Below, in pieces: positions 1 through 64,000 of a stretch of DNA of 64,000 nucleotides. Position 1 is the first letter of the stretch. Each line of letters starts with the position of its first letter. This DNA comes from Verrucomicrobiota bacterium (lineage in GTDB: Bacteria; Verrucomicrobiota; Verrucomicrobiia; Limisphaerales; CANJSG01). The DNA lies in the NCBI GenBank assembly GCA_038209745.1, contig JBBQXJ010000003.1, forward strand, positions 46,284-110,283, in the 5' to 3' direction. The position numbers and the translations under genes are program-made. The notes beneath the pieces are model-generated. The model did no database searches, was not told where the DNA came from, and saw nothing but the letters and a program-made list of their open reading frames with translations.

Positions 1-315
1 CTGGTGAAATGGCATTTCGACGTGGGCAACATCATCCGCTATGGCGATCCGCTCGACTGGATCCACGCGCTGGGACCGCGCATTTCCCGCGTCCACATCA
101 AAGAATACAGCCGCGATCTGGCCCTGAAGAACGGCGACGTCTGGAAGGGGTTCAACGCGAAGCTCCTGGAAGGCGCGAACAACTGGCCCGGCATCGTCAA
201 AGCGCTCCGCGAATCCGGATTCTCGTCCTGGGCGATCACGGAGCAGGGCGGCGGCGGTTCGCCGGAAGGGCTGAAAGACCTGGTCGACCGCTTGGACAAG
301 ATCCTGGCCGGCTGA
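1..315 (+). CDS. Sugar phosphate isomerase/epimerase family (xylose isomerase-like TIM barrel), C-terminal part; 5' end outside window
   Basis: FDVGN...W...LGPRI..VHIKEY and LLEG..NWP.I..AL motifs typical of AP_endonuc_2 family. Confidence 0.8.
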   Translation: MVKWHFDVGNIIRYGDPLDWIHALGPRISRVHIKEYSRDLALKNGDVWKGFNAKLLEGANNWPGIVKALRESGFSSWAITEQGGGGSPEGLKDLVDRLDKILAG

Positions 316-335
316 GGCGGAACGATGCAGAAGGT

Positions 336-494
336 CGGAGCGCGGACGGTCACGTCCGCGAGGCCAGCTCGGTTCCTTGACGCAGATGGAAGATACGATC
401 CGGCCATCCCAGTCCGGTGCGGTGTCACGGCAATCCATAATCGGGCCGCTCCGCCTTTGAGCGCGGCCTCGCGGACGTGACCGTCCTCGCTCCG
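336..494. repeat. REP-like inverted doublet (REPIN-like): two 30-bp arms, each internally palindromic
   Basis: 336-365 cggagcgcggacggtcacgtccgcgaggcc and 465-494 ggcctcgcggacgtgaccgtcctcgctccg are reverse complements with 1 mismatch. Confidence 0.8.
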
Positions 495-539
495 CCGCAG
501 TTGCCAACGCAATTCCCGCTGTCCTACTGTCTCCGGAAC

Positions 540-2204
540 ATGAAACGCAGCCTGTTGTTGGCTCTCCTCTTGTCCGGTGTCGCGGTCCGCGCTGAAGGCC
601 CGGACGATCTCTATCTGGAATCGTTCAGTCTGATCGAGCAGGCGGCGACGATCGGCAAGTCCGGCCAGTCCAAGAACGCGATCGAGCTCCTCAAACAGGC
701 CGATACCCGTCTCCGCAAGATCCAGGCGTCCTACCCTTCGTGGAACGCCGGAATGGTGAAGTTCCGCCTCGGCGATGTGGCGCAGCGAATTGCGAATCTG
801 GACGGAACGGCGGCTGATGCCCCGGGCACGGTCGCTTCCAAACCGACCTCCGAGGCGATGGCGGCCGGCCAAGAGGAACAGATCCGGGTCCTTCGCAGCC
901 AGGTCGAGTCCCTCACGGCCAAGCTCAAGGAGGCACTGGAAATGCAGTCCAGCGGTCTCACCGCGGCGGAACGGTCCCGCCTCGAAGTCAAGGTGGCGAA
1001 CCAGCAGCGCGAGCTCGACGTGATGAAGGCGGCTCTGGCGCAGGAGAAGGAGAAAGCCGCCCAAGCCGTCGTTCCCGCAGTCGACGCGGAAGCGGTCGTC
1101 AAAGCCAAGGCCTTGGCCAAGGAGAACGAGGCGCTCACCCAAAAGGTCAAGCAACAGGCCCAGGAGCTGGTCAATTCGTCCCGGGCCGGTGCCGATGAGC
1201 GCGACAAGCTGCAAAAGGCCCTCGCCGCCGCCCAGGCCGTCGTCCCCGCGGTCGACGCGGAAGCGGTCGCCAAGGTCAAGGCCTTGGCCAACGAGAACGA
1301 GGCGCTGACCCAGAAGGTCAAGCAACAGGCCCAGGAACTGGTCAGTTCTTCGCGGGCCGGTGCCGATGAGCGCGACAAGCTGCAAAAGGCTCTCGCCGCC
1401 GCCCAGACCGGACCCGCCGTGGTTCCGCCCCCGGCAACCGCCGTTGCCTCGGCGCCGTCAGCCGAGGAGAAGATCAAAGTCGCCGAACTCCAGGCTCGCC
1501 TCGCTGCGTTGGAAGCCACGGCCGTTCCCTACACGGCCGAGGAGCGCGCTCTGTTCAAGGCGCCGCCTACCCGAATCGTGCTGTTGGCGGAGACGAATTC
1601 CACCCCCGTCAAGCGCTCCGTCAAACGTGTGCCGCCCGGGGCCGGGGCGCTCGTGGCCGAAGCCGATCGGGCCTTCGACGCCCGCAACTATGTCGTGGCG
1701 CAGCAGAAATTCTCCGAGGCTCTCAAGCAGGAGGACGACAATGTGTATCTCCTTTCGAAACTCGCCTCGGCCCAGTTCGAGCAGGGGAAGGTGTCCGATG
1801 CGGAGAAGAATCTGGAGCACGCCCTGCGCGTCGATCCCGCCGATCCGGCGAGCCTCACCCTGATGGGTGTCGTCCGGTTCCAGCAGGAGCGCTACTCCGA
1901 GGCCCTGACCTTTCTCAGCCGGTCGGCGCAGCTCGATCCGAACAATGCCGACACCCAGAACTACCTCGGGATCACGCTGAGCCAGGAAGGCCAGCGGGCC
2001 GCCGCCGAAGCCGCCCTGCGCAAGTCCGTCCAGTTGGCCCCCGACAATGCCGGGGCCCACCACAATCTGGCCATCATCTATGCCACGCAGAAGCCGCCGT
2101 TCATCGAATTGGCGTGGTTCCACTACCGCAAGGCCGTCGCGCTCGGCCATCCCAAGAATCCCGGTCTGGAGGAGATCTTGAGCAAGGCGGCGGCGGACAA
2201 GTGA
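540..2204 (+). CDS. Secreted coiled-coil/TPR protein with internal 57-aa tandem duplication
   Basis: Signal peptide MKRSLLLALLLSGVAVRA; long coiled coil; C-terminal TPR repeats (AQNYLG-like, AHHNLA). Confidence 0.85.
   Translation: MKRSLLLALLLSGVAVRAEGPDDLYLESFSLIEQAATIGKSGQSKNAIELLKQADTRLRKIQASYPSWNAGMVKFRLGDVAQRIANLDGTAADAPGTVASKPTSEAMAAGQEEQIRVLRSQVESLTAKLKEALEMQSSGLTAAERSRLEVKVANQQRELDVMKAALAQEKEKAAQAVVPAVDAEAVVKAKALAKENEALTQKVKQQAQELVNSSRAGADERDKLQKALAAAQAVVPAVDAEAVAKVKALANENEALTQKVKQQAQELVSSSRAGADERDKLQKALAAAQTGPAVVPPPATAVASAPSAEEKIKVAELQARLAALEATAVPYTAEERALFKAPPTRIVLLAETNSTPVKRSVKRVPPGAGALVAEADRAFDARNYVVAQQKFSEALKQEDDNVYLLSKLASAQFEQGKVSDAEKNLEHALRVDPADPASLTLMGVVRFQQERYSEALTFLSRSAQLDPNNADTQNYLGITLSQEGQRAAAEAALRKSVQLAPDNAGAHHNLAIIYATQKPPFIELAWFHYRKAVALGHPKNPGLEEILSKAAADK
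1056..1406 (+). repeat. 171-bp tandem duplication (2 copies plus partial) inside the TPR gene
   Basis: AAQAVVPAVDAEAV..KAL..ENEALTQKVKQQAQELV.SSRAGADERDKLQKALA starts at 1056 and again at 1227. Confidence 0.95.
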
Positions 2205-2620
2205 GGCAGGAGCTGCACGAAATCCGGTTGCGGACGCGGGGGCGCGGGTTCACCGACTTCACGGCCCAGATCCGGGAGCTTCTGGCGCGATCCGGGTTGA
2301 AGACCGGTTTGGCGACGCTGCATCTCCAGCACACCTCCGCGTCTCTTCTCATCCAGGAGAACGCCGACCCCGATGTCCGTGCCGATTTCGAGCGTTTCTT
2401 CGCCCGGTTGGTGCCCGATGGCGACCGCCTCTTTTCCCACACCCTGGAAGGTCCGGACGACATGGCCGCGCATATCCGGACGGCGTTGACGACGGTCAAT
2501 TTGTCGATCCCGTTCGACGACGGGCGACTGGTCCTCGGAACATGGCAGGGGATCTATCTCTGGGAACACCGGCTTGATCCTCATGCCCGGCAGATCGCGC
2601 TGCATTTTTTGGGCGAGTAG
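2201..2620 (+). CDS. yjbQ: Secondary thiamine-phosphate synthase enzyme, UPF0047/YjbQ family
   Basis: HTSASLLIQENADPDV, EGPDDM.AHI, LGTWQGIYLWEHR motifs; GTG start overlaps upstream TGA. Confidence 0.9.
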   Translation: MRQELHEIRLRTRGRGFTDFTAQIRELLARSGLKTGLATLHLQHTSASLLIQENADPDVRADFERFFARLVPDGDRLFSHTLEGPDDMAAHIRTALTTVNLSIPFDDGRLVLGTWQGIYLWEHRLDPHARQIALHFLGE

Positions 2621-2634
2621 TTTGGCGGCGGCCG

Positions 2635-3309
2635 TCAAGGCCTGTGCGTGGCTCGCTTGCGCGCGCGCCGCGTCTCGGCAGCAATAATCCCAGCCAGCAG
2701 AACGCCGGCGAAGGCAAACGTGGCTGGCTCGGGAACCGGTGCTGCTTCCCCCTTGTAGTGGAAGCTGCCCGATTCGCCGGCGAAGAAGACGCCCGAAATC
2801 AGGTCTTGGTTCATGTGGCGCAAGGTGCCCAAGAAGTCTTCGACCGTGAGGGTGCCGCTTCCGGCGAGGGTGATGTCGAACCCCAGGGCTTCGCCGCGGG
2901 TCAATCGATGGGCTCCGGCATCTTTGTTGGAAGTGGCGAAATCCAAGCTGAAGGAGAATGGGGGGTTGCCTCCGCCCAGATTGCTGGAGGGGGTTTTGAG
3001 CGTGGGAGTATCGAAGGCTCCGGTCTTGGTCGGAGAGCCGACGATCAGGTGGTTGGCGGCGCCGTCGAAGTTGAAGGCCCAAGTCCGGACATAGTCTCCG
3101 GACTTCAAATTGAGCGCTTCGAGCTGGAAATGGACGCTTTTGCTGGTGGGCCCGTGGTCCGACAGGGTGGCTCGCAGGAAGGGACCGGTCCCGGGATAGA
3201 CATCCCCGCCGCTCTCGAACGTGCGGCTGTAGTCCAGAGTGACGACGGTCGCTTGGGAGAGCATCGAACCGGCCGCCAAGAAGGGAATTGCCCAGAACAA
3301 AGGATTCAT
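2635..3309 (-). CDS. PEP-CTERM sorting domain protein
   Basis: N-terminal signal peptide; C-terminal VPEPAT + hydrophobic helix + RRARKR; start may be 3327. Confidence 0.85.
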   Translation of the reverse strand: MNPLFWAIPFLAAGSMLSQATVVTLDYSRTFESGGDVYPGTGPFLRATLSDHGPTSKSVHFQLEALNLKSGDYVRTWAFNFDGAANHLIVGSPTKTGAFDTPTLKTPSSNLGGGNPPFSFSLDFATSNKDAGAHRLTRGEALGFDITLAGSGTLTVEDFLGTLRHMNQDLISGVFFAGESGSFHYKGEAAPVPEPATFAFAGVLLAGIIAAETRRARKRATHRP

Positions 3310-3698
3310 TGGCGGGGAGATGGACATCGGCCGTCTGCTGCGGATTTGCGTCGCCGCCCCGTGGCTGGTCGCCCGAGCGGATTTGGATGGGGTTTGGAGC
3401 GGTGCATTTGTTGTTCTGGATTCAAGGGACGACAGGCTTGGCCGGCTCCTTGAGCAGTTTTCGATTCTTTCTCATCCTTGAATCCCACTCCTTCGCTCTG
3501 GCTCGCTTGAGCGGTCTCGAATCGAGGCCAAAGTGTCTTGAAGTTAGAGATTCTGGCGTGCCGGCGGATCTACACGCCATTCGGGCAGCTGTTTGGGAGG
3601 GTCGTGTCGCAGACTCGCTAGGGAATGGAGACTGCTTGCGCCTAAGGAGGCAAACAGCGGCCGCCGATAGTTTCGAGCGGCTTTGATGCCTTCTGACC

Positions 3699-4157
3699 GT
3701 GCTGACGAAATGCCATCCAATACGAACGAGCGCCCAGACCCGTGCCGGCTTCTCGCTGGTCGAGGTGGCGATGTCGCTCATGATCGTCGGGATCGTCATG
3801 ATCGGAATGGTGGATGGCTACCGGACGTCTTCTCGGCGCGCGGAGTGGTCGGCCTATTCGCTCGCGGCCCAGGCGATGGCGCTCCAACAGATCGAGCAGG
3901 TCCGTGCGGCCAAGTGGGACACGATGGCCGATCCTGTGGTGGACGAGACGGTGAACGTCCCGACCGTGAGTTCGGCGATCCTCGACATGCCGATCTCCGG
4001 AACGAACGCGGTCATGGTGACCAACTATGTGGCCATCAGCAGCATCTCGGTCGGCAGCGGCATCACCTTCAAACAGATCCGGGTCGACACGGTTTGGCCA
4101 TGGTTCGGCAAGTACTTCACCAACACGCTGGCCACGTTCCGGGCTCCCGACCGATGA
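3699..4157 (+). CDS. Prepilin-type N-terminal cleavage/methylation protein (PilV/GspI-like minor pilin)
   Basis: RAG|FSLVEVAMSLMIVGIVMIG class III signal. Confidence 0.85.
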   Translation: MLTKCHPIRTSAQTRAGFSLVEVAMSLMIVGIVMIGMVDGYRTSSRRAEWSAYSLAAQAMALQQIEQVRAAKWDTMADPVVDETVNVPTVSSAILDMPISGTNAVMVTNYVAISSISVGSGITFKQIRVDTVWPWFGKYFTNTLATFRAPDR

Positions 4158-4780
4158 GGATCTTGGTCTCCAATTCTTGGCCGACTGCGGGGCGGAGGCG
4201 TCCTGGCAAACGGGCGACCACCTTGATCGAGGTGATGATGACGATGGGGATCTTCAGTCTCGTGACCGTGGGCTTCGTCCAGTTCCATTTGCTGGGCCTG
4301 ACCCAGGATCAACTGGTGCAGAGCAAGCTCGGGGCGAGCGACCAGTCGCGGGCGGCGCTGTCCCGGATGACCAGCGAGATCCGATCGGCGAAGATTCTTC
4401 GGGTGGGCAACGGCGACGCGGCCGGTTTCATCCCGGTGGGCTACGGGACGAACCAGCAGGGCACGGCGCTCCAGATCTGTTTCAGCACCGATACCAATTC
4501 CTACGTCCGCTACTTTTTCGACACCAATGCGGGAGAGTTGCGGCGCCTGCGGACAGGAACCGCCGGGACGACCCTCGTGGCGCAGTATCTGACGAACAGC
4601 ATGTTTTTCAGGGCGGAGGACTATCTCGGCAACGTGGAGATCGACGGGGCCCACAGCTACACCATCCGGGTCCTGCTCCAGTTCTATCAATACAAGTATC
4701 CCCTCACCACGGTGGGTCCGGGGAACTACTACGACTACTACAAGCTGGAGTTCAAGGCGACGCGTCGCGCGCACGATTGA
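4154..4780 (+). CDS. Prepilin-type protein (PilW/GspJ-like minor pilin)
   Basis: KRA|TTLIEVMMTMGIFSLV; R...EIRSA motif; ATGA overlap with upstream gene. Confidence 0.8.
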   Translation: MRILVSNSWPTAGRRRPGKRATTLIEVMMTMGIFSLVTVGFVQFHLLGLTQDQLVQSKLGASDQSRAALSRMTSEIRSAKILRVGNGDAAGFIPVGYGTNQQGTALQICFSTDTNSYVRYFFDTNAGELRRLRTGTAGTTLVAQYLTNSMFFRAEDYLGNVEIDGAHSYTIRVLLQFYQYKYPLTTVGPGNYYDYYKLEFKATRRAHD

Positions 4781-4784
4781 GAGC

Positions 4785-6545
4785 ATGAAAACGACTTTGA
4801 ACGTAAAGGGAATAGCGGGCCGCCGGGGAGAGCGGGGCTACGTCATGGTGGTGGTGGTCTTCATGGCGGCCCTCAGCCTGATGGTCATGGCCGCCACGCT
4901 CAGCCGGACCGGCGCCACTTCGCGGCTCAACTCCCGCAACAATTCCTACCTCGAATGCCTTTCCGCCTCGGAGGCGGGCACGGAGCGGATCGTGGCCCGG
5001 ATGATCAGCGACTACCGGAACGGCGGCGATGCCCTCGTGACCGCCAATCTGGGACAATACCGGACCAATGTGCCCTCGGCCTCGGACAGTCCCTATTGGT
5101 CAAGCTTCGTCTTCTCGGACGCGATGGGAAACCTCGGCCGCACCTACGTGCAGGTCACCTCCAACTACAGCTACGTCCAGCTGGAATCCCAGTATGCCGG
5201 GCTCGGAGGATTCGCCACGGGCTACCGGGTGATCTCGAACGCCCGGCCCGCCTCGGGACAGACCAGCGTGGTCAACGCGGTCCAGCAGGACCTGCAACTG
5301 GCGACGATCCCGGTCTTCCAGTTCGCGATCTTTTACAGCGGCCTCCTTGAATTCACTTGGGCCGCGCCGTTCACCGTTCGCGGCCGGACCCATTCCAACG
5401 GAAGCATCTATACCGGATCTTCGCAGAATCTTACCTTCGAGGACTACGTGACCTCTTCCGGAACCATCCAGAAGAAGGCTTGGGCCGGCTACAGTCTCGG
5501 CGCGATGTCCGGGGGCATCGGCTATGGCGGGGGCAGCAGCACCAACGTGCCTTCCCTCACCCTGCCGATCGGGACGAACAACACGTCCTCCGCCGTCCGG
5601 GAGATCCTCAACATCCCGCCTTCCGGCGAGAGCCCGACCTCGGCCATGGGGAAGGAGCGATACTACAACAAGGCCAATATGATCCTGTTGGTGAGCAATT
5701 CGACCGTGCAGTTGATGCTCCAGAGCAACTATACCGCGACCATCACGCTGCAGTGGACCAACAGCCTGTCGGCCTTCGTGAACACCAACGTCAGTTTCTA
5801 CGACGCACGCGAAGGACAGACCGTTCTCGCGACCGAGATCGACGCAGGGAAGTTGACCAAATGGCTGGCTACGAATGCGGCGGTCAGTTCGGTTGCTACC
5901 GCTCCGATCATCCTTTATGTGGCGGACAATCGGTCCGCGGCCTCCAAGCTGGAGTCCATTCGCCTGGTCAACGGGACGACTCTGCCGACCTCCGGTTTCA
6001 CGCTCGCGACCCCCAATCCTCTCTATGTTTTGGGCCACTACAACGTGACCAACAGCAGCCATTTGGGCACCACCAACACGTCGTCGAGCGTCCCGGCCTC
6101 GTTGGCCTCGGATGCGCTGACCATCCTGTCGAGCAACTGGGCCGATTCGAAGAGCGCCTATTCGCTCGGCAGCCGCAACAAGGCCGTCGACACCACCGTG
6201 AACGCCGCGGTTCTCACCGGCATCGTGCCCAGCGGGGGAGCCGATGGCTCTTCGCCGTTCAGCGGCGGGGTCATGAATGTTCCCCGCCTTCTGGAGGACT
6301 GGGGCAACGGCTCGAAGCATCTCACCTTGAACACCTCGCTCGTGAACCTCTTCAACAGCGCCCGGGCGCTAGGGGCCTGGGACACTCCGGGTGTCTTCTA
6401 CTACGCGCCTTCGCGCGACTTCAGCTTCGACCTGAACTTCAAGAATCCGAGCCGCCTGCCTCCGGGCACGCCGCAGCTTGGCACGTTCATCCGGGGTCGC
6501 TGGTATAACGCCCCCGCCGGAGTCACCAACTATGCCGGCCTTTGA
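4785..6545 (+). CDS. PilX/GspK-like large pseudopilin with extended C-terminal beta-rich domain
   Basis: ERG|YVMVVVV (no Glu+5), ASEAG motif, IPVFQFAIFY..LLE, GRTHSNG, PRLLEDW, LPPGTP motifs. Confidence 0.75.
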   Translation: MKTTLNVKGIAGRRGERGYVMVVVVFMAALSLMVMAATLSRTGATSRLNSRNNSYLECLSASEAGTERIVARMISDYRNGGDALVTANLGQYRTNVPSASDSPYWSSFVFSDAMGNLGRTYVQVTSNYSYVQLESQYAGLGGFATGYRVISNARPASGQTSVVNAVQQDLQLATIPVFQFAIFYSGLLEFTWAAPFTVRGRTHSNGSIYTGSSQNLTFEDYVTSSGTIQKKAWAGYSLGAMSGGIGYGGGSSTNVPSLTLPIGTNNTSSAVREILNIPPSGESPTSAMGKERYYNKANMILLVSNSTVQLMLQSNYTATITLQWTNSLSAFVNTNVSFYDAREGQTVLATEIDAGKLTKWLATNAAVSSVATAPIILYVADNRSAASKLESIRLVNGTTLPTSGFTLATPNPLYVLGHYNVTNSSHLGTTNTSSSVPASLASDALTILSSNWADSKSAYSLGSRNKAVDTTVNAAVLTGIVPSGGADGSSPFSGGVMNVPRLLEDWGNGSKHLTLNTSLVNLFNSARALGAWDTPGVFYYAPSRDFSFDLNFKNPSRLPPGTPQLGTFIRGRWYNAPAGVTNYAGL

Positions 6546-6546
6546 G

Positions 6547-7176
6547 ATGATTCTGTCTCTCGGTCGAAGGATCTTTGCCGGGATCGGGGTTTCTTTGGTT
6601 CTTCTCGCCGCCGCCGGACCCGCCTTTGGGCAGAAGGTGGTGGATCCGACGTTTCGGCTCTCCAGCCGGGTGGAAGCGCTGGAAGGGATGGGGGTTCGGC
6701 AGCGGGCGTTTGTCGCCTGCGGAACGAACGAGTTCTGCGTTCTTTTGCCGCGAGGCTACAATGGGACTCTGGAAGGCGCTCAATCGCTGGTCTTGTCCGG
6801 GCCGGACAATCTCACGTTCGTGTCGATTGCGCGGGTGGCCGTCGACTCGGTGGCGGGCAAGGAACTGGACACCGGCAAGTGCCTTGCCGCCTTGATGGCC
6901 GACTATCCCGGGGCGACGATCCTTGAGGAGATGACGCTCGGGGCGGGCAATCGTGTTGGCCCGGCGTTCGACCTCGTCTGGGTCGCGCCCACCAAGATGG
7001 TCAGTCGGATCCGCGTGGCCTACGTTCCCGGACCGGTTGGCGTCCTGCGGTTCACTCTCTCCACGACCGCCGAACGTTTTGCCTCGGTCCGGTTCGATCT
7101 CAACAGCGTGATGTCGACCCTGGTTGCTGGTCCGAAAGGCGGGCTAGAGGTGCCGCGACTGTCGAATCTTTTCTGA
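6547..7176 (+). CDS. Hypothetical exported protein
   Basis: Signal peptide ending AGPAFG; begins 1 nt after upstream stop. Confidence 0.65.
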   Translation: MILSLGRRIFAGIGVSLVLLAAAGPAFGQKVVDPTFRLSSRVEALEGMGVRQRAFVACGTNEFCVLLPRGYNGTLEGAQSLVLSGPDNLTFVSIARVAVDSVAGKELDTGKCLAALMADYPGATILEEMTLGAGNRVGPAFDLVWVAPTKMVSRIRVAYVPGPVGVLRFTLSTTAERFASVRFDLNSVMSTLVAGPKGGLEVPRLSNLF

Positions 7177-7257
7177 TCGAAGGTCCGTTGAGAGAATAGC
7201 GCCCGAGAGCCTTCTGTCCTCTTGGAATCCTCCCGTCACGCGGCTAGGTTCAAGGCC

Positions 7258-8655
7258 ATGCCTGAGAAGTCTGTCAGCCAGGTGCCGCGCGCCCTTCGGG
7301 AACAATACGAAAAAGGGTTGGCCGCGTTTCAGCGGAACAACTTCGACTACGCCCTCCAGTTGTTGAACGCCGTTCTGGACCAGGAGCCTGGTTTTCTCGA
7401 CGCCCGCCAGACTCTCCGGGCCACCCAGTTCAAGAAACCCAAGGAAAAAGCCGGTTTCTTCAAGAAGCTCGTCGGGTCCGCCACCTCTTCGCCGGCTTTG
7501 GCCAAGGGCCAGATCCAGCTCCGCTCCAACCCCAAGGAAGCGCTCTCCACCGCCGAAAGCGTCCTCAACGTCGACGCGGGGAACGCCGCCGCCCACAAGA
7601 TCGTCGCCGACGCCGCTCTCCAGCTCGATCTTCCCAAGACCGCCACGCTTTCATTGGAGATCGTGGTGAAAGCCGATCCCGCCGACCGGAAATCCGTTCG
7701 AGCCCTCGCTGATCTCTACTTCAAGCAGGACCAGCTCCAGAAGGCGCAGGATCTTTATGCCCGGTTGATCGAAGCCAGCCCGCTCGATCCCGAGCTCCAG
7801 CAGACGCTCAAGAACCTGCACGCCCGCCGGATGCTTTTGGAGAAGGGCTACGGCGCCATCGAGTCCGGCCGGTCCTCCTACCGCGACCTGCTTCGCGACG
7901 AAGCCGGGTCGATCGCGCTGGAGCAGGCCAATCGCCAAGTGAAGGATACGGGCGTGGTCGACCGCCTGATTCTGGAATACGAGGCGAAGCTCGAAGCGGA
8001 GCCCGACAACCGCAATCTCATCCGGAACATCGCCGACCTCCTCGTGCAGAAGAAGGAGTTCGACCGCGCTTTGGAGTTTTACGAGCGGATCCTGGCGGTG
8101 GAAGGCACGCGGGACCCGACCTTGGAGAAGTCCCTGACCGACTTGAAACGCCGCCGACTGGACCACTTGGCCTCCCAGCTCGATCCAGCCGCCGCCGACC
8201 ACGAGGAGGCCAGGACCCGCCTGCACCAGGAGCGCGACGACCTGGTCCTCGCCGAGTGCCAGGCGCGGGTCCAACGGTTTCCCTCGGATCTACAGATCCG
8301 GTTCGAACTGGGCGAACTCCTCTTCAAAGCCGGCCGGCACGCCGAGGCCATCCAGGAGTTCCAGCGGTCGCAGAACAATCCCCAGAAGCGCATCCCCTCG
8401 ATGAACTTCCTGGGCCAGTGCTTCGCCGTCCGGAGGATGAACGACCTCGCGGTCCGCACCTTCCAGAATGCGCTGAAAGAAAAGCCGGTCCTCGACGACG
8501 AGAAGAAAGAGCTCCTCTACCACCTCGGCTGTGCGATGGAGAAGATGGGCCAGGCCGAAGGGGCGATGGACCAGTTCAAGCAGATCTACGAAGTGGACAT
8601 CGGCTATCGCGACGTCGCGGCCAAGGTGGATGCCTTCTACGCGGCCCAAGGGTGA
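7258..8655 (+). CDS. Tetratricopeptide repeat protein
   Basis: Multiple TPR helices; C-terminal YHLG..E..G...A..QFKQIYEVDIGYRDV. Confidence 0.85.
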   Translation: MPEKSVSQVPRALREQYEKGLAAFQRNNFDYALQLLNAVLDQEPGFLDARQTLRATQFKKPKEKAGFFKKLVGSATSSPALAKGQIQLRSNPKEALSTAESVLNVDAGNAAAHKIVADAALQLDLPKTATLSLEIVVKADPADRKSVRALADLYFKQDQLQKAQDLYARLIEASPLDPELQQTLKNLHARRMLLEKGYGAIESGRSSYRDLLRDEAGSIALEQANRQVKDTGVVDRLILEYEAKLEAEPDNRNLIRNIADLLVQKKEFDRALEFYERILAVEGTRDPTLEKSLTDLKRRRLDHLASQLDPAAADHEEARTRLHQERDDLVLAECQARVQRFPSDLQIRFELGELLFKAGRHAEAIQEFQRSQNNPQKRIPSMNFLGQCFAVRRMNDLAVRTFQNALKEKPVLDDEKKELLYHLGCAMEKMGQAEGAMDQFKQIYEVDIGYRDVAAKVDAFYAAQG

Positions 8656-8678
8656 CGTCCGCAAAACGTTCTCCGCGC

Positions 8679-9689
8679 CTACCCGTCACTCGCGGGAACG
8701 CCGTCTCGGAACCAATGCACGGCCTCCCTCAGCGCTTCCCGGGGTGGCGTCTGCGGCAGTCCCAGCTCCCGGATGGCCTTCGCCGGATTGAACCACATTT
8801 TGTCCGCCGCCATCCGGACTCCGGCCAGCGGTGCTCTTGGAGGATGCCCGGTCAGCTTGGCCAAGCCCTCGCTCGCGAAGGCGGCGCCAAAGGCGCACCA
8901 CAGCGGCAGCCGGATCTTCGGGGCGGGGAGCCCGCTCAGTTCCTCCAGATGCTGCATCATCTGGCGCAGCGTCCAGTTCCCGTCCGCATTGCCCAGAATG
9001 TAGCGTTCGCCGATCCGGCCCCGTTCCGCCGCCAGGACATGGCCTTCGGCCACGTCACGGACTGAAACCCAGTTCAGGCCCGTATCCACATAGGCCGGTA
9101 GGCGGCGCCGGAGGAAATCGCGGAGGATCAGTCCCGTCGGTGTCGGCTTCAGGTCCCAGGCGCCGACCGGGGCCGTCGGGTTGACGATGATGACGGGCGC
9201 GCCCTGCGCCGCCATGGTCGCGGCCACCTGTTCCGCCCGCCACTTCGAGAGCTTGTAGGGATTGGTCATCTCCGCCTCCTTGGCGATGCAGCCCTCGTCG
9301 GCCGGTGAGATCGCCGCATTGGCGAGGCCGATACATCCTGCGGTGCTCGTGTGGATGATTCGGGAACAACCTGCCTCGGTCGCCGCCGCCAACACCCGGC
9401 GGGTGCCCTCGACATTGGTGGCGAACATCGGTCCGTAGTCCGGGAGCCACAGATGGTAGCTGGCGGCCAAATGGAAGCACCAGTCGACGCCTTCCAAGGC
9501 AGCTCGCAGGCCCGATGGATCCGTGAGGTAGTCCGATTCGATCCGGCGAACTTCGCATCCGGCTAGCGCGCTTCGATCTGTGCCCGGTCGCAGCAGGGCC
9601 GTCACGTGGTGTCCGCGGGTTCGGAGCGCGCGGACCACATGTGCCCCGATGAAACCGGACGCGCCGGTGACCAGACAACGTGCGGCCAT
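8679..9689 (-). CDS. hpnA: NAD-dependent epimerase/dehydratase, hopanoid-associated HpnA / dihydroflavonol reductase-like
   Basis: VTGASGFIG, FHLAASY.LW, YKLSK, VNPTAPVG.WD.KPTPTG, DTGLN.V.V.DVAEGH. Confidence 0.75.
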   Translation of the reverse strand: MAARCLVTGASGFIGAHVVRALRTRGHHVTALLRPGTDRSALAGCEVRRIESDYLTDPSGLRAALEGVDWCFHLAASYHLWLPDYGPMFATNVEGTRRVLAAATEAGCSRIIHTSTAGCIGLANAAISPADEGCIAKEAEMTNPYKLSKWRAEQVAATMAAQGAPVIIVNPTAPVGAWDLKPTPTGLILRDFLRRRLPAYVDTGLNWVSVRDVAEGHVLAAERGRIGERYILGNADGNWTLRQMMQHLEELSGLPAPKIRLPLWCAFGAAFASEGLAKLTGHPPRAPLAGVRMAADKMWFNPAKAIRELGLPQTPPREALREAVHWFRDGVPASDG

Positions 9690-9915
9690 TGGGCGGGCTG
9701 ATTAGTCGAGCAGCCCGCAGCCGGAAAGCCATTTCTGTCGCGGTCTCGAAGCGCCCGTCTCTCCTGCGGTCGGAATGTTCGAAGTCTGTTCCTGTCCGGC
9801 CGTTGCGCAGACCGGAGGAAACCCGAGAACGGAGAGGGGTGAGCGTCGCGGCGGTGCGCTTCGAAGAATGGGGTTGGACACGGGCGATCTTCAGGCAACT
9901 ATAAGTTTCATTCTT

Positions 9916-10335
9916 ATGCCCAAGAAACCTACATCCCGCCGCCGCCTGACCCGCAAGCAGCAGCGTGATATCGACATCGAGATCGGCTTCCTGGAGGGAC
10001 TCGTCCGGCGCGATCCCGAATACGTGGAGGCCTTGGAGATTCTCGGTGACGGCTACACCAAGCGCGGGCGCTTCGAAGAGGGGCTTGGCATCGACCAACA
10101 GCTCGTCGCCCTGCGTCCGACCGATTCCGGGATGTGCTTCAATCTCGCCTGCAGCCTCTCCCTGACCAAGCGACTGGACGAAGCCCTGAACGCCCTGCGC
10201 CAGGCGATCCAGTTTGGCTACAGGGACTTCGAATGGCTTCTGAAGGATCCGGACCTCCGCCGTGTCCGCGAGGACGAGCGGTTCGCGGTCATCCTCGCAT
10301 TGATCGAAGGTGAACTTTCGCAGCAGGGCTCCTAG
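9916..10335 (+). CDS. Small TPR protein
   Basis: LG..YT..GRFEEGL.ID, FNLACSLSL, AI..GYRDF.WL.KDPDL. Confidence 0.8.
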   Translation: MPKKPTSRRRLTRKQQRDIDIEIGFLEGLVRRDPEYVEALEILGDGYTKRGRFEEGLGIDQQLVALRPTDSGMCFNLACSLSLTKRLDEALNALRQAIQFGYRDFEWLLKDPDLRRVREDERFAVILALIEGELSQQGS

Positions 10336-10344
10336 CCTGCGCGC

Positions 10345-11472
10345 ATGATCGTCCAGCATGGCGGCCAGTCCCGCCACTACCGCACCGTTACGTTCGACAC
10401 GGAGGCGAACGAGCTCTGCCTGATCGAGCAGCGCCTCCTCCCGCACGAGTTCGTCCTCGTCCGCACCCGCACCTTCCGCGAAACCGCCGCCGCCATCCGC
10501 GACATGGTGGTGCGCGGCGCCGGCGCCATCGGTGCGACCGCCGCTTACGGATTGGCCCAGGGCGCGCTCGCCTTTCGGGGGAAGGATCCGGGGCGTTTCG
10601 CCGACCACATGGAGAAGGTTTTCCAAGCCTTGAAGGACGCCCGTCCCACCGCCGTGGATCCGGTGAATGCCATGCTCGATGTCCGACGGGCGATGCTCCC
10701 CGGCGAGACCGTCGTCGAACAGCAGGCCTTGGCCGTCGCCGCCGCCGAGGGCTTTGCCAACGAAGACGTGGATCATTGCCGCGCCATCGGGAAACACGGA
10801 GCGAAGCTGATCCGCAACGGCATGAACGTGCTCACGCATTGCAACGCCGGTTGGCTTGCTTTCGTGGACTATGGCAGCGCCACGGCTCCGATGTATGCGG
10901 CCCAGGAAAAGGGGCGGTCCTTCCACGTTTTTTGCGATGAAACCCGCCCCCGCAGCCAAGGCGCGACCCTCACCGCCTGGGAGTTGGCCCAGCAGGGCGT
11001 TCCGCACCACATCATCGCGGACAACGCCGCCGGCCATTTCATGCAGCGCGGCGAGATCGACCTCGTCATCGTCGGCAGCGACCGCACTCTCGGCCGCACG
11101 GGCGAAGTGGCCAACAAGATCGGCACCTACACCAAGGCTGTTTTGGCCCACCGGCACGGGATCCCGTTCTACGTCGCCATCCCGCTTTCGACCCTCGATT
11201 GGAGCCTTCGTCGCGGTTCGGACATCCCCATAGAAGAACGGCACGAGAGCGAAGTGCTCGGGGCCTGGGGCGTTGTGGCAAAACCCAATGCCGGGAGCCG
11301 CAGTCTGACGGGAGGAGAACGCGCCTACGTGCGGGTCGCCAACCCCGGCAGTCCGGGGCGCAATCCGGCCTTCGATGTCACGCCGGCCGAGCTGGTTACC
11401 GGCATCATCACTCCGGTGGGAATCTTCAAGCCCGGCGAATTGTGGACCAATCGGGCCCGCTTGGGGCGATGA
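10345..11472 (+). CDS. mtnA: S-methyl-5-thioribose-1-phosphate isomerase
   Basis: MVVRGAGAIG, RPTAV, LTHCNAG, DETRPRSQGA.LTAWEL, ANKIGTY, NPAFDVTP. Confidence 0.95.
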   Translation: MIVQHGGQSRHYRTVTFDTEANELCLIEQRLLPHEFVLVRTRTFRETAAAIRDMVVRGAGAIGATAAYGLAQGALAFRGKDPGRFADHMEKVFQALKDARPTAVDPVNAMLDVRRAMLPGETVVEQQALAVAAAEGFANEDVDHCRAIGKHGAKLIRNGMNVLTHCNAGWLAFVDYGSATAPMYAAQEKGRSFHVFCDETRPRSQGATLTAWELAQQGVPHHIIADNAAGHFMQRGEIDLVIVGSDRTLGRTGEVANKIGTYTKAVLAHRHGIPFYVAIPLSTLDWSLRRGSDIPIEERHESEVLGAWGVVAKPNAGSRSLTGGERAYVRVANPGSPGRNPAFDVTPAELVTGIITPVGIFKPGELWTNRARLGR

Positions 11473-11600
11473 ATCCGGCCCATTCTCGCTGAACAACGTC
11501 CCGGAAACCTTCGTCTGACACGGGTTGGATGACGGGCGTTGAAAGTCCCGGTTCGATCCGTTTTGTTGCTCGAAGCATCCAGAAGACTGCAAAAAGCCAA

Positions 11601-11629
11601 TTGCACGTATACGTATGATTGCCTAGGTT
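11601..11629 (+). promoter_or_regulatory. Putative sigma70 promoter with palindromic operator in the spacer
   Basis: TTGCAC-N17-TAGGTT; perfect palindrome ACGTATACGT at 11605-11614; ATG at 11643. Confidence 0.55.
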
Positions 11630-11642
11630 GCGCCATATTCGC

Positions 11643-12869
11643 ATGAGTAAACTGATAACAAGTCTGGTGGTGGCCGGCGTCCTGGCGGGCAGCGGCTTTG
11701 TTGCCTGGAAAAAGTGGGGCGGTGCCGCGATGCCAGCCCAAACCGCGGGTCGGATGCCCTCCACCGCCGTGGCGGAGAAGCGCGACATCAGCTTCGCCAT
11801 CAATGTCGCCGGCGACATTGGTCCGGCCGACCAGGTGTCCGTGCGGCCGGAGGTCAACGGCAAGATCGACAAGCTGCCGGTGGACATCGGCGACCCGGTC
11901 AAGAAGGGCGAGTTGCTTTTCAGCCTCGACGACAAGGATCTCCAGATCGGGCGCCAGCAGCAAAACGCGCAGATCGACGGCTCGAAACTGTCGCTCAAGG
12001 GCGCACAGGTAGTGCAGGACCAGGCCGAAAGGAACTTCGCCCGCTCGAAGCAGCTGTTCGGAGAACGGCTGGTCTCCCAGGAAGTCTTCGACGATTCCAA
12101 GACCACGCTGGACAGGGCCAAGAACGACGTTGCTTTGGCGGGAAACAGTTTGCTGCGCTCCGAGAAGGAACTCGCGCTGGTCGACGAGCGCCTGACCAAG
12201 ACCAGGATCTTTGCTCCCTTCGACTGCACCATCCTGACCAGGCCGGTCTCGGTCGGGCAGGCGGTTTCGGGCTCCGGCGGTTTCAACAGCGGCACCGAAG
12301 TGCTGACCATCGCGAACCTGACCGACCTCGTGATCAACGCCCACGTCAACCAAGTGGACGTCACCCGGCTTTTCGTGAACCAGGACGTCGACATCCAGAT
12401 CGACTCGGTGCCCGGCCTGAAGCTCAAGGGGCTGGTGGACCGCATCGCCCCGCAGGCGACGATCAAGAACCAGATCAAGGGCTTCGCCTGCCGCATTTCC
12501 CTGAAGTCGGTGGACCCGCGCGTCCGGCCCGGCATGACGGCCAATATTTCCATACCCGTATCCTCGGCCGCCAATGTCGTCACCGTGCCGCTTTCCGCTG
12601 TGTTCACCGAGCAGGACGGACGCTTCGTCTACGTGAAGCGTGCCGACGGAATGTTCGAGAAACGCCCGGTCCGCATCGGCGTCTCCGACTTTTTCAGGGC
12701 GGAAGTGCAGGAGGGACTGACCGGTGGAGAAGACGTCTCGCTGGAGCCTCCCGGAGCCCGTGCCGTTGAAGCGGCCGGAGCCGGTGGCAAAGGAAAGACG
12801 GCCGGCAAGAACGCAGCGGGAGCCCGCACCAGCCTGGGCGTCGCCACGGTCCGTTCCGCCAAAGGTTGA
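11643..12869 (+). CDS. Efflux periplasmic adaptor (MacA-like membrane fusion protein)
   Basis: N-terminal anchor, V.PEVNGKI..L.V..GD.VKKG lipoyl halves, I.APFD, RPGMTA. Confidence 0.9.
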   Translation: MSKLITSLVVAGVLAGSGFVAWKKWGGAAMPAQTAGRMPSTAVAEKRDISFAINVAGDIGPADQVSVRPEVNGKIDKLPVDIGDPVKKGELLFSLDDKDLQIGRQQQNAQIDGSKLSLKGAQVVQDQAERNFARSKQLFGERLVSQEVFDDSKTTLDRAKNDVALAGNSLLRSEKELALVDERLTKTRIFAPFDCTILTRPVSVGQAVSGSGGFNSGTEVLTIANLTDLVINAHVNQVDVTRLFVNQDVDIQIDSVPGLKLKGLVDRIAPQATIKNQIKGFACRISLKSVDPRVRPGMTANISIPVSSAANVVTVPLSAVFTEQDGRFVYVKRADGMFEKRPVRIGVSDFFRAEVQEGLTGGEDVSLEPPGARAVEAAGAGGKGKTAGKNAAGARTSLGVATVRSAKG

Positions 12870-12875
12870 AGCGCC

Positions 12876-13586
<711 letters not shown>

Positions 13587-13601
13587 GGGCCTGATTTTAG
13601 C

Positions 13602-14957
13602 ATGGACCTTTGGATGGCCATTTCAGTCGGGTTGAAGGAGATCTGGGCGCACAAGTTCCGCTCACTTCTCACGATGCTCGGCATCATCCTCGGGGTCGCC
13701 AGCCTCGTGGCCATGTCCGCGCTGGTGCGGGGCATGGAGAACGGCATGAAGGAAGCCTTCGTGGCCATCGGCGGGCTCGAGCGCATCCAGGTCGTCCAGA
13801 ACGACCAGCTCCCGCCCTCCCAGATGCATCTGGCGGACCAGGCCGTGGGCAACACCATGAACGACGTGACGGCCATCAGGGCGAACGTCCCCTACGTGAA
13901 CCTGATCGTCCCGGAGATCCGATTGCGCGGCATCAACGCGCGGAAGGGCGGCAAGTCCATGTTCACATGGATGGTGCTCGGCACCACGCCCGAGTATTTG
14001 GAGATCAGCCAACATCACGTCGCGCAGGGACGGATGTTCAACGAGATCGACAACGAGATGGCGCGCAGCGTCTGCGTCATCGGGACCTTGGTGCGGGACG
14101 AACTGTTCGGGACCCCCGAGGAAACGGGCCATCCCTACGATCCAGTCGGCGAAGTCATCTATCTCAACCGCCAGCCGTTCACCGTGGTCGGCATGTTCGA
14201 CCACTACGAAAGCGCCCAGGAGAAGAAGCAGCGCGAATACTTCGAGCTCCATCCGGAGGAGAAGCCGAAGGGCTCCGGCCGCGGACGGCGTCCGCGCGGG
14301 ACCAGCTTTGTCTTCCACATGAAGAACATGACGATCCTCATGCCCTTGAACACGGCCATGATGAACTTCAGGTCCGCGACGGGCACGAACAGCCTCCCGG
14401 ACTACACGCTCAGCACCATCAACCTCCGGATCGACCGTTTCGAATCCCTCGAACCCGCGCTCGGCCAGATCAGGAACGTGCTCATGTCCGTCCACAAGGG
14501 CATCGAGGACTTCGGCTTCATGACCCAGGAGGACTGGGCCGAGCGGATCAAGGTCAACATCCAGAACTCCCGTGTGAGCGGCGGCCTCATCGCCGCGATC
14601 AGCCTTTTGGTCGGCGGCATCGGCATCATGAACATCATGCTGGCCAGCATCACGGAACGCGTCCGCGAGGTCGGCCTGCGCAAGGCCGTCGGCGCGACCG
14701 GTCCCGACATCTTCGTCCAGATCCTCGTGGAAAGCGTGGTCATCGCCATCCTCGGCGGCCTGGCCGGGTTGGTCGCTTCGATGGGACTGGTCGAAGTGTT
14801 GAAGCTCGTTTCCCCGACGGACAATTCGCCGGAAATCACCGTGACCGCGTTGGCGATCGGTTTTGCCGCGAGCGTCGCTGTCGGGATTCTGGCGGGGCTT
14901 TATCCGGCGGTGAAGGCCAGCCGACTGGAACCCATGCAGGCCCTGCGCTACGAGTAG
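13602..14957 (+). CDS. ABC transporter permease, MacB/FtsX family (copy 1)
   Basis: RSLLTMLGIILGV; ISLLVGGIGIMNIMLASITER.RE.G.RKA.GA; P.QALRYE. Confidence 0.95.
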   Translation: MDLWMAISVGLKEIWAHKFRSLLTMLGIILGVASLVAMSALVRGMENGMKEAFVAIGGLERIQVVQNDQLPPSQMHLADQAVGNTMNDVTAIRANVPYVNLIVPEIRLRGINARKGGKSMFTWMVLGTTPEYLEISQHHVAQGRMFNEIDNEMARSVCVIGTLVRDELFGTPEETGHPYDPVGEVIYLNRQPFTVVGMFDHYESAQEKKQREYFELHPEEKPKGSGRGRRPRGTSFVFHMKNMTILMPLNTAMMNFRSATGTNSLPDYTLSTINLRIDRFESLEPALGQIRNVLMSVHKGIEDFGFMTQEDWAERIKVNIQNSRVSGGLIAAISLLVGGIGIMNIMLASITERVREVGLRKAVGATGPDIFVQILVESVVIAILGGLAGLVASMGLVEVLKLVSPTDNSPEITVTALAIGFAASVAVGILAGLYPAVKASRLEPMQALRYE

Positions 14958-14963
14958 AAGACG

Positions 14964-16325
14964 ATGCTCCTGTTCAACGCCATGATGGTCGGTCTGAAGG
15001 AGATCTGGGCGAACCGGTTCCGCTCCATGCTCACCATGCTCGGCATCATTCTCGGCGTCAGCAGCCTGGTGGCCATGTCCGCCGTGGTGAAGGGCATGGA
15101 GAACGCCATGAAGGAGTCGCTCATCGCCATGGGCGGTCTCGACAAGGTGACCTCCGACGAGCAGGAGGTTCCGGTTGAACAGCAGCACCTCGCCGATCAA
15201 GCGGTGAAGCGCTCCATCCGCGACGTCATGGCCCTCAAGAACACGGCGGGCATGCTCAAGCTGGTTTCGCCGGAGATGGAGCTGAATCGCGCCATCATCA
15301 CCCGCGGCGAGAAGTCCGCCCGTCCCTCGGAACTCGTCGGAGTCTGGCCCGCCGTGCTGGACATGAACCTGCACACGCTGCAATACGGCCGCTTCTTCAC
15401 CGACCTCGACGAGGAACTCGCCAACCCGGTGATCGTCATCGGCACCGGCATCCGCGACGAGCTGTTCGGGTCTCCTGAAGACACCGGCAAGACGATCGTG
15501 CCCATCGGCGAGGTCGTCCAGGTCAACGACCAGTCCTTCACCATCGTGGGGATGTTCGAGCACTACGAGGGCGAGGAAGACCGGAAGATGCGCTTGGAGA
15601 TGGAGCGTCGGGCCAAGGAGACCAAGGTGGCTGGCGCCGTGGAGCGGCGGCGTGGTTGGGGCAGCAAGCGCTGGAGCCCGTTTTACCGGAAGAACATGAC
15701 CGCCTACATCCCGCTCAACACGATGTGGCTGCGGTTCCGCTCCGCCAATGGTAACGACAGCGTGCCCGATCCTTCGCTGACCGCGCTGGACGTCAAGGTG
15801 CGCGACCTGACCCGGATCGACGAATCTCTCCAACAGGCCAAAAACGTGATGATGATCACGCACAACGGCGTGGAGAACTTCAGCTTCAACACGCAGGAAG
15901 GGAACATCGAGGAGATCGACACCAACATCCGCAACGCCCGCCGCTCCGGTGGACTCATCGCCGGCATCGCGCTTCTGGTCGGTGGCATCGGCATCATGAA
16001 CATCATGCTGGCGAGCATCACCGAGCGCATCCGCGAGATCGGCATCCGCAAGGCGATCGGCGCCGGCACCGCCGCCATCTTCCTCCAGATCCTGGTGGAG
16101 AGCGTGGTCATCTCCGTGTTCGGCGGAGTCCTCGGGGTCTTCTGCTCCTACGGCTTTGTTGATCTTCTCAGTTGGCTCACTCCCAGCCAGACGACGCCGG
16201 AAGTGACGATCGGTTCATTGATCATGGCCTTCTGCTTCAGTGTCGGGGTGGGCATCATCGCCGGGATCACGCCCGCCATCAAAGCCGCCCGGCTCCATCC
16301 CATCCAGGCGTTGCGGTTCGATTGA
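14964..16325 (+). CDS. ABC transporter permease, MacB/FtsX family (copy 2)
   Basis: Same motifs as upstream paralog; P.QALRFD. Confidence 0.95.
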   Translation: MLLFNAMMVGLKEIWANRFRSMLTMLGIILGVSSLVAMSAVVKGMENAMKESLIAMGGLDKVTSDEQEVPVEQQHLADQAVKRSIRDVMALKNTAGMLKLVSPEMELNRAIITRGEKSARPSELVGVWPAVLDMNLHTLQYGRFFTDLDEELANPVIVIGTGIRDELFGSPEDTGKTIVPIGEVVQVNDQSFTIVGMFEHYEGEEDRKMRLEMERRAKETKVAGAVERRRGWGSKRWSPFYRKNMTAYIPLNTMWLRFRSANGNDSVPDPSLTALDVKVRDLTRIDESLQQAKNVMMITHNGVENFSFNTQEGNIEEIDTNIRNARRSGGLIAGIALLVGGIGIMNIMLASITERIREIGIRKAIGAGTAAIFLQILVESVVISVFGGVLGVFCSYGFVDLLSWLTPSQTTPEVTIGSLIMAFCFSVGVGIIAGITPAIKAARLHPIQALRFD

Positions 16326-16505
16326 CGCGCTTCGGCGGAACGGGGCGTTCCCAATTTTCACCGCGGTAGGCAACCCGGGTCGGTGTCTTTGGCCGGCGAC
16401 TCGTGCGGTCTTTTGTGACTCAACCCCGGGTCCCATGGAGCCGCCCCGCTTTTGTGCGTCCCGCTCGTTTCCTCTCCTCCCTCGCCGTCGTGGGCTTGAT
16501 CGCCA

Positions 16506-16950
16506 TGACTTCCTGCCGGGCCTCCGCGACTGCGGACGATCACGGCAAAGCCGTTGCCGCAGCGGCCGCCAAGGCGTGGGCTCGGATGTTTGAGATTCTC
16601 GCGCGAATCCTTCCGCCGACCTTTCCCGACCGTGATCGCGACATGACGAAGTTCGGGGCGGAGGGCGCCGACACGACCGATTGCACCAAGGCCCTTGCCG
16701 ACGCCATCGCGGCCTGCCATCGAGTGGGAGGTTGGTGGTGCCACAGGCGTCTCCGATCCCAGGAAGTATCTGCCCGTCGTCTTAACGCGCATCGAGTGCA
16801 GGGAAGTGACGAACCGCTCGCCCCTGATCGACGCCTTCGAGCCGGAGAACGTCGCCAATGGCCCCTTCGAAGTTTCAGTCAAGAAACCCGGCGACGTGGT
16901 CACGAACGCCGCCCGCATCCGCCTGTTCGGCAACACCGGTTTCAACGCCG
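16506..16950 (+). pseudogene. Glycoside hydrolase family 28 (polygalacturonase-like) remnant
   Basis: W....ILARILPPTFPDRD....FGA.G...TDCT.A...AIAACH..GG, then frame change to DPRKYLPVVLTR.E..E..N.SPLI.AFE.ENVA; catalytic NTD/DD/HG/RIK core absent. Confidence 0.7.
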
Positions 16951-17206
16951 GACAGTGGATTCCGCAGAGACATCTTTCGTTGTTCAAGCTCGGGAGCCGC
17001 TCGCCAAACGTCGGTGGTGGGACTCGATCGGCATTTCGATTTCATCATGGGGCTTTTCTTCGGGTTTCCTGTTGCCTCAAGCGTGGGTCGATGGTCGGCT
17101 TTGGTCGTTCCAGGAGGAGACCGCGTCAACCGCTCGCAACAGATCGGGAGGACGGGGGACTCTCGGTCGGTCGTTCACACCCGGCTCTCCCTTGGACGTT
17201 GTAACA

Positions 17207-17593
17207 ATGAATCGTTTATCGAGGCAGGAGCACGGCAATCGCACCGTCTTTGGGGTTTTCAGCGCCATGGCGTTTGCCATCGCCGGGGCGATCTTGAACT
17301 TCGGCGGCCATGGACCGTTCAAGGCCTCGGAATGGACGATGGTCTTCGTGCCCGTTCTGCCGTTGCTGGCCTTTGGCTGCTCCCATCTGGCGCGGTATCG
17401 CGGCTATTCCAGCGGCGTCTCCTATGGCTTGATCTTCCTGGTGATCGCGGGTGCGGCGTTGGCCACCCCGATCTTGTCGGCCTCCACCTTCGGAGTCGTC
17501 GTCATTGCCGCTTCGGCTGTTCCGCCGTTGATCCTCATGACGCTCAACGTCCGTCCCGGCAATTTCCGCAGCGGCCGGGAAAACAAGAAGTAG
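17207..17593 (+). CDS. Small hypothetical membrane protein (about 4 TM)
   Basis: Four hydrophobic segments; HLARYRGYS motif. Confidence 0.55.
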   Translation: MNRLSRQEHGNRTVFGVFSAMAFAIAGAILNFGGHGPFKASEWTMVFVPVLPLLAFGCSHLARYRGYSSGVSYGLIFLVIAGAALATPILSASTFGVVVIAASAVPPLILMTLNVRPGNFRSGRENKK

Positions 17594-17829
17594 GTTTTCC
17601 TTTCCATTTCCAGCTGATCGCAATTCGTTGTTCGGCGTTGATTCAGAATCGTCCCCCACGCCGCGCCACCCGCCTGCTTTGGGGTGCTGAAATTCATAGG
17701 TGACCTTGGACAGGATCTCGCGACTGCGACCATCCGCATGTCCAAAGCGCCAGCGTTGCTCGACCTCTTCAGCACCCAGTCGATTCAGATCTCCCTTCCG
17801 CTGTTCGCCGCGAAGCTGTCGAAAATCGA

Positions 17830-18055
17830 TCCAATGGCGGTTTCCTGATCGGCGGCTCAAGCCCGGTCAACGCCAGATCGGCTTTGCTTCGGGCAAGGAT
17901 CGGCGCGATCCGCGCAAAGCCGCTCCAGACCGATTTCAAGCTGAACAACCGGGGTGAATCCCTGGCGCTCGCCCAGTCGGACGGGTGGACCGTCGCCCAG
18001 GGATCTATGCCAAAGCATCCTCCACAGCACGGTGCGGTGAACTTCGGTCTCGGTG
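17830..18055 (+). pseudogene. Lamin-tail-domain (LTD) protein remnant
   Basis: QWRFPD..LKPGQ..IGFASGKDRRDP in one frame continues as KPLQTDFKLNNRGESLAL..SDG.TV.....KHPPQ...VNFG in another. Confidence 0.6.
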
Positions 18056-18307
18056 ATGGATTTCGAACGGCACCGGGCAGCACCGGGATCCGCGCCGGAT
18101 CCTCCACGGTCTTTGCACACCCGGCGCGCGGCCTCTCCGCGCATTCGGTGGAAAGCGGCCGCGAATGGGAGCGCCCGGGCTCAGTGGAGCTGATCTTTCC
18201 CGGCGGCCGGCGCGGCTTCCAGGTCGACTGCGGACTCCCGGTCCAGGCCGGACCGGCAGAATCCGCAGCGGCGTGGGTGTCTTCGATCCCTGTCTCTTCG
18301 CGCCGCG

Positions 18308-20968
18308 CTAAGCGACCGGCCCGATGCGGTTCAGCTTCAAGACCGGTTCTCCCGCCGTGCGCGATTCCGCAAGATCGACCGCGAACTCCGCCAGCCAGTC
18401 GTTGTGGCCTTCGGAATCCACCAGCACCTGCTGCGCGCGCCAGGTTTTGTTGTCGTCGGACGGGATCACATAAGTGTGCCGGGCGTTGCGGGCTTCCGGG
18501 TCGAGACGGAAGCGGCCGTGGTCGGCCATGTAGGCTTCCATCGCGACCTTCAGACGGGGAGCGGAAGCAAGAGCGGGCGCGGCCGGGTCGGCCGGCACTT
18601 CGTCGGCGCGCCATTCGATGAAGTCGCTCGCCGCCTCATAGTCTTCGTTCGAGAGCGCGCGGAGCAGGCTGAAGATCTTCGTGCGCAGGAGCACGGTGAA
18701 GGCTTTTGGATCCCGCGTGATGTCCTTGTCCGCTTCTTCAGCGCCGGGCGGACGCACCTCGGGCTTGGCTGCGGCGGGCTGGAACGACGGGTTCCGCATC
18801 CGTTCCCATTCGTCCTCCAGGCTGGAATCGATCTGCCGGATCATCGTCTCCAGATACGTCTCCATCTCGCGGACGGTGTCGTTCTTCGCGGCGTCCGGCA
18901 CGTTTTGGACGAGGATCTTGTGGGCGCGGGAAATGTGCCGCAGCAAGAGGCCTTCGGAACGGTGCAGTTCGTAGATCTTGATGTAGTCGGCGAAGCTGCG
19001 GAACTGCTCGAACATCTCCCGCACGATCGATTTTGGCCGGATGTTTTCCTGGCCGACCCAGGGATGTTTGTCGGCGAAGGCGTTGAAAGTCTCGTAGATG
19101 AATTCGCGCCGGGGCTTGGGGTATTCGAGCTTTTCGAGCTCTTCCATCCGCTGGTCGTATTCCATGCCCTGGGCCTTGAGCTCGCCGATCTTCTCGCCCT
19201 TCACCTTGTCGAGTTGGCGGCGGAGGATCGCCTCCGGATTCTCCATGATCGACTCGACCAAGGTGATCAGATCCAGCGCGTAGTCGGGCGCTTCGGGATC
19301 GAGCAGGGGAAGGGTGTCCAGCAGGTAGAGCGACAGAGCCTGGTCCATCGAGAAGTCGTCCTGCAGCTCGACGTTGACCCGAAGCTTAGTGGCACCGGCG
19401 CCCCCGCCTGCCGTTCCTGTTTCGGGAGGCAAAACACTGCGGGCGGGGGCGCCCGCAGCACTGGCCACAGGCGAGGGTGCCTGTGCCACTGCCACGATCT
19501 CCACGATCTTCCGGTCCACCAGGGATCGGAACAGCTGCCACGCCCGGTCGCGATGGCCTTTCTTTTGTCGCTCGGAATCGTGGGAGCGCCGGATCAGGTC
19601 GCGCATCGCGGCGCAACCGTCGCCGTCCCGGCTGAGGACGTTCAGCAGCATGCCGTGCGTCACTTGGAACCGTGAAACCAGCCGCTCCGGCAGGGCGGTG
19701 ATCAGTCGTTCGAACGTCTTCTGGTCCCAGGCGACGAAGTTCTTGTCCGGCGCCTGGCGCTTCACGACCTTTTTGCCCGAGCTCTTCGACTTCTCGTCCA
19801 GCTTCCGGTTCTCGATGACGTGTTCCGGCGCCTGCGCCACGACCCAGCCGACATCGTCGAATCCCTTGCGGCCCGCGCGACCCGAGATCTGGTGGAAATC
19901 CCGCGCGCTGAGGATCGCAACCTTCTCGCCGCTGTATTTGCAGAGCCGGGTGAAGAGCACGGTGCGGATCGGCACGTTGACGCCGACGCCGAGGGTGTCC
20001 GTGCCGCAGATGATCTTGAGCAGGCCGCGTTGTGCGAGCTGCTCGACGAGGATGCGATACTTCGGCAGCAGACCGGCGTGGTGCAGACCGATGCCGTGTT
20101 TGAGCCACTTCTTGATCTCGGGACCGTAGGGGCTGGTGAACTTGAAGTCGTAGAGCGCCTCGGCGATGGCGGCCTTCTCCTCCTTGGTCGCCACGTTGAT
20201 GCTCGTGAAATCCTGCGCGCTCTGGGCGGCGTCGAGCTGGGTGAAATGGACGACGTAGACGGGCGCCTTCCCGGCCGCCGCCAGCCGCTCGACCGTGCCG
20301 GCCAATGGGTGCTCGGAATACTCGAACTCCAGCGGCACGGGCCGGTCCTTCGAGGAAACGATCGTGCTGGTGCGGCCGGTGATCCGGGTCAGTTCGTCGG
20401 CGAAGAACTGCGTCTCGCCCAGCGTGGCCGACATCAGGAGGAACCGTGTCTGCGGCAAGGTCAGCAGCGGCGCCTGCCAGGCCACGCCGCGTTCCTTGTC
20501 CGAGTAGAAGTGGAACTCGTCCATGACCACATCATGGACCCGGGCCTTGGGACCATCGCGCAGGGCGATGTTCGCCAGCACTTCGGCGGTGCAACAGAGG
20601 ATCGGCGCCCCTTGGTTCACGGTGGCGTCGCCGGTCGACAGGCCCACGTTGTCGGGTCCGAATTCGCGGCAGAGCGCCAGCCACTTCTCGTTGACGAGCG
20701 CCTTGATCGGGCAGGTGTAGACGGAGCGGCGCCCGTTCGAGATCGAGGCGAAGTGCATCGCGGACGCGACGAGCGACTTCCCCGATCCGGTGGGGGTGTT
20801 GAGGATGACGTTGTGGTCCTCGAACAGTTCCAGGATCGCCTCCTCCTGCGCCGGGTAGAGGCTGAGGCTGCGGGCTTCGGTGTATTCCAGGAACTTGCCG
20901 AGCAGCTCGTCGCTGGTCGGTTTGGCGCCCTTGGGGATGAGGTCGTGGAGGGTTACGGACACGATCAA
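18308..20968 (-). CDS. Superfamily II (Ski2/HelY-like) DEAD/DEAH RNA helicase with DUF3516-type C-terminus
   Basis: [53 protein letters not shown]. Confidence 0.9.
19388..19490. repeat. REP-like palindromic cluster (3 units) inserted in-frame in the helicase
   Basis: gtggcaccggcgcccccgcctg (19389-19410) and caggcgagggtgcctgtgccac (19468-19489) are imperfect inverted repeats; a third related unit at 19439-19461. Confidence 0.75.
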
Positions 20969-20979
20969 TTGGGTTCCTG

Positions 20980-21963
20980 TCAGTCGTGGACGAAAATGAT
21001 GCGGCTGCCGGCGGGCTCGAAGCGGAAGTTCACCGGGCGAAGGTCCTGCAGCGCTTTGGCCACGGCTTCGTGCCGGCTCTCCGGCGCGTAGAACATGAGG
21101 AAACCGCCGCTGCCCGCGCCCAGGAGCTTGCCGCCGATCGCGCCGGCTTTGCGGGCCTTCGCATACCAGGCATCGATCCGGCGGTTGCTGATCTGGCCGG
21201 TCATGCTGCGCTTCAGCTCCCAGTTTTCGTGGATGATCTCGCCGAGGGCGTCGAGGTTGTTCTGTTCCAGCTCGGACTTGAGCGTGCCGGCCAGCTCGAC
21301 CATCCGGAGCATCGTCGCCTGCTTCTTCTTCTGCGACGCCATGGCGGTCTGTTGGCTCTTGAGCACGGAGGAGGCGCTGCGGGTCAGTCCGGTGTAGAAG
21401 ACGAGGATCTTGTCCTGAAGCCGGGTGATCGTCTCGCGCCGGCAGATGATGGGCTCGACGCTGACCGTGTCGTCGGGGTTGAACCGGATGAAATTGAAGC
21501 CGCCGTAGGCCGCCGCGTATTGGTCCTGCTTGCCGATGGGTTCGCCGCAGCGGTCGATCTCGATCTCGCAGGACTCGCGGCCCAGACGCTCGGCCGAGGC
21601 GAATTGTCCGCGATAGGCGTGCAGCGCGTGGAGCAGTCCCACGGTGAAGGCGCTGGAAGAGCCGAGTCCCGTGCCGCGCGCCGGGATGTCGGCCACGGAG
21701 GTGATCTCCACCCCGCCGGCAAGCCCCACCGTCTTCATCGCCTCACGGACGAGGGGATGTTTGATCCGATCGACGGACTTGGCCTCCTCGGTGCGCGAGT
21801 AGCTCACGCGGATGCGGTCGTCGAACTTCTTGTTCACCTGGAGGTAGACGTAGCGGTCGATGGCGGTGGACACGACGGCGCCGCCGAACTTCCGGTAGAA
21901 GACCGGTAGATCGCTCCCGCCCCCGACAAAGCTCATGCGCAATGGTGTCCGGCTGATGATCAT
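20980..21963 (-). CDS. hddA: GHMP kinase, D-glycero-alpha-D-manno-heptose-7-phosphate kinase (HddA)-like
   Basis: [45 protein letters not shown]. Confidence 0.75.
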
Positions 21964-22144
21964 GACGGGCGGAGACTGCGTCGCCGTCGCGCAAAGGGGA
22001 ATGCGGAAACAACGACGACGCGCTCGATGGGGGGGCGTGCTTGGATTCCAGCCCCCTCCATCCGCCCTGGATCGGCGGCCCCGGCGTTGGGTCCGCTCCG
22101 CCTTTTACCTTGGTCCAAATGGCTGTTTCCGGTAGCTCAGAGGC

Positions 22145-23098
22145 GTGAATTTCCTGGTCACCGGCGGGGCGGGCTTCATCGGCTCCCATGTGTGTGAACG
22201 CCTTCTCGATGAAGGCCACACGGTCCACGCCCTGGACGACATCAACCCCTACTATGATTCCTCGTTCAAGGAGCGGAATCTTGTGGAGCTCCGGTCCATC
22301 GGCGGAGATCGGTTCGAGCTCCATCGGGGCGACATTGCCGAGACGGCCGTGGTGGAAGCCGCGATGGATGCGGCGAAGTTCGACCAGATCATCCATCTGG
22401 CGGCGAGAGCGGGCGTCCGTCCGAGCTTGGAAGAGCCTTTGCTCTATCAACAGGTGAACGTCGGCGGCACGACGAACATCCTGGAGGCCGCGCGGAAACG
22501 CGCCATCCGCAAGGTCACCATCGCCAGCAGCAGCTCGGTCTACGGATTGAACGCCAAGGTGCCCTTCAGCGAGTCGGACTCGGTGGTGACGCCGATCTCG
22601 CCCTACGCCGCGAGCAAGTTGGCCTGCGAGTCCCTGGGCCACGTCTATCACCACATCTACGGCATGGACGTGGCCATGCTGCGCTTCTTCACCGTCTATG
22701 GGCCGCGGCAACGACCCGATCTGGCGATCTACAAGTTCGCCAAGCTGATCATGGCGGGAAAGCCGATCCCGGTCTTCGGCGACGGCACCTCGGCGCGGGA
22801 CTACACGTTTGTCTCGGACACGGTGGACGGCATCGTGGCCTGCACGAAACAGCAGTTCGGCTACGAGATCTTCAATCTGGGCGAAAGCGACACCGTTACT
22901 CTGTCACGCATGATCGGGCTGCTGGAATCCGCGCTCGGCAAGGCGGCGATCATCGACCGCCAGCCCATGCAGCCGGGCGACGTTCCGTTGACCTTCGCCG
23001 ACATTTCCAAGGCGCGTGCTCGGCTGGGCTACGATCCCAGGATCAAGGCCGAGGAAGGCATTCCGCTTTTCGTGGAATGGTTCCTCAAACAACCCTGA
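22145..23098 (+). CDS. NAD-dependent nucleotide-sugar epimerase (UDP-glucuronate 4-epimerase-like)
   Basis: TGGAGFIGSH, HLAARAGVRPS, ASSSSVYG, YAASK, LRFFTVYGPRQRPD. Confidence 0.9.
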   Translation: MNFLVTGGAGFIGSHVCERLLDEGHTVHALDDINPYYDSSFKERNLVELRSIGGDRFELHRGDIAETAVVEAAMDAAKFDQIIHLAARAGVRPSLEEPLLYQQVNVGGTTNILEAARKRAIRKVTIASSSSVYGLNAKVPFSESDSVVTPISPYAASKLACESLGHVYHHIYGMDVAMLRFFTVYGPRQRPDLAIYKFAKLIMAGKPIPVFGDGTSARDYTFVSDTVDGIVACTKQQFGYEIFNLGESDTVTLSRMIGLLESALGKAAIIDRQPMQPGDVPLTFADISKARARLGYDPRIKAEEGIPLFVEWFLKQP

Positions 23099-23226
23099 AC
23101 GCCCGGTCGCAAGCGGGTTCGGGCTGCCCTTCCCCCACCGGATGCCACGCCGCTGAGCTCCACACGGAAGACCGGCGGATTGTGGCTGCGGGTCGTCGCG
23201 TTGGCCGGCGGAGTTGGCCGAAGAAT

Positions 23227-23988
23227 CTACAAGCCGCTGGGGTGATCGAGGAATTGCCAGGGCACCTTGAACTTCTTCGAGAGCTCCGCCGAAAGCGCCT
23301 TCACGCCGAACGTTTCCGTGGCGTAGTGGCCGCCGTGGAGGACGTTCAATCCGAGCTCCTCGGCCAGCGGAAAGCTCCAGTGAGGCCCTTCGCCGGTGAT
23401 GAAGGTGTCCACTTCCTCGCGGGCCACCTGAACCAGCTCCGCTCCGGCTCCTCCGCTGCAGATGCCCAGGCTGCGGACTTGTTCGCCGCCGCCGGGCAAC
23501 AGTTTCACGGGCCCTTCGAGAAGCGTCTCCAATTGTTGAACGAGGACGGAACGGGTGGTGTTCACCTTGGCCTTCCAGCCCAGGAACTGCCCTTTGGATG
23601 AAAGGAATGGTTTTGGAGCACGAAGGCCGAGACCCGCGGCGAGGCACGCGTTGTTGCCGAGCTTGGGGTGGAGATCTAGGGGCAGATGGGAGCTGTAGAC
23701 CGAAAGGTTGTGGTCCAGGAGCAGTCGGAGCAACTCGTAGCGTTTGCCGGTCCACGGCACGGTCGGTGACCAGAAGAGTCCGTGATGGACGACGAGGAGG
23801 TCGGCCTTGGCTTCGATCGCCATTCGGACCGTGGCCAAAGAGGCGTCCACGGCGGCGGCGATCCTCGTTACGCGCCCGCTGTTCTCGACCTGCAAGCCGT
23901 TCTTGGCGCCGTCATAGTCGATGATTTCGTCGGTGCGGAGAGTCCGGTCGCAGTAGGCGACGATCTTGGCGAGCGGGTTGGCGGTCAT
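23227..23988 (-). CDS. Nif3-like dinuclear metal center hexameric protein (YbgI family)
   Basis: NGLQV, VHHGLFW, HLPLD.HP..GNN, GGHYATE.FGV. Confidence 0.9.
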   Translation of the reverse strand: MTANPLAKIVAYCDRTLRTDEIIDYDGAKNGLQVENSGRVTRIAAAVDASLATVRMAIEAKADLLVVHHGLFWSPTVPWTGKRYELLRLLLDHNLSVYSSHLPLDLHPKLGNNACLAAGLGLRAPKPFLSSKGQFLGWKAKVNTTRSVLVQQLETLLEGPVKLLPGGGEQVRSLGICSGGAGAELVQVAREEVDTFITGEGPHWSFPLAEELGLNVLHGGHYATETFGVKALSAELSKKFKVPWQFLDHPSGL

Positions 23989-23992
23989 CGGA

Positions 23993-24679
23993 TCAGTAGG
24001 AACCGGGTCCGGCAGAAAGTCCCTCCACGATGGCGATGCCGGCAGAAGTGCCCAACCGGGTCGCGCCCGCCTCGATCATGGCCAGGGCGGTCGCGGTGTC
24101 GCGGATGCCGCCGGAAGCTTTCACGCCGAACTTCTCGCCGACGTGTTCTCTGAGGAGCTTCACGTCGTCGAGGGTTGCGCCTCCGCTGCTGGATCCAGTC
24201 GAGGTCTTGATGAAGCGGGCCCCGGATTCCACCACCAGCCGGCAGGCCCGGATCTTCTCCTCTTCGGTGAGCAGGCAGGTCTCGATGATCACCTTCACGG
24301 GCCGTTCGTCGGCGGCTTCGACGACGTCGCGCAGCTCGCGCAGAACGTAGTGGTCGTCGCCCTCTTTCAGTTTGGCGATGTTCAGGACCACATCGATCTC
24401 TTCGGCGCCGTGGTCGATGGCGACCTCGGTTTCGTAGCGTTTGACGTCTGGATCCATGGCGCCGAGGGGGAAGCCAACGACGGCAGCAACCTTCACCTCG
24501 CTGCCCTCGACCAATGACACGGCCAGTTCGACCTGGGAGCCGTTGACACACACGCTGTAGAAGCCGTGCTCGATTGCTTCCCGGCACAGCTTCTCGATGT
24601 CCGCGCGCTGGGCGTCGGGTCTCAGGAGCGTGTGATCAATGTGGCGGGCCAGCGCGATGGGGTCCGGAAGGTTCGACAT
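23993..24679 (-). CDS. deoC: Deoxyribose-phosphate aldolase
   Basis: IDHTLL, VVGFPLG, KVIIET..L, FIKTSTG, VKASGGIR, GATRLGTS. Confidence 0.95.
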   Translation of the reverse strand: MSNLPDPIALARHIDHTLLRPDAQRADIEKLCREAIEHGFYSVCVNGSQVELAVSLVEGSEVKVAAVVGFPLGAMDPDVKRYETEVAIDHGAEEIDVVLNIAKLKEGDDHYVLRELRDVVEAADERPVKVIIETCLLTEEEKIRACRLVVESGARFIKTSTGSSSGGATLDDVKLLREHVGEKFGVKASGGIRDTATALAMIEAGATRLGTSAGIAIVEGLSAGPGSY

Positions 24680-24786
24680 GGGCCTGTGTTTACGGGCTGT
24701 CGGCGGCGGAGGGGAGAAAATTTCTATTGCCGCGCGGGTGTCAGCCGGTATTTTGCCCAGCTCTTAGTCAACCAAAGGTTACTTTC

Positions 24787-25032
24787 TTGAACAGCGAATA
24801 CGTCAAGCAGGCACTGGTGAAGGTTGGAAACCCCAACGTTCTGATCAACCTCATCTCACGCCGCGTCCGGCAACTCAACAACGGCGGGGGAGGATCCAAC
24901 CGTCCCCTGATCGCCGACACGGCCACTCTGGGCGCGGCGGATATCGCCCTGCTGGAGATCATCGAGGGCAAGATGGGCTGGCACGTCGAGGGTATCCCCG
25001 AGGTCAACCCCTCTCCCGTAGTAGCGAGCTAG
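24787..25032 (+). CDS. rpoZ: DNA-directed RNA polymerase subunit omega (divergent, TTG start)
   Basis: AL.KVGN...LINLISRRVRQL...PLI......DIAL.EI.EGK matches the omega pattern. Confidence 0.75.
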   Translation: MNSEYVKQALVKVGNPNVLINLISRRVRQLNNGGGGSNRPLIADTATLGAADIALLEIIEGKMGWHVEGIPEVNPSPVVAS

Positions 25033-25065
25033 GATCGATCGCGGGAGCGAACTGGATTTTATTCG

Positions 25066-25092
25066 AGCCGCAGGTGCGAGCCTGCGGCTTTT
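25066..25092 (+). terminator. Terminator-like hairpin between rpoZ and smpB
   Basis: agccgcagg-tgcgag-cctgcggct followed by short T run. Confidence 0.45.
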
Positions 25093-25102
25093 CCGTATCC
25101 AT

Positions 25103-25558
25103 ATGGCCGACATCGTCACCAATTCCAAGGCCCGGCGGGACTATCACATCCTGTCCACCTACGAGTGCGGGATCGTTTTGCGCGGCACCGAAGTAAAGGC
25201 GCTCCGGGCCGGCAAGGCGCAGATCGCGGACGCCTTCGCGCGGGTGGAAAACGGAGAGGTTTGGCTGCACAACGCCCACATCGACGAATACTCCCACGGG
25301 AACCTCGAGAACCATGTCCCCAAAGCCCCTCGGAAGCTGCTGTTGAACCGGTCCGAGATTCGCAAGCTGTCCGAGCAATCCGCCGTGAAAGGCCGAGCAC
25401 TGGTCGCGCTGTCGTTCCATTGGAAACAATGCCTGGTCAAGGTGCTCCTGGCGGTGGGGGAAGGAAAAGCGGAGTTCGACAAACGGCAGGACCTGAAGAA
25501 GCGCGAAGATGAACGCGAAATGAAGCGCGCGATCATGCATCGACTGAAACGAGGCTGA
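25103..25558 (+). CDS. smpB: SsrA-binding protein SmpB
   Basis: N.KARRDY.I...YE.GIVL.GTEVKALR, PRKLLL, GK..FDKR...K.RE. Confidence 0.95.
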   Translation: MADIVTNSKARRDYHILSTYECGIVLRGTEVKALRAGKAQIADAFARVENGEVWLHNAHIDEYSHGNLENHVPKAPRKLLLNRSEIRKLSEQSAVKGRALVALSFHWKQCLVKVLLAVGEGKAEFDKRQDLKKREDEREMKRAIMHRLKRG

Positions 25559-25621
25559 CGACGGCGATCCACGGAATTGAAGGCGTCCCTAGTGGTTTTT
25601 CGCCGTCGGAACTGAACAGAG

Positions 25622-25651
25622 AAAAAGGGCGCCCTCTTTCAAGAGACGCCC
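25622..25651 (-). terminator. Intrinsic terminator of rpmB
   Basis: Minus strand gggcgtctctt-gaa-agagggcgccc followed by TTTTT. Confidence 0.75.
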
Positions 25652-25674
25652 CACACACGGTTCCAAAAAATAAT

Positions 25675-25941
25675 CTACTTGGCGGCGGATTCGGGCTTCT
25701 TCCAAGTGCGCTTGGGAGCCTTGGTCACGAGGCCCTTCTTGATGGCCTTGGCGGTGACCCGGATGTAGCGGACCTCGCCGTTGATCAGCGCTTTGACCCG
25801 TTGAAGGTTCGGGAAGAACCGGCGCTTCGTGATCGCAGTCACGTGCATGCCGATGCCGCCTTCCTTCTTGGCCTTACCACTGCGCCAAATCTTGGTGCCC
25901 TGGATCGGGCGCTTTCCTGTCAGTTCACAAATGCGAGCCAT
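25675..25941 (-). CDS. rpmB: 50S ribosomal protein L28
   Basis: MARICELTGKRP..G.......K..GG.G.H....TKRRF.PNLQ; SD AAAGGA upstream. Confidence 0.95.
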   Translation of the reverse strand: MARICELTGKRPIQGTKIWRSGKAKKEGGIGMHVTAITKRRFFPNLQRVKALINGEVRYIRVTAKAIKKGLVTKAPKRTWKKPESAAK

Positions 25942-25972
25942 AATGCGTTCCTTTGTTGAGAAAGGAAGGCGG

Positions 25973-26001
25973 AACCTACGAGCAGTGGAATTTGGAGGCA
26001 A
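25973..26001 (-). promoter_or_regulatory. Putative sigma70 promoter of rpmB
   Basis: TTGCCT-N17-TAGGTT on minus strand. Confidence 0.6.
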
Positions 26002-26233
26002 GCCCGTTCTATCATTTTTTTGGGAGGCAATTCGTATCAATTGTAGGATTCCTGCTTCGGACGGGACTTTTGCGGCGTCCCGGGATAACACCATCATCGT
26101 TCCGACGTGGGATGTCTCCAATGTTGGCCGACATCCCCATGATTGGAACCCATATGCCCGATCTCTGTTCCTGCTCCTGCCCGGCGAGGCCCGGCTCCAA
26201 TTCTTGGAACCGGACGATGGCGCGATTCGAGTC

Positions 26234-27301
26234 ATGAGCGACTTCACGCTGGAGGACTTCGGCTGGAACGCCGGCCATGCGGCCGACTTCAAGGCACACG
26301 TGACCGGACAGTTCCGCCCGGCTCGGGTGGCCATCGAACATCGGGGCGGCTACCAGGTCGTCGAACCTGAACTCGGCCTCGTTCCCGCCACCATCACGGG
26401 GCGGCTCCGCCACGATCTCCGCGACAACTCGAAAAGGCCTGTCGTCGGCGACTGGGTTGCCGTCGTCCAGCCGCAAGGCGAGAAGAAGGTCGTCATTCAC
26501 CAGGTGCTGCCGCGGCGGACCCGGCTTTCCCGCAACGCCGCCGGCCGCGAGACCGAGGAGCAGATCCTCGCCTCGAACATCGACCAGGTGCTTGTCACGG
26601 CCTCGCTCGCGCTGGAGCTGAACGTCCGTCGCATCGAGCGCTATGTCGCGGTGGCGACCGATTCCGGGGCCCGCGTCGTGCTGCTGCTGACCAAGTCCGA
26701 CCTCGCGAAGGATCCTGCGGGCGAGCTCGCCAAGGTCCAGGCCGTGCTGGGCACGGTGCCGGTGATGACCATCAGCAGCGTTTCGCGCAAAGGCCTGAAG
26801 GATGTGCGCAAACTGCTCAAGCGCGGCGAGACCACGGTGATCATCGGGCCTTCCGGTGTCGGGAAGTCGTCGCTGATCAACACCCTGTGCGACGACGACG
26901 AACTGCTGCTGGTGCAGGAGGCGCGCGGCGACGACCAGAAGGGGCGTCATACGACGACCCATCGCGAACTGCTGCCATTGCCCAACGGCGCGCTGATGAT
27001 CGACACGCCGGGTGTGCGCGAACTCCAGGTCTGGATCGACGAGGCGGAACTGGCGGAGGCGTTCGCCGGGCTGGAGGAACTGGCGCTACGGTGCAAGTTC
27101 ACCACCTGCCGGCATGTGGACGAGCTCGGATGCAAGGTCCGCGCAGAAGTGGCGGCGGGTCGGATCTCGGAGGAGAGGCTCGCCAACTATCGGAAGCTCA
27201 AGGAAGAGGCCGCGCAGAACACCGAGCGGCAGCGGCAGCGCCGGCAGGTCGAGGAACACCGCGTGAAGAAGCGGCTGATCAACCAGGCGGACGGGGTCTG
27301 A
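26234..27301 (+). CDS. rsgA: Ribosome small subunit-dependent GTPase A
   Basis: PVVGDWV, TKSD, GPSGVGKSSLIN, KGRHTTT, IDTPG.RE, CKF..C.H..E.GC zinc finger. Confidence 0.95.
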   Translation: MSDFTLEDFGWNAGHAADFKAHVTGQFRPARVAIEHRGGYQVVEPELGLVPATITGRLRHDLRDNSKRPVVGDWVAVVQPQGEKKVVIHQVLPRRTRLSRNAAGRETEEQILASNIDQVLVTASLALELNVRRIERYVAVATDSGARVVLLLTKSDLAKDPAGELAKVQAVLGTVPVMTISSVSRKGLKDVRKLLKRGETTVIIGPSGVGKSSLINTLCDDDELLLVQEARGDDQKGRHTTTHRELLPLPNGALMIDTPGVRELQVWIDEAELAEAFAGLEELALRCKFTTCRHVDELGCKVRAEVAAGRISEERLANYRKLKEEAAQNTERQRQRRQVEEHRVKKRLINQADGV

Positions 27302-27324
27302 CCGGGTCTTGGATCTGGCGAGGA

Positions 27325-28596
27325 TCAGTGGATTTCCGGCAACACGATGTCGGACGGAGCCTTGCCGAGGGTCGGCCGGGTGAACGCTTCGCCATAGCGG
27401 CTGGACCCCTCCACGAACCCGCCGTGTGAGAGGAAGAACTGGCCGTTCTCCAAGCCCATGAAACGGTCGAGGCGGTCGGCCTTGCCGGTGGCGTCGTGGC
27501 TGAACTTGGCCGTCGACAGTTCCGACCAGGTGCCGTCCGTGGACCGGATCCATTGGTTTCCGTAGAACACCTTCCGGCGGAGGTGGCCGTTGTCGCCGCC
27601 GAAGTTCTCGCTGAAGCTGTGGAGCCCCCGCAAAGACCCGCCGTCCTTGGGCGCGCGCCAGCTGGAGACGAGCATCCAGCGGTGGCTGTCCGGATGGAAA
27701 TAATAGCCGGAGTAGACGGTGTGGGTCGCGTCGACCGGCTTGGCGGTGACGAAGAACCGCTGCTTCTCGCCGGTCTTCCAGAAATACTTCAGATGGCTGT
27801 GGCCGCCGGTACCCTCGTTCCCGAAATCACCGGAATACACCCCGTCTCCTTTCGCCAGCAGTGTGACGCGGTCGGCTTCGGCGACCTTCTTCCGGTCCAC
27901 GCCCTCGTTGCCGCTGTCCCAGACGCTGAAGATGATCCTGCGTTCAGTCGGGCTGTTGACCTGCATTCCGAAATAGCCGCGGTGCCAGCCGCAGGCCATG
28001 TAGAAGGTCCACAGCGGGTCCGCCTCCGCCGTCGCCTCGCAGTAGAACGCCTCGACCGTCGTGCCGTCCGGCACGGGATACATCAAGTGGACGGAGGCGG
28101 CGTTGCGGCGCGGCTTGAGATTGAAATGCGCCGCCTCCGCCGCCGGGCCGCCGAGGACGAGTTCGCGCACGTTTCCGGCCGGCGTTCCAACGGGGTTCAG
28201 CGACGACAACGTGAACCTTTGATAGCCGGTTTTCGGAATGATGAAGTCGCCGAAAGGAACCGTGATGGCGGCGTCTCCTTCTCCGACGATGTCGACCACA
28301 CGGGACTGCTCCGCGACCGTCAATCGGAGCTTCGAGGTGGAATTCTTTGGTATCTGAACGGAGGCCGCACAGGTCACCGCCCCGGTGTGCTGGAATTCGC
28401 CGAACCACGAAACGGTCGTCGAAGGATCGTTCCATCGGGTGACGCCGCCGTCCTCTGAAACGCGCGCACCCTCCGGATCAGGATCAATGTAGGCGGTGAA
28501 CGCCGGCACGGTCAGCGTGGCGGGATCGGCCGCGTGGAGGGTGGCGATCAATGGCAACAGCGAAGCGAGGTGCGCGAGCGGGCGGAGTGGTGACAT
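27325..28596 (-). CDS. Exported DUF3472/DUF5077-type protein
   Basis: Signal peptide; ASVHL.Y, YMACGW..GYFGMQVNS.TERRIIFSVWD, FGNEGTGG.S, SF.ENF. Confidence 0.8.
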   Translation of the reverse strand: MSPLRPLAHLASLLPLIATLHAADPATLTVPAFTAYIDPDPEGARVSEDGGVTRWNDPSTTVSWFGEFQHTGAVTCAASVQIPKNSTSKLRLTVAEQSRVVDIVGEGDAAITVPFGDFIIPKTGYQRFTLSSLNPVGTPAGNVRELVLGGPAAEAAHFNLKPRRNAASVHLMYPVPDGTTVEAFYCEATAEADPLWTFYMACGWHRGYFGMQVNSPTERRIIFSVWDSGNEGVDRKKVAEADRVTLLAKGDGVYSGDFGNEGTGGHSHLKYFWKTGEKQRFFVTAKPVDATHTVYSGYYFHPDSHRWMLVSSWRAPKDGGSLRGLHSFSENFGGDNGHLRRKVFYGNQWIRSTDGTWSELSTAKFSHDATGKADRLDRFMGLENGQFFLSHGGFVEGSSRYGEAFTRPTLGKAPSDIVLPEIH

Positions 28597-28654
28597 TGGG
28601 AAAGCTTGGCGTGGGTGCGGTGGGTCAGAAAGACGCTTTTTCAACAAACCGGAG

Positions 28655-29422
28655 TCAGTGGCCGTTGCCGGTGGCCGGACTGCACCAGAGCCGGTTCTTG
28701 GCCGTGAGGTTTTGCTCCTGTCTGAAAACCTCGTAGCGCAGGAACTCCACGTGCCCGTCGAAGCTCAGCATGATGCCGCCCTTTTTCCCGTGGCGCTTTC
28801 CGAGATCCTGGTCGCCGGACGGATAAGCCGCCGCATCCCGATAGGAACCCGCCGATTTTTCGTCCGGTTCCCAGGACAGAAAGGCGTCGGGCCTGAAGTC
28901 GGCGAGCTTGAAGGTGCCAGTCCCCTTGGCGCCGTATCCGCACACGGCTCCGTTTTGGATATAGGTGGACATCTTGTTGATCCGGGCCTTGAAGGACGCG
29001 AGATCGGTTAGATCGAGGGGGCAGCGGTAGACTTCCTTCTTCTTGAGGTATGTCCAGAACAGGCCGGTCTCGTAAGCCTTGGTGGGATCCACATTGTAGG
29101 GGGCTATGACGAGGCTGGGGGCGAAGCCGTCTGGCGTTTTGGTCGCGTCGTAGAGCCAACCCTGGACACTCGGTGGATTCCAGTTGGGGTGGGCCAGTCG
29201 GTCCTGGTTGTCGGCGGCATACATCTGAGAGGCCAATCCGAGCTGCCTGTTGTTGTTGAGGCACTGTGTGCGCTGGGCCTGTTCCTTGGCCCTGGCCAGC
29301 GCTGGGAGGAGCATTCCCGCGAGGATCGCGATAATGGCGATGACGACCAGCAGCTCGATCAAGGTGAGGCCCCGGGCGTCTGCTGGGCGGCCTGGTTTCC
29401 GGGAATGGTTTGAATCGTTCAT
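28655..29422 (-). CDS. Prepilin-type N-methylation protein with H-X9-DG-type C-terminal motif
   Basis: [30 protein letters not shown]...[22 protein letters not shown] (H-X10-DG variant). Confidence 0.9.
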
Positions 29423-29818
29423 GTTCAATCTCTGACTGCCTGATGCCGGCCTCCCCCGGCGGGCGGACAAGGCCGACCTGTGCCCAGCACGATCAAGGAC
29501 ATCCTTCTTATAGGGCGAAGCAGGGTCGGCGTTGAATCCCCAATAAGGGTTGGATCCACGCGAAAGCATGCGGATCAGCCTGCATTCATGGGCTTTTGAG
29601 ATTGCCCCCCTAATGTGGTATGGCGTTTTGGACTACGAAGCGGATCAATTAAACAGTAGTGGCAGGCCCAAGCCGCAACCCGGTCCGGGAATGTTATTCC
29701 TGGCTCGGCGACTGCGCGGTTCTGGATCGTGTCCGCTGCCAGGATGTCCCCCAAGCAGGGCCCGCACTTTCGCGACGCTCCTGAGCCGTAACCTGAAACG
29801 TCCCGATCCCCAAAAGCC

Positions 29819-32800
29819 ATGAAGAGAACACGCCCAATAAGATTCCTGCTGAAGGAGATGGCCGCCGCCATTGCTGCTGCGGCGCTCATGCTCGGTGCCG
29901 CCGATGGAGCCACGACTGTAGGCCTCAACTTCCAGAGCGATGCCGGCCCCTCCACCGGCTACTCCGGCAAGCATGTCACTGGAACCGCCTTTGGCATCGA
30001 GACCACGAATTGGTTCAATCTCACGCCGACACCGGATTTCGCGATCAGCACGAATTCCCAGACCGTCGCGTTGCCTTCCGGCGGTGAAGTGACTCTCACC
30101 TGGAGGGCGAACAACGCGTATGAAAGTCTGATCAACAATGACGGCATGCTCGGGGTGCCGCCGGGGGAAGACGAAGTGTTCTGGGGCTACTTGGACGATT
30201 CGGGGCCCGGCTATCAATTCAAGATTTCCGGCCTTCGCGGTGTGGCTGCCGACTACAAGATTGTGGCGATAGCGGCGACCGATGGCGGAGTCGGTTTCAG
30301 CGATGTGACCGTGAAAACGGCGATGGAAACGAACGTGGTCAACTACACCAACGATCCCGGTCAGACCGTGCCGGTGGGCGGAGCCGCTTGGGCGACCAGC
30401 ACGGTTTCCACCGCCTTCGCGACCCTTTCGGCCAACGACTCGGTCTCGATCGCCGGCCTGCCGCGCAATGGAAGCACGCGGTCCACCTTGGCGGGAATCA
30501 TCCTCCAATATACGCCGGGAGTGAACGCTCCATTGGTCGAGACCCAGCCCTCGACGCCAGCCGGAACGATCTTCAAGGGAACCTCGTTCGTCCTGTCCAG
30601 TGCCGCGTCGGGGACCGCGCCGCTCGCCTATCAGTGGCGTCTCGCCGGCGCCCCGATCCCGGGAGCGACGAATGCCGCCTACACCAATCTCAGCGCCGTG
30701 CTCGCCGACGTGGGCGACTACGATTTGGTGGTCACCAATCTCTTCGGCATGGCCACCAGTTCGGCCGCTGCCGTTGCCGTCACGGATGTCATCCGGCCGA
30801 CGATCACCACGGCGCCGATCTCCCGATCCGCATATCCCGGCTACGACGTCGCCTTCAAGGTCGTGGGGAGCGGCGGTTCGCTTTCGTACCTTTGGAAGAA
30901 GGGCATGGATCCGATTCCCGGCGCAACCGGTGCGACGCTGGTTTTGTCCAACGTCACTGCGGCCAATGCGGGCACCTACACGGTGACGGTGAGCAATCCG
31001 GTCGGCAGTGTGGACGGTTCGGCAACCCTCGCCGTTCTGACTCCGGGTGCCTATGACGGCGCTGTGGCCGGCCTGAGGCCGTTTTCCTATGTCCGGCTCA
31101 ACGAAACGGGAACCATTCCCGCCGACACGGCCGCAAACGCGGGCTCCTTCGGCGCTTCCGGCGCCGGGCTCTATCGCTCCGGCGCCGTTCATCCCGTGTC
31201 CGGCGCGTTGGCTTCGGGCACGGGCACGGCCGCGCACTTCGACGGCAGCGCTTCGCACGTCCTCGTGCCGTTTGCTCCGGAACTGAATCCGGTCGCGGCC
31301 TTCACCTTCGAAGTTTGGCTCAATCCCGACGTCGCGCTGTCGGGCACCACGCTGAAATCGCCGCTCTCCTGCGGCGACTTCGCCAGCCCGCGCGCGGGTT
31401 GGCTGGTCTATCAGAGCGCCACCGGCTGGAACCTGCGCCTCTACAACCAGACCGGGATCGCCACTTCTCTCGACGTCACCGGCGGCACGGCTCCCGTGGC
31501 CGGCACCTGGTATCACATTGCCGGAACCTATGACGGCACGACCGCGACGCTCTATGTCAACGGCTCGGCGGTCGCGTCCGGTGCTCCGACGAGCTACGTG
31601 CCGGGCACGGCCGGGGGATTCGCCGTCGGCATGCGCTCCGACTCCGCCTTCCAGTGGGCGGGTGCGGCCGATGAGCCCGCCTTCTACTCCTCCGCGCTGA
31701 GCGGTGCACGGATCCTCGCCCATTTTGAGGCGGGCACCAACGCGGCCCCGGCGACCTCCTACTCGGCCGAAGTGCTGGCGGATTCCCCGGTGGTCTATCT
31801 CAAGCTCGACGAGCCGACGTTTGAAGGGAAGAAGTCCCCGAATCTCGGGACTTGGGGGCCGGTCTACGACGGCGTCTACGGTTCGTTCAGTTCAACGCTT
31901 TCCGGCGATCCTGGAATCTATCTTGGAGTCAACGGCCCGCGGCCGCCGGGCGTCCCCGGCTTCGAAGCCGACAACAGAGCCCTCCAGATGACGAACGGAA
32001 CGGTGAACCTCGGGGTGTTCGGCTTGAACACCAACGCCCTGACCATCACCTGCTGGGTCAAGCGCGACGCGGTCCAACCGGGCGATCTTGCCGGGCTGGT
32101 CTTCGAGCGTTCCTCCACCGAGGCGACCGGGCTTCACATGATGCCGGACGGCGAGCTTCGCTACCATTGGAACGACACTCAATACGGCTGGAGTTCCGGT
32201 CTGGTTCCGCCCGTGGGGCAATGGACCTTTGTTGCGCTCGTCGTCGAACCGACCCAGGCCACCATGTATATGGACGCCGGCTCGGGGCTGGTGTCCGCCG
32301 TCAACAGCGCGACGCACGTCAAGGTGGCGTTCGCCAGTTCCATGAACATCGGCAACGACCGGATCGCACGGCCCTATGCGGGCGCGATCGACGAGGTCGC
32401 GGTCTTCAACCGTCCGCTCTCCGCCGGTGAAATCTCGCTCTTGTCGCTGGCCGCTTCGGGCAATTCCGTTTCGCTGGAACTGGCGTCCGGAGGCGTGATC
32501 CAGGACGTGAAGCCTACCGGCACGTTGCACCACGGCTTCAGCCATGCCACTTCCTGGCAAGCCTCGTTCCAAGACGCCGCCTTGGTAACCCGCACCGGCG
32601 TCCGCAAGTTTTCGGCGGCCGAAGGTGGCCAGGTCACCGTCCCGGCCGACCCGGACTTCGACTCCTCCACCGGCACCATCACGTTCTGGATCCGAGCCAC
32701 GGCTCCGATTCCTGGCCCCGGCAATGAAGCTGCCATCCTCTTCGACCGCCGCGACACAACCGGCGACGTCATCGCGTTGAACGACACCGGTGCCATCTTC

Positions 32801-33325
32801 GTGCAGGCGAAGGGCGTCGGCGGCGCTTCCGCCAATACCATCTCTGGAGGCTATCTTCCGGATGATCTCTGGCACCACGTCGCCTACGTCTACGACCAAT
32901 CCGCCTCCGGCTCGATCAAGGTCTATGTCGACGGCGTCCTCACCATCAACAATCCGAACACCATTGCTTGGAGCTGGCCTGTGGCACGTCCGCTGGAGAT
33001 CGGCAGGTCGCACGACGGCTACTGGAAGCGGTTCGACGGGTTGATGGACGACTTCCGCGTCTACAACCGGGTGTTGAGCGAATCGGAAGTCGGACAGATC
33101 TTCAGCAGCAACGCCTTGGTGGATGGCGGCGCTTTGCGGCTCCGTTTCGACTTCGACAAAGGGACTTTCGGCAAGAGCGTCGTCTGGCAATACGGCACGC
33201 TGGAAAGTACGCCGGTTCTGGGACCCGCTGCCACTTGGTTGCCTGTTCCAGGAGCCACGTCGCCCTTCAGCTTCCTGCCTGAAAACGGCGGAGCCGGCTT
33301 GTTCTTCCGCACCCGGGTTCCCTGA
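29819..33325 (+). CDS. Large secreted protein with two Ig-like and three LamG-like (concanavalin A) domains
   Basis: SG.APLAYQW, G.Y.V.V.N..G Ig motifs; W.H.A.TYDG...LYVNG, G.IDEVAVFNR.LS, G.MDDFRVYNRVLS LamG motifs. Confidence 0.85.
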   Translation: MKRTRPIRFLLKEMAAAIAAAALMLGAADGATTVGLNFQSDAGPSTGYSGKHVTGTAFGIETTNWFNLTPTPDFAISTNSQTVALPSGGEVTLTWRANNAYESLINNDGMLGVPPGEDEVFWGYLDDSGPGYQFKISGLRGVAADYKIVAIAATDGGVGFSDVTVKTAMETNVVNYTNDPGQTVPVGGAAWATSTVSTAFATLSANDSVSIAGLPRNGSTRSTLAGIILQYTPGVNAPLVETQPSTPAGTIFKGTSFVLSSAASGTAPLAYQWRLAGAPIPGATNAAYTNLSAVLADVGDYDLVVTNLFGMATSSAAAVAVTDVIRPTITTAPISRSAYPGYDVAFKVVGSGGSLSYLWKKGMDPIPGATGATLVLSNVTAANAGTYTVTVSNPVGSVDGSATLAVLTPGAYDGAVAGLRPFSYVRLNETGTIPADTAANAGSFGASGAGLYRSGAVHPVSGALASGTGTAAHFDGSASHVLVPFAPELNPVAAFTFEVWLNPDVALSGTTLKSPLSCGDFASPRAGWLVYQSATGWNLRLYNQTGIATSLDVTGGTAPVAGTWYHIAGTYDGTTATLYVNGSAVASGAPTSYVPGTAGGFAVGMRSDSAFQWAGAADEPAFYSSALSGARILAHFEAGTNAAPATSYSAEVLADSPVVYLKLDEPTFEGKKSPNLGTWGPVYDGVYGSFSSTLSGDPGIYLGVNGPRPPGVPGFEADNRALQMTNGTVNLGVFGLNTNALTITCWVKRDAVQPGDLAGLVFERSSTEATGLHMMPDGELRYHWNDTQYGWSSGLVPPVGQWTFVALVVEPTQATMYMDAGSGLVSAVNSATHVKVAFASSMNIGNDRIARPYAGAIDEVAVFNRPLSAGEISLLSLAASGNSVSLELASGGVIQDVKPTGTLHHGFSHATSWQASFQDAALVTRTGVRKFSAAEGGQVTVPADPDFDSSTGTITFWIRATAPIPGPGNEAAILFDRRDTTGDVIALNDTGAIFVQAKGVGGASANTISGGYLPDDLWHHVAYVYDQSASGSIKVYVDGVLTINNPNTIAWSWPVARPLEIGRSHDGYWKRFDGLMDDFRVYNRVLSESEVGQIFSSNALVDGGALRLRFDFDKGTFGKSVVWQYGTLESTPVLGPAATWLPVPGATSPFSFLPENGGAGLFFRTRVP

Positions 33326-33353
33326 TAGGACACCCCCACACAGGCAAACCAAG

Positions 33354-33385
33354 GCGGCCGGGAGCGATCCCGGCCGCTCTTTTTT
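33354..33385 (+). terminator. Intrinsic terminator
   Basis: gcggccggga-gcga-tcccggccgc-tctttttt. Confidence 0.85.
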
Positions 33386-33439
33386 ACGGCTGTTCCGCGT
33401 CGCCATTGGCCTTCGACCCGCGCGGATCTGGCGGCGGCG

Positions 33440-34047
33440 ATGGATCGATTGAGTCCAGGCGAGATCACGGCGGCACGCTCCCGTTACCTGAAGAGCCTGC
33501 TGCGCGAAGCGCGCAAGGGTCCGGACACATGGGTCTTGGTCGACAAGAACCCGTCGGTCACCGGCCTGCTGCATCTTTTCCTGCGCATTTTCCCGGAGCT
33601 CAGGGTGGTCATCACGCTCCGTGATCCGCGCGACGTGGGGTGGGCTGCTATTTCCAGAGCCTGATGCTCAACGGCACCAAGGTGAACTTCCTCTCCCTGG
33701 AGCGAACGGCGAGGCACTACGCGGATCTCATCGACACATGGCTGCGGCTACGGGAGCTCGGCGGCTTCGACTCGATCGAAACCCGCTAAGAGGACGTGGT
33801 CGACGACGTGGAACGGAAAGAGCGCAAGGTCACTGAATTTCTGGGACTGGAATGGCGATCAGGCCAGGCGCGTTTCCATGAAAACAGTCGGCGGAAGTTC
33901 GGCCATGCCCCGACCTATCACGACGTGACCCGGCCCGTGTATCGACGGGCGCTGAAACGGTGGGAACGCTATGCTGAAGCGCTGGAGCCCTTTCAAGCGA
34001 AGCTGGATCCGTCTCTGAACGCCTTTGGCCATGCGGCTTTGCCGTAA
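33440..34047 (+). pseudogene. Sulfotransferase (TPR-sulfotransferase C-terminal type) remnant
   Basis: LVDKNP...IFPE.RV...LRDPRDV; frameshift near 33640 to CYFQ; in-frame TAA at 33787-33789 in R*EDVV; N-terminus missing. Confidence 0.8.
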
Positions 34048-34053
34048 GAGGTC

Positions 34054-35090
34054 CTACCGCCCCAGATACTTCAGCACCGCTTCGGTGCGACTGTGGATGT
34101 GCAGCTTTTCGTAGACGCTCCGGAGGTGGGTGCGGACGGTCTCGAGGCTGATGTTCAAGAGGTCGGCGATTTCCTTGTAGGAATGACCCTTGGCCAGAGC
34201 GGCCAGGACCTGGCTTTCGCGAGTTGGTAAGCGTGCGGATCTCGGGCGCGCGCTGGACCTCTTTCGGCGCTTCGTTGATCTCCTGGAAGAACTGGACGAC
34301 ACGTCGCGCGATCTGCCGGGACATCGGTGCGCCGCCGCTGGTGATCTCGCGGATGGCGCCGCCCGACAATCCGTCCTCGTGGCGGAACGGGATGAACCTT
34401 CCACCGCGGAGCTGGAACAGGCCGTCGTCCAACCATCCCGCCCAGATCGAGCCGTCCGGACCCTCCGCGAGGGACGAGATGTAGGCCAGAGCAAGCCCGT
34501 TCGACAGGTTGAACTCGGCCCATTGACCGTTTCGACGACAAAGCACGATGCCATTTCCGATCAAGGCCCAAAGGCGTCCTCGGTGGTCATGGAGCAAGCA
34601 GCAGGAAAGGATTCTTCGCGACTCGTTGGGACCGAACTCCTCATGAAGACGTCCTTCGGTGAACTCGAAAAGTCCACGCGTTGCGGTGGCGATCCACACA
34701 GATCCGTCGCGATCACTGAGGAAGCTGGCGCCCGGGGCGCCTTCCAGAGCGGCCAATGCCGACGCGTCCACGAACTGTCCGCCTTCCCACAGGCAGACCC
34801 CGGCGCGCGTCCCGATCCAGATTCGGCCCTGCTGGTCGAGTTCGAGAGCGTTCACCGTGTCGCTGCCGGGACCGCGAATCGGAAGGCCTAGCATCTTGGT
34901 TTGGCCATTGCGGAAACGGCAAAGGCCGCCGCTGGTGCCGATCTATAAAGGGCCGTTCTCGTCTTCTTGAAGCGCTCGGATTTCCAGCGCGGGAAGGCCT
35001 TCCCGAAGACCGAATCGCGTGAAGCGAATGCCGTCGAAGCGGGCGAGTCCGTCGCGGGTTCCCGGCCAAAGGTAGCCGTCCCGCGCCGGT
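34054..35090 (-). pseudogene. Collapsed two-component pair: beta-propeller sensor N-terminus fused to NarL/LuxR regulator C-terminus
   Basis: RDGYLW.GT, GRIWIGT, DGSVWIAT propeller repeats with TAG at 34943-34945; joins AIREITSGGAPMS.QIAR.VV; extra base near 34222 before RE..VL..LAKG.SYKEIA..L.IS.ETVRTH. Confidence 0.8.
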
Positions 35091-35134
35091 GCTCCGGCAA
35101 CCCCCTGCTTGGGCGTCGGGAGGTCGAGCCAACG

Positions 35135-35168
35135 AAAAAGGCCCGGATCCTGCGATCCGGGCCTCTTT
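35135..35168 (-). terminator. Intrinsic terminator of the infA-PPIase unit
   Basis: aggcccggatc/gatccgggcct stem with TTTTT on the minus strand. Confidence 0.8.
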
Positions 35169-35183
35169 GATGATCAGGGAAGA

Positions 35184-35804
35184 TTATTTCACTTCGCTGG
35201 CGGGGACGATCTTGATGCTGGTGACGCCCATGCGCTTGTCGGGGCGATCCTGCGGGTGGGTCGGAGTCGTGGCGATCTTCTCGAGGACGTCTTCGCCTTT
35301 GATCACCTTACCGAAGGCAGTGTATTGGCCGTCGAGGAAGCTGGGGGTGCCGTGGCAGATGAAGAACTGGCTCCCGGCGGAGTTCGGATCCTGCGAACGA
35401 GCCATGGAGAGCACACCCTTGGTGTGGGGCTTCTTGTTGAACTCGGCCTTGATCTTGTAGCCGGGACCGCCGGTGCCCCAACGGGCTTCGGCCGCAGGAT
35501 CCTTGGTCAACGGATCGCCGCCCTGGATCATGAAGCCTTTGATGACACGGTGGAAACAGGTGCCGTCGTAAAAGCCTTCGCGGGCGAGTTTCTTGAAGTT
35601 TTCGACATGACCGGGGGCTACGTCGGGCCAGAATTCTAGGACCATGACCCCTTCGGTGGTGGTGATGACGGCGACTTCGTTGGTGGTGCTCACTGGTTTC
35701 TTTTCTTCCTTTTTCGGGGTTTCAACAGCCTGCCCGGGAGTGGTCTCGGCCGCGAAGAGCGGCAGGGCCAAACCGACGAGCAGAGAGAATAGGATGGATT
35801 TCAT
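35184..35804 (-). CDS. Cyclophilin-type peptidyl-prolyl cis-trans isomerase, exported
   Basis: GFYDGT.FHRVIKGFMIQGGDP, SMARS..PNSAGSQFFI, LDGQYTAFGKV; signal peptide. Confidence 0.95.
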   Translation of the reverse strand: MKSILFSLLVGLALPLFAAETTPGQAVETPKKEEKKPVSTTNEVAVITTTEGVMVLEFWPDVAPGHVENFKKLAREGFYDGTCFHRVIKGFMIQGGDPLTKDPAAEARWGTGGPGYKIKAEFNKKPHTKGVLSMARSQDPNSAGSQFFICHGTPSFLDGQYTAFGKVIKGEDVLEKIATTPTHPQDRPDKRMGVTSIKIVPASEVK

Positions 35805-35841
35805 AAATCGGATGTTTGGACGACCAGGGACCCGTGCGCGT

Positions 35842-36060
35842 TCAACGCTCACGGAAGACGATCCGGGCCTTCGACAAGTCGTAGGGCGACATCGCCACCT
35901 GGACCTGGTCGCCGACACTGATGCGGATGAAGTTCTTTCGCATCTTGCCCGAGATGTGGGCAAGCACTTCGTGCCCATTGGGCAATTTGACGCGGAACAT
36001 CGTCCCGGGCAGGACCTGGGACACGGTTCCAGTCAGCTGGATGTGGTCTTCCTTTGGCAC
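35842..36060 (-). CDS. infA: Translation initiation factor IF-1
   Basis: KED.I...G.V...[40 protein letters not shown]. Confidence 0.97.
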
Positions 36061-36171
36061 AGCGACTCAAATTGTTCTGGGGCAACCCCGATTCATTCGG
36101 GGCAAGCGGAGTTACGCTGCCAACGTCCCTTTTGAAATCAAGGGAAAGTTGCCGCCCAGCTGCTGCCACGC

Positions 36172-37797
36172 CTACGGCGTGCGCCGTTTTTCGATGCCAA
36201 GTGCCTTGAGCCGTGAAGCGAGAGTCGTGGGGCGCATGCCGAGCAACTCGGCCGCGCCACCTGGTCCAAAGATCTTCCCTCGGGTGATGGCGAGGGCGGC
36301 CTCGATGCTCTCGCGCTCGCGGCGCTTCAGCTCGTTGCGGGTAGGCACCGGGTCGCCGACGGCGATGGGCTGGGTCGTGTGTCTGGGCATCTCCGGGGAC
36401 GGCAGATCAAAACGCAGGGGGCCGCCCTGGGATAGGATCACGGCGCGTTCCGCGGCATTCTGGAGCTCGCGGATGTTGCCCGGCCAATCGTAGGCGCTCA
36501 GTTGGTCCACGTGCCCCTGGGTCAGTCGTGGTGTGGGACGGTTCATCTTGGCGGCGGTTTGACGGACAAAATGGAGGGCGAGCGGCCCGATGTCGTCACG
36601 GCGTTCTCGCAAGGCAGGAACCTCGATCGGGAAGACGCTGAGGCGGTAGAAGAGGTCCTGGCGGAACCGACCGGCATCCACCTCGCTCTTCAGGTTGCGA
36701 TTGCTGGCAGCGACGATGCGGACGTTGATCTTGCGGGGCCGTGTTTCACCGACGCGTTCGATCTCCTGCTCCTGGAGGACACGAAGGAGCTTGGACTGCA
36801 TGGCGAGCGGCAGCTCCCCGATTTCATCCAGAAAGAGCGTGCCGCCATCCGCCAGTTCGAAGCGGCCGGGCTTGTCCTTCAAGGCCCCGGTGAACGCGCC
36901 CCGTGCGTGGCCGAAGAATTCGCTCTCGAACAGGTTCTCGGGAATGGCACCGCAGTTGACCTTGATCAACGGCCGGCCGCGTCTCGGGCTTCGTTCATGG
37001 AGGGCGCGGGCGACGAGTTCTTTGCCGGTGCCGCTTTCGCCGTGGATCAGGACGGCGGCGTCGGTCGGCGCGACGAGTTCAATTTGCTGGAGAACCTTCC
37101 TGAGCACGGGGCTTTGTCCGACGATGTCCCGCGTGCCGAGGGCTTCGGTGACTTCCTCGCGGAGGTAGACGTTCTCCTGTTCGAGCCGCGCCTTGAGCGC
37201 CTCGATCTCCTCGAAGGCGCGCGCATTGGCGATGGCCACGGCGGCATGGTTCGCGAAGCTCTGGAGCCTCTCAAAATCTCCGGGTCGAAAGGCCGTCCGG
37301 CTGAACACGCCGAGCACCGCCAACGTTTCATCCCGGAAGATCAGCGGATGGCCGGAGAAGGTGATGATCCGCTCCGTGCGCACCCAGTCGGGACGCGCGA
37401 TCCATGTCGAGTCGTTGGCCATCTCCGGAATGACGATCGGTTGGCCGGTGGCCGCAATGTGGCCGATCTTGCGGACGCCGATGGGGAACCGGCGGAAATG
37501 GCCGTTGAGCCGCGACCAATCTTCCGACTTGTCGGTGGGGGTGCCGACGCTCGCCACGAGGTGGAGGCACTTTGACTGGTCCGGACATTCGCTCTTGAAC
37601 CGGCATTCGCCACAGATGTCGCCCGGTGCGACGCGCCAGATCCGGACGAGGGCGGCGTCCAGACAGGCTTCGGTCTTGGTTGTGAACCCGCCGCCTGTCA
37701 TGTCCGCGATGCCCTCGACGATTTTCTGGAGGACTGCCGCGACGGACCGCTGCTGGGCGATAGCGAAGATCACCTCGTGCAGGGCATTCATGTTCAT
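36172..37797 (-). CDS. Sigma54-dependent Fis-family activator (FhlA-like) with Cys-rich GAF domain
   Basis: GESGTGKE, GAFTGA, LFLDEIGE, FRQDLFYRL, WPGNIREL, C-terminal HTH. Confidence 0.95.
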   Translation of the reverse strand: MNMNALHEVIFAIAQQRSVAAVLQKIVEGIADMTGGGFTTKTEACLDAALVRIWRVAPGDICGECRFKSECPDQSKCLHLVASVGTPTDKSEDWSRLNGHFRRFPIGVRKIGHIAATGQPIVIPEMANDSTWIARPDWVRTERIITFSGHPLIFRDETLAVLGVFSRTAFRPGDFERLQSFANHAAVAIANARAFEEIEALKARLEQENVYLREEVTEALGTRDIVGQSPVLRKVLQQIELVAPTDAAVLIHGESGTGKELVARALHERSPRRGRPLIKVNCGAIPENLFESEFFGHARGAFTGALKDKPGRFELADGGTLFLDEIGELPLAMQSKLLRVLQEQEIERVGETRPRKINVRIVAASNRNLKSEVDAGRFRQDLFYRLSVFPIEVPALRERRDDIGPLALHFVRQTAAKMNRPTPRLTQGHVDQLSAYDWPGNIRELQNAAERAVILSQGGPLRFDLPSPEMPRHTTQPIAVGDPVPTRNELKRRERESIEAALAITRGKIFGPGGAAELLGMRPTTLASRLKALGIEKRRTP

Positions 37798-37808
37798 GCT
37801 GTTAAAAG

Positions 37809-37863
37809 CTACGTAGGTTCGTAAACGAGGCGACTAAATTTCGTAGTCTACGAACTGTCGTAG
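37809..37863. promoter_or_regulatory. Three imperfect palindromes, consensus CTACGA-N4-TCGTAG (candidate enhancer/autoregulatory sites)
   Basis: ctacgtaggttcgtaa 37809-37824; cgactaaatttcgtag 37831-37846; ctacgaactgtcgtag 37848-37863. Confidence 0.65.
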
Positions 37864-37930
37864 TGGATGGGACGGCGACGATTTTGTAGAAAAGCCAATG
37901 ATCCCAACATTTTCAGCGCGCGCGAAGGGC

Positions 37931-37945
37931 TGGCACAACTCATGT
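37931..37945 (+). promoter_or_regulatory. Putative sigma54 -24/-12 promoter (non-canonical -12)
   Basis: TGGCACAACTCATGT versus consensus TGGCAC-N5-TTGC; lies downstream of the palindromes and upstream of the 38008 operon. Confidence 0.55.
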
Positions 37946-38007
37946 GATAGGGGGGGGAGTAGTGCTGCACACCGCAGCGATGAACCAGAAAACGAAAGCA
38001 ACATATC

Positions 38008-38589
38008 ATGAATCGCATCGCCCAACTCGATCCCGCCCAGACTTCCGGCAAGGCCCAGCAGCTCTTCACTGCCGTCCAAGCCAAGCTCGGGATCGTCCCC
38101 AACCTCGTCCGGGTTCTCGGTAATTCCCCGGCCGCTCTTGAATCGTATCTGGGCTTCAGCGGTGCGCTCGCTGGCGGAGTGCTCAGCGCCCGGATCCGGG
38201 AGCAGATCTCTCTCGTCGTCGCGGAGACAAATCTCTGCGGCTACTGCCTCAGCGCCCACACCTACCTCGGGTCCAAGCTGGGTCTGAGCGAAGCCGAGAT
38301 CGCAGGCGCCCGCCGCGCCACCGCCACGCCCGTTCGGGACGACGCCGTTTTGAAGTTGGCCCGCGCCATCGTCCTACAACGTGGAGAAATCTCCGACGCC
38401 GATCTCGCGGCCGCGAAGGGTGCCGGCTTGAACGACGCCGAGCTCGTCGAGGTCGTCGCCAACGTCTCACTCAACATCTTCACGAACTACCTGAACCATG
38501 TGGCCCGCACCGTGGTGGACTTTCCGGAAGTGAAGCCCGGCGCGACCGAACCCGCCTCCGGCGCCGACGGTAGCAGCGGTGCGCATTGA
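38008..38589 (+). CDS. AhpD-like / carboxymuconolactone decarboxylase family peroxidase-related protein
   Basis: G.VPN, REQI.L.VA..N.CGYCLSAH, NIFTNY.N. Confidence 0.9.
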   Translation: MNRIAQLDPAQTSGKAQQLFTAVQAKLGIVPNLVRVLGNSPAALESYLGFSGALAGGVLSARIREQISLVVAETNLCGYCLSAHTYLGSKLGLSEAEIAGARRATATPVRDDAVLKLARAIVLQRGEISDADLAAAKGAGLNDAELVEVVANVSLNIFTNYLNHVARTVVDFPEVKPGATEPASGADGSSGAH

Positions 38590-38691
38590 GATTCTACGGG
38601 ATCCGGGAGTGGCGCGGCTAGCTGGCCTGCTGCCCCGGGTCCGTCCCCCGTTCTTCCCGTTGCCAGATTCCTTTTCCCCAGAGCCAACATC

Positions 38692-39123
38692 ATGACCACT
38701 CGTCCTCCGCTGCCGCCCTTCACCGAGGAAAGCGCGCGCCAAAAGATCCGGGCCGCCGAAGACGCCTGGAACAGCCGCGATCCGGAACGCGTCGCTCTCG
38801 CCTACACCGAAGATTCCCATTGGCGGAACCGGTCCGACTTCCTTACTGGCCGCGCCGAGATCGTCGCCTTTCTCCGCGTCAAATGGGCGCGGGAACTCGA
38901 CTATCGTTTGCGCAAGGAACTGTGGGCCTTCACCGGCCACCGCATCGCGGTGCGGTTCGAATACGAATTCCACGATGTCCAAGGGGGTTGGTACCGCGCC
39001 TACGGCAACGAGAACTGGGAATTCGCCGCGAACGGTCTCATGCAGCGTCGGTTCGCCAGCATCAACGACGTCGCCATCGCGGAGGCCGACCGCAAGTTCC
39101 GGTGGGAACGTCCCGCCGCCTGA
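38692..39123 (+). CDS. DUF1348 / NTF2-like (SnoaL-like) protein
   Basis: [40 protein letters not shown]. Confidence 0.9.
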
Positions 39124-39154
39124 AACACGACACTCCCCTCAACCCTCCTGCGAC

Positions 39155-39757
39155 ATGGCCGCACAATACCTCCAAACCCTGTTCACTCCCGCGGTTCAAG
39201 CCGCGCAGGCCCGCTATTTCGGTCGCGAACAACCCGTCCCGCCGCAAACAGCCCATGATCCTTTGGGCGCCGAGGAAACGGAGTTCATCGACCGGCGAGA
39301 CAGCTTCTATCTCGCGTCCGTGTCCGAATCGGGCTGGCCCTACATCCAGCATCGCGGCGGCAAGCCGGGGTTTCTGCATGTGGTCGATCCGTCGACGCTG
39401 GCCTTCGCCGACTATCGCGGGAACCGACAGATGCTCTCGACCGGCAACGTCTCCGCCAACAGCCGCGTCGCGCTGTTTCTCATGGACTACCCACGCCGCG
39501 AACGTCTCAAGGTTCTGGGCCACGCCCGAGTGGAAGATGCGCGGGAGCACCCGGAGCTGGTGGCGCGATTCGCGGAGCCCGATGTCCAGCGCATCACCGA
39601 GCGGATCTACTTCGTCGACGTGCTGTCGTTCGACTGGAACTGCCCGCAATACATCACGCCACGCTACACCGAAGCCGAAGTCCGCGAAGCCCTCGCCCCG
39701 CTCCGGGCCCGCGTCTCCGAACTCGAGGCCCGGCTTGCCGCCGTCAACGCCCGATGA
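39155..39757 (+). CDS. Pyridoxamine 5'-phosphate oxidase family FMN-binding protein
   Basis: FI..RDSFY.ASV...GWPYIQHRGG.PGF, DY.GNRQ..S.GN, FDWNCPQYI.PR. Confidence 0.9.
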   Translation: MAAQYLQTLFTPAVQAAQARYFGREQPVPPQTAHDPLGAEETEFIDRRDSFYLASVSESGWPYIQHRGGKPGFLHVVDPSTLAFADYRGNRQMLSTGNVSANSRVALFLMDYPRRERLKVLGHARVEDAREHPELVARFAEPDVQRITERIYFVDVLSFDWNCPQYITPRYTEAEVREALAPLRARVSELEARLAAVNAR

Positions 39758-39760
39758 AAC

Positions 39761-42451
39761 TCAGGGCGTGGATTTCCGCCCCCGGGCCATCGCCTCGATG
39801 TGGCGGACGACGAGGGCGGTCCAGCCGGTCTGGTGGCTTGAGCCGAGGCCCTTGCCGGTGTCCGCGTGGAAGTATTCGTGGAAGAGCAGGAGATCCTTCC
39901 AGGCTGGATCGGTGTCGAAGCGCTTGTCGCCGCCGAAGCAGGGCCGGTTGCCGTTCTCGTCCGGCAGGAAGAGTCCGACCAGCCGCTTCTCGAGCTCACG
40001 CGCGGCGGCTTTGAGGCTCACCCTGTTGCCCGAGCCGGTGGGCAGCTCCACCTGGATCTCGTCGCCGTAGAACCGGTGGTAGCGCTCCAGCGCCTCGATC
40101 AGAAGGTAGGTGGTGGGGAACCAGATGGGGCCGCGCCAGTTGGAGTTGCCGCCGAAGAGCCAGGTGTTGGATTCGCCGGGCGCGTAGTCTACCCGGTGCT
40201 GTTCGCCGCCGATCTCGAAGACGAAGGGGTTCTTTTCATGGTAGCGGGAGAGGGAGCGCACGCCGTAGGGGGAGAGGAACTCGGACTCGTCGAAGAGATA
40301 CTTCAGGACCGACTCAAGCCGTTCCTTGGTGGGGATGGAGAGGAGCAGGCCGGTGCCCTTCTTCGCGCCGCAGCTGCTGAAACGGCCGAGGTCGGAACGG
40401 TAGCGATGGAACCATTGGAAGCGCTTGTAGAAGCCGGGCAGCGTCTTGATCCGCTCTTCGTCGAAAACCTCCACGGCGATGAGGGGCAGCAGGCCGACCA
40501 GGGAACGGGTGCGCAGGGGAATGGTGTTCCCGTCCATCACGAGCTGGTCGTAGTAGAACCCGTCCTGCTCGTCCCAGAGACCGGTGCCGCCCGCCTGGTT
40601 GATCGCGTCGGCGATCTGCACGAAGTGCTCGAGGAACTTGGACGCCATGTCCTCGTAGGCGCGGTTGACCTTGCCGTCTTCCCCGTGGGCCAGCTCGATG
40701 GCCATCGCGAGCATGGTGGCGCAGTAGAAGGCCATCCACGCGGTGCCGTCCGCCTGGAGCAGCGAGCCGCCCATGGGCAGGGGCTTGGAGCGGTCGAAGA
40801 CGCCGATGTTGTCCAGGCCGAGGAAGCCGCCGGCGAAGAGGTTCTTGCCGCTGGCGTCCTTGCGGTTGACCCACCAGGTGAAGTTCAGCAGCAGCTTCTG
40901 GAAGACGCGCTCCAGGAACTCGCGGTCGCGCTGGCCGGCGGCGTCGGCGATCTTGTAGACGCGCCAAGCGGCCCAGGCGTGGACCGGTGGATTCACGTCG
41001 CCAAAGGCGAACTCGTAGGCGGGGAGCTGGCCGTTCGGGTGCATATACCACTCGCGCAACATGAGGAGCAGCTGCTCCTTGGCGAAATGGGGATCCATCC
41101 TTGCGAACGGGATCATGTGGAACGCGGTGTCCCACGCGGCGAACCAGGGGTACTCCCACTTGTCGGGCATCGAGATGATGTCGCGGCTGAAGAGGTGGCG
41201 CCACTCGCTGTTGCGACCATGCTTCCGGCCTTCCGGGGGCTCGGGCATGGAAGGGTCGCCGTTGAGCCAGTCCTCGATGATGATGTGGTAGAACTGCTTG
41301 GTCCAACAGAGCCCGGCATAGGCCTGCCGCACGACGCGGCGCTCGTCGTCGGTCATCGGACCGGTCTCCAGCGAATCGTAGTAGGCGTCCGCGTCGCTGC
41401 GGCACTGGTCCACGATGGCGTCGAACTTATGGGCGACGAGGCCGGGGTCGGCCTCGCCCTTGCCGAAGAGGCGGACGCGGACGACGACCTCTTCGCCCGG
41501 CGCGAGCTCGAATTCGTAGTGGGGCGCGGCCTTGGTGCCGATCTCCTTGGGGTTCACGGCCCCGGTCTTGCGGTGGATGACGGCGTCGTGGAACGCGTCC
41601 TTGACCCAGCGCCAGGGGTTGGGCGTGCCGTAGAGGCGCTCGAAGTTCGTCTCGTTGTCCGTGACGTAGAGAGGGGGCTGGACGCCTCCGGGCAGGGGCG
41701 AATACTCGAACCAGAAAGGCTCGAGCGTCTCGTGGGTCAAGGAGAGCCGGCCGGGGATGTGGCGGGCGATGCGGGGCTTCAACGTGCCGGCCTCGTGCTG
41801 CGTGCCCCAGACCCAGGTGTTGCGGAACCAGACGGTCGGCAGCACGTGGATGGGCGCGGCTTTGGGCCCGCGGTTGGTGATCTTGATCCGGATCAGGACG
41901 TCGTTCGGGGACGCCTTGGCGAACTCCGTCTGCACGTCGAAGAAGCGGTTGCCCTTGAAGATGCCGGTGTCCGCGAGCTCGAACTCGGGTTCGTCACGGG
42001 TCCGGCCCCGGTTTTCCTCCACCAGCCGCGCATAGGGGAACTCCGCCTGCGGGTAGCGGTAGAGCGCCTTCATGTAGGAGTGCGTGGGCGTGGAGTCGAG
42101 GTAGAAGTATTCCTCCTTCACGTCCTCGCCGTGGTTGCCCTCGGGACCGGACAGGCCGAAGAGGCGCTCCTTGAGGATCGGGTCCTTGCCGTTCCACAGG
42201 GCGACGGCGAAGCAGAGACGGCATTCGCGGTCGGACAACCCCATCAGCCCGTCCTCGCCCCAGCGATACGCGCGGCTGCGGGCGTGTTCGTGGGGAAAGT
42301 AATCCCAGCAGGTGCCATCGCCGGAATAGTCCTCGCGGACGGTGCCCCACTGGCGCTCGGAGAGATACGGACCCCAGCGCTTCCAGTTGCGGCGGCGGAG
42401 GGCGTCTTCGGTCAGGCGGAGGGCTTCGGCTGTGATGGGCTTTTTTGGCAT
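39761..42451 (-). CDS. GH63-related (MGH1-like) glucosidase
   Basis: WGPYLSERQWGTVREDYS, SMPDKWEYPWFAAWD, GGFLGLDNIG, NSNWRGPIW, SHQTGWT. Confidence 0.9.
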   Translation of the reverse strand: MPKKPITAEALRLTEDALRRRNWKRWGPYLSERQWGTVREDYSGDGTCWDYFPHEHARSRAYRWGEDGLMGLSDRECRLCFAVALWNGKDPILKERLFGLSGPEGNHGEDVKEEYFYLDSTPTHSYMKALYRYPQAEFPYARLVEENRGRTRDEPEFELADTGIFKGNRFFDVQTEFAKASPNDVLIRIKITNRGPKAAPIHVLPTVWFRNTWVWGTQHEAGTLKPRIARHIPGRLSLTHETLEPFWFEYSPLPGGVQPPLYVTDNETNFERLYGTPNPWRWVKDAFHDAVIHRKTGAVNPKEIGTKAAPHYEFELAPGEEVVVRVRLFGKGEADPGLVAHKFDAIVDQCRSDADAYYDSLETGPMTDDERRVVRQAYAGLCWTKQFYHIIIEDWLNGDPSMPEPPEGRKHGRNSEWRHLFSRDIISMPDKWEYPWFAAWDTAFHMIPFARMDPHFAKEQLLLMLREWYMHPNGQLPAYEFAFGDVNPPVHAWAAWRVYKIADAAGQRDREFLERVFQKLLLNFTWWVNRKDASGKNLFAGGFLGLDNIGVFDRSKPLPMGGSLLQADGTAWMAFYCATMLAMAIELAHGEDGKVNRAYEDMASKFLEHFVQIADAINQAGGTGLWDEQDGFYYDQLVMDGNTIPLRTRSLVGLLPLIAVEVFDEERIKTLPGFYKRFQWFHRYRSDLGRFSSCGAKKGTGLLLSIPTKERLESVLKYLFDESEFLSPYGVRSLSRYHEKNPFVFEIGGEQHRVDYAPGESNTWLFGGNSNWRGPIWFPTTYLLIEALERYHRFYGDEIQVELPTGSGNRVSLKAAARELEKRLVGLFLPDENGNRPCFGGDKRFDTDPAWKDLLLFHEYFHADTGKGLGSSHQTGWTALVVRHIEAMARGRKSTP

Positions 42452-42722
42452 GTCTGAAGGGGCTGGGCGGACTCGGAGCGGGCACCGGATTGGGGCTTGA
42501 ATGCGATGCGCGTGATTGAAACGGCAAGGCTTCCCGGGCTTCAAGGATTGGACATCACTTTATTGTCGGAAGAAACAGGCCGGTCCCTGACCGAGCCGCT
42601 GAGAAAAGACCGCCTCCCGCCGCGGTTAAGGGTTGAGCGCTGGGCCTGTTCAACTCCCTCCGCCCGTGGACATCCTTTTGGAACGCTCCAGCAACGAGAC
42701 GGATTGGTTCTCGGCCATTGCG

Positions 42723-42935
42723 CTAGAGTTCGTCTTCCCGCTCCGCGTAGAAGAGCTGCCACGCTCGATCATAATCGGCCTCCGGGACGAGGACATGGGC
42801 GCGGCGGGCGAGATCCCCTTCATCGTCGGGCAGGGACGGATCCTCCCATTCCTGGCGTCCGATGATCCCGTGCTTCTCCAGCATCATCAGCAGCATCTCC
42901 GTGTTGATCACGGGGCCGGTGTAGAAGGGTTTCAC
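42723..42935 (-). CDS. Small acidic protein, DUF2007-like
   Basis: E.L..MLE.HGI and V.VPE.DY.RA..L motifs; GTG start. Confidence 0.6.
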   Translation of the reverse strand: MKPFYTGPVINTEMLLMMLEKHGIIGRQEWEDPSLPDDEGDLARRAHVLVPEADYDRAWQLFYAEREDEL

Positions 42936-42991
42936 GGCGCGATCATGCTGCGGGTTGCTCGTCGGACAAGCCCGGAGGGTCGATCCGGGGA

Positions 42992-43816
42992 TCAGGCCCG
43001 GGGGCGGCGGACCACAAGGGCAAAGCCGGTCAATCCAGTGAGGACAAGGGCCCAGGACCCGGGTTCGGGCACCGCGATGATGCTGTCGAGACCCGCGCTG
43101 GGGCCCGCCGTCGACGGACCGCTTTCGCTCAGCCAGACGGTGTTCCACCGCTTGGGGTTGGACCCGTCCATGCCCGACTGGTTGAGGCTCAATCCGATAT
43201 TCTGCAGGCCGGCGACTTGGAAAAAGGAGGATGCCGAAGCGCTCTTGATGAAGACACTGGCCGAACCCTGGCCGGAATTGGCCGAGAGGTTGAGCGTCAT
43301 TCGCACGGTTCCCCAGGTGGCGGTGTCGAAGGCGTATGCGGCCGAAGTGCCCGAGCCGCCGTTGACCGAGAGCTGGAGGGTCACATTGCCCGAGCCGCTG
43401 TCGCTCGTCCGCAATCCCAGCCCCCACTGGGAAAGAGGATCCGCGTTCACGTCCAAGTGTCCGGTGGAGTTGTCCCAGCCGAGACCGGCCGTCACTCCAG
43501 GACTGTTCCCGACATAGAAATTATACTGGAGGACCACGGTCTCGGATCCGGTCAAGCCGCCGAACTGGCCGACCGCCCACGCTGTCGCCGTCGATGCCAC
43601 CGTGCCGTAGCCGGCATACTGGCTGCCGTTCAGTCCACCAGAAGAGACCTGGATGCCGCCCGGGTTCGCGCTCCAGACCGATTGGCCGTTCAGATCCGAA
43701 CCGGCGGTGTAGCCCGAGTCGAAGTCGAACGTGACGGCCCGTGCCGGGAGCGCGGCGAGCAAGCCCGTGGTGACCATCCCGGCGATCTTGGCAGCGGCTT
43801 TGGACGACATAGACAT
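42992..43816 (-). CDS. PEP-CTERM sorting domain protein
   Basis: Signal peptide; DFDSGY..G.DLNGQ..W; VPEPGSWALVLTG...RRPRA. Confidence 0.9.
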   Translation of the reverse strand: MSMSSKAAAKIAGMVTTGLLAALPARAVTFDFDSGYTAGSDLNGQSVWSANPGGIQVSSGGLNGSQYAGYGTVASTATAWAVGQFGGLTGSETVVLQYNFYVGNSPGVTAGLGWDNSTGHLDVNADPLSQWGLGLRTSDSGSGNVTLQLSVNGGSGTSAAYAFDTATWGTVRMTLNLSANSGQGSASVFIKSASASSFFQVAGLQNIGLSLNQSGMDGSNPKRWNTVWLSESGPSTAGPSAGLDSIIAVPEPGSWALVLTGLTGFALVVRRPRA

Positions 43817-43888
43817 TGCCGGCTCATCGGCGCTCTCCAGTGCGACCTTTAGTCGTCCGGATCAAAATCCGGGCAACCTCCGTCGGAA

Positions 43889-44815
43889 TCACTTCGCGAC
43901 GGCCGCCTTGCGGATCTCGGCGATGAGCTCGCCCGGGGTCCATTTGTTCTCGGGGATGATCGCCTGCACGCGGCCGGCGGCGTCGATGACCACGGTGCGC
44001 AGGTTGTGTCTGATGGTGTTGTCGACCCGCCAGAACGTGAGGCCCACGCGGTCGCCCAGCGCCGTGATGTCCCGGAGCGAGCCGGTGAGCAGGCTCCAAT
44101 GGGCGGGATTGTTCCTGTGGCGAAGTCCGTAGGCCTCCAGCACCGCCGGAGTGTCGGTCCCGGGATCCATCGTCACGGACCAGAGCGACCAGTTCTTCGG
44201 CGCCGCCGGATCTTTCAGCAGGGCCGCCTGCACCGCTTCAAAATTGTCGGACATCCGCGGGCAGAACGTGGGGAAGGGACAGCTGGTGAAGATGAACGTG
44301 ATGGCGACGGCCCGACCCTTCAGGGCGGCCAGGTTCACGGTCTGGCCGAGCTGGTTCGTCAGCACACAGTCCGGCACCAGGTCGCCCACCCGGAGCTCCT
44401 CCGAGGCGTGGACCGTGCGGACGCCCGCCTTCTCCTCCTGCGTCGGCTCTTCCCCCACCTTCTTGACCTTCTCGATCCAGCCGTCGTTCCCGGTGTCCAC
44501 CAGGTTGAAGGTGACGACGTCGCGCGGCTTGAGCCCGGCCAACCCGTTCGTCGGGCGGACGGTGAAGGGCATGGTCATGGCCTGCATGTAGCCGGGGATC
44601 TCCTCGTGCCGGATGCGGGCTTCGGTTCGATCTTCGGCGATCTCGACGATGACGCCCTTGACCTGGAATTCCTTGCGGCCGGCCGTCGTGGATTCCGGCG
44701 TCTTCTCCGAGGAACTGCAACCGGCCAAGCCCAGCCAGCCGGCGGAGAGGAGCGCGATCAATCTCAGGGACAGGCCGGATCCGGCCACGGACAGCATCGA
44801 GGACACAATTCGCAT
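43889..44815 (-). CDS. SCO family lipoprotein with N-terminal CusF-like copper-binding domain
   Basis: LAGC lipobox; HEEIPGYMQAMTMPF; FIFTSCPFPTFCP; HNLRT; start uncertain. Confidence 0.85.
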   Translation of the reverse strand: MRIVSSMLSVAGSGLSLRLIALLSAGWLGLAGCSSSEKTPESTTAGRKEFQVKGVIVEIAEDRTEARIRHEEIPGYMQAMTMPFTVRPTNGLAGLKPRDVVTFNLVDTGNDGWIEKVKKVGEEPTQEEKAGVRTVHASEELRVGDLVPDCVLTNQLGQTVNLAALKGRAVAITFIFTSCPFPTFCPRMSDNFEAVQAALLKDPAAPKNWSLWSVTMDPGTDTPAVLEAYGLRHRNNPAHWSLLTGSLRDITALGDRVGLTFWRVDNTIRHNLRTVVIDAAGRVQAIIPENKWTPGELIAEIRKAAVAK

Positions 44816-44896
44816 GGCCGTAAAAATGGGCCGCAACCGCGTGGGCCGCAAGCCGGTGGACTTGCTTCCGTCTTCCCGCTCGGGTTACCTGCACCC

Positions 44897-45328
44897 ATGC
44901 CCGCCGCGTCGCGCCCCAGCCAGAGCGCCGAGGACTACCTCGAACGAATCCACGAGCTCATCGAGGAGAAGGGCTATGCCCGCGTGGTCGACATCGCGTC
45001 GTCGCTCAACGTCCGCCAGGCCTCCGTCACCAGCATGGTCCAGAAGCTCGACGAGATGGGCTACCTCAACTACGTGAAATATCGTGGTCTCGTCCTCACC
45101 GACAGCGGCCGCGACGTGGCGACGATGATCCAGCAGCGGCACGAAACCCTTTCCCGGTTCTTCTCCCTCTTCGGCATCGATCCCGAGACGCAGCGCCGCG
45201 ACATCGAGGGCATCGAGCACCACCTCAGTCCCGAGACGGTCGAGGTGCTTTCGGACCTGGCCGGCTTCTTCGAAAAGAATCTCCCGGTTCTGCAGAAGTT
45301 CCGCAAATCCCGTCCCGATTCCCGATGA
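44897..45328 (+). CDS. mntR: DtxR/MntR family metal-dependent transcriptional regulator
   Basis: EDYLE.I.ELI..KGYARVVDIA..L.V...SV..MV.KL; D.EGIEHH.S.ET. Confidence 0.85.
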   Translation: MPAASRPSQSAEDYLERIHELIEEKGYARVVDIASSLNVRQASVTSMVQKLDEMGYLNYVKYRGLVLTDSGRDVATMIQQRHETLSRFFSLFGIDPETQRRDIEGIEHHLSPETVEVLSDLAGFFEKNLPVLQKFRKSRPDSR

Positions 45329-45708
45329 GCGCCGCCCTGCCGCCCGACTGGAACACCCTTCTGCGATTGGCCCGGGCCGAAGTGAAGCGCACCCAGGCCG
45401 AGCTGCCCGAAGCCCTGCGTGATCCCGCCGCCTCCCTGCCCGTGGTCTACGAGACCATCCCATCGGCCGACCTCGCCGAGGACGGCATCGAAGCCGACAC
45501 CCTTGGTCTCTTCAGCGGCGATCCGCTCCATGAGGCGGGCCAGTCGCCCCTCCCGGCCCACGTCACCCTGTTCCTGGAGAACATCTGGGACTTCGCCGGC
45601 CACGATTTGGAGATCTTCCGCGACGAGGTGCGCATCACCTACGTCCACGAACTCGGCCACTATCTCGGACTGGACGAGGACGATCTGGACGAGCGGGGCC
45701 TGCTCTGA
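45325..45708 (+). CDS. Minimal zincin-like metallopeptidase (Zincin_1)
   Basis: LGLF.G, I/V.LF.ENI, EV.ITY.HELGHYLGL. Confidence 0.85.
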   Translation: MSAALPPDWNTLLRLARAEVKRTQAELPEALRDPAASLPVVYETIPSADLAEDGIEADTLGLFSGDPLHEAGQSPLPAHVTLFLENIWDFAGHDLEIFRDEVRITYVHELGHYLGLDEDDLDERGLL

Positions 45709-45905
45709 GTTGGAACGATGCCGGGAGGATGGGGGAGCGCTCCTCGCCGGGCGCAATGGACCGCGCCCTCTCGGTCCACTGGAGGTGCAGGAAACGATTC
45801 AACGCCGGGTGGGTCCCGATGCGGTCGTGTCCGGCGCGGAGCCCGCCCGTCGGCATCCGGGATGGCTGCGATTCCCTTTTATTTCCGCTGCTTCGTTCCG
45901 GCTGA

Positions 45906-46241
45906 GTTGGGAAGAAATCCCACTTCTGGGGCGTCGCCAACGGGGCCGACCCGTTTGTGATCGACCAGATCCGGAACCAGTTTCTCTTCGCCGCCGGTCC
46001 GGAAGCGAACGAGCTCTTCAACAACGACGCCCAGGGCATCCTGAGCGGCAAGACGTCCGTGGACGACATTCGCTCCCGGGCCCAGCGCGCAGCCAACGAG
46101 ATGCGCAAGCTCCAGAGGGAACTTGGCGGCGAGAGCGATCCGGTCGATGGCTATCTGTCCATACTGGACCATTTCCTGTCGAAGACCGGGTCCCTGGCGC
46201 CCACGACGAAAGCGTCAGCGCGCGTGTTGAAGAGCCGGTGA
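45906..46241 (+). other. Helical hypothetical protein fragment, probably a 5'-degraded gene
   Basis: Coding-like open stretch (QIRNQFL..AGPEAN..F....G.LSGK.SV.DIR..A...A) after TGA at 45903, with no convincing start or signal. Confidence 0.4.
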
Positions 46242-46509
46242 TCTGACGGGCCATGGTTTTCGGCCGACGCGTTGTTCAAAACGCTCTGTTTAAGTCGGCC
46301 GGAGGGAGTGCTTTTTTTCCACCGCTTGTCCCCGCAAACGGGGATAGCGCGGGCTTGGTCTGGTTCTCCAAGATCAGACCGTACCCAAACAGGGTCGTGC
46401 GGCGGGCGCTCTGCATTGTTCCGGACAGATCCGGGGAGCGACCCTCGAGGCAGTCCGGCTTGCCCGTCGAGGGCAGGATGGGTTGCCCAGCTAAGGATCC
46501 AATCAATCA

Positions 46510-49467
46510 ATGAATGAAATGAAGTCAGCCACCACGCCGCGCGTTTTCGCGACGTTGGGCGCCCTGTTCGTCGCCCTTGCGACGCAGGCCCAGCCAACCA
46601 TCCATGACGTCTATCCGGACGGTGCCACGCTTCAGCAGTCGACGAATCTTCTCAGTTTCGGGGTGACCGCCGGCGCTGCCGAACTCAAACCCGAGGGCAT
46701 TTCCGTTCGCTTGGTCTCCACGAATACGGCGGGCCGGGTGGTGGATGTGACTTTGACCGCCGCCTCCGGACTGACCGTCGGCGGTACCGTCACAGAACGG
46801 TCGGTCTCGGCGCCATTGGCGATCAACGTCGTCGGCTATTCGGCGTGGATCATCGCCACCGACACCGGCGGATTGTCGGCCACCAATTCGGTGGATTTCG
46901 ACACGCTCAGTCCGGTCTTTTCGGTCGAAATCGAGGATTTCAACTACAACGCTGGAATGTTCGTCCCCGAGCCGCAAGTGGGTGGATACAGCCGTGATGT
47001 GCTCACGGACGCGCCGGTGGACGGCATCGACCTCCACGAGGGAAATCTGGTTGGGGGCGGCAACACCGCCTACCGTGAACCGGGCCTCTTCACCGAGCCG
47101 AACGGCGACACTCCCCGCACCCGATTCGCCGCCGCGGGCAAGACCGACTACAACGTCGGATGGTTCGACAACGGCGACTGGGGCAACTATTCCCGCCCTT
47201 ACCCTGCCGGGGTCTACAATGTCTATTATCGCGCGGCCAATGGCTCCGGCGGCACCAGCCCGGCGACTCTCGCCCGGGTCACCTCCGACGCGACACAATA
47301 TGACCAGACCACGGAAGTCCTGGGAACGTTCACCGTCCCGAACACCGGCTGGCAGACCTACCGTTACTACGGCTTGCGGAACGGGGATGGCAGCCTCGCC
47401 CAGATCACCTTGGACGGCACCAGGCAGACGCTGCGCTTCAACTGTGGTGGTGGCCAGAACGCGAACTTCTTCGCCCTCTTTCCGGCCAGCACGAACGCGC
47501 CGGTCGTCCACGATGTCTATCCGGACGGGACCCGGCTGTATCAGCGCACCAACACCATGTCCTTCGCCGCCACTGCGGCCGACTCGACCATCGCGCCCGG
47601 AGACATCTCCGTCCTCCTGGCCTACACCACGATTGCAGGACAATCCGGATCGACCAACCTTACCTCGGCCGCCGGGTTGACGATCGGCGGCACCGCTGCG
47701 GAGAGGACGGTTTCGTTCTCGATCCAGACCAACATTCCCGTCTATCGGGCCGTGATCCGCGTGGTCGACGGCAATGGGAATTTCCGTGAATCCACCGTCA
47801 AGTTCGGCACCGCCATTCCGGAATTCTCCTTCGAAGCGGAGGACTTCGACTACAATCTCGGCAAGTTCATCGCCGGTGACCAGACCAACGGGCTTGCGGC
47901 GCCGGACTTCGTGGCCATCGAGGGCGTCGACACGCACGCCGTCAACATCGCGGGGGGCCAGTTCGCCTACCGCAACGAAGGCTTGAACACCGAAGCCACG
48001 GGGGACGTGCCCCGGGCCAAGTATGCCGGTTCCGGACTCGCGGACTACAACGTCGGCTGGAACGACACCGGAAACTGGGCCAACTATACCCGGGTCGTTC
48101 CTCCGGGTGTGTTCAACGTCTACGCCCGGGCCGCGAACAGCGGCACGCTCACCCTCGCGGTCGTGACGGGCGGTCTCGGCACCGACGTTCAAACCACCAC
48201 CAATCTCGGCACCTTCACGGTTCCGACGACCGGTGGTTATCAGGCCTACGCCTGGGTGCCGCTCAAGGATTCCAGCGGCAACCTCGTCAAGTTCACGGGT
48301 GGTTCCCGGGCGACCTTCCGCTCGACGACGGGCGGCGGCCACAATATCAACTTCTACGCGTTCTACCCTGCGGACGTGAACATCCCGACCATCACGGGAG
48401 TTTATCCGAATGGAGCGACGCTCTTCCAGCAGACCAACGTCCTGAGCTTCAGAGCTTCCTCCCCTGCCGGCATCGACCAGCAGAACGTGACGGTGGAAGT
48501 CGACGGCGAACCCGTGACGGGCCTGACGTTTGAGGGGTCTTCCAGCGAGTGGATCGTCCGCTATGTCGGGCTCGGCTCCAACACCACCCATACGGCCGAC
48601 ATCCGGGTGGAGGCGAACAACGGCTCCATGCAGACGGTCTCCGTGGCCTTCGACACCTACAACAAGACCTCCTTCACGGTGGAGACCGAGGCCTTCAACC
48701 ACTCGAGCGGCATGTTCTTCGACAACCCGACCCAGGACTCCTACGGGTCCCTTGGCGCGACACCCGGCATCGACGCCTTGGATGTGGACCTGGTCAATGG
48801 CAACCATGCCTACCGGGTCGAGGGCCTGAACACCGAAGTCACCGGTGACGTCGCCCGCGACACGCTCGTCAGCGACTTGAACTTCCTCGACTACAACGTC
48901 GGGTGGTTCGACAACGGCTGTTGGGGCAACTACACCCGCACCTATCCGGCGGGCAGCTACAATGTCTTCCTCCGTGCGGCGAACGGCACCGGTGGACCCG
49001 GATCCGCCTCGCTCGCCCGGGTTGCCTCGGATCCGAGCGTGGAAGGCCAGACCACGGAGGCGATCGGAACCTTCGCAGTCCCGGTCACGGGAGGCTTCCA
49101 GACGTATCGATGGGTTCCGCTGACCGACGCCAATGGCGGGTTGGCCGCGGTGACCTTTGACGGCGGCGTCCATACGCTGCGTCTGACCAGCGGCGGTGGC
49201 AACAACGCCAACTTCTTCATCCTCGTTCCCGCTCGTGCGGCGCCCGTGGAAACGACGCTGTCCATCAGCCGAACTGTCGACTTGGTGACCCTCTCGTTCC
49301 CGACCGTGACGGGCATGTCCTACCTGGTGCAGCGGAAGCAGAACCTGGTCGACGCCTGGGCAGTGTTCGGCGCGGCGGTGACCGGTGATGGCACGACCAA
49401 GTCGGTAACGGATTCAACGGCGGCGGGCAGCGGGTTCTATCGGACCAGCGCCACCACGCAGCCGTAA
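46510..49467 (+). CDS. Secreted protein with three tandem (Ig-like + CBM6-like) repeats, no catalytic domain recognised
   Basis: Repeats start at 46594, 47500 and 48385 (P....VYP.G); each has E.EDF.Y, DYNVGW....W.NY.R..P.G.YNV..RAA, F.VP.TG..Q.Y. Confidence 0.8.
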   Translation: MNEMKSATTPRVFATLGALFVALATQAQPTIHDVYPDGATLQQSTNLLSFGVTAGAAELKPEGISVRLVSTNTAGRVVDVTLTAASGLTVGGTVTERSVSAPLAINVVGYSAWIIATDTGGLSATNSVDFDTLSPVFSVEIEDFNYNAGMFVPEPQVGGYSRDVLTDAPVDGIDLHEGNLVGGGNTAYREPGLFTEPNGDTPRTRFAAAGKTDYNVGWFDNGDWGNYSRPYPAGVYNVYYRAANGSGGTSPATLARVTSDATQYDQTTEVLGTFTVPNTGWQTYRYYGLRNGDGSLAQITLDGTRQTLRFNCGGGQNANFFALFPASTNAPVVHDVYPDGTRLYQRTNTMSFAATAADSTIAPGDISVLLAYTTIAGQSGSTNLTSAAGLTIGGTAAERTVSFSIQTNIPVYRAVIRVVDGNGNFRESTVKFGTAIPEFSFEAEDFDYNLGKFIAGDQTNGLAAPDFVAIEGVDTHAVNIAGGQFAYRNEGLNTEATGDVPRAKYAGSGLADYNVGWNDTGNWANYTRVVPPGVFNVYARAANSGTLTLAVVTGGLGTDVQTTTNLGTFTVPTTGGYQAYAWVPLKDSSGNLVKFTGGSRATFRSTTGGGHNINFYAFYPADVNIPTITGVYPNGATLFQQTNVLSFRASSPAGIDQQNVTVEVDGEPVTGLTFEGSSSEWIVRYVGLGSNTTHTADIRVEANNGSMQTVSVAFDTYNKTSFTVETEAFNHSSGMFFDNPTQDSYGSLGATPGIDALDVDLVNGNHAYRVEGLNTEVTGDVARDTLVSDLNFLDYNVGWFDNGCWGNYTRTYPAGSYNVFLRAANGTGGPGSASLARVASDPSVEGQTTEAIGTFAVPVTGGFQTYRWVPLTDANGGLAAVTFDGGVHTLRLTSGGGNNANFFILVPARAAPVETTLSISRTVDLVTLSFPTVTGMSYLVQRKQNLVDAWAVFGAAVTGDGTTKSVTDSTAAGSGFYRTSATTQP

Positions 49468-49519
49468 GACAGAGCTGTCGGACCGGGACGCTGTTCGGCC
49501 CGGTTCCTGAGACAGAGGT

Positions 49520-49564
49520 GGACCCCTTTGCCCGGCGCAAGCCGGGTGGAGGGGTTTTCATTTT
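49520..49564. terminator. Terminator between convergent genes
   Basis: gacccctttgcccggc-gcaa-gccgggtggaggggtt-ttcatttt. Confidence 0.7.
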
Positions 49565-49603
49565 GGGTTTGTTCCGGCGGGCGGGCGGTTGAGCACCGCA
49601 TGG

Positions 49604-50233
49604 TCAACGGGAGCTGCCGTGCTTGGCCACGGCTTCGACGCGGTTCCGCACCTGCATTTTGACACAGATGTTCTTCACGTGGGTGCGGACGGTTTCCACG
49701 CCGATGCCGAGCTTGTCGCTGATCTCCTTGTAGAGATAGCCGGAGGCCAGCAGTTCCAGGACCTCGGTCTCCCGTTTGGAAATATTTTCGGACTCGCGCT
49801 TGGACGGGCCAATAAGGTGGAAGTGCTGCACCACCTTGCGGGCGATGTGGCTGGAAACGGGGGAACCGCCATTGTGGACGTCGTCGATGGCCTTCAGCAG
49901 CGTCTCGGGCGGGCTGGATTTCACGAGATAGCCGTCGGCTCCGGCCTTCAGCGCGCGGAAGATCCTTTCGCTGTCCTCGTAGACGGTCAGCATGATGATC
50001 TGGATGCTGGGCTGGACGCGCTTGAGCTGGGCGACGCATTCGATGCCCGACATGCCGGGGAGCTTGATGTCCATCAACACCACGTCCGGGCGGGTGCGCG
50101 GCAGCTCTTGCAGGGCTTTCTCCGCAGAGGGATGGGCCCCGACGAATTCGACATCCGGCGCCGCACCGAGAATCAAGGCGAGCTGGTCGCTCAGTTCTCG
50201 GTCGTCTTCCACGATGGCCACTTTCTTGATCAT
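49604..50233 (-). CDS. NarL/LuxR family response regulator
   Basis: IVEDD, DVVLMDIKLPGMSG, GADGYLVK, RE.EVL.LLA.G..YKEI...L.I..ETVRTH. Confidence 0.95.
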   Translation of the reverse strand: MIKKVAIVEDDRELSDQLALILGAAPDVEFVGAHPSAEKALQELPRTRPDVVLMDIKLPGMSGIECVAQLKRVQPSIQIIMLTVYEDSERIFRALKAGADGYLVKSSPPETLLKAIDDVHNGGSPVSSHIARKVVQHFHLIGPSKRESENISKRETEVLELLASGYLYKEISDKLGIGVETVRTHVKNICVKMQVRNRVEAVAKHGSSR

Positions 50234-51996
50234 GATTGGTTGCGTCGGCGCGGGGTCGCTGGATCGGACGGGACGGAGAGGCCGAGTCGGATCCGGGTGC
50301 CTTTGCCGGTTGCGGAAACGATCTCGAATCCGCCTCCAATTGTCTGCATCCGTCGGCGGAGGTTGCCGAGCCCGTTCCCGGCGACTGGGTCCTGCGGGTC
50401 GAAGCCACGGCCATCGTCCTGGATGAAGATGTCCAGTTGCGGCCTTGAAAAGGAGATGCCGATCCGAACCTCCGTGGCGTGGGCGTGTTTGACCACGTTG
50501 TGGACGGCTTCCTTGACCGCCATGATGAGGTTGTGCCGGACCTGGCTGGTCAGGGGGATGCTCGGCGGGAGCGACGGCACTTCGAGCCGACAGCGGAGCT
50601 GGGCTTCGGAGCAAAGCTGGTTGCCGACTTGGCAGAGGTAGTTGGCGAGCGCGTCGAGGCTGTCGTTCTCGGGGTTCACCGACCAGACCGTCTCGTAGAG
50701 CGCGCCCACGAGACGACGGGCCATCCGCGAGACCTCGCCGAAATCGCCGCGAGCTTCGGCGGGCAGGGAACCTCGCTTTTGAGCCACCGCGCTGAAGAGG
50801 GAGATCTGGGTCACGCGGGCGCCGAGATCGTCGTGGATGTCCTGGGCGATGCGCAGCCGCTCCTGCTCGATGGCGCGTTGTTGTTCCAGCTGCCACAACC
50901 GTCGCTGCATGCGCCGCCAATCCGCCAGACGCCAAACGCAAACGCCGATCCCCGTGAGTCCGGTGGCGACCGCGATCCAGAACCACGGGGTTTTCCAGGC
51001 GGCCAACGGAACCTCCAGGGACAGGGAGGTCTCCTGCAGGAGCGGTTCTCCGGAGAGGGAAAGGCCGTTGATCTGGAACCGGAAGAAACCGGCCGGTAGT
51101 TCCGAGTAGCTTGCTGTGGCCGGACCGGCCAAACCGGTGCTGAAAGCATCCGCCCACTCGAGGGTGAGGACATCGCCGGGTGACACCTTTGGCGCCGCCT
51201 CTTTGAGCGTGTGCCATTCGGCGTGTCCGTTGACGTCGTCGTCTTCAAGGCCGAGGGCGGGCACCCGGAACAAAGGGCCGGCGCCGCCTGCTTTGGCCAT
51301 GCTCGCGCGCAATCCGTCCCGCATCCATCCTTCGGGGGCGGTGTTCGGAGAGCCAGGGCCGGCGCTTGGGGCGAAGGCCCAGGGAATCGCGATCGTGGTG
51401 TCGGTGCTCCCCTTTGAAGTTTTGCTGACCACCAGATTGGTCAACCAATAGACCCCGACCGAGTTCGGCGGCCCGGCGGAGGTCAACACCACCCAAACGG
51501 CGGTGGCGTGTCGGGGCACTTTGATTTTCTCGATATGTTGGTGGAAATCGGAGGTGTCGCGGCGCCCGGTCCATCCGTCGGACTGGCCGCGGGCGAGGAA
51601 GACGGACTCGCCGATCTGGTCGCCGTTTCCGCCGAGAAAACGGACCAACAATCGCATTTCTCCGGCGACTTCCCGCCAGTCCTCGTCCTGACCGTCCAGT
51701 TTGTGTCGGATGCGAAGCGCCAGCGCGGGAGAGTTGGAAGCGGGACCGTAGCCGATGGTGATCTGCTGTGGTTGTGCGGGCAGTGTCAGACGCGTGTTGG
51801 GGCGGAAGGGCACCGGCTTGGTGTTCACCTTAACCGATTGGATTCGAAGGATCGCGTTGGTCGCTGCTTTCGGGACCGGTTCACCTGCGGCGGCTCGCCA
51901 ACAGAGCAGAGCCACCAGGATCGACGCGGCCGTCCAATTGCGTCCGGTCCGGCGCGGAGGGCCGCTCAAGTGGTAGGCTTTGGGTACGGGGTCCAT
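50230..51996 (-). CDS. Sensor histidine kinase (HisKA_3) with periplasmic split Y_Y_Y-like domain
   Basis: ERLRIAQDIHDDLG, EAVHN.VKHA, DDGRGF, GNGLGN; TM helix after PWFW. Confidence 0.9.
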   Translation of the reverse strand: MDPVPKAYHLSGPPRRTGRNWTAASILVALLCWRAAAGEPVPKAATNAILRIQSVKVNTKPVPFRPNTRLTLPAQPQQITIGYGPASNSPALALRIRHKLDGQDEDWREVAGEMRLLVRFLGGNGDQIGESVFLARGQSDGWTGRRDTSDFHQHIEKIKVPRHATAVWVVLTSAGPPNSVGVYWLTNLVVSKTSKGSTDTTIAIPWAFAPSAGPGSPNTAPEGWMRDGLRASMAKAGGAGPLFRVPALGLEDDDVNGHAEWHTLKEAAPKVSPGDVLTLEWADAFSTGLAGPATASYSELPAGFFRFQINGLSLSGEPLLQETSLSLEVPLAAWKTPWFWIAVATGLTGIGVCVWRLADWRRMQRRLWQLEQQRAIEQERLRIAQDIHDDLGARVTQISLFSAVAQKRGSLPAEARGDFGEVSRMARRLVGALYETVWSVNPENDSLDALANYLCQVGNQLCSEAQLRCRLEVPSLPPSIPLTSQVRHNLIMAVKEAVHNVVKHAHATEVRIGISFSRPQLDIFIQDDGRGFDPQDPVAGNGLGNLRRRMQTIGGGFEIVSATGKGTRIRLGLSVPSDPATPRRRNQS

Positions 51997-52332
51997 GCAA
52001 TCGATGAATCGGCCCAAGGGCGGTTCGGAGGAGTTTCCTGAAACGTCGCTGTCACCGAAGTCTGTCTCTCCAGTTTGGACTCCATCCCAGGAATGATGAG
52101 AAGGTATTTCGGACGTTCCACCTCTTTGGGGGATGTTGACGCTTGACCGTGAATCCCAGTCTTGGGCCACATTTGTGATCCTTGGCAGGTGCGTCGTGCG
52201 GCTTCCGCTTCATGGCGGTTTGCCGAACCCTCCGTTTCGGTGCGGGTCGAGGGCAAAAGCGGCCGTCCCTTTTGGTTTCGCCCAATGCGGAATGGTCGTG
52301 CCGGGTCGGTTCGCCCATATTCGTTTCATCCC

Positions 52333-53613
52333 ATGAACAGAGCGTCGCGGCTTCGACCGCATCGTTTTTTCGTCCCACTTCTCGGGCTTCTTCTCGGAGT
52401 CGCCCAATCGAGTTTCGGCGCGCGGTCGGACGTCGACGCCTCGACGATGACGGGCAAGCTGCTGATGGGGTATCAAGGCTGGTTTGCCTGTCCCGGGGAC
52501 GGGTCTCCCCGCGATGGCTGGATCCACTGGTTTCGTCGGCAGGAAGCCACGGCCGAGAACGCCACGGTGGACCTGTGGCCCGACGTGTCGGAGCTCGGCG
52601 CGGACGAGCTGTTCCCGACCGCGATGACCATGCCGGACGGATCACCGGCGAACGTGTTCTCCTCGTTCAACGAAAAGACCGTCGTGCGGCATTTCAAATG
52701 GATGGCGGAGCACGGACTGGACGGGGTTTTTCTCCAGCGCTTCAGCGCGAGCCTGCGCGATCCGGCGACCTTCGCCTTCCGCAACCGCGTGGCCGAAAAC
52801 GTCCGGCTCGGGGCCGAGAAGCACGGCCGGGTCTACGCCATGATGTACGACATCTCCGGCCAACCCGGGGCCACGCTCGTGGCGACCCTGACCAACGACT
52901 GGGCCTATCTGGTCAACACCCTGCACTGCACGGACAGCCCCCGGTATCTCCGCCACAAGGGCAAGCCGGTGGTGGCGATCTGGGGCCTGGGCTTCACCGA
53001 CCGGCCCGGGACGCCGCAGGACGCGGAGGCGGTGATCCAGTTCTTCAAAGCCGCGGGCTGCACCGTCATGGGCGGTGTGCCGACGAGCTGGCGGACCTTG
53101 AAGGACGATTCGAAGACCGAACCGGAATGGGCCGCGGTCTATCGATCCTTCGACGTCATCAGTCCGTGGGCGGTCGGGCGCTACGCGAGTGACACGGAGA
53201 TCGACACCTTCCGCAGGAACCGGATCGAGCCGGATCTCGTGGAGGCCAAAGCCCATGGCATCGACTATCTGCCGGTGGTCTTCCCGGGTTTCTCCTGGAA
53301 TAACTTGAGCAAAGGGCGACCGAACCAGATCCCGCGTCGGGGCGGCGATTTCTACTGGCACCAGGTGTTCAACGCGGTCGACGCGGGCTGCACCATGATC
53401 TACGGCGCGATGTTCGACGAAGTGGACGAGGGGACCGCCATGTTCAAACTGGCGCCGACGAAGGCGCAGTCGCCGGCGCAGGGAACGTTCGTACCGCTCG
53501 ATGTCGACGGCTTGAACCTGCCGAGCGACTGGTATCTGCGCGTGGCGGGCGAGGCGACGAAGATGGTCCGCGGGGAGACTCGGCTCCGGCGTAAACTGCC
53601 GATCAATCCGTAG
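52333..53613 (+). CDS. Glycoside hydrolase family 71/99-like protein, exported
   Basis: GYQGWF, HF.WM...G.DGVFLQRF, MYDISG, ISPWAVGR, PVVFPGFSW, AMFDEVDEGTA. Confidence 0.85.
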   Translation: MNRASRLRPHRFFVPLLGLLLGVAQSSFGARSDVDASTMTGKLLMGYQGWFACPGDGSPRDGWIHWFRRQEATAENATVDLWPDVSELGADELFPTAMTMPDGSPANVFSSFNEKTVVRHFKWMAEHGLDGVFLQRFSASLRDPATFAFRNRVAENVRLGAEKHGRVYAMMYDISGQPGATLVATLTNDWAYLVNTLHCTDSPRYLRHKGKPVVAIWGLGFTDRPGTPQDAEAVIQFFKAAGCTVMGGVPTSWRTLKDDSKTEPEWAAVYRSFDVISPWAVGRYASDTEIDTFRRNRIEPDLVEAKAHGIDYLPVVFPGFSWNNLSKGRPNQIPRRGGDFYWHQVFNAVDAGCTMIYGAMFDEVDEGTAMFKLAPTKAQSPAQGTFVPLDVDGLNLPSDWYLRVAGEATKMVRGETRLRRKLPINP

Positions 53614-54130
53614 AGCCTTCCAGCCTGCGAGCCGGACGTTGCTCGGGAGAGGCGGAGGCGGCTTCGTTGACGTCGTTGTCCGATTCGTCCTTCTCCAGGA
53701 ACCGCTTGGCCAGATACCAGCCGGTGAGGGCGGGGATGACGAAGAACGGCACCATGATCAGGCCGTTGCGGACATCGTCGCGTTTTTCCGGCCGGACGAA
53801 CTTCATCGGATACATGAAGGCGAACAGGGCGACGAAGCCGAGCAGGACGGTCACGAGCTTGAAGGTCTGCTGCTTCTTCTTGGCCCGGGCCGGATCCACC
53901 TCTTCGAGGCCGCTGAGCTTGATCGCCGAGACCCAGTAGAAAACCCCGAGGCCGACCCCGGTGAGGAAGGCGAGAAGCACCCAGAGATTCCAGACGAAGT
54001 AGAAGCCCTGATCGTTGCTTCGCAGGGACGCGAGCGAGGCCAGCATCAAGCCGATCCCGCAGGAGGTTACCGCCGTCGCCACCCAGATGAAACTGCCGGC
54101 GGACGGGTTGGCGGGGTTTTCGATCTTCAT
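53603..54130 (-). CDS. Hypothetical membrane protein (about 4 TM)
   Basis: Four hydrophobic segments; coding-like codon usage. Confidence 0.65.
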   Translation of the reverse strand: MKIENPANPSAGSFIWVATAVTSCGIGLMLASLASLRSNDQGFYFVWNLWVLLAFLTGVGLGVFYWVSAIKLSGLEEVDPARAKKKQQTFKLVTVLLGFVALFAFMYPMKFVRPEKRDDVRNGLIMVPFFVIPALTGWYLAKRFLEKDESDNDVNEAASASPEQRPARRLEGSTD

Positions 54131-54280
54131 AGAAGGGGGAGCGTCCCATGTTTGAAACCGCTCCGCTACCCACCGCTTGCGGTAAGAAGCCGGGATGATG
54201 CCCTGAAGTGCGCGCCATAATCCTGGACGAACCAGCACCCGGGGCGCGGAGCGTTGCTCCGCTCTCCGGTATGGGACGGA

Positions 54281-55339
54281 CTACTCCACGCGGCAGATGC
54301 CCGTGCCTTTGACCACTTCGCCGATGATCCAAGCCCTGTGCTTGGTGGCTTTGATGGTCTTGAGGACGGCGTCGGCCTGGTCGGCGGCGACGGTCACCGT
54401 CATGCCGATGCCCATGTTGAAGACCTGATAGAGCTCGGCTTCGTCCACGCCGCCCTTGGCCTGGATGATCTGGAAGATCGGGAGCACCTCCCACGAACCT
54501 TTGCGGACGACGACGTCGCACTTGGCCGGGAGGGTGCGGGGCACGTTGTCCACAAAGCCGCCGCCGGTGATGTGGGCGAAGGCTTTGACGGAGTTCGGCT
54601 GGCCGGCCTTGTTGAACTTCTTCACCAGCTGCAGCACGAGCGGGCCGTAGGTGACGTGGACCTTCAGCAGCTCGTCCCCGAGGGTGTTCCCGAGCTCGGC
54701 GACCTTGCTCGTGGGCTTGAGCTTCAGCTTCTCGAAGAAGATCTGGCGAGCGAGGGAATAGCCGTTGGTGTGGAGGCCGCTGGAGGCGATGCCGATGACG
54801 GCGTCGCCTCGTTTCACGGTCTTCTGGCCGTTCAGCATCCGGTCTTTTTCGACCACGCCGACGATGGTGCCGCTGACGTCGTATTCGCCCTTCTGGTAGA
54901 AGCCCGGCATCTGCGCCGTCTCGCCGCCGATGAGCGCGCAGTTGTTCGCCGAGCAGCCGCGGGTGAAGCCCTTGATGATGTCCTTGAAGACATGGGGCTC
55001 CAGCTTGCCGGTGCCGAGGTAGTCGAGGAAGAAGAGCGACTCCGCGCCGAGCACCGCGATGTCGTTCACGCAGTGGTTCACCAGGTCCTCGCCGATGGTG
55101 TCGTGGCGATCCATGGCGAAGGCGATCTTGAGCTTGGTGCCGACGCCGTCCGCCGAGCTGACGAGGACGGGCTGCTGGTATTTCTTCACGTCGAGCGCGA
55201 AGAGGCCGCCGAAGCCGCCGACCTTGCCGAGGACTTCGCGGCGATGGGTGGAGGCGAGCATGGCGGGGAGGGTGCTCTTGATCTTGTTGCCGAGATCGAT
55301 GTCGACGCCGGCGGCGGCGTAGGCTTTCTGTTTGCTCAT
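54281..55339 (-). CDS. purM: Phosphoribosylformylglycinamidine cyclo-ligase
   Basis: Y..AGVDI, GGFGGLF, DGVGTKL, GGETA.MPG.Y, SSGLHTNGYSL, HITGGG, FNMGIG. Confidence 0.97.
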   Translation of the reverse strand: MSKQKAYAAAGVDIDLGNKIKSTLPAMLASTHRREVLGKVGGFGGLFALDVKKYQQPVLVSSADGVGTKLKIAFAMDRHDTIGEDLVNHCVNDIAVLGAESLFFLDYLGTGKLEPHVFKDIIKGFTRGCSANNCALIGGETAQMPGFYQKGEYDVSGTIVGVVEKDRMLNGQKTVKRGDAVIGIASSGLHTNGYSLARQIFFEKLKLKPTSKVAELGNTLGDELLKVHVTYGPLVLQLVKKFNKAGQPNSVKAFAHITGGGFVDNVPRTLPAKCDVVVRKGSWEVLPIFQIIQAKGGVDEAELYQVFNMGIGMTVTVAADQADAVLKTIKATKHRAWIIGEVVKGTGICRVE

Positions 55340-55503
55340 TTTAAGGGCAGGAGAGTGGCGGCAACCGTCGGTTCGTGTCGAGTGGCCAGTCGGTGAGCGG
55401 CTTGAAGCGGAAGGGGGCTGACGACGGATCGCCGAAACGAGATTTCGGAGATTGTTTCCTTGCCGATCCCAGGACGAGGAACTATTCCCACCCCGCTCTT
55501 TGA

Positions 55504-55673
55504 ATCGATACGGGAATGGTCCGCCATTCCCAACGTGAATGCAGGAGGGAACCCCGTGGGAATCGGGGACGGTTGCGCCACTGTAACGGGTTACAAGCTC
55601 CCAAGAGCCACTGGAACGGAGACGTTCTGGGAAGGCGGGAGCGAGGTTTGAGGCCCGGAGTCAGGATATCGAT
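55504..55673 (+). ncRNA. Cobalamin riboswitch aptamer
   Basis: Closing stem ATCGATA/TATCGAT; AGGGAA-CCCCG-TGGGAAT-CGGGG; GCCACTGT at 55577; GCCACTG at 55607; TGGGAAGG at 55628; AGTCAGGA B12-box end. Confidence 0.9.
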
Positions 55674-55792
55674 CGCACTCACGCTCGTCAGGATTCCGCC
55701 CGGCTCTTCGCCGGGCGTGGTCCGCTTCTCCGCCAAAGAGAAGGACGGGGCCAGAGAAACCGCCCGTTGCGGTTTCGTTTGCGTCTTCGTTC

Positions 55793-55830
55793 GCCTTCAT
55801 ACTTCCGGCCGGGTGATGAAGGCATTTTTT
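55793..55830 (+). terminator. Leader terminator (probable riboswitch expression platform)
   Basis: gccttcat...atgaaggc-atttttt, located between aptamer and first ATG (55924). Confidence 0.75.
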
Positions 55831-55923
55831 ATGTCCATCCCGGCCGAACGCACTGGTCTCCGCCGCTTAAACCCGGCTTCCGCACGCCCGTTCCGGGCGG
55901 GCGGAACCACAAGACCTGTACTC

Positions 55924-56736
55924 ATGAAACTGAAAGTGCGTTTGTCCGTCTCCGCCGCCCTCTTGGGCGCATCCTTCACTTCTTCGGCGCAATACGCGTC
56001 GTCCGTCATCCGCTACGATCTCGGAACTGGCGGTGCTGCCGGCTACACCGATTCGGCCACCGTTCTCGGCCAACCGTCGCGGAACAATCCGTTCGGTCCC
56101 GTCGATCCCTTCAACAGCCAATACGCCAAGACCGACCTGCTCTCCATCGGAGCCGGCGGCTTTCTGGTGGTCAAGATGGACCATGCCGTCGGGAACGATC
56201 CGGGGCACCCCTTCGGCCTCGATTTCTTGGTCTTCGGCAACGCCGGCTTCAACATCGTCAACGGCGACTACAGCGGCGGCGGCATCACCGACGGCTCGCT
56301 CTACGGCGCCAACACCGGTTCCACCCGCGTTTCCGTCAGCGCCGACGGCGTCCAGTTCTTCACGCTGAACACCTCCATCGCGCCGATCGTGGACGCGTAT
56401 TTCCCGACCGACGGCGCGGGCGACTTCACCAAACCGGTGGACCCGTCGCTCACGCCGGCCTCGTTCAACAACCTCGGACTCGCCGGCATCGGTCTGGCCT
56501 ATGGCGGTTCCGCCGGCGGCACCGGCTATGATCTAGCGTGGGCGGTCGATGGCAACGGCGCCTCCGTGGTCGTGCCCTCCGTCGAATACATCCGCATCGA
56601 CGTGCTCAGCGGCAAGGCCGAAATCGACGGGATCTCGGCGGTGTCGGCGGTCACACCGGTGCCCGAGCCGTCGAGCATGGCGCTCGGCGCCTTGGGCTTG
56701 GGCGCGGTCGCTTTGCTGCGTCGTCGGAAGGCCTGA
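55924..56736 (+). CDS. PEP-CTERM protein with BtuH-like putative cobalamin-binding domain
   Basis: Signal peptide; LSIGAGGFLVV.MDH.V.N....DFLVFGNA and YDLAWAVDGNG....VEYIRI motifs; VPEPSS + TM + RRRK. Confidence 0.8.
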   Translation: MKLKVRLSVSAALLGASFTSSAQYASSVIRYDLGTGGAAGYTDSATVLGQPSRNNPFGPVDPFNSQYAKTDLLSIGAGGFLVVKMDHAVGNDPGHPFGLDFLVFGNAGFNIVNGDYSGGGITDGSLYGANTGSTRVSVSADGVQFFTLNTSIAPIVDAYFPTDGAGDFTKPVDPSLTPASFNNLGLAGIGLAYGGSAGGTGYDLAWAVDGNGASVVVPSVEYIRIDVLSGKAEIDGISAVSAVTPVPEPSSMALGALGLGAVALLRRRKA

Positions 56737-56754
56737 TCCCGATCGGTCTGCTCG

Positions 56755-57732
56755 ATGAAACGACCGTGTTCATTGCTTCTCCTTCTTCTGCTGCTGGCGC
56801 GGTTCGCGCCGGCAGCAGAGTGGAAGGAGGACTTCAATTCGGATCCGTCGCCTCGGGGTTGGCGGGTCTCCGGAGATGCTTCGTTGTTCCAGTGGAACCC
56901 CGCGACCGGCGACTTGGCGGTGACGTGGGATTCGTCGAAGACCAACTCGTTCTTCTACCGCCCACTCGGCACCGTCCTCGCCGAGACGGATCCGTTCGAG
57001 GTCGGTTTCGACGTGGTGTTCTCCGAGATCACGGCGGGCGGATCCGACGGAGCGGGAGGAACCTTCGAGCTGGCCTTCGGGCTCTATGGGACGGTGGCCG
57101 CGTTTCGGACGAACTTCCTCCGCGGCGCCGGCGTGAACGCGGCCAACGGACCGCGTGACGTGGTGGAGTTCACCTACTTTCCCGACACGGTGAACGGCTT
57201 TGGCGACACGATTTCCCCGTCCATCTGGTCGCGCAGCAACCAGCCGAATGTGGACTTCATTTTCCCCTATCCGCTCCTCGTCGGCGTGCCCTATCGGATC
57301 GAGATGAAATACGATCCCGCAACGAGAGCGCTCGACACGGTGCTCGTCTCGAACGCCGTGCCGGTGCTGACGAACCGGGTCGTGTTGTCGGCCGCCTCGA
57401 CGGGCTTTCGCCTCGATGCGATCGGCGTCGCCAGCTACCGGTCCACAGCGGGAGATTCGATCCTGGCCCACGCCCGGATGGACAACTTCACGGTCGTCGT
57501 CCCGGATCCTCCGTTGCTGGATCTGGCGTGGACACCCGACGGCCCCGAGCTTGGCTTCCTGTTGCCCACGAACTGGACCGCGGCCATCGAGCGGACCGTC
57601 GATTTGTCGTCCTGGGAAAGGGTCGGTGAGACCAATGACATATTGCATGGCGACGGCACGTTCCGACATGTCGTCGACGCGGCGTCGCCCGCGACGAACG
57701 CGGTCTACCGACTGAAGCTTTCGCGGCCATGA
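56755..57732 (+). CDS. Secreted beta-sandwich hypothetical protein with C-terminal putative sorting domain
   Basis: Signal peptide; EDFNSDP...GW ... MDNFTV; C-terminal [10 protein letters not shown]...VYRL. Confidence 0.75.
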
Positions 57733-58475
57733 CCGGCAATCGGAACAACCTGCGAAGCCGCCTGGGATTCACCCTGGTGGAGCTGCTCGTCGTCATGGTC
57801 ATCGTCGCGATCCTCGCCGCGATGGTCCTGCCCGCGACTTCGCGCGCCAAGCGGGCCGGGCAGCGCGCGGTGTGCGCGAACAACCTTCGTCAGCTCGGTC
57901 TGGCCACGCATCTCTACTGGCAGGACAACCGCGACGCGGCCTTCAAGTATCGCGGCGCGGCCGTGGACGGAGGCGACGTCTGGTGGTTCGGCTGGCTCGA
58001 ACGCGGAACAGAAGGGAATCGCCGGTTCGATTCGTCGAGAGGCGCGCTTTGGGCCTGCCTCCAGGGGCGCGGCGTCGAGGTTTGTCCCGCCTTCGACTTC
58101 TCCGATCCGCTCTACAAGCCCAAGGCCCGGGGAGCTTCCTGGGGCTACGGGTACAACCTCGCCTTGTCGACCGCGCAGAGCGCTCCGGCCTTCCGCGTTT
58201 CGCGCGTTGCCCGGCCGTCCGCCACCGTGCTCTTCGCCGACGCCGCGCAGGTCAACGACTTCCAGGCGCCGGCATCGCCCGACCATCCGATGATCGAGGA
58301 ATTCTACTACGTGGACAGCGGCCAGAAGACCGTCCACTTCCGCCACGCCCAGCGCGCGGTAGCGGTCTTCATCGACGGTCACGTCGAGCCGCAGACCATG
58401 GCGGCGAACTCGCTCGATGGCCGGTTGCCGCGCGAGCGAATCGGACGGATCGATCCGGCGCGGATGCAGCCATGA
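57729..58475 (+). CDS. Prepilin-type N-methylation protein with H-X9-DG motif
   Basis: [25 protein letters not shown]...AK...[23 protein letters not shown] overlap with upstream gene. Confidence 0.9.
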
Positions 58476-58688
58476 GCCTGGTCAAAGCGCTTGCACGGTC
58501 TCCAAGCAGTGTGCAATTTTTTGGCGGCGTTTACGGTGGGTGCCGCAGCAGTCCCCGGTTGGGCAAGGGTGTCTGTGGAATGCCGATCCTGAATGAAAAA
58601 GCCAAGACCGATGGGTCTCTCACGGTGCGTCCGCACCGGCCTTCTCCTGGCACAAACCTGTTTCTCTGCCGAGCGTAGTTGTTAGACC

Positions 58689-59048
58689 ATGATGGCTTCC
58701 GTTTCTGGTAATCGCCCCTCCATAGACGGCGTCTGTCCCGCCTGTGGCGAGCCCAACGGCTGCCAGTCCAGATCCGTCGGATCGGACGCGAAGACGTGCT
58801 GGTGTTTCGACGTGAAGATCGGTGCGGAAAACATCCGTCGGATCGCCCAGAACCTTCCCTCCGTCGGCTGCCTCTGTGTCTCCTGTCTCACCGCCTCCGC
58901 CGGTGATCCTGACGAACCGTCCGAGCCCGGGCGCGACTACTACATCACCGCCGCGGGAACGCTTGTCTTCACCGCCGCTTTCCATCTCCGCCGAGGAAGC
59001 TGCTGCGACAATGCCTGTCGCCACTGCCCGTATCAGAGAGGATCCTGA
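58689..59048 (+). CDS. Cysteine-rich CWC domain fused to DUF5522-like domain
   Basis: CP.CG.PN.C...CWC...CLC..CL then DYY....G.LVFT..FHLRRG.CC...CRHCPY. Confidence 0.8.
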   Translation: MMASVSGNRPSIDGVCPACGEPNGCQSRSVGSDAKTCWCFDVKIGAENIRRIAQNLPSVGCLCVSCLTASAGDPDEPSEPGRDYYITAAGTLVFTAAFHLRRGSCCDNACRHCPYQRGS

Positions 59049-59084
59049 CGAAAGGCCGCCCGACACCGGGACGCTATGCCCGGT

Positions 59085-59456
59085 CTATCCCAGCTGCGAA
59101 GGAGACAGGCCCACCGCGACGATGCTGCAGGCTTGGACGACATTCAGCCCCAGCCGTCCGGCCTCCGCCAGCACCTCGTCCGAGTCCGTCCCCGGATTCA
59201 GCCAAAGTTCGTCGCAACCCTTCGCCGCGATGTCCGGCAGCACCTGCAGCAAGACCGGCGGCGGCAGGTAGACGCTGACGAGTTGCGGCCGTTCCGGAAG
59301 ATCCAGCACCGATCTGAACGCCGGCACCCCTTCGATCTGGGACTCCTTCGGATTGACCGGAAAGACGGTGTGTCCGGTCTGGAGATAGGCGCGGACGGCC
59401 TTGTTGGAGAACTTGCTCCGGTCATTCGAGGCTCCGACGACGGCGACGGTCTTCAT
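59085..59456 (-). CDS. CoA-binding protein (YccU-like)
   Basis: VAVVGAS..R.K, PVNP, WLNPG, V...C. Confidence 0.85.
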   Translation of the reverse strand: MKTVAVVGASNDRSKFSNKAVRAYLQTGHTVFPVNPKESQIEGVPAFRSVLDLPERPQLVSVYLPPPVLLQVLPDIAAKGCDELWLNPGTDSDEVLAEAGRLGLNVVQACSIVAVGLSPSQLG

Positions 59457-59543
59457 GTCGCAAACGGTGGGGCCGGACGGGATGCAAGGCAACCCAGACG
59501 CCCCTTGCCGCCCGTTCGTCCGGTCCCTACGCTCCCCCGCCTA

Positions 59544-60650
59544 ATGTCTCTGAAAGCTGGCATCGTCGGTCTGCCCAACGTCGGGAAATCCACCCTGTTC
59601 AACGCCGTGACCCGCACCCGCAAGGCGCAGGCGGCGAACTACCCCTTTTGCACGATCGATCCGAACGTCGGCATCGTCACCGTGCCCGATGAGCGCCTGT
59701 CTGTGCTCCAGCAGATCGCCAAGACCAAGGTCGTCATTCCCGCCGCCATCGAGTTCGTCGACATCGCCGGCCTCGTGAAGGGCGCCGCCACCGGCGAAGG
59801 ACTGGGCAACAAGTTCCTCAGCCACGTCCGCGAGGTCGACGCCATCGTCCAGGTCGTCCGTTGCTTCGAGGACGCGGACGTCATCCACGTCGCCGGCAGC
59901 GTCGATCCCGTCCGCGACATCGAGATCATCAACACCGAGCTGATCCTCGCCGACATGGAGACCGTGAAGAAACGCCTCGAACGCGTGGCCAAGGACGCCA
60001 AGCGCGGCGACAAGGAAGCCATCGCCGAACAGGCCGTGCTCCAGAAGATCGAACCCGTCCTCGACTCCGGCAGACCCGCCCTGCTGGCCGAGCTCACGAA
60101 CGAGGACCGAGCCATCTCCCGCGCGCTGTTCCTCATGACGGACAAGCCCACCATCTTCGCCTGCAACGTGAAGGAAGGCGATCTCGCCACCGCCGACACG
60201 AATCCCTTCGTGCTCAAGGTCCGCGAATTCGCCAAGACCCACTTCGCCTGCGAAGCCGTCGTCATCAGCGCCCAGATCGAGAGCGACCTCGTTGATCTGA
60301 CCGACGAGGAGGCCAAGGCGTTCCTCGGCGAGCTCGGCGTGAAGGAATCCGGCGTTGGTGCGCTCATCCGCGCCACCTACCATTTGCTCGGGCTTCGCAC
60401 CTACTTCACCGCCGGCGAAAAGGAAGTCCGCGCCTGGACCATCCACAACGGCGACACCGCGCCCAAAGCCGCCGGAGTCATCCACAGCGACTTCGAGCGC
60501 GGATTCATCAAGGCCGAAACCGTCGCCTACAAGGACCTGGTGGAATGCGGCTCCGTCGCCGCCGCCCGCGAAAAGGGGCTCTACCGCATGGAAGGCAAGG
60601 AATACGTGGTGAAGGACGGCGACGTGCTGCTCTTCAAGTTCAACGTCTGA
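59544..60650 (+). CDS. ychF: Redox-regulated ATPase YchF
   Basis: GIVGLPNVGKSTLFNA, ANYPFCTIDPN, DIAGLV.GA..GEGLGNKFL, IHSDFERGFI.AE, EGKEYVV.DGD. Confidence 0.97.
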   Translation: MSLKAGIVGLPNVGKSTLFNAVTRTRKAQAANYPFCTIDPNVGIVTVPDERLSVLQQIAKTKVVIPAAIEFVDIAGLVKGAATGEGLGNKFLSHVREVDAIVQVVRCFEDADVIHVAGSVDPVRDIEIINTELILADMETVKKRLERVAKDAKRGDKEAIAEQAVLQKIEPVLDSGRPALLAELTNEDRAISRALFLMTDKPTIFACNVKEGDLATADTNPFVLKVREFAKTHFACEAVVISAQIESDLVDLTDEEAKAFLGELGVKESGVGALIRATYHLLGLRTYFTAGEKEVRAWTIHNGDTAPKAAGVIHSDFERGFIKAETVAYKDLVECGSVAAAREKGLYRMEGKEYVVKDGDVLLFKFNV

Positions 60651-60758
60651 GGCCCGTCCTCGAACCGGGACACGACAGTCCCCCCGAACCGGACGATCCG
60701 GAGTGCGCTGAGCCGGCGTGACCGTGGAAAGAAACCGAGGGCGCGGGACCTCGCCGGC

Positions 60759-61256
60759 TCAAGGACTTTCCGCTCCAGATTCCGGCGGCGGAGGCTTCGG
60801 CGAATGTCGGACCCGGCGGGCGAAGAAGAGGGCGCCGCAATAGGCCGCGACCGTGACGGGCAGGGCGATGACCACCGATCCCAAGAGCAGCGGCCTTCCG
60901 AGCGTGAACAGCTTCGACCAATGGAACCAGCCGCCGGGCGATGTCTGATGCAGGTGCAGCTTGGCCGGCAGTTCATGGGGATGGCTCATCAGCCAGTAGC
61001 CGATGTCGTATTCCCAGCGCAGCAACAGCGGCGAGAGCGGCAGGGTGACGTCGTGCAGCGTCACCGCGATGGCGGCCGCCACCACGCTTCCGCGCAACAA
61101 CCGGGTGATCCCCAGCGCCAGCAGCGTCTTGAAGCCCCATAGCGGGATGAACCCCATGAACACCCCGACCGCGACGCCCAGTGCAATGGCGTGCGGCGTG
61201 TCCTTGATGTGGAACACCCCGCCCGCCTTTGACCTGATCCAGTGAATCGGCGACAT
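60759..61256 (-). CDS. DUF2062 family membrane protein
   Basis: DTPH.IALG.A.GVF.G..P..G pattern. Confidence 0.8.
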   Translation of the reverse strand: MSPIHWIRSKAGGVFHIKDTPHAIALGVAVGVFMGFIPLWGFKTLLALGITRLLRGSVVAAAIAVTLHDVTLPLSPLLLRWEYDIGYWLMSHPHELPAKLHLHQTSPGGWFHWSKLFTLGRPLLLGSVVIALPVTVAAYCGALFFARRVRHSPKPPPPESGAESP

Positions 61257-61307
61257 GGATTAAAGAGTAGCCCATCGGGCCTTGCTGCAAAACTTCTCCC
61301 TGCCGGT

Positions 61308-62642
61308 TTACACCTGCGGATAGACCCACGATCCGCGATATGGCCGGCTCATCAGCTTCGTCGCTTCGGGATCGCCGATGATCTGCTCCTTGTCGCCGTC
61401 CCAGTCCAGGCTGCGGCCCGTGCGCCAGGAGATCATCCCCAGGAGCGGCAGGACCGAGGAACGGTGGCCGATCTCGATGTTGGCGACGCACTTCTTGCCG
61501 GTGTCGATCCCGGCCATGAAGTCGGCCCAGAGCAGCTTGAGATTGTGGCCGTCCGGCTGCTGGAGCTGGGAATCTTCGTGCGTCGTCTGGGCTTTGGAGT
61601 CGGTGGGGTAGAAGGTCCAGCCGTCCTGCCAACCTACGTGCAGCGTGCCTTTCGTGCCGTAGTAGTAGGCGCCGATGCTGTGCTTCTCCGCATGGTTGCC
61701 GGCGAAACGGCGATGCTCCCATTCGCAGGTGAAGTTCTCGAACTCGTAGACCGCGACCTGATGGTCGGGCGCGTCGGTCGTCTGTTCCTTGTCCGTCAGG
61801 ATGGGCGCGCCGGCGATGGGGCGGCCGCCGGTGCAGAAGACCTTCTTCGGATACTTTTCCCCGCTCCACCAGAGCACCTGGTCCAGCCAGTGGACGCCCC
61901 AGTCGCCGAGCTGGCCGTTGGCGTAGTCGAGGAAGTTGCGCCAGCCGCCGGGGTGGATCTTCTGGTTGAAGGGCCGCAGCGGCGCGGGTCCGCACCACAG
62001 GTCCCAATCGAGGCCGTCGGGTGGCGGCAGGTTGGCCGAGGGGTTTTCGTGGCCGCCGCCGCCGTCGGCGAAGACGCGGACCATGCCCACCTCCCCGACC
62101 GCGCCGGACCGGAGGAACTTCATCGCGTTCACATGGTGCGGCCCGATGCGGCGATGCAGGCCCACCTGGACGACGCGTCCGCTGTCGCGGGCCGCATGGA
62201 GCATGGCCTTGCTTTCGTTGACGGTGTGGCCGGTTGGTTTCTCCACGAAGACATGCGCGCCGGCCTTCACGGCGGCGATGGTCTGGAGCGCGTGCCAATG
62301 GTCGGGCGTCGCGATGATGACGACCTCGGGCTTCTCCTTCTCCAGCAGCTCCCGGAAATCGTTGTAGGTCTTCGGCGAATCGCCGTTGAGGTCGTTGACC
62401 GTCTCGGCGGCGAGTTCGCGCGTGTTGGCGTCCACGTCGCAGAGGCCGACCACTTTCAGGCGCCCGCTGGCGATCGCCTCCCGCAGGATGTTCTTGCCCC
62501 ACCAACCGCAGCCGATGAGCGCGGTGCGGAACTTCTTGTCCGGCTCGGCCGCGCGGATGAACGGCGCGGCGGTGAACATCGTGCCGGCCACGGCGGCGGT
62601 CTTGAGAAAGCGGCGGCGGGAGAGCGGGGTCGGGGCGATCAT
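61308..62642 (-). CDS. Gfo/Idh/MocA family oxidoreductase with Tat signal
   Basis: SRRRFLK; IGCG.WG; IATPDHWH; VEKP; DWD.WCGPAP; DWGVH..D. Confidence 0.9.
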   Translation of the reverse strand: MIAPTPLSRRRFLKTAAVAGTMFTAAPFIRAAEPDKKFRTALIGCGWWGKNILREAIASGRLKVVGLCDVDANTRELAAETVNDLNGDSPKTYNDFRELLEKEKPEVVIIATPDHWHALQTIAAVKAGAHVFVEKPTGHTVNESKAMLHAARDSGRVVQVGLHRRIGPHHVNAMKFLRSGAVGEVGMVRVFADGGGGHENPSANLPPPDGLDWDLWCGPAPLRPFNQKIHPGGWRNFLDYANGQLGDWGVHWLDQVLWWSGEKYPKKVFCTGGRPIAGAPILTDKEQTTDAPDHQVAVYEFENFTCEWEHRRFAGNHAEKHSIGAYYYGTKGTLHVGWQDGWTFYPTDSKAQTTHEDSQLQQPDGHNLKLLWADFMAGIDTGKKCVANIEIGHRSSVLPLLGMISWRTGRSLDWDGDKEQIIGDPEATKLMSRPYRGSWVYPQV

Positions 62643-62834
62643 GGTTCCAGTGGAGGGGTTCTCCTGAAGGTTTATCCATTCACCGGCTCTATGGGCAATC
62701 CCCGCTTTCGTGCCGGACGGAGAAACAAGAAGCATTGTGGCGCGGTCGCTCCGCATGACCGCGCTTGATCGGCGCCGTGCCGCATTCCCTTGGAATCGAC
62801 CGCGCTTTAACGCGTCGACGCTGCCCTTGCTCCG

Positions 62835-64000
62835 TTACTTCCTCAGGTCGAGGCAAACGACGTCGCCGCGCGAATTCCGGCAGTAGACGAATCCATTGGC
62901 CAGCACCGGCGCGGTCCAGGTCTTGCCGCCGAGCACCTGGGCGCGGGAGGTTGGTTTGAAGCCCTCGGGGCTGGCCGGCGCGGTCATCAGTTCTCCGTTG
63001 CCGCTGAGCGCGATCAGCCAGCCGTCGGCCACGATCAAGCCGCCGGTGCCGAAGTTGGCTTGTGACCACAGCTCCTTGCCGGTGGCGAACTCAAGGCACT
63101 TCAGCGCGGCCTTGCCGGACGTGTCGCCGTCGGGGCCGTAGAGGTGGCCCTTGTAAAGCACGGCGGCGTTCAACTGGGTGTGCAGCGCCTTCGACTTCCA
63201 CAACAGCTCGGGCACCTTGCCGCCCAGCTTGAAGAGGGACGCGCCCTTGCCGTAGCCGGTGGAGAGGAAGAGGCGCCCGTCGTCGATGATCGGATCGGAG
63301 GCGTTGACCCCGTATTGGGTGAGCCAGCGGGTGCTCCAGACCGGTTTTCCATCGCTCAGATCGACGGCGGTGTAGCTCTGGCCGGAGCTGAAGACCGCCA
63401 GGTCCTGTCCGCCTTCCTTGATCGGCAGCGGCGTGGAGTAACCGGCGGCTTTGGACTCCGATTTCCAGACGATGGCGCCGGTCATCTTGTCGAGCGCGAG
63501 GCCCGCTTCGCCGACGTTCAGATAGACGTTTGCGCCTTGAACCAGCGGCGCGCCGCCGAAGCCCCAGTCGGGCTGCCGGGCGCCGGTTTCCTTCTCCACG
63601 TTCTTCGACCAGACGACCGTGCCGTCTTTCGCGTTGAAGCAGAAAGCGTCGCCCCAGCGGCTCAGGGTGTAGACGCGGTCGCCATTGATCGTGGGTGTGC
63701 CGGTGGTGCCGCCCTCGAAGTATTTGTCGCCCAGTTCGGCCCGGTAGGAGTGCTTCCAGAGTTCCTTGCCGGTGGTGGCGTCGAAGCAGAACACGGTGTC
63801 CTTGTCGTCCGCATTGCCCATCGTGAAGACCCTTCCGTCGCCCACGACAAACGAGGAGAAGCCAAAACCGACCTTCGCCTTCCACGCGACCTTGGGACCG
63901 TCGGCCGGCCAGTCGTGCGACCCACCGGATTCAGCGGTCACGCCGTTGTGCTCCGGACCCCGCCACTGCAGCCAGTCACCGGCGCGAGCCGACGAGACCA
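62835..64000 (-). CDS. PQQ-binding-like (BamB-like) beta-propeller repeat protein; 5' end outside window
   Basis: DW.QWRGP..NG at window end; repeated DA.TGK.LW, S.P motifs; W..PV.ANG..Y.RN. Confidence 0.85.
   Translation of the reverse strand, partial: VSSARAGDWLQWRGPEHNGVTAESGGSHDWPADGPKVAWKAKVGFGFSSFVVGDGRVFTMGNADDKDTVFCFDATTGKELWKHSYRAELGDKYFEGGTTGTPTINGDRVYTLSRWGDAFCFNAKDGTVVWSKNVEKETGARQPDWGFGGAPLVQGANVYLNVGEAGLALDKMTGAIVWKSESKAAGYSTPLPIKEGGQDLAVFSSGQSYTAVDLSDGKPVWSTRWLTQYGVNASDPIIDDGRLFLSTGYGKGASLFKLGGKVPELLWKSKALHTQLNAAVLYKGHLYGPDGDTSGKAALKCLEFATGKELWSQANFGTGGLIVADGWLIALSGNGELMTAPASPEGFKPTSRAQVLGGKTWTAPVLANGFVYCRNSRGDVVCLDLRK

Follow-up and report, generated by a model that had tools for sequence, protein, structure and literature searches.

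The window analysed here, that is, the whole 64-kb stretch of DNA, carries a Cobalamin riboswitch aptamer (RF00174) at 55547-55670 (+), identified with the Rfam covariance model over model positions 46-168; its score of 67.2 bits (E 2.1e-14) exceeds the gathering score, 31.5. No other Rfam match in the window reaches gathering level, and a genome-wide search that scored 150 of 400 candidates in the 4.58 Mb gave no further Cobalamin match. The aptamer is more than 90% identical to those of three congeners, which stand ahead of the same operon in one (G002) and ahead of a TonB receptor in two (G001, G003). Downstream of it, an expression platform composed of two hairpins and a U-tract is recognised at 55756-55830 (+) from the sequence, its predicted folds and a comparison with G002, in which the stem of the first hairpin (55756-55776) has changed from AAA/UUU to GGG/CCC and is thus compensated. 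The second hairpin (55793-55823) is terminator-like, appears in both the MFE and centroid folds, and is followed by A and U6 at 55824-55830 (U-tract 55825-55830); a simple consensus terminator scan leaves it out, its loop being over 8 nt long. This hairpin and the U-tract may act as a terminator.

Three genes follow on the same strand, namely g1 (55924-56736, +), which encodes a PEP-CTERM protein of 270 aa with a signal peptide, g2 (56755-57732, +), which encodes a protein of 325 aa regarded as secreted from its signal peptide, and g3 (57729-58475, +), which encodes an H-X9-DG prepilin-type protein of 248 aa. The gap between g1 and g2 is 18 nt, and g2 and g3 overlap by ATGA. The next gene, g4 (58689-59048, +), encodes a protein of 119 aa in which the Pfam families Cys_rich_CWC (45.1 vs 24) and DUF5522 (68.3 vs 25) are both matched above the gathering score and no signal peptide is seen. 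The unit is flanked by purM (-) and a CoA-binding gene (-), and there is no TonB receptor, BtuFCD or cob gene among g1-g4. In an earlier note a clear cobalamin aptamer, a leader terminator, three tightly packed genes including an H-X9-DG prepilin, and the lack of those uptake and synthesis genes had been read from the letters, and all of this holds, the terminator in its hairpin and U6 and, by inference, in its function. The same note placed the CWC/DUF5522 gene next on the same strand; the gene is there, but it starts 213 nt past g3, with a possible weak terminator between them. The latter, read from the sequence at 58491-58522 (+) and uncertain, is a hairpin with a 6-bp stem, a 14-nt loop and U6, which the MFE structure of the g3-g4 gap does not contain. 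The length of the gap and this weak hairpin make the co-transcription of g4 with g1-g3 uncertain in this genome. Of the 56 riboswitch loci of the order, 12 have a g4-like gene, which follows the receptor in some and the pilin module in others and in two relatives (G013, G018) lies between g1 and g2; by this gene context g4 is a recurrent companion of B12-riboswitch uptake loci. A CWC protein is also placed in the corrinoid-synthesis cluster of Sulfurospirillum in a passage of PMC7755780.

The product of g1, a single-copy gene in the genome, has a Sec-type signal peptide and a PEP-CTERM match (PF07589) of 26.9 bits against a cut-off of 20.7, with the VPEP motif kept among relatives (P247, E248 and P249 invariant); together with three exosortase matches in the genome, the C-terminal PEP motif, TM helix and basic tail give g1 the marks of a PEP-CTERM/exosortase substrate. 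A weak but specific homology signal links it to BtuH: the g1 profile detects in the PDB the BtuG1 H-domain (8blw_B) at E 7.7e-5, with the matches inside the H domain, and BtuH2 (7biz_A) at E 0.26. The AF2 model (pLDDT 86) agrees with this signal, for 8blw_B and 7biz occupy ranks 1-3 of the Foldseek search, and VIA comparison gives Z 14.7 with 8blw_B (390-660; rmsd 3.6, 158 aligned, 22% identity) and Z 14.4 with the C-terminal globular domain of BtuH2 (7biz_A, 314-592; rmsd 3.1, 152 aligned), the next unrelated fold being at Z 9.7. Judged by profile and model, g1 is distantly homologous to the BtuH domain with which Bacteroides binds B12 and is, from fold and context, a candidate corrinoid binder. 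The ligand-contact residues of BtuH2 given in section 5 of PMC13616437 were compared, covering corrin contacts and the two-metal phosphate site (His-476, Tyr-510, Gln-333, Asn-399, Glu-406, Asp-522, Ser-582, Glu-584). In the alignment the GNA stretch alone pairs, setting Asn-399 against N106 of g1, which is not invariant; g1 lacks seven residues that include Phe-401 and Glu-406, and the other residues lie beyond the printed alignment. What is more, 11 of 39 modules have no g1, and in 10 of these 11 cases none is found elsewhere in the genome either; g1 therefore cannot be the sole binder.

For g2 there is no Pfam or NCBIfam match, none of 35 members of its family finds a Pfam family at E<=1, and a PDB comparison with its profile yields E 0.12. 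Its AF2 model (pLDDT 88) is divided into a predicted ConA/legume-lectin fold at about residues 18-254 and a small C-terminal beta domain at 255-325. In VIA comparison it reaches Z 15.8-16.1 over about 210 residues with legume lectins and Z 13-15 with many ConA-like families, hence the model is assigned to the superfold only; the fold is generic, and no B12 binder is found among the 50 best fold matches. In six relatives g1 and g2 share one stop-free frame.

The prepilin nature of g3 is indicated by matches to N_methyl (31.4 vs 21.2) and TIGR02532 (28.5 vs 16.3) and by a class III signal peptide with the cleavage/methylation motif G|F-T-L-x-E and E+5, the residue E18 being invariant; a prepilin peptidase (Peptidase_A24) is encoded in the genome, on C114. 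The motif H206-x9-D216-G217 is retained, H206 and D216 being the same in all 35 relatives and G217 in at least 90% of them. TIGR04294, which we take to be the name of the H-X9-DG prepilin family, was not matched in the NCBIfam search, and Pfam DUF1559 (PF07596) was matched at 20.8 against a cut-off of 23.3, below gathering and over profile positions 3-28 only; 30 of the 35 relatives match DUF1559 at E<=0.01. We therefore read g3 best as belonging to a divergent H-X9-DG/DUF1559 subfamily, judging by motif and profiles. It is well set apart in its genome, scoring 400 bits with the subfamily HMM where the 42 other prepilin-like ORFs (43 in all) score at most 100. At its N-terminus g3 also has sub-threshold matches to GspG/GspH-type pseudopilins and matches the GspG helix in the PDB.

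We surveyed 56 uptake-type riboswitch loci of the order, from the genome under study (G000) and 55 relatives. As counted across relatives that are not independent samples, a BtuB-like TonB receptor comes first in 17 loci and g1/g2-like genes in 39, and none has both; a g3-like pilin gene is present in 36 of the 39 and a receptor gene in 0 of the 39. One receptor locus (L051) additionally carries PduO, BtuF, BtuD and BtuC. The same division is seen genome-wide. An HMM of the riboswitch-linked receptor group finds its members at 720-858 bits in 16 genomes; in the 17th receptor genome (G058) the receptor exists only as pieces with stop codons (best 229 bits), and all other genomes give 251 bits at most or nothing. 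In the 17 receptor genomes, on the other side, g1, g2 and the g3 type are each found in 0. The module and the BtuB-like receptor thus form a clean either/or pattern across the order, at the level of loci and of genomes, and even within the genus, where behind a near-identical aptamer the trio stands in G000 and G002 and the receptor in G001 and G003-G006.

The pilin is also linked to its neighbours. A full g2 and a single g3-type pilin occur together in exactly the same 33 relatives. In most loci the g2 C-terminal domain forms the end of the gene immediately ahead of g3; in two (L169, L172) the riboswitch lies directly ahead of g3 with no g1 or g2 between. For the g3 relatives that stand closest in the species collection, the switch is upstream in 60 of 80 loci and absent in 3, and the other 17 loci are cut or extend past the flank. 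In other classes of the phylum, five of six strong g1-like matches are behind a Cobalamin riboswitch, and a pilin gene adjoins the g1-like gene in six of seven loci examined. Some relatives have genes for a BtuF-like protein, DUF6580 and an ATP-pyrophosphatase-like protein inserted between g2 and g4-g3. Further riboswitch loci of the order control nrdAB in 8 of 8 examined and metE too in three. The genome-wide riboswitch searches covered part of the candidates, in one of them 34 per genome.

As to the need for the vitamin, a frame of 1321 aa in the genome under study contains a B12-binding domain and is taken, by its size, to be MetH, and there are three further B12-binding matches; CobS and class I nrdAB were not found in this genome, nor was anything that matches the N-terminal portion of MetE from a relative. 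Judged from gene content, the genome uses B12 and apparently cannot make it. Of the module genomes tested, 5 of 5 have B12-binding domains and 5 of 5 are without CobS. Four Plug-domain ORFs elsewhere in the genome under study score at most 138 bits with the BtuB-group HMM, where members reach 711-857, and could carry B12; among the five module genomes tested, one (G056) has one Plug-domain ORF, and the Plug domain is absent in four, including the closed single-contig G052. There is no clear inner-membrane BtuCD in the genome under study (FecCD best 36.8 bits), and a BtuF-like protein and a DUF6580 membrane protein are encoded outside the module. The genome also gives six secretin matches and 15 matches to T2SSE ATPases, some of them short frames (about 370 aa) that by size alone are taken to be PilT-like.

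With slightly more confidence than doubt, we consider g1-g3 to be a B12-repressed corrinoid acquisition module that stands in place of the BtuB-type TonB-dependent receptor of sister genomes. We infer both B12 binding by the module proteins and the role of the pilin. At high cellular corrinoid the riboswitch would terminate transcription in the leader, as the hairpin and U-tract suggest, and at low corrinoid the three exported proteins would be made. The BtuH-domain homologue g1, presumably anchored at the cell surface through PEP-CTERM and exosortase, and/or the lectin-fold g2 would capture extracellular corrinoid, as fold and context suggest. After processing by the prepilin peptidase, g3 would join a type IV filament/secretin machine, whose genes are present, and by analogy with DNA uptake through competence pili it may link the loaded binder to transport across the outer membrane and the periplasm. 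The BtuF-like binding protein and the DUF6580 membrane protein might pass the vitamin onward, with g4 as a recurrent cytoplasmic companion. The idea of the earlier note, that surface proteins capture B12 with the help of a dedicated (pseudo)pilin, gains support from the BtuH-like g1, a likeness that could not be seen from the letters, and from the covariance-model match, the riboswitch-pilin linkage conserved in relatives and the alternation with BtuB, the last three being checks which that note had proposed. Only tentatively do we go further and suggest a type IV-filament vitamin importer, in which the H-X9-DG pilin carries or docks B12-loaded binders, BtuH-like and lectin-fold, and draws the vitamin through a secretin into the periplasm, taking the role of the TonB-dependent receptor in Verrucomicrobiota that lack one; in PVC bacteria the very large H-X9-DG/DUF1559 families would then, by extension, serve as uptake adaptors, each specific to a substrate. 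The pilin could equally serve export or anchoring instead of import.

The locus has other explanations as well. The module may be a B12-scavenging accessory, extracellular or periplasmic, like BtuH, BtuG and BtuJ of Bacteroides, with the pilin tethering or presenting the binders and the vitamin entering by a route outside riboswitch control, such as a generic TonB receptor, a porin or a secretin pore. The likeness of g1 to BtuH, which is described as an accessory protein and not a transporter in sections 5 and 10 of PMC13616437, speaks for it, as do the Plug-domain ORFs of G000 and G056; however, the Bacteroides accessories are co-encoded with BtuB according to that review, whereas no module locus has a receptor, no receptor genome has g1, g2 or g3, and most module genomes tested lack a Plug domain, and we regard this explanation as rather doubtful. 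It seems improbable, too, that g3 works in a type II secretion-like machine as a cargo-specific pseudopilin, pushing g1 and g2 to the surface and having no part in B12 import: this would leave B12 entry into receptor-less genomes unexplained and does not suit L169 and L172, although it would fit the GspG/GspH-like N-terminus, the Sec signal of g2, the only one in a protein that for any extracellular role has to get past the outer membrane, the g2 C-terminal domain that so often ends the gene ahead of g3, and a set of 43 prepilin-like ORFs, which would suit many cargo-specific adaptors.

Lectin folds and pili are typical parts of adhesion systems, and the operon might have nothing to do with uptake, being instead a B12-independent substitute function or a surface change for B12 scarcity (e.g. 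adhesion to B12 producers), in parallel with the control of nrdAB and metE. The lectin fold and the pilin would fit adhesion, and the second riboswitch loci of the order control B12-independent isoenzymes in every case examined; yet the likeness of g1 is specifically to a B12 binder, a near-identical aptamer precedes either the module or a BtuB-like receptor, and a BtuF-like protein is inside the operon in some relatives, which makes this explanation very improbable indeed.

The results point to a B12 acquisition route that is so far undescribed, and the BtuH-like g1, the lectin-fold g2 and the module/receptor alternation are new here. If the acquisition module is real, the large, function-less H-X9-DG/DUF1559 prepilin family would have its first ligand-linked member and, in g3, a clean experimental handle, with one copy per genome and B12-switched. 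It would also extend the BtuH fold, which in section 10.2 of a 2026 review is assigned mainly to Bacteroidota plus three Firmicutes species (PMC13616437), to Verrucomicrobiota with another anchor and other partners. What is more, it would suggest how abundant auxotrophic environmental bacteria without a TonB-dependent receptor are supplied with B12, and would bear on which organisms compete for the vitamin in soil, water and gut habitats. Because the module and BtuB are distributed in an either/or manner, the hypothesis can be tested directly.

We found no description of the riboswitch-g1-g2-g3 module in the literature, and several known systems resemble parts of it. BtuJ/DUF4465 proteins (9FCT, 9I2L) are secreted beta-sandwich B12 binders that occur also in PVC bacteria and are often linked to B12 transport genes, as stated in bioRxiv 10.1101/2025.08.21.671476. 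Their GTPAYF/NTPAY motif is not seen in g1 or g2, PF14717 has no match in g1 or g2 (E<=0.1) or in 35 g2 members (E<=1), and BtuJ is absent among the g1 and g2 fold matches listed. Competence (pseudo)pili and type IV pili take up DNA, and the proposal shares with competence pili a pilin-borne binder that would bring its cargo through a secretin on filament retraction, secretins and short T2SSE frames being present; it differs in the proposed cargo, a protein-bound vitamin. With the H-X9-DG/DUF1559 prepilins of Planctomycetota and Verrucomicrobiota g3 has in common the class III signal peptide, H-x9-DG and a large paralogous family; among five papers found with one of three terms for the family, no title or abstract opening listed is on B12. 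Unlike that family at large, its subfamily is single-copy, one-to-one with g2 and riboswitch-linked.

Classical uptake of the E. coli type consists of the btuB riboswitch, BtuB-TonB and BtuFCD. The module is like it in being a riboswitch-repressed uptake locus, and the same switch drives a BtuB-like receptor in 17 of the 56 loci, whereas the g1-g3 unit lacks a receptor and its genome lacks a riboswitch-linked receptor-group member and a clear BtuCD. Closest to g1 are BtuH2 and the BtuG1 H domain (BtuGH), surface lipoproteins of Bacteroides thetaiotaomicron (7BIZ, 8BLW), of which BtuH2 binds B12 with high affinity according to PMC8941943. Their fold is that predicted for g1, and in both cases the protein is exported, controlled by a cobalamin riboswitch and found in a B12-auxotroph host. 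On the other hand, g1 has about 22% identity with BtuH, carries a Sec signal and PEP-CTERM instead of a lipobox, has no PKD or propeller domains, and in the loci surveyed is never co-encoded with BtuB, its partners being a lectin-fold protein and a pilin.

The cobalamin riboswitch, which the earlier note had read from the sequence by eye, is borne out by an Rfam covariance-model match at 55547-55670 on the forward strand (67.2 bits against a gathering score of 31.5, E 2.1e-14), and there is no other Rfam match at gathering score in the 64-kb window. It is also the sole Cobalamin match found in the source genome, G000 (4.58 Mb, 92% complete), for which 150 of 400 candidates were scored. Downstream of the aptamer two hairpins, both on the forward strand, are found in the leader. 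The first one was recognized in the sequence at 55756-55776, and its AAA/UUU stem is changed to GGG/CCC in the congener G002, which is a compensatory change. The second one (55793-55823, followed by A+U6) was found by eye and by folding and is present in the MFE as well as the centroid folds; a consensus terminator scan reported no forward-strand terminator between the aptamer and the first gene, because the loop of this hairpin is too long for the scan. Transcription would presumably be terminated in this leader upon B12 binding.

Four genes on the forward strand follow the leader: g1 (55924-56736), encoding a PEP-CTERM protein with a signal peptide; g2 (56755-57732), separated from g1 by an 18-nt gap and encoding a secreted protein with a signal peptide and no family; g3 (57729-58475), overlapping g2 by ATGA and encoding a prepilin N-terminus and the motif H206-x9-D216-G217; and g4 (58689-59048), which lies 213 nt beyond g3 and encodes Cys_rich_CWC plus DUF5522. 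The flanking genes, purM and a CoA-binding gene, are both on the opposite strand. The layout of the four genes is as previously described, but the place of g4 in the transcript of G000 is uncertain. A look for RNA sequencing runs that cover the locus listed none.

We sampled 60 relatives, 6 from the same genus and 54 from other families of the order, and relatedness among these genomes makes the counts overstate statistical independence. A g2 homologue occurs in 34 of the 60, and 31 of these 34 have a same-strand riboswitch upstream of it (28 within 1.6 kb as RF00174, G056 at a distance of 3.6 kb, and G007 and G015 as RF01482, the AdoCbl model of the same clan as RF00174); as for the other three, G028 and G055 are at contig ends and in G044 the switch controls g1 and g3 elsewhere in the genome. 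One uptake-type riboswitch locus was then fetched per genome (56 including G000), and the downstream frames were scanned with HMMs for g1-g4 and for a BtuB-like TonB-dependent receptor. The first genes are the receptor in 17 loci and g1- or g2-like genes in 39, with a receptor in none of the 39; the earlier note had proposed recording btuB presence or absence at such loci, and none of them has both. The arrangement g1+g2+g3 is found in 19 of the 39, g2+g3 in 9, g2 alone in 2 (one of them at a contig end), and g1+g2 and g1+g3 in 1 each, while 7 have a single 640-810-aa protein with a g1-like domain together with a more divergent pilin, 5 of the 7 also with a domain like the C-terminal part of g2. 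The riboswitch-pilin linkage by which the earlier proposal was to be judged is thus present in relatives: a g3-like gene occurs in 36 of the 39 receptor-less loci (partial in G025), and in the three others, as in G025, another contig carries a g3-type gene. Moreover, a full-length g2 and a single g3-type pilin occur in precisely the same set of 33 relatives, and the pairing of g2 and g3 is tight and conserved. All 8 additional riboswitch loci annotated control nrdAB, 3 of them metE too. In six genomes g1 and g2 share a single stop-free frame; G010, whose riboswitch locus on contig C21 consists of g2 and g3 only, has a second g1-g2 fusion in a 542-aa frame at C18:27794-29395.

The module, namely g1-g2-g3 behind the riboswitch, alternates with the BtuB-like receptor. 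A receptor HMM (A5) was built from 12 riboswitch-linked receptors, which match it by construction, and run on 61 genomes. Its scores are bimodal, with 720-858 bits in 16 genomes, all having the receptor behind the switch and 4 of them outside the model, and at most 251 bits in all remaining genomes, 13 of which have no match at E<=1e-20. Among the low scores is that of G058, whose receptor is broken by stop codons, the best piece reaching 229 bits; at this locus (L060, 962-2861) TGA, TAG and TAA stops spread the riboswitch-linked TonB receptor over several frames, and it is possibly a pseudogene, in a genome that is 70% complete. In the 17 receptor genomes g1, g2 and the g3-type pilin are all missing (0/17 for each). 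Within the genus the trio is found in G000 and G002 and the receptor in G001 and G003-G006, and G000, G002, G001 and G003 share a near-identical aptamer (alignment A4). Replacement at the same locus within the genus was rejected, since the flanks differ (purM and the CoA-binding gene in G000 versus DMFA2_C-like and LuxC genes in G001); the LuxC homologue of G000 is on a contig other than that of the riboswitch. With differing flanks, what the congeners have in common is therefore the riboswitch cassette, not their site in the chromosome.

Regarding the need for B12, four Plug-domain ORFs were found in G000, with 138, 110, 49 and 24 bits against the receptor HMM, compared with 711-857 for its members. 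CobS is absent from this genome, and we found in it no class I RNR and nothing matching the N-terminal region of MetE from a relative; there are one short Meth_synt_2 ORF and a 1321-aa frame with a B12-binding domain, which from its size is taken to be MetH. Five further module genomes were tested: the Plug domain is absent from four of them (G052, which is one contig and 96% complete, G050, G012 and G044), CobS is absent from all five, and B12-binding-domain proteins, MetH-sized ones included, are present in all five. Having B12-binding-domain proteins and no CobS, these organisms therefore need imported corrinoid, and in several module genomes the lack of receptors goes together with B12 dependence. 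For the outer-membrane B12 step in genomes without the receptor, the module under riboswitch control is the evident candidate. Congeners also carry a second full-length cobalamin riboswitch, in G001 in front of nrdB-nrdA. G000 yielded no such switch (150 of 400 riboswitch candidates scored) and no class I nrdAB, and it may be wholly reliant on B12-dependent ribonucleotide reduction, or the second locus may be unassembled.

Among the three proteins, g1 is the one with resemblance to a B12 binder. A profile of 30 homologues (A1), searched against all PDB sequences, matches the H domain of Bacteroides BtuG1 (8blw_B) at E 7.7e-5 and, more weakly, BtuH2 (7biz_A) at E 0.26. For the AlphaFold2 model of g1 (pLDDT 86), 8blw_B and 7biz take the top ranks of Foldseek, and VIA-align gives Z 14.7 with the BtuG1 H domain (rmsd 3.6, 158 aligned, 22% identity) and 14.4 with BtuH2 (rmsd 3.1, 152 aligned), the highest Z for an unrelated jelly-roll being 9.7; the predicted structure of g1 thus has a BtuH-like fold. 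When the contact residues of BtuH2 are considered, the GNA stretch aligns, with Asn-399 paired with N106, and this one contact residue is verifiable; Phe-401 and Glu-406 fall inside an insert absent from g1. A DUF4465/BtuJ identity is not supported for g1 or g2, as PF14717 matches neither.

The model of g2 (pLDDT 88) has two parts, a ConA/legume-lectin sandwich (residues 18-254; Z about 16, with many ConA-like families at 13-15) and a small beta domain (255-325). No Pfam family is matched by any of 35 g2 members, the profile finds nothing but lectins (E 0.12) among solved structures by sequence, and in a wide fold search, where the fold comes out as generic ConA-like, the best 50 matches include no B12 binder. 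The putative corrinoid binders would be g1 and/or g2. As for g3, it is a class III signal-peptide protein whose globular part has no solved relative by sequence in the PDB, where pilin helices only were matched; its Atlas matches are DUF1559-type clusters only, and at E<=0.01 30 of 35 relatives have a match to Pfam DUF1559, with g3 of the window below the cut-off. It is set apart in its genome, being the only one of 43 prepilin-like ORFs that reaches 400 bits against the subfamily HMM, with the others at most 100. One of the 42 paralogues, a prepilin-like frame that scores 82 bits with the g3 HMM, lies in the window at 28658-29632 on the reverse strand. It may be that g3 is assembled into a filament. 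A co-fold of g2 (20-325) and g3 (36-248) with alignments A2 and A3 scored 0.00, which bears neither way on binding.

Outside the order, 150 genomes of the phylum have no g2 homologue (E<=1e-10), and g1-like domains occur in 12 of them; five of the six strong ones are behind a Cobalamin riboswitch, and 6 of the 7 loci examined have a gene for a pilin after the g1-like one. A pattern scan of a species-level genome collection with the narrower pilin alignment A6 found 306 g3 relatives, of which the best 80 loci, some from the same genomes as the 60 sampled relatives, were kept; by record title they are mostly from Verrucomicrobiota, several being Limisphaerales or Pedosphaera. With an nhmmer riboswitch model, 60 of these 80 have a same-strand switch upstream, and the remaining 20 comprise 12 cut by contig ends, 5 with g2 at the flank edge and 3 without a switch within 3.5 kb; Rfam gave nothing in 9 of the nhmmer-negative loci. 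In L169 (3097-4253) and L172 (3071-4212) the switch lies about 230 nt directly upstream of a g3-type gene, with no g1 or g2 between.

Extra genes join the module in some relatives. In L137 (913-3154) three genes stand between g2 and g4-g3, assigned by Pfam to Diphthami_syn_2 (ATP-pyrophosphatase-like), DUF6580 (a membrane protein) and Peripla_BP_2 (BtuF-like), and the same three genes take the same place in L105, L129, L158 and L162 by tblastn likeness; Diphthami_syn_2-like genes are also behind riboswitch-linked receptors in L049 (Pfam) and L057 (tblastn). DUF6580 has no match in the PDB or NCBIfam. G000 has a BtuF-like gene on contig C54, 42% identical to that of the relatives' module, and a DUF6580 homologue (107 bits) on C11 (L183, 3156-11882), outside the window. 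The g4-like genes, found in 12 of the 56 uptake loci, stand behind the receptor as well as the module, and a CWC protein is reported in a corrinoid-synthesis cluster of Sulfurospirillum (PMC7755780). In G013 (L074) and G018 (L088) g1 and g2 are separated by a g4-like CWC gene. That of G013 is in the same stop-free frame as g2, an unusual situation for a protein lacking a signal peptide, and a fusion or an assembly error may account for it.

We lean, by a modest degree, towards the reading that the module serves B12 acquisition in place of BtuB, as the alternation with the receptor and the B12 dependence of module genomes suggest. The module would then move B12 across the outer membrane, and the boldest part of this reading, import by a filament, is put forward as a tentative proposal only. 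Genes for such machinery exist in G000: a prepilin peptidase, 6 secretin matches, 15 T2SSE-family matches and 3 exosortases. On C11 the neighbours of the DUF6580 gene are a metallophosphoesterase, pilM, two unassigned ORFs and a secretin; 2 kb upstream lies a short T2SSE-family ATPase gene, read as PilT-like, and 4 kb downstream a gene for a PduO-type cobalamin adenosyltransferase. The filament machine that g3 uses could be this one, or the proximity may be coincidental. That the module captures B12 and does nothing more is consistent with the predicted fold of g1 and leaves the outer-membrane step of receptor-less genomes to something else, and we consider it rather unlikely. Less likely still is that g3 acts as an export adaptor. 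A function other than uptake seems very improbable.

Among the matches listed, with subscription journals outside the coverage, the literature contains no functional link of the cobalamin riboswitch to pilins, PEP-CTERM proteins or DUF1559, and no paper on DUF5522 or DUF6580. The C-terminal domain of BtuH2 is described as binding B12 tightly and as having no structural relative at the time of solving (PMC8941943), and BtuG1 as having a domain homologous to it (bioRxiv 10.1101/2022.11.17.516869); a 2026 review states that BtuH is predominantly found in Bacteroidota, plus three Firmicutes species (PMC13616437). To our knowledge, the BtuB-type receptor is the only type of outer-membrane B12 transporter known in diderms, and if it is true that the pilin mediates import, the mechanism would be categorically new.
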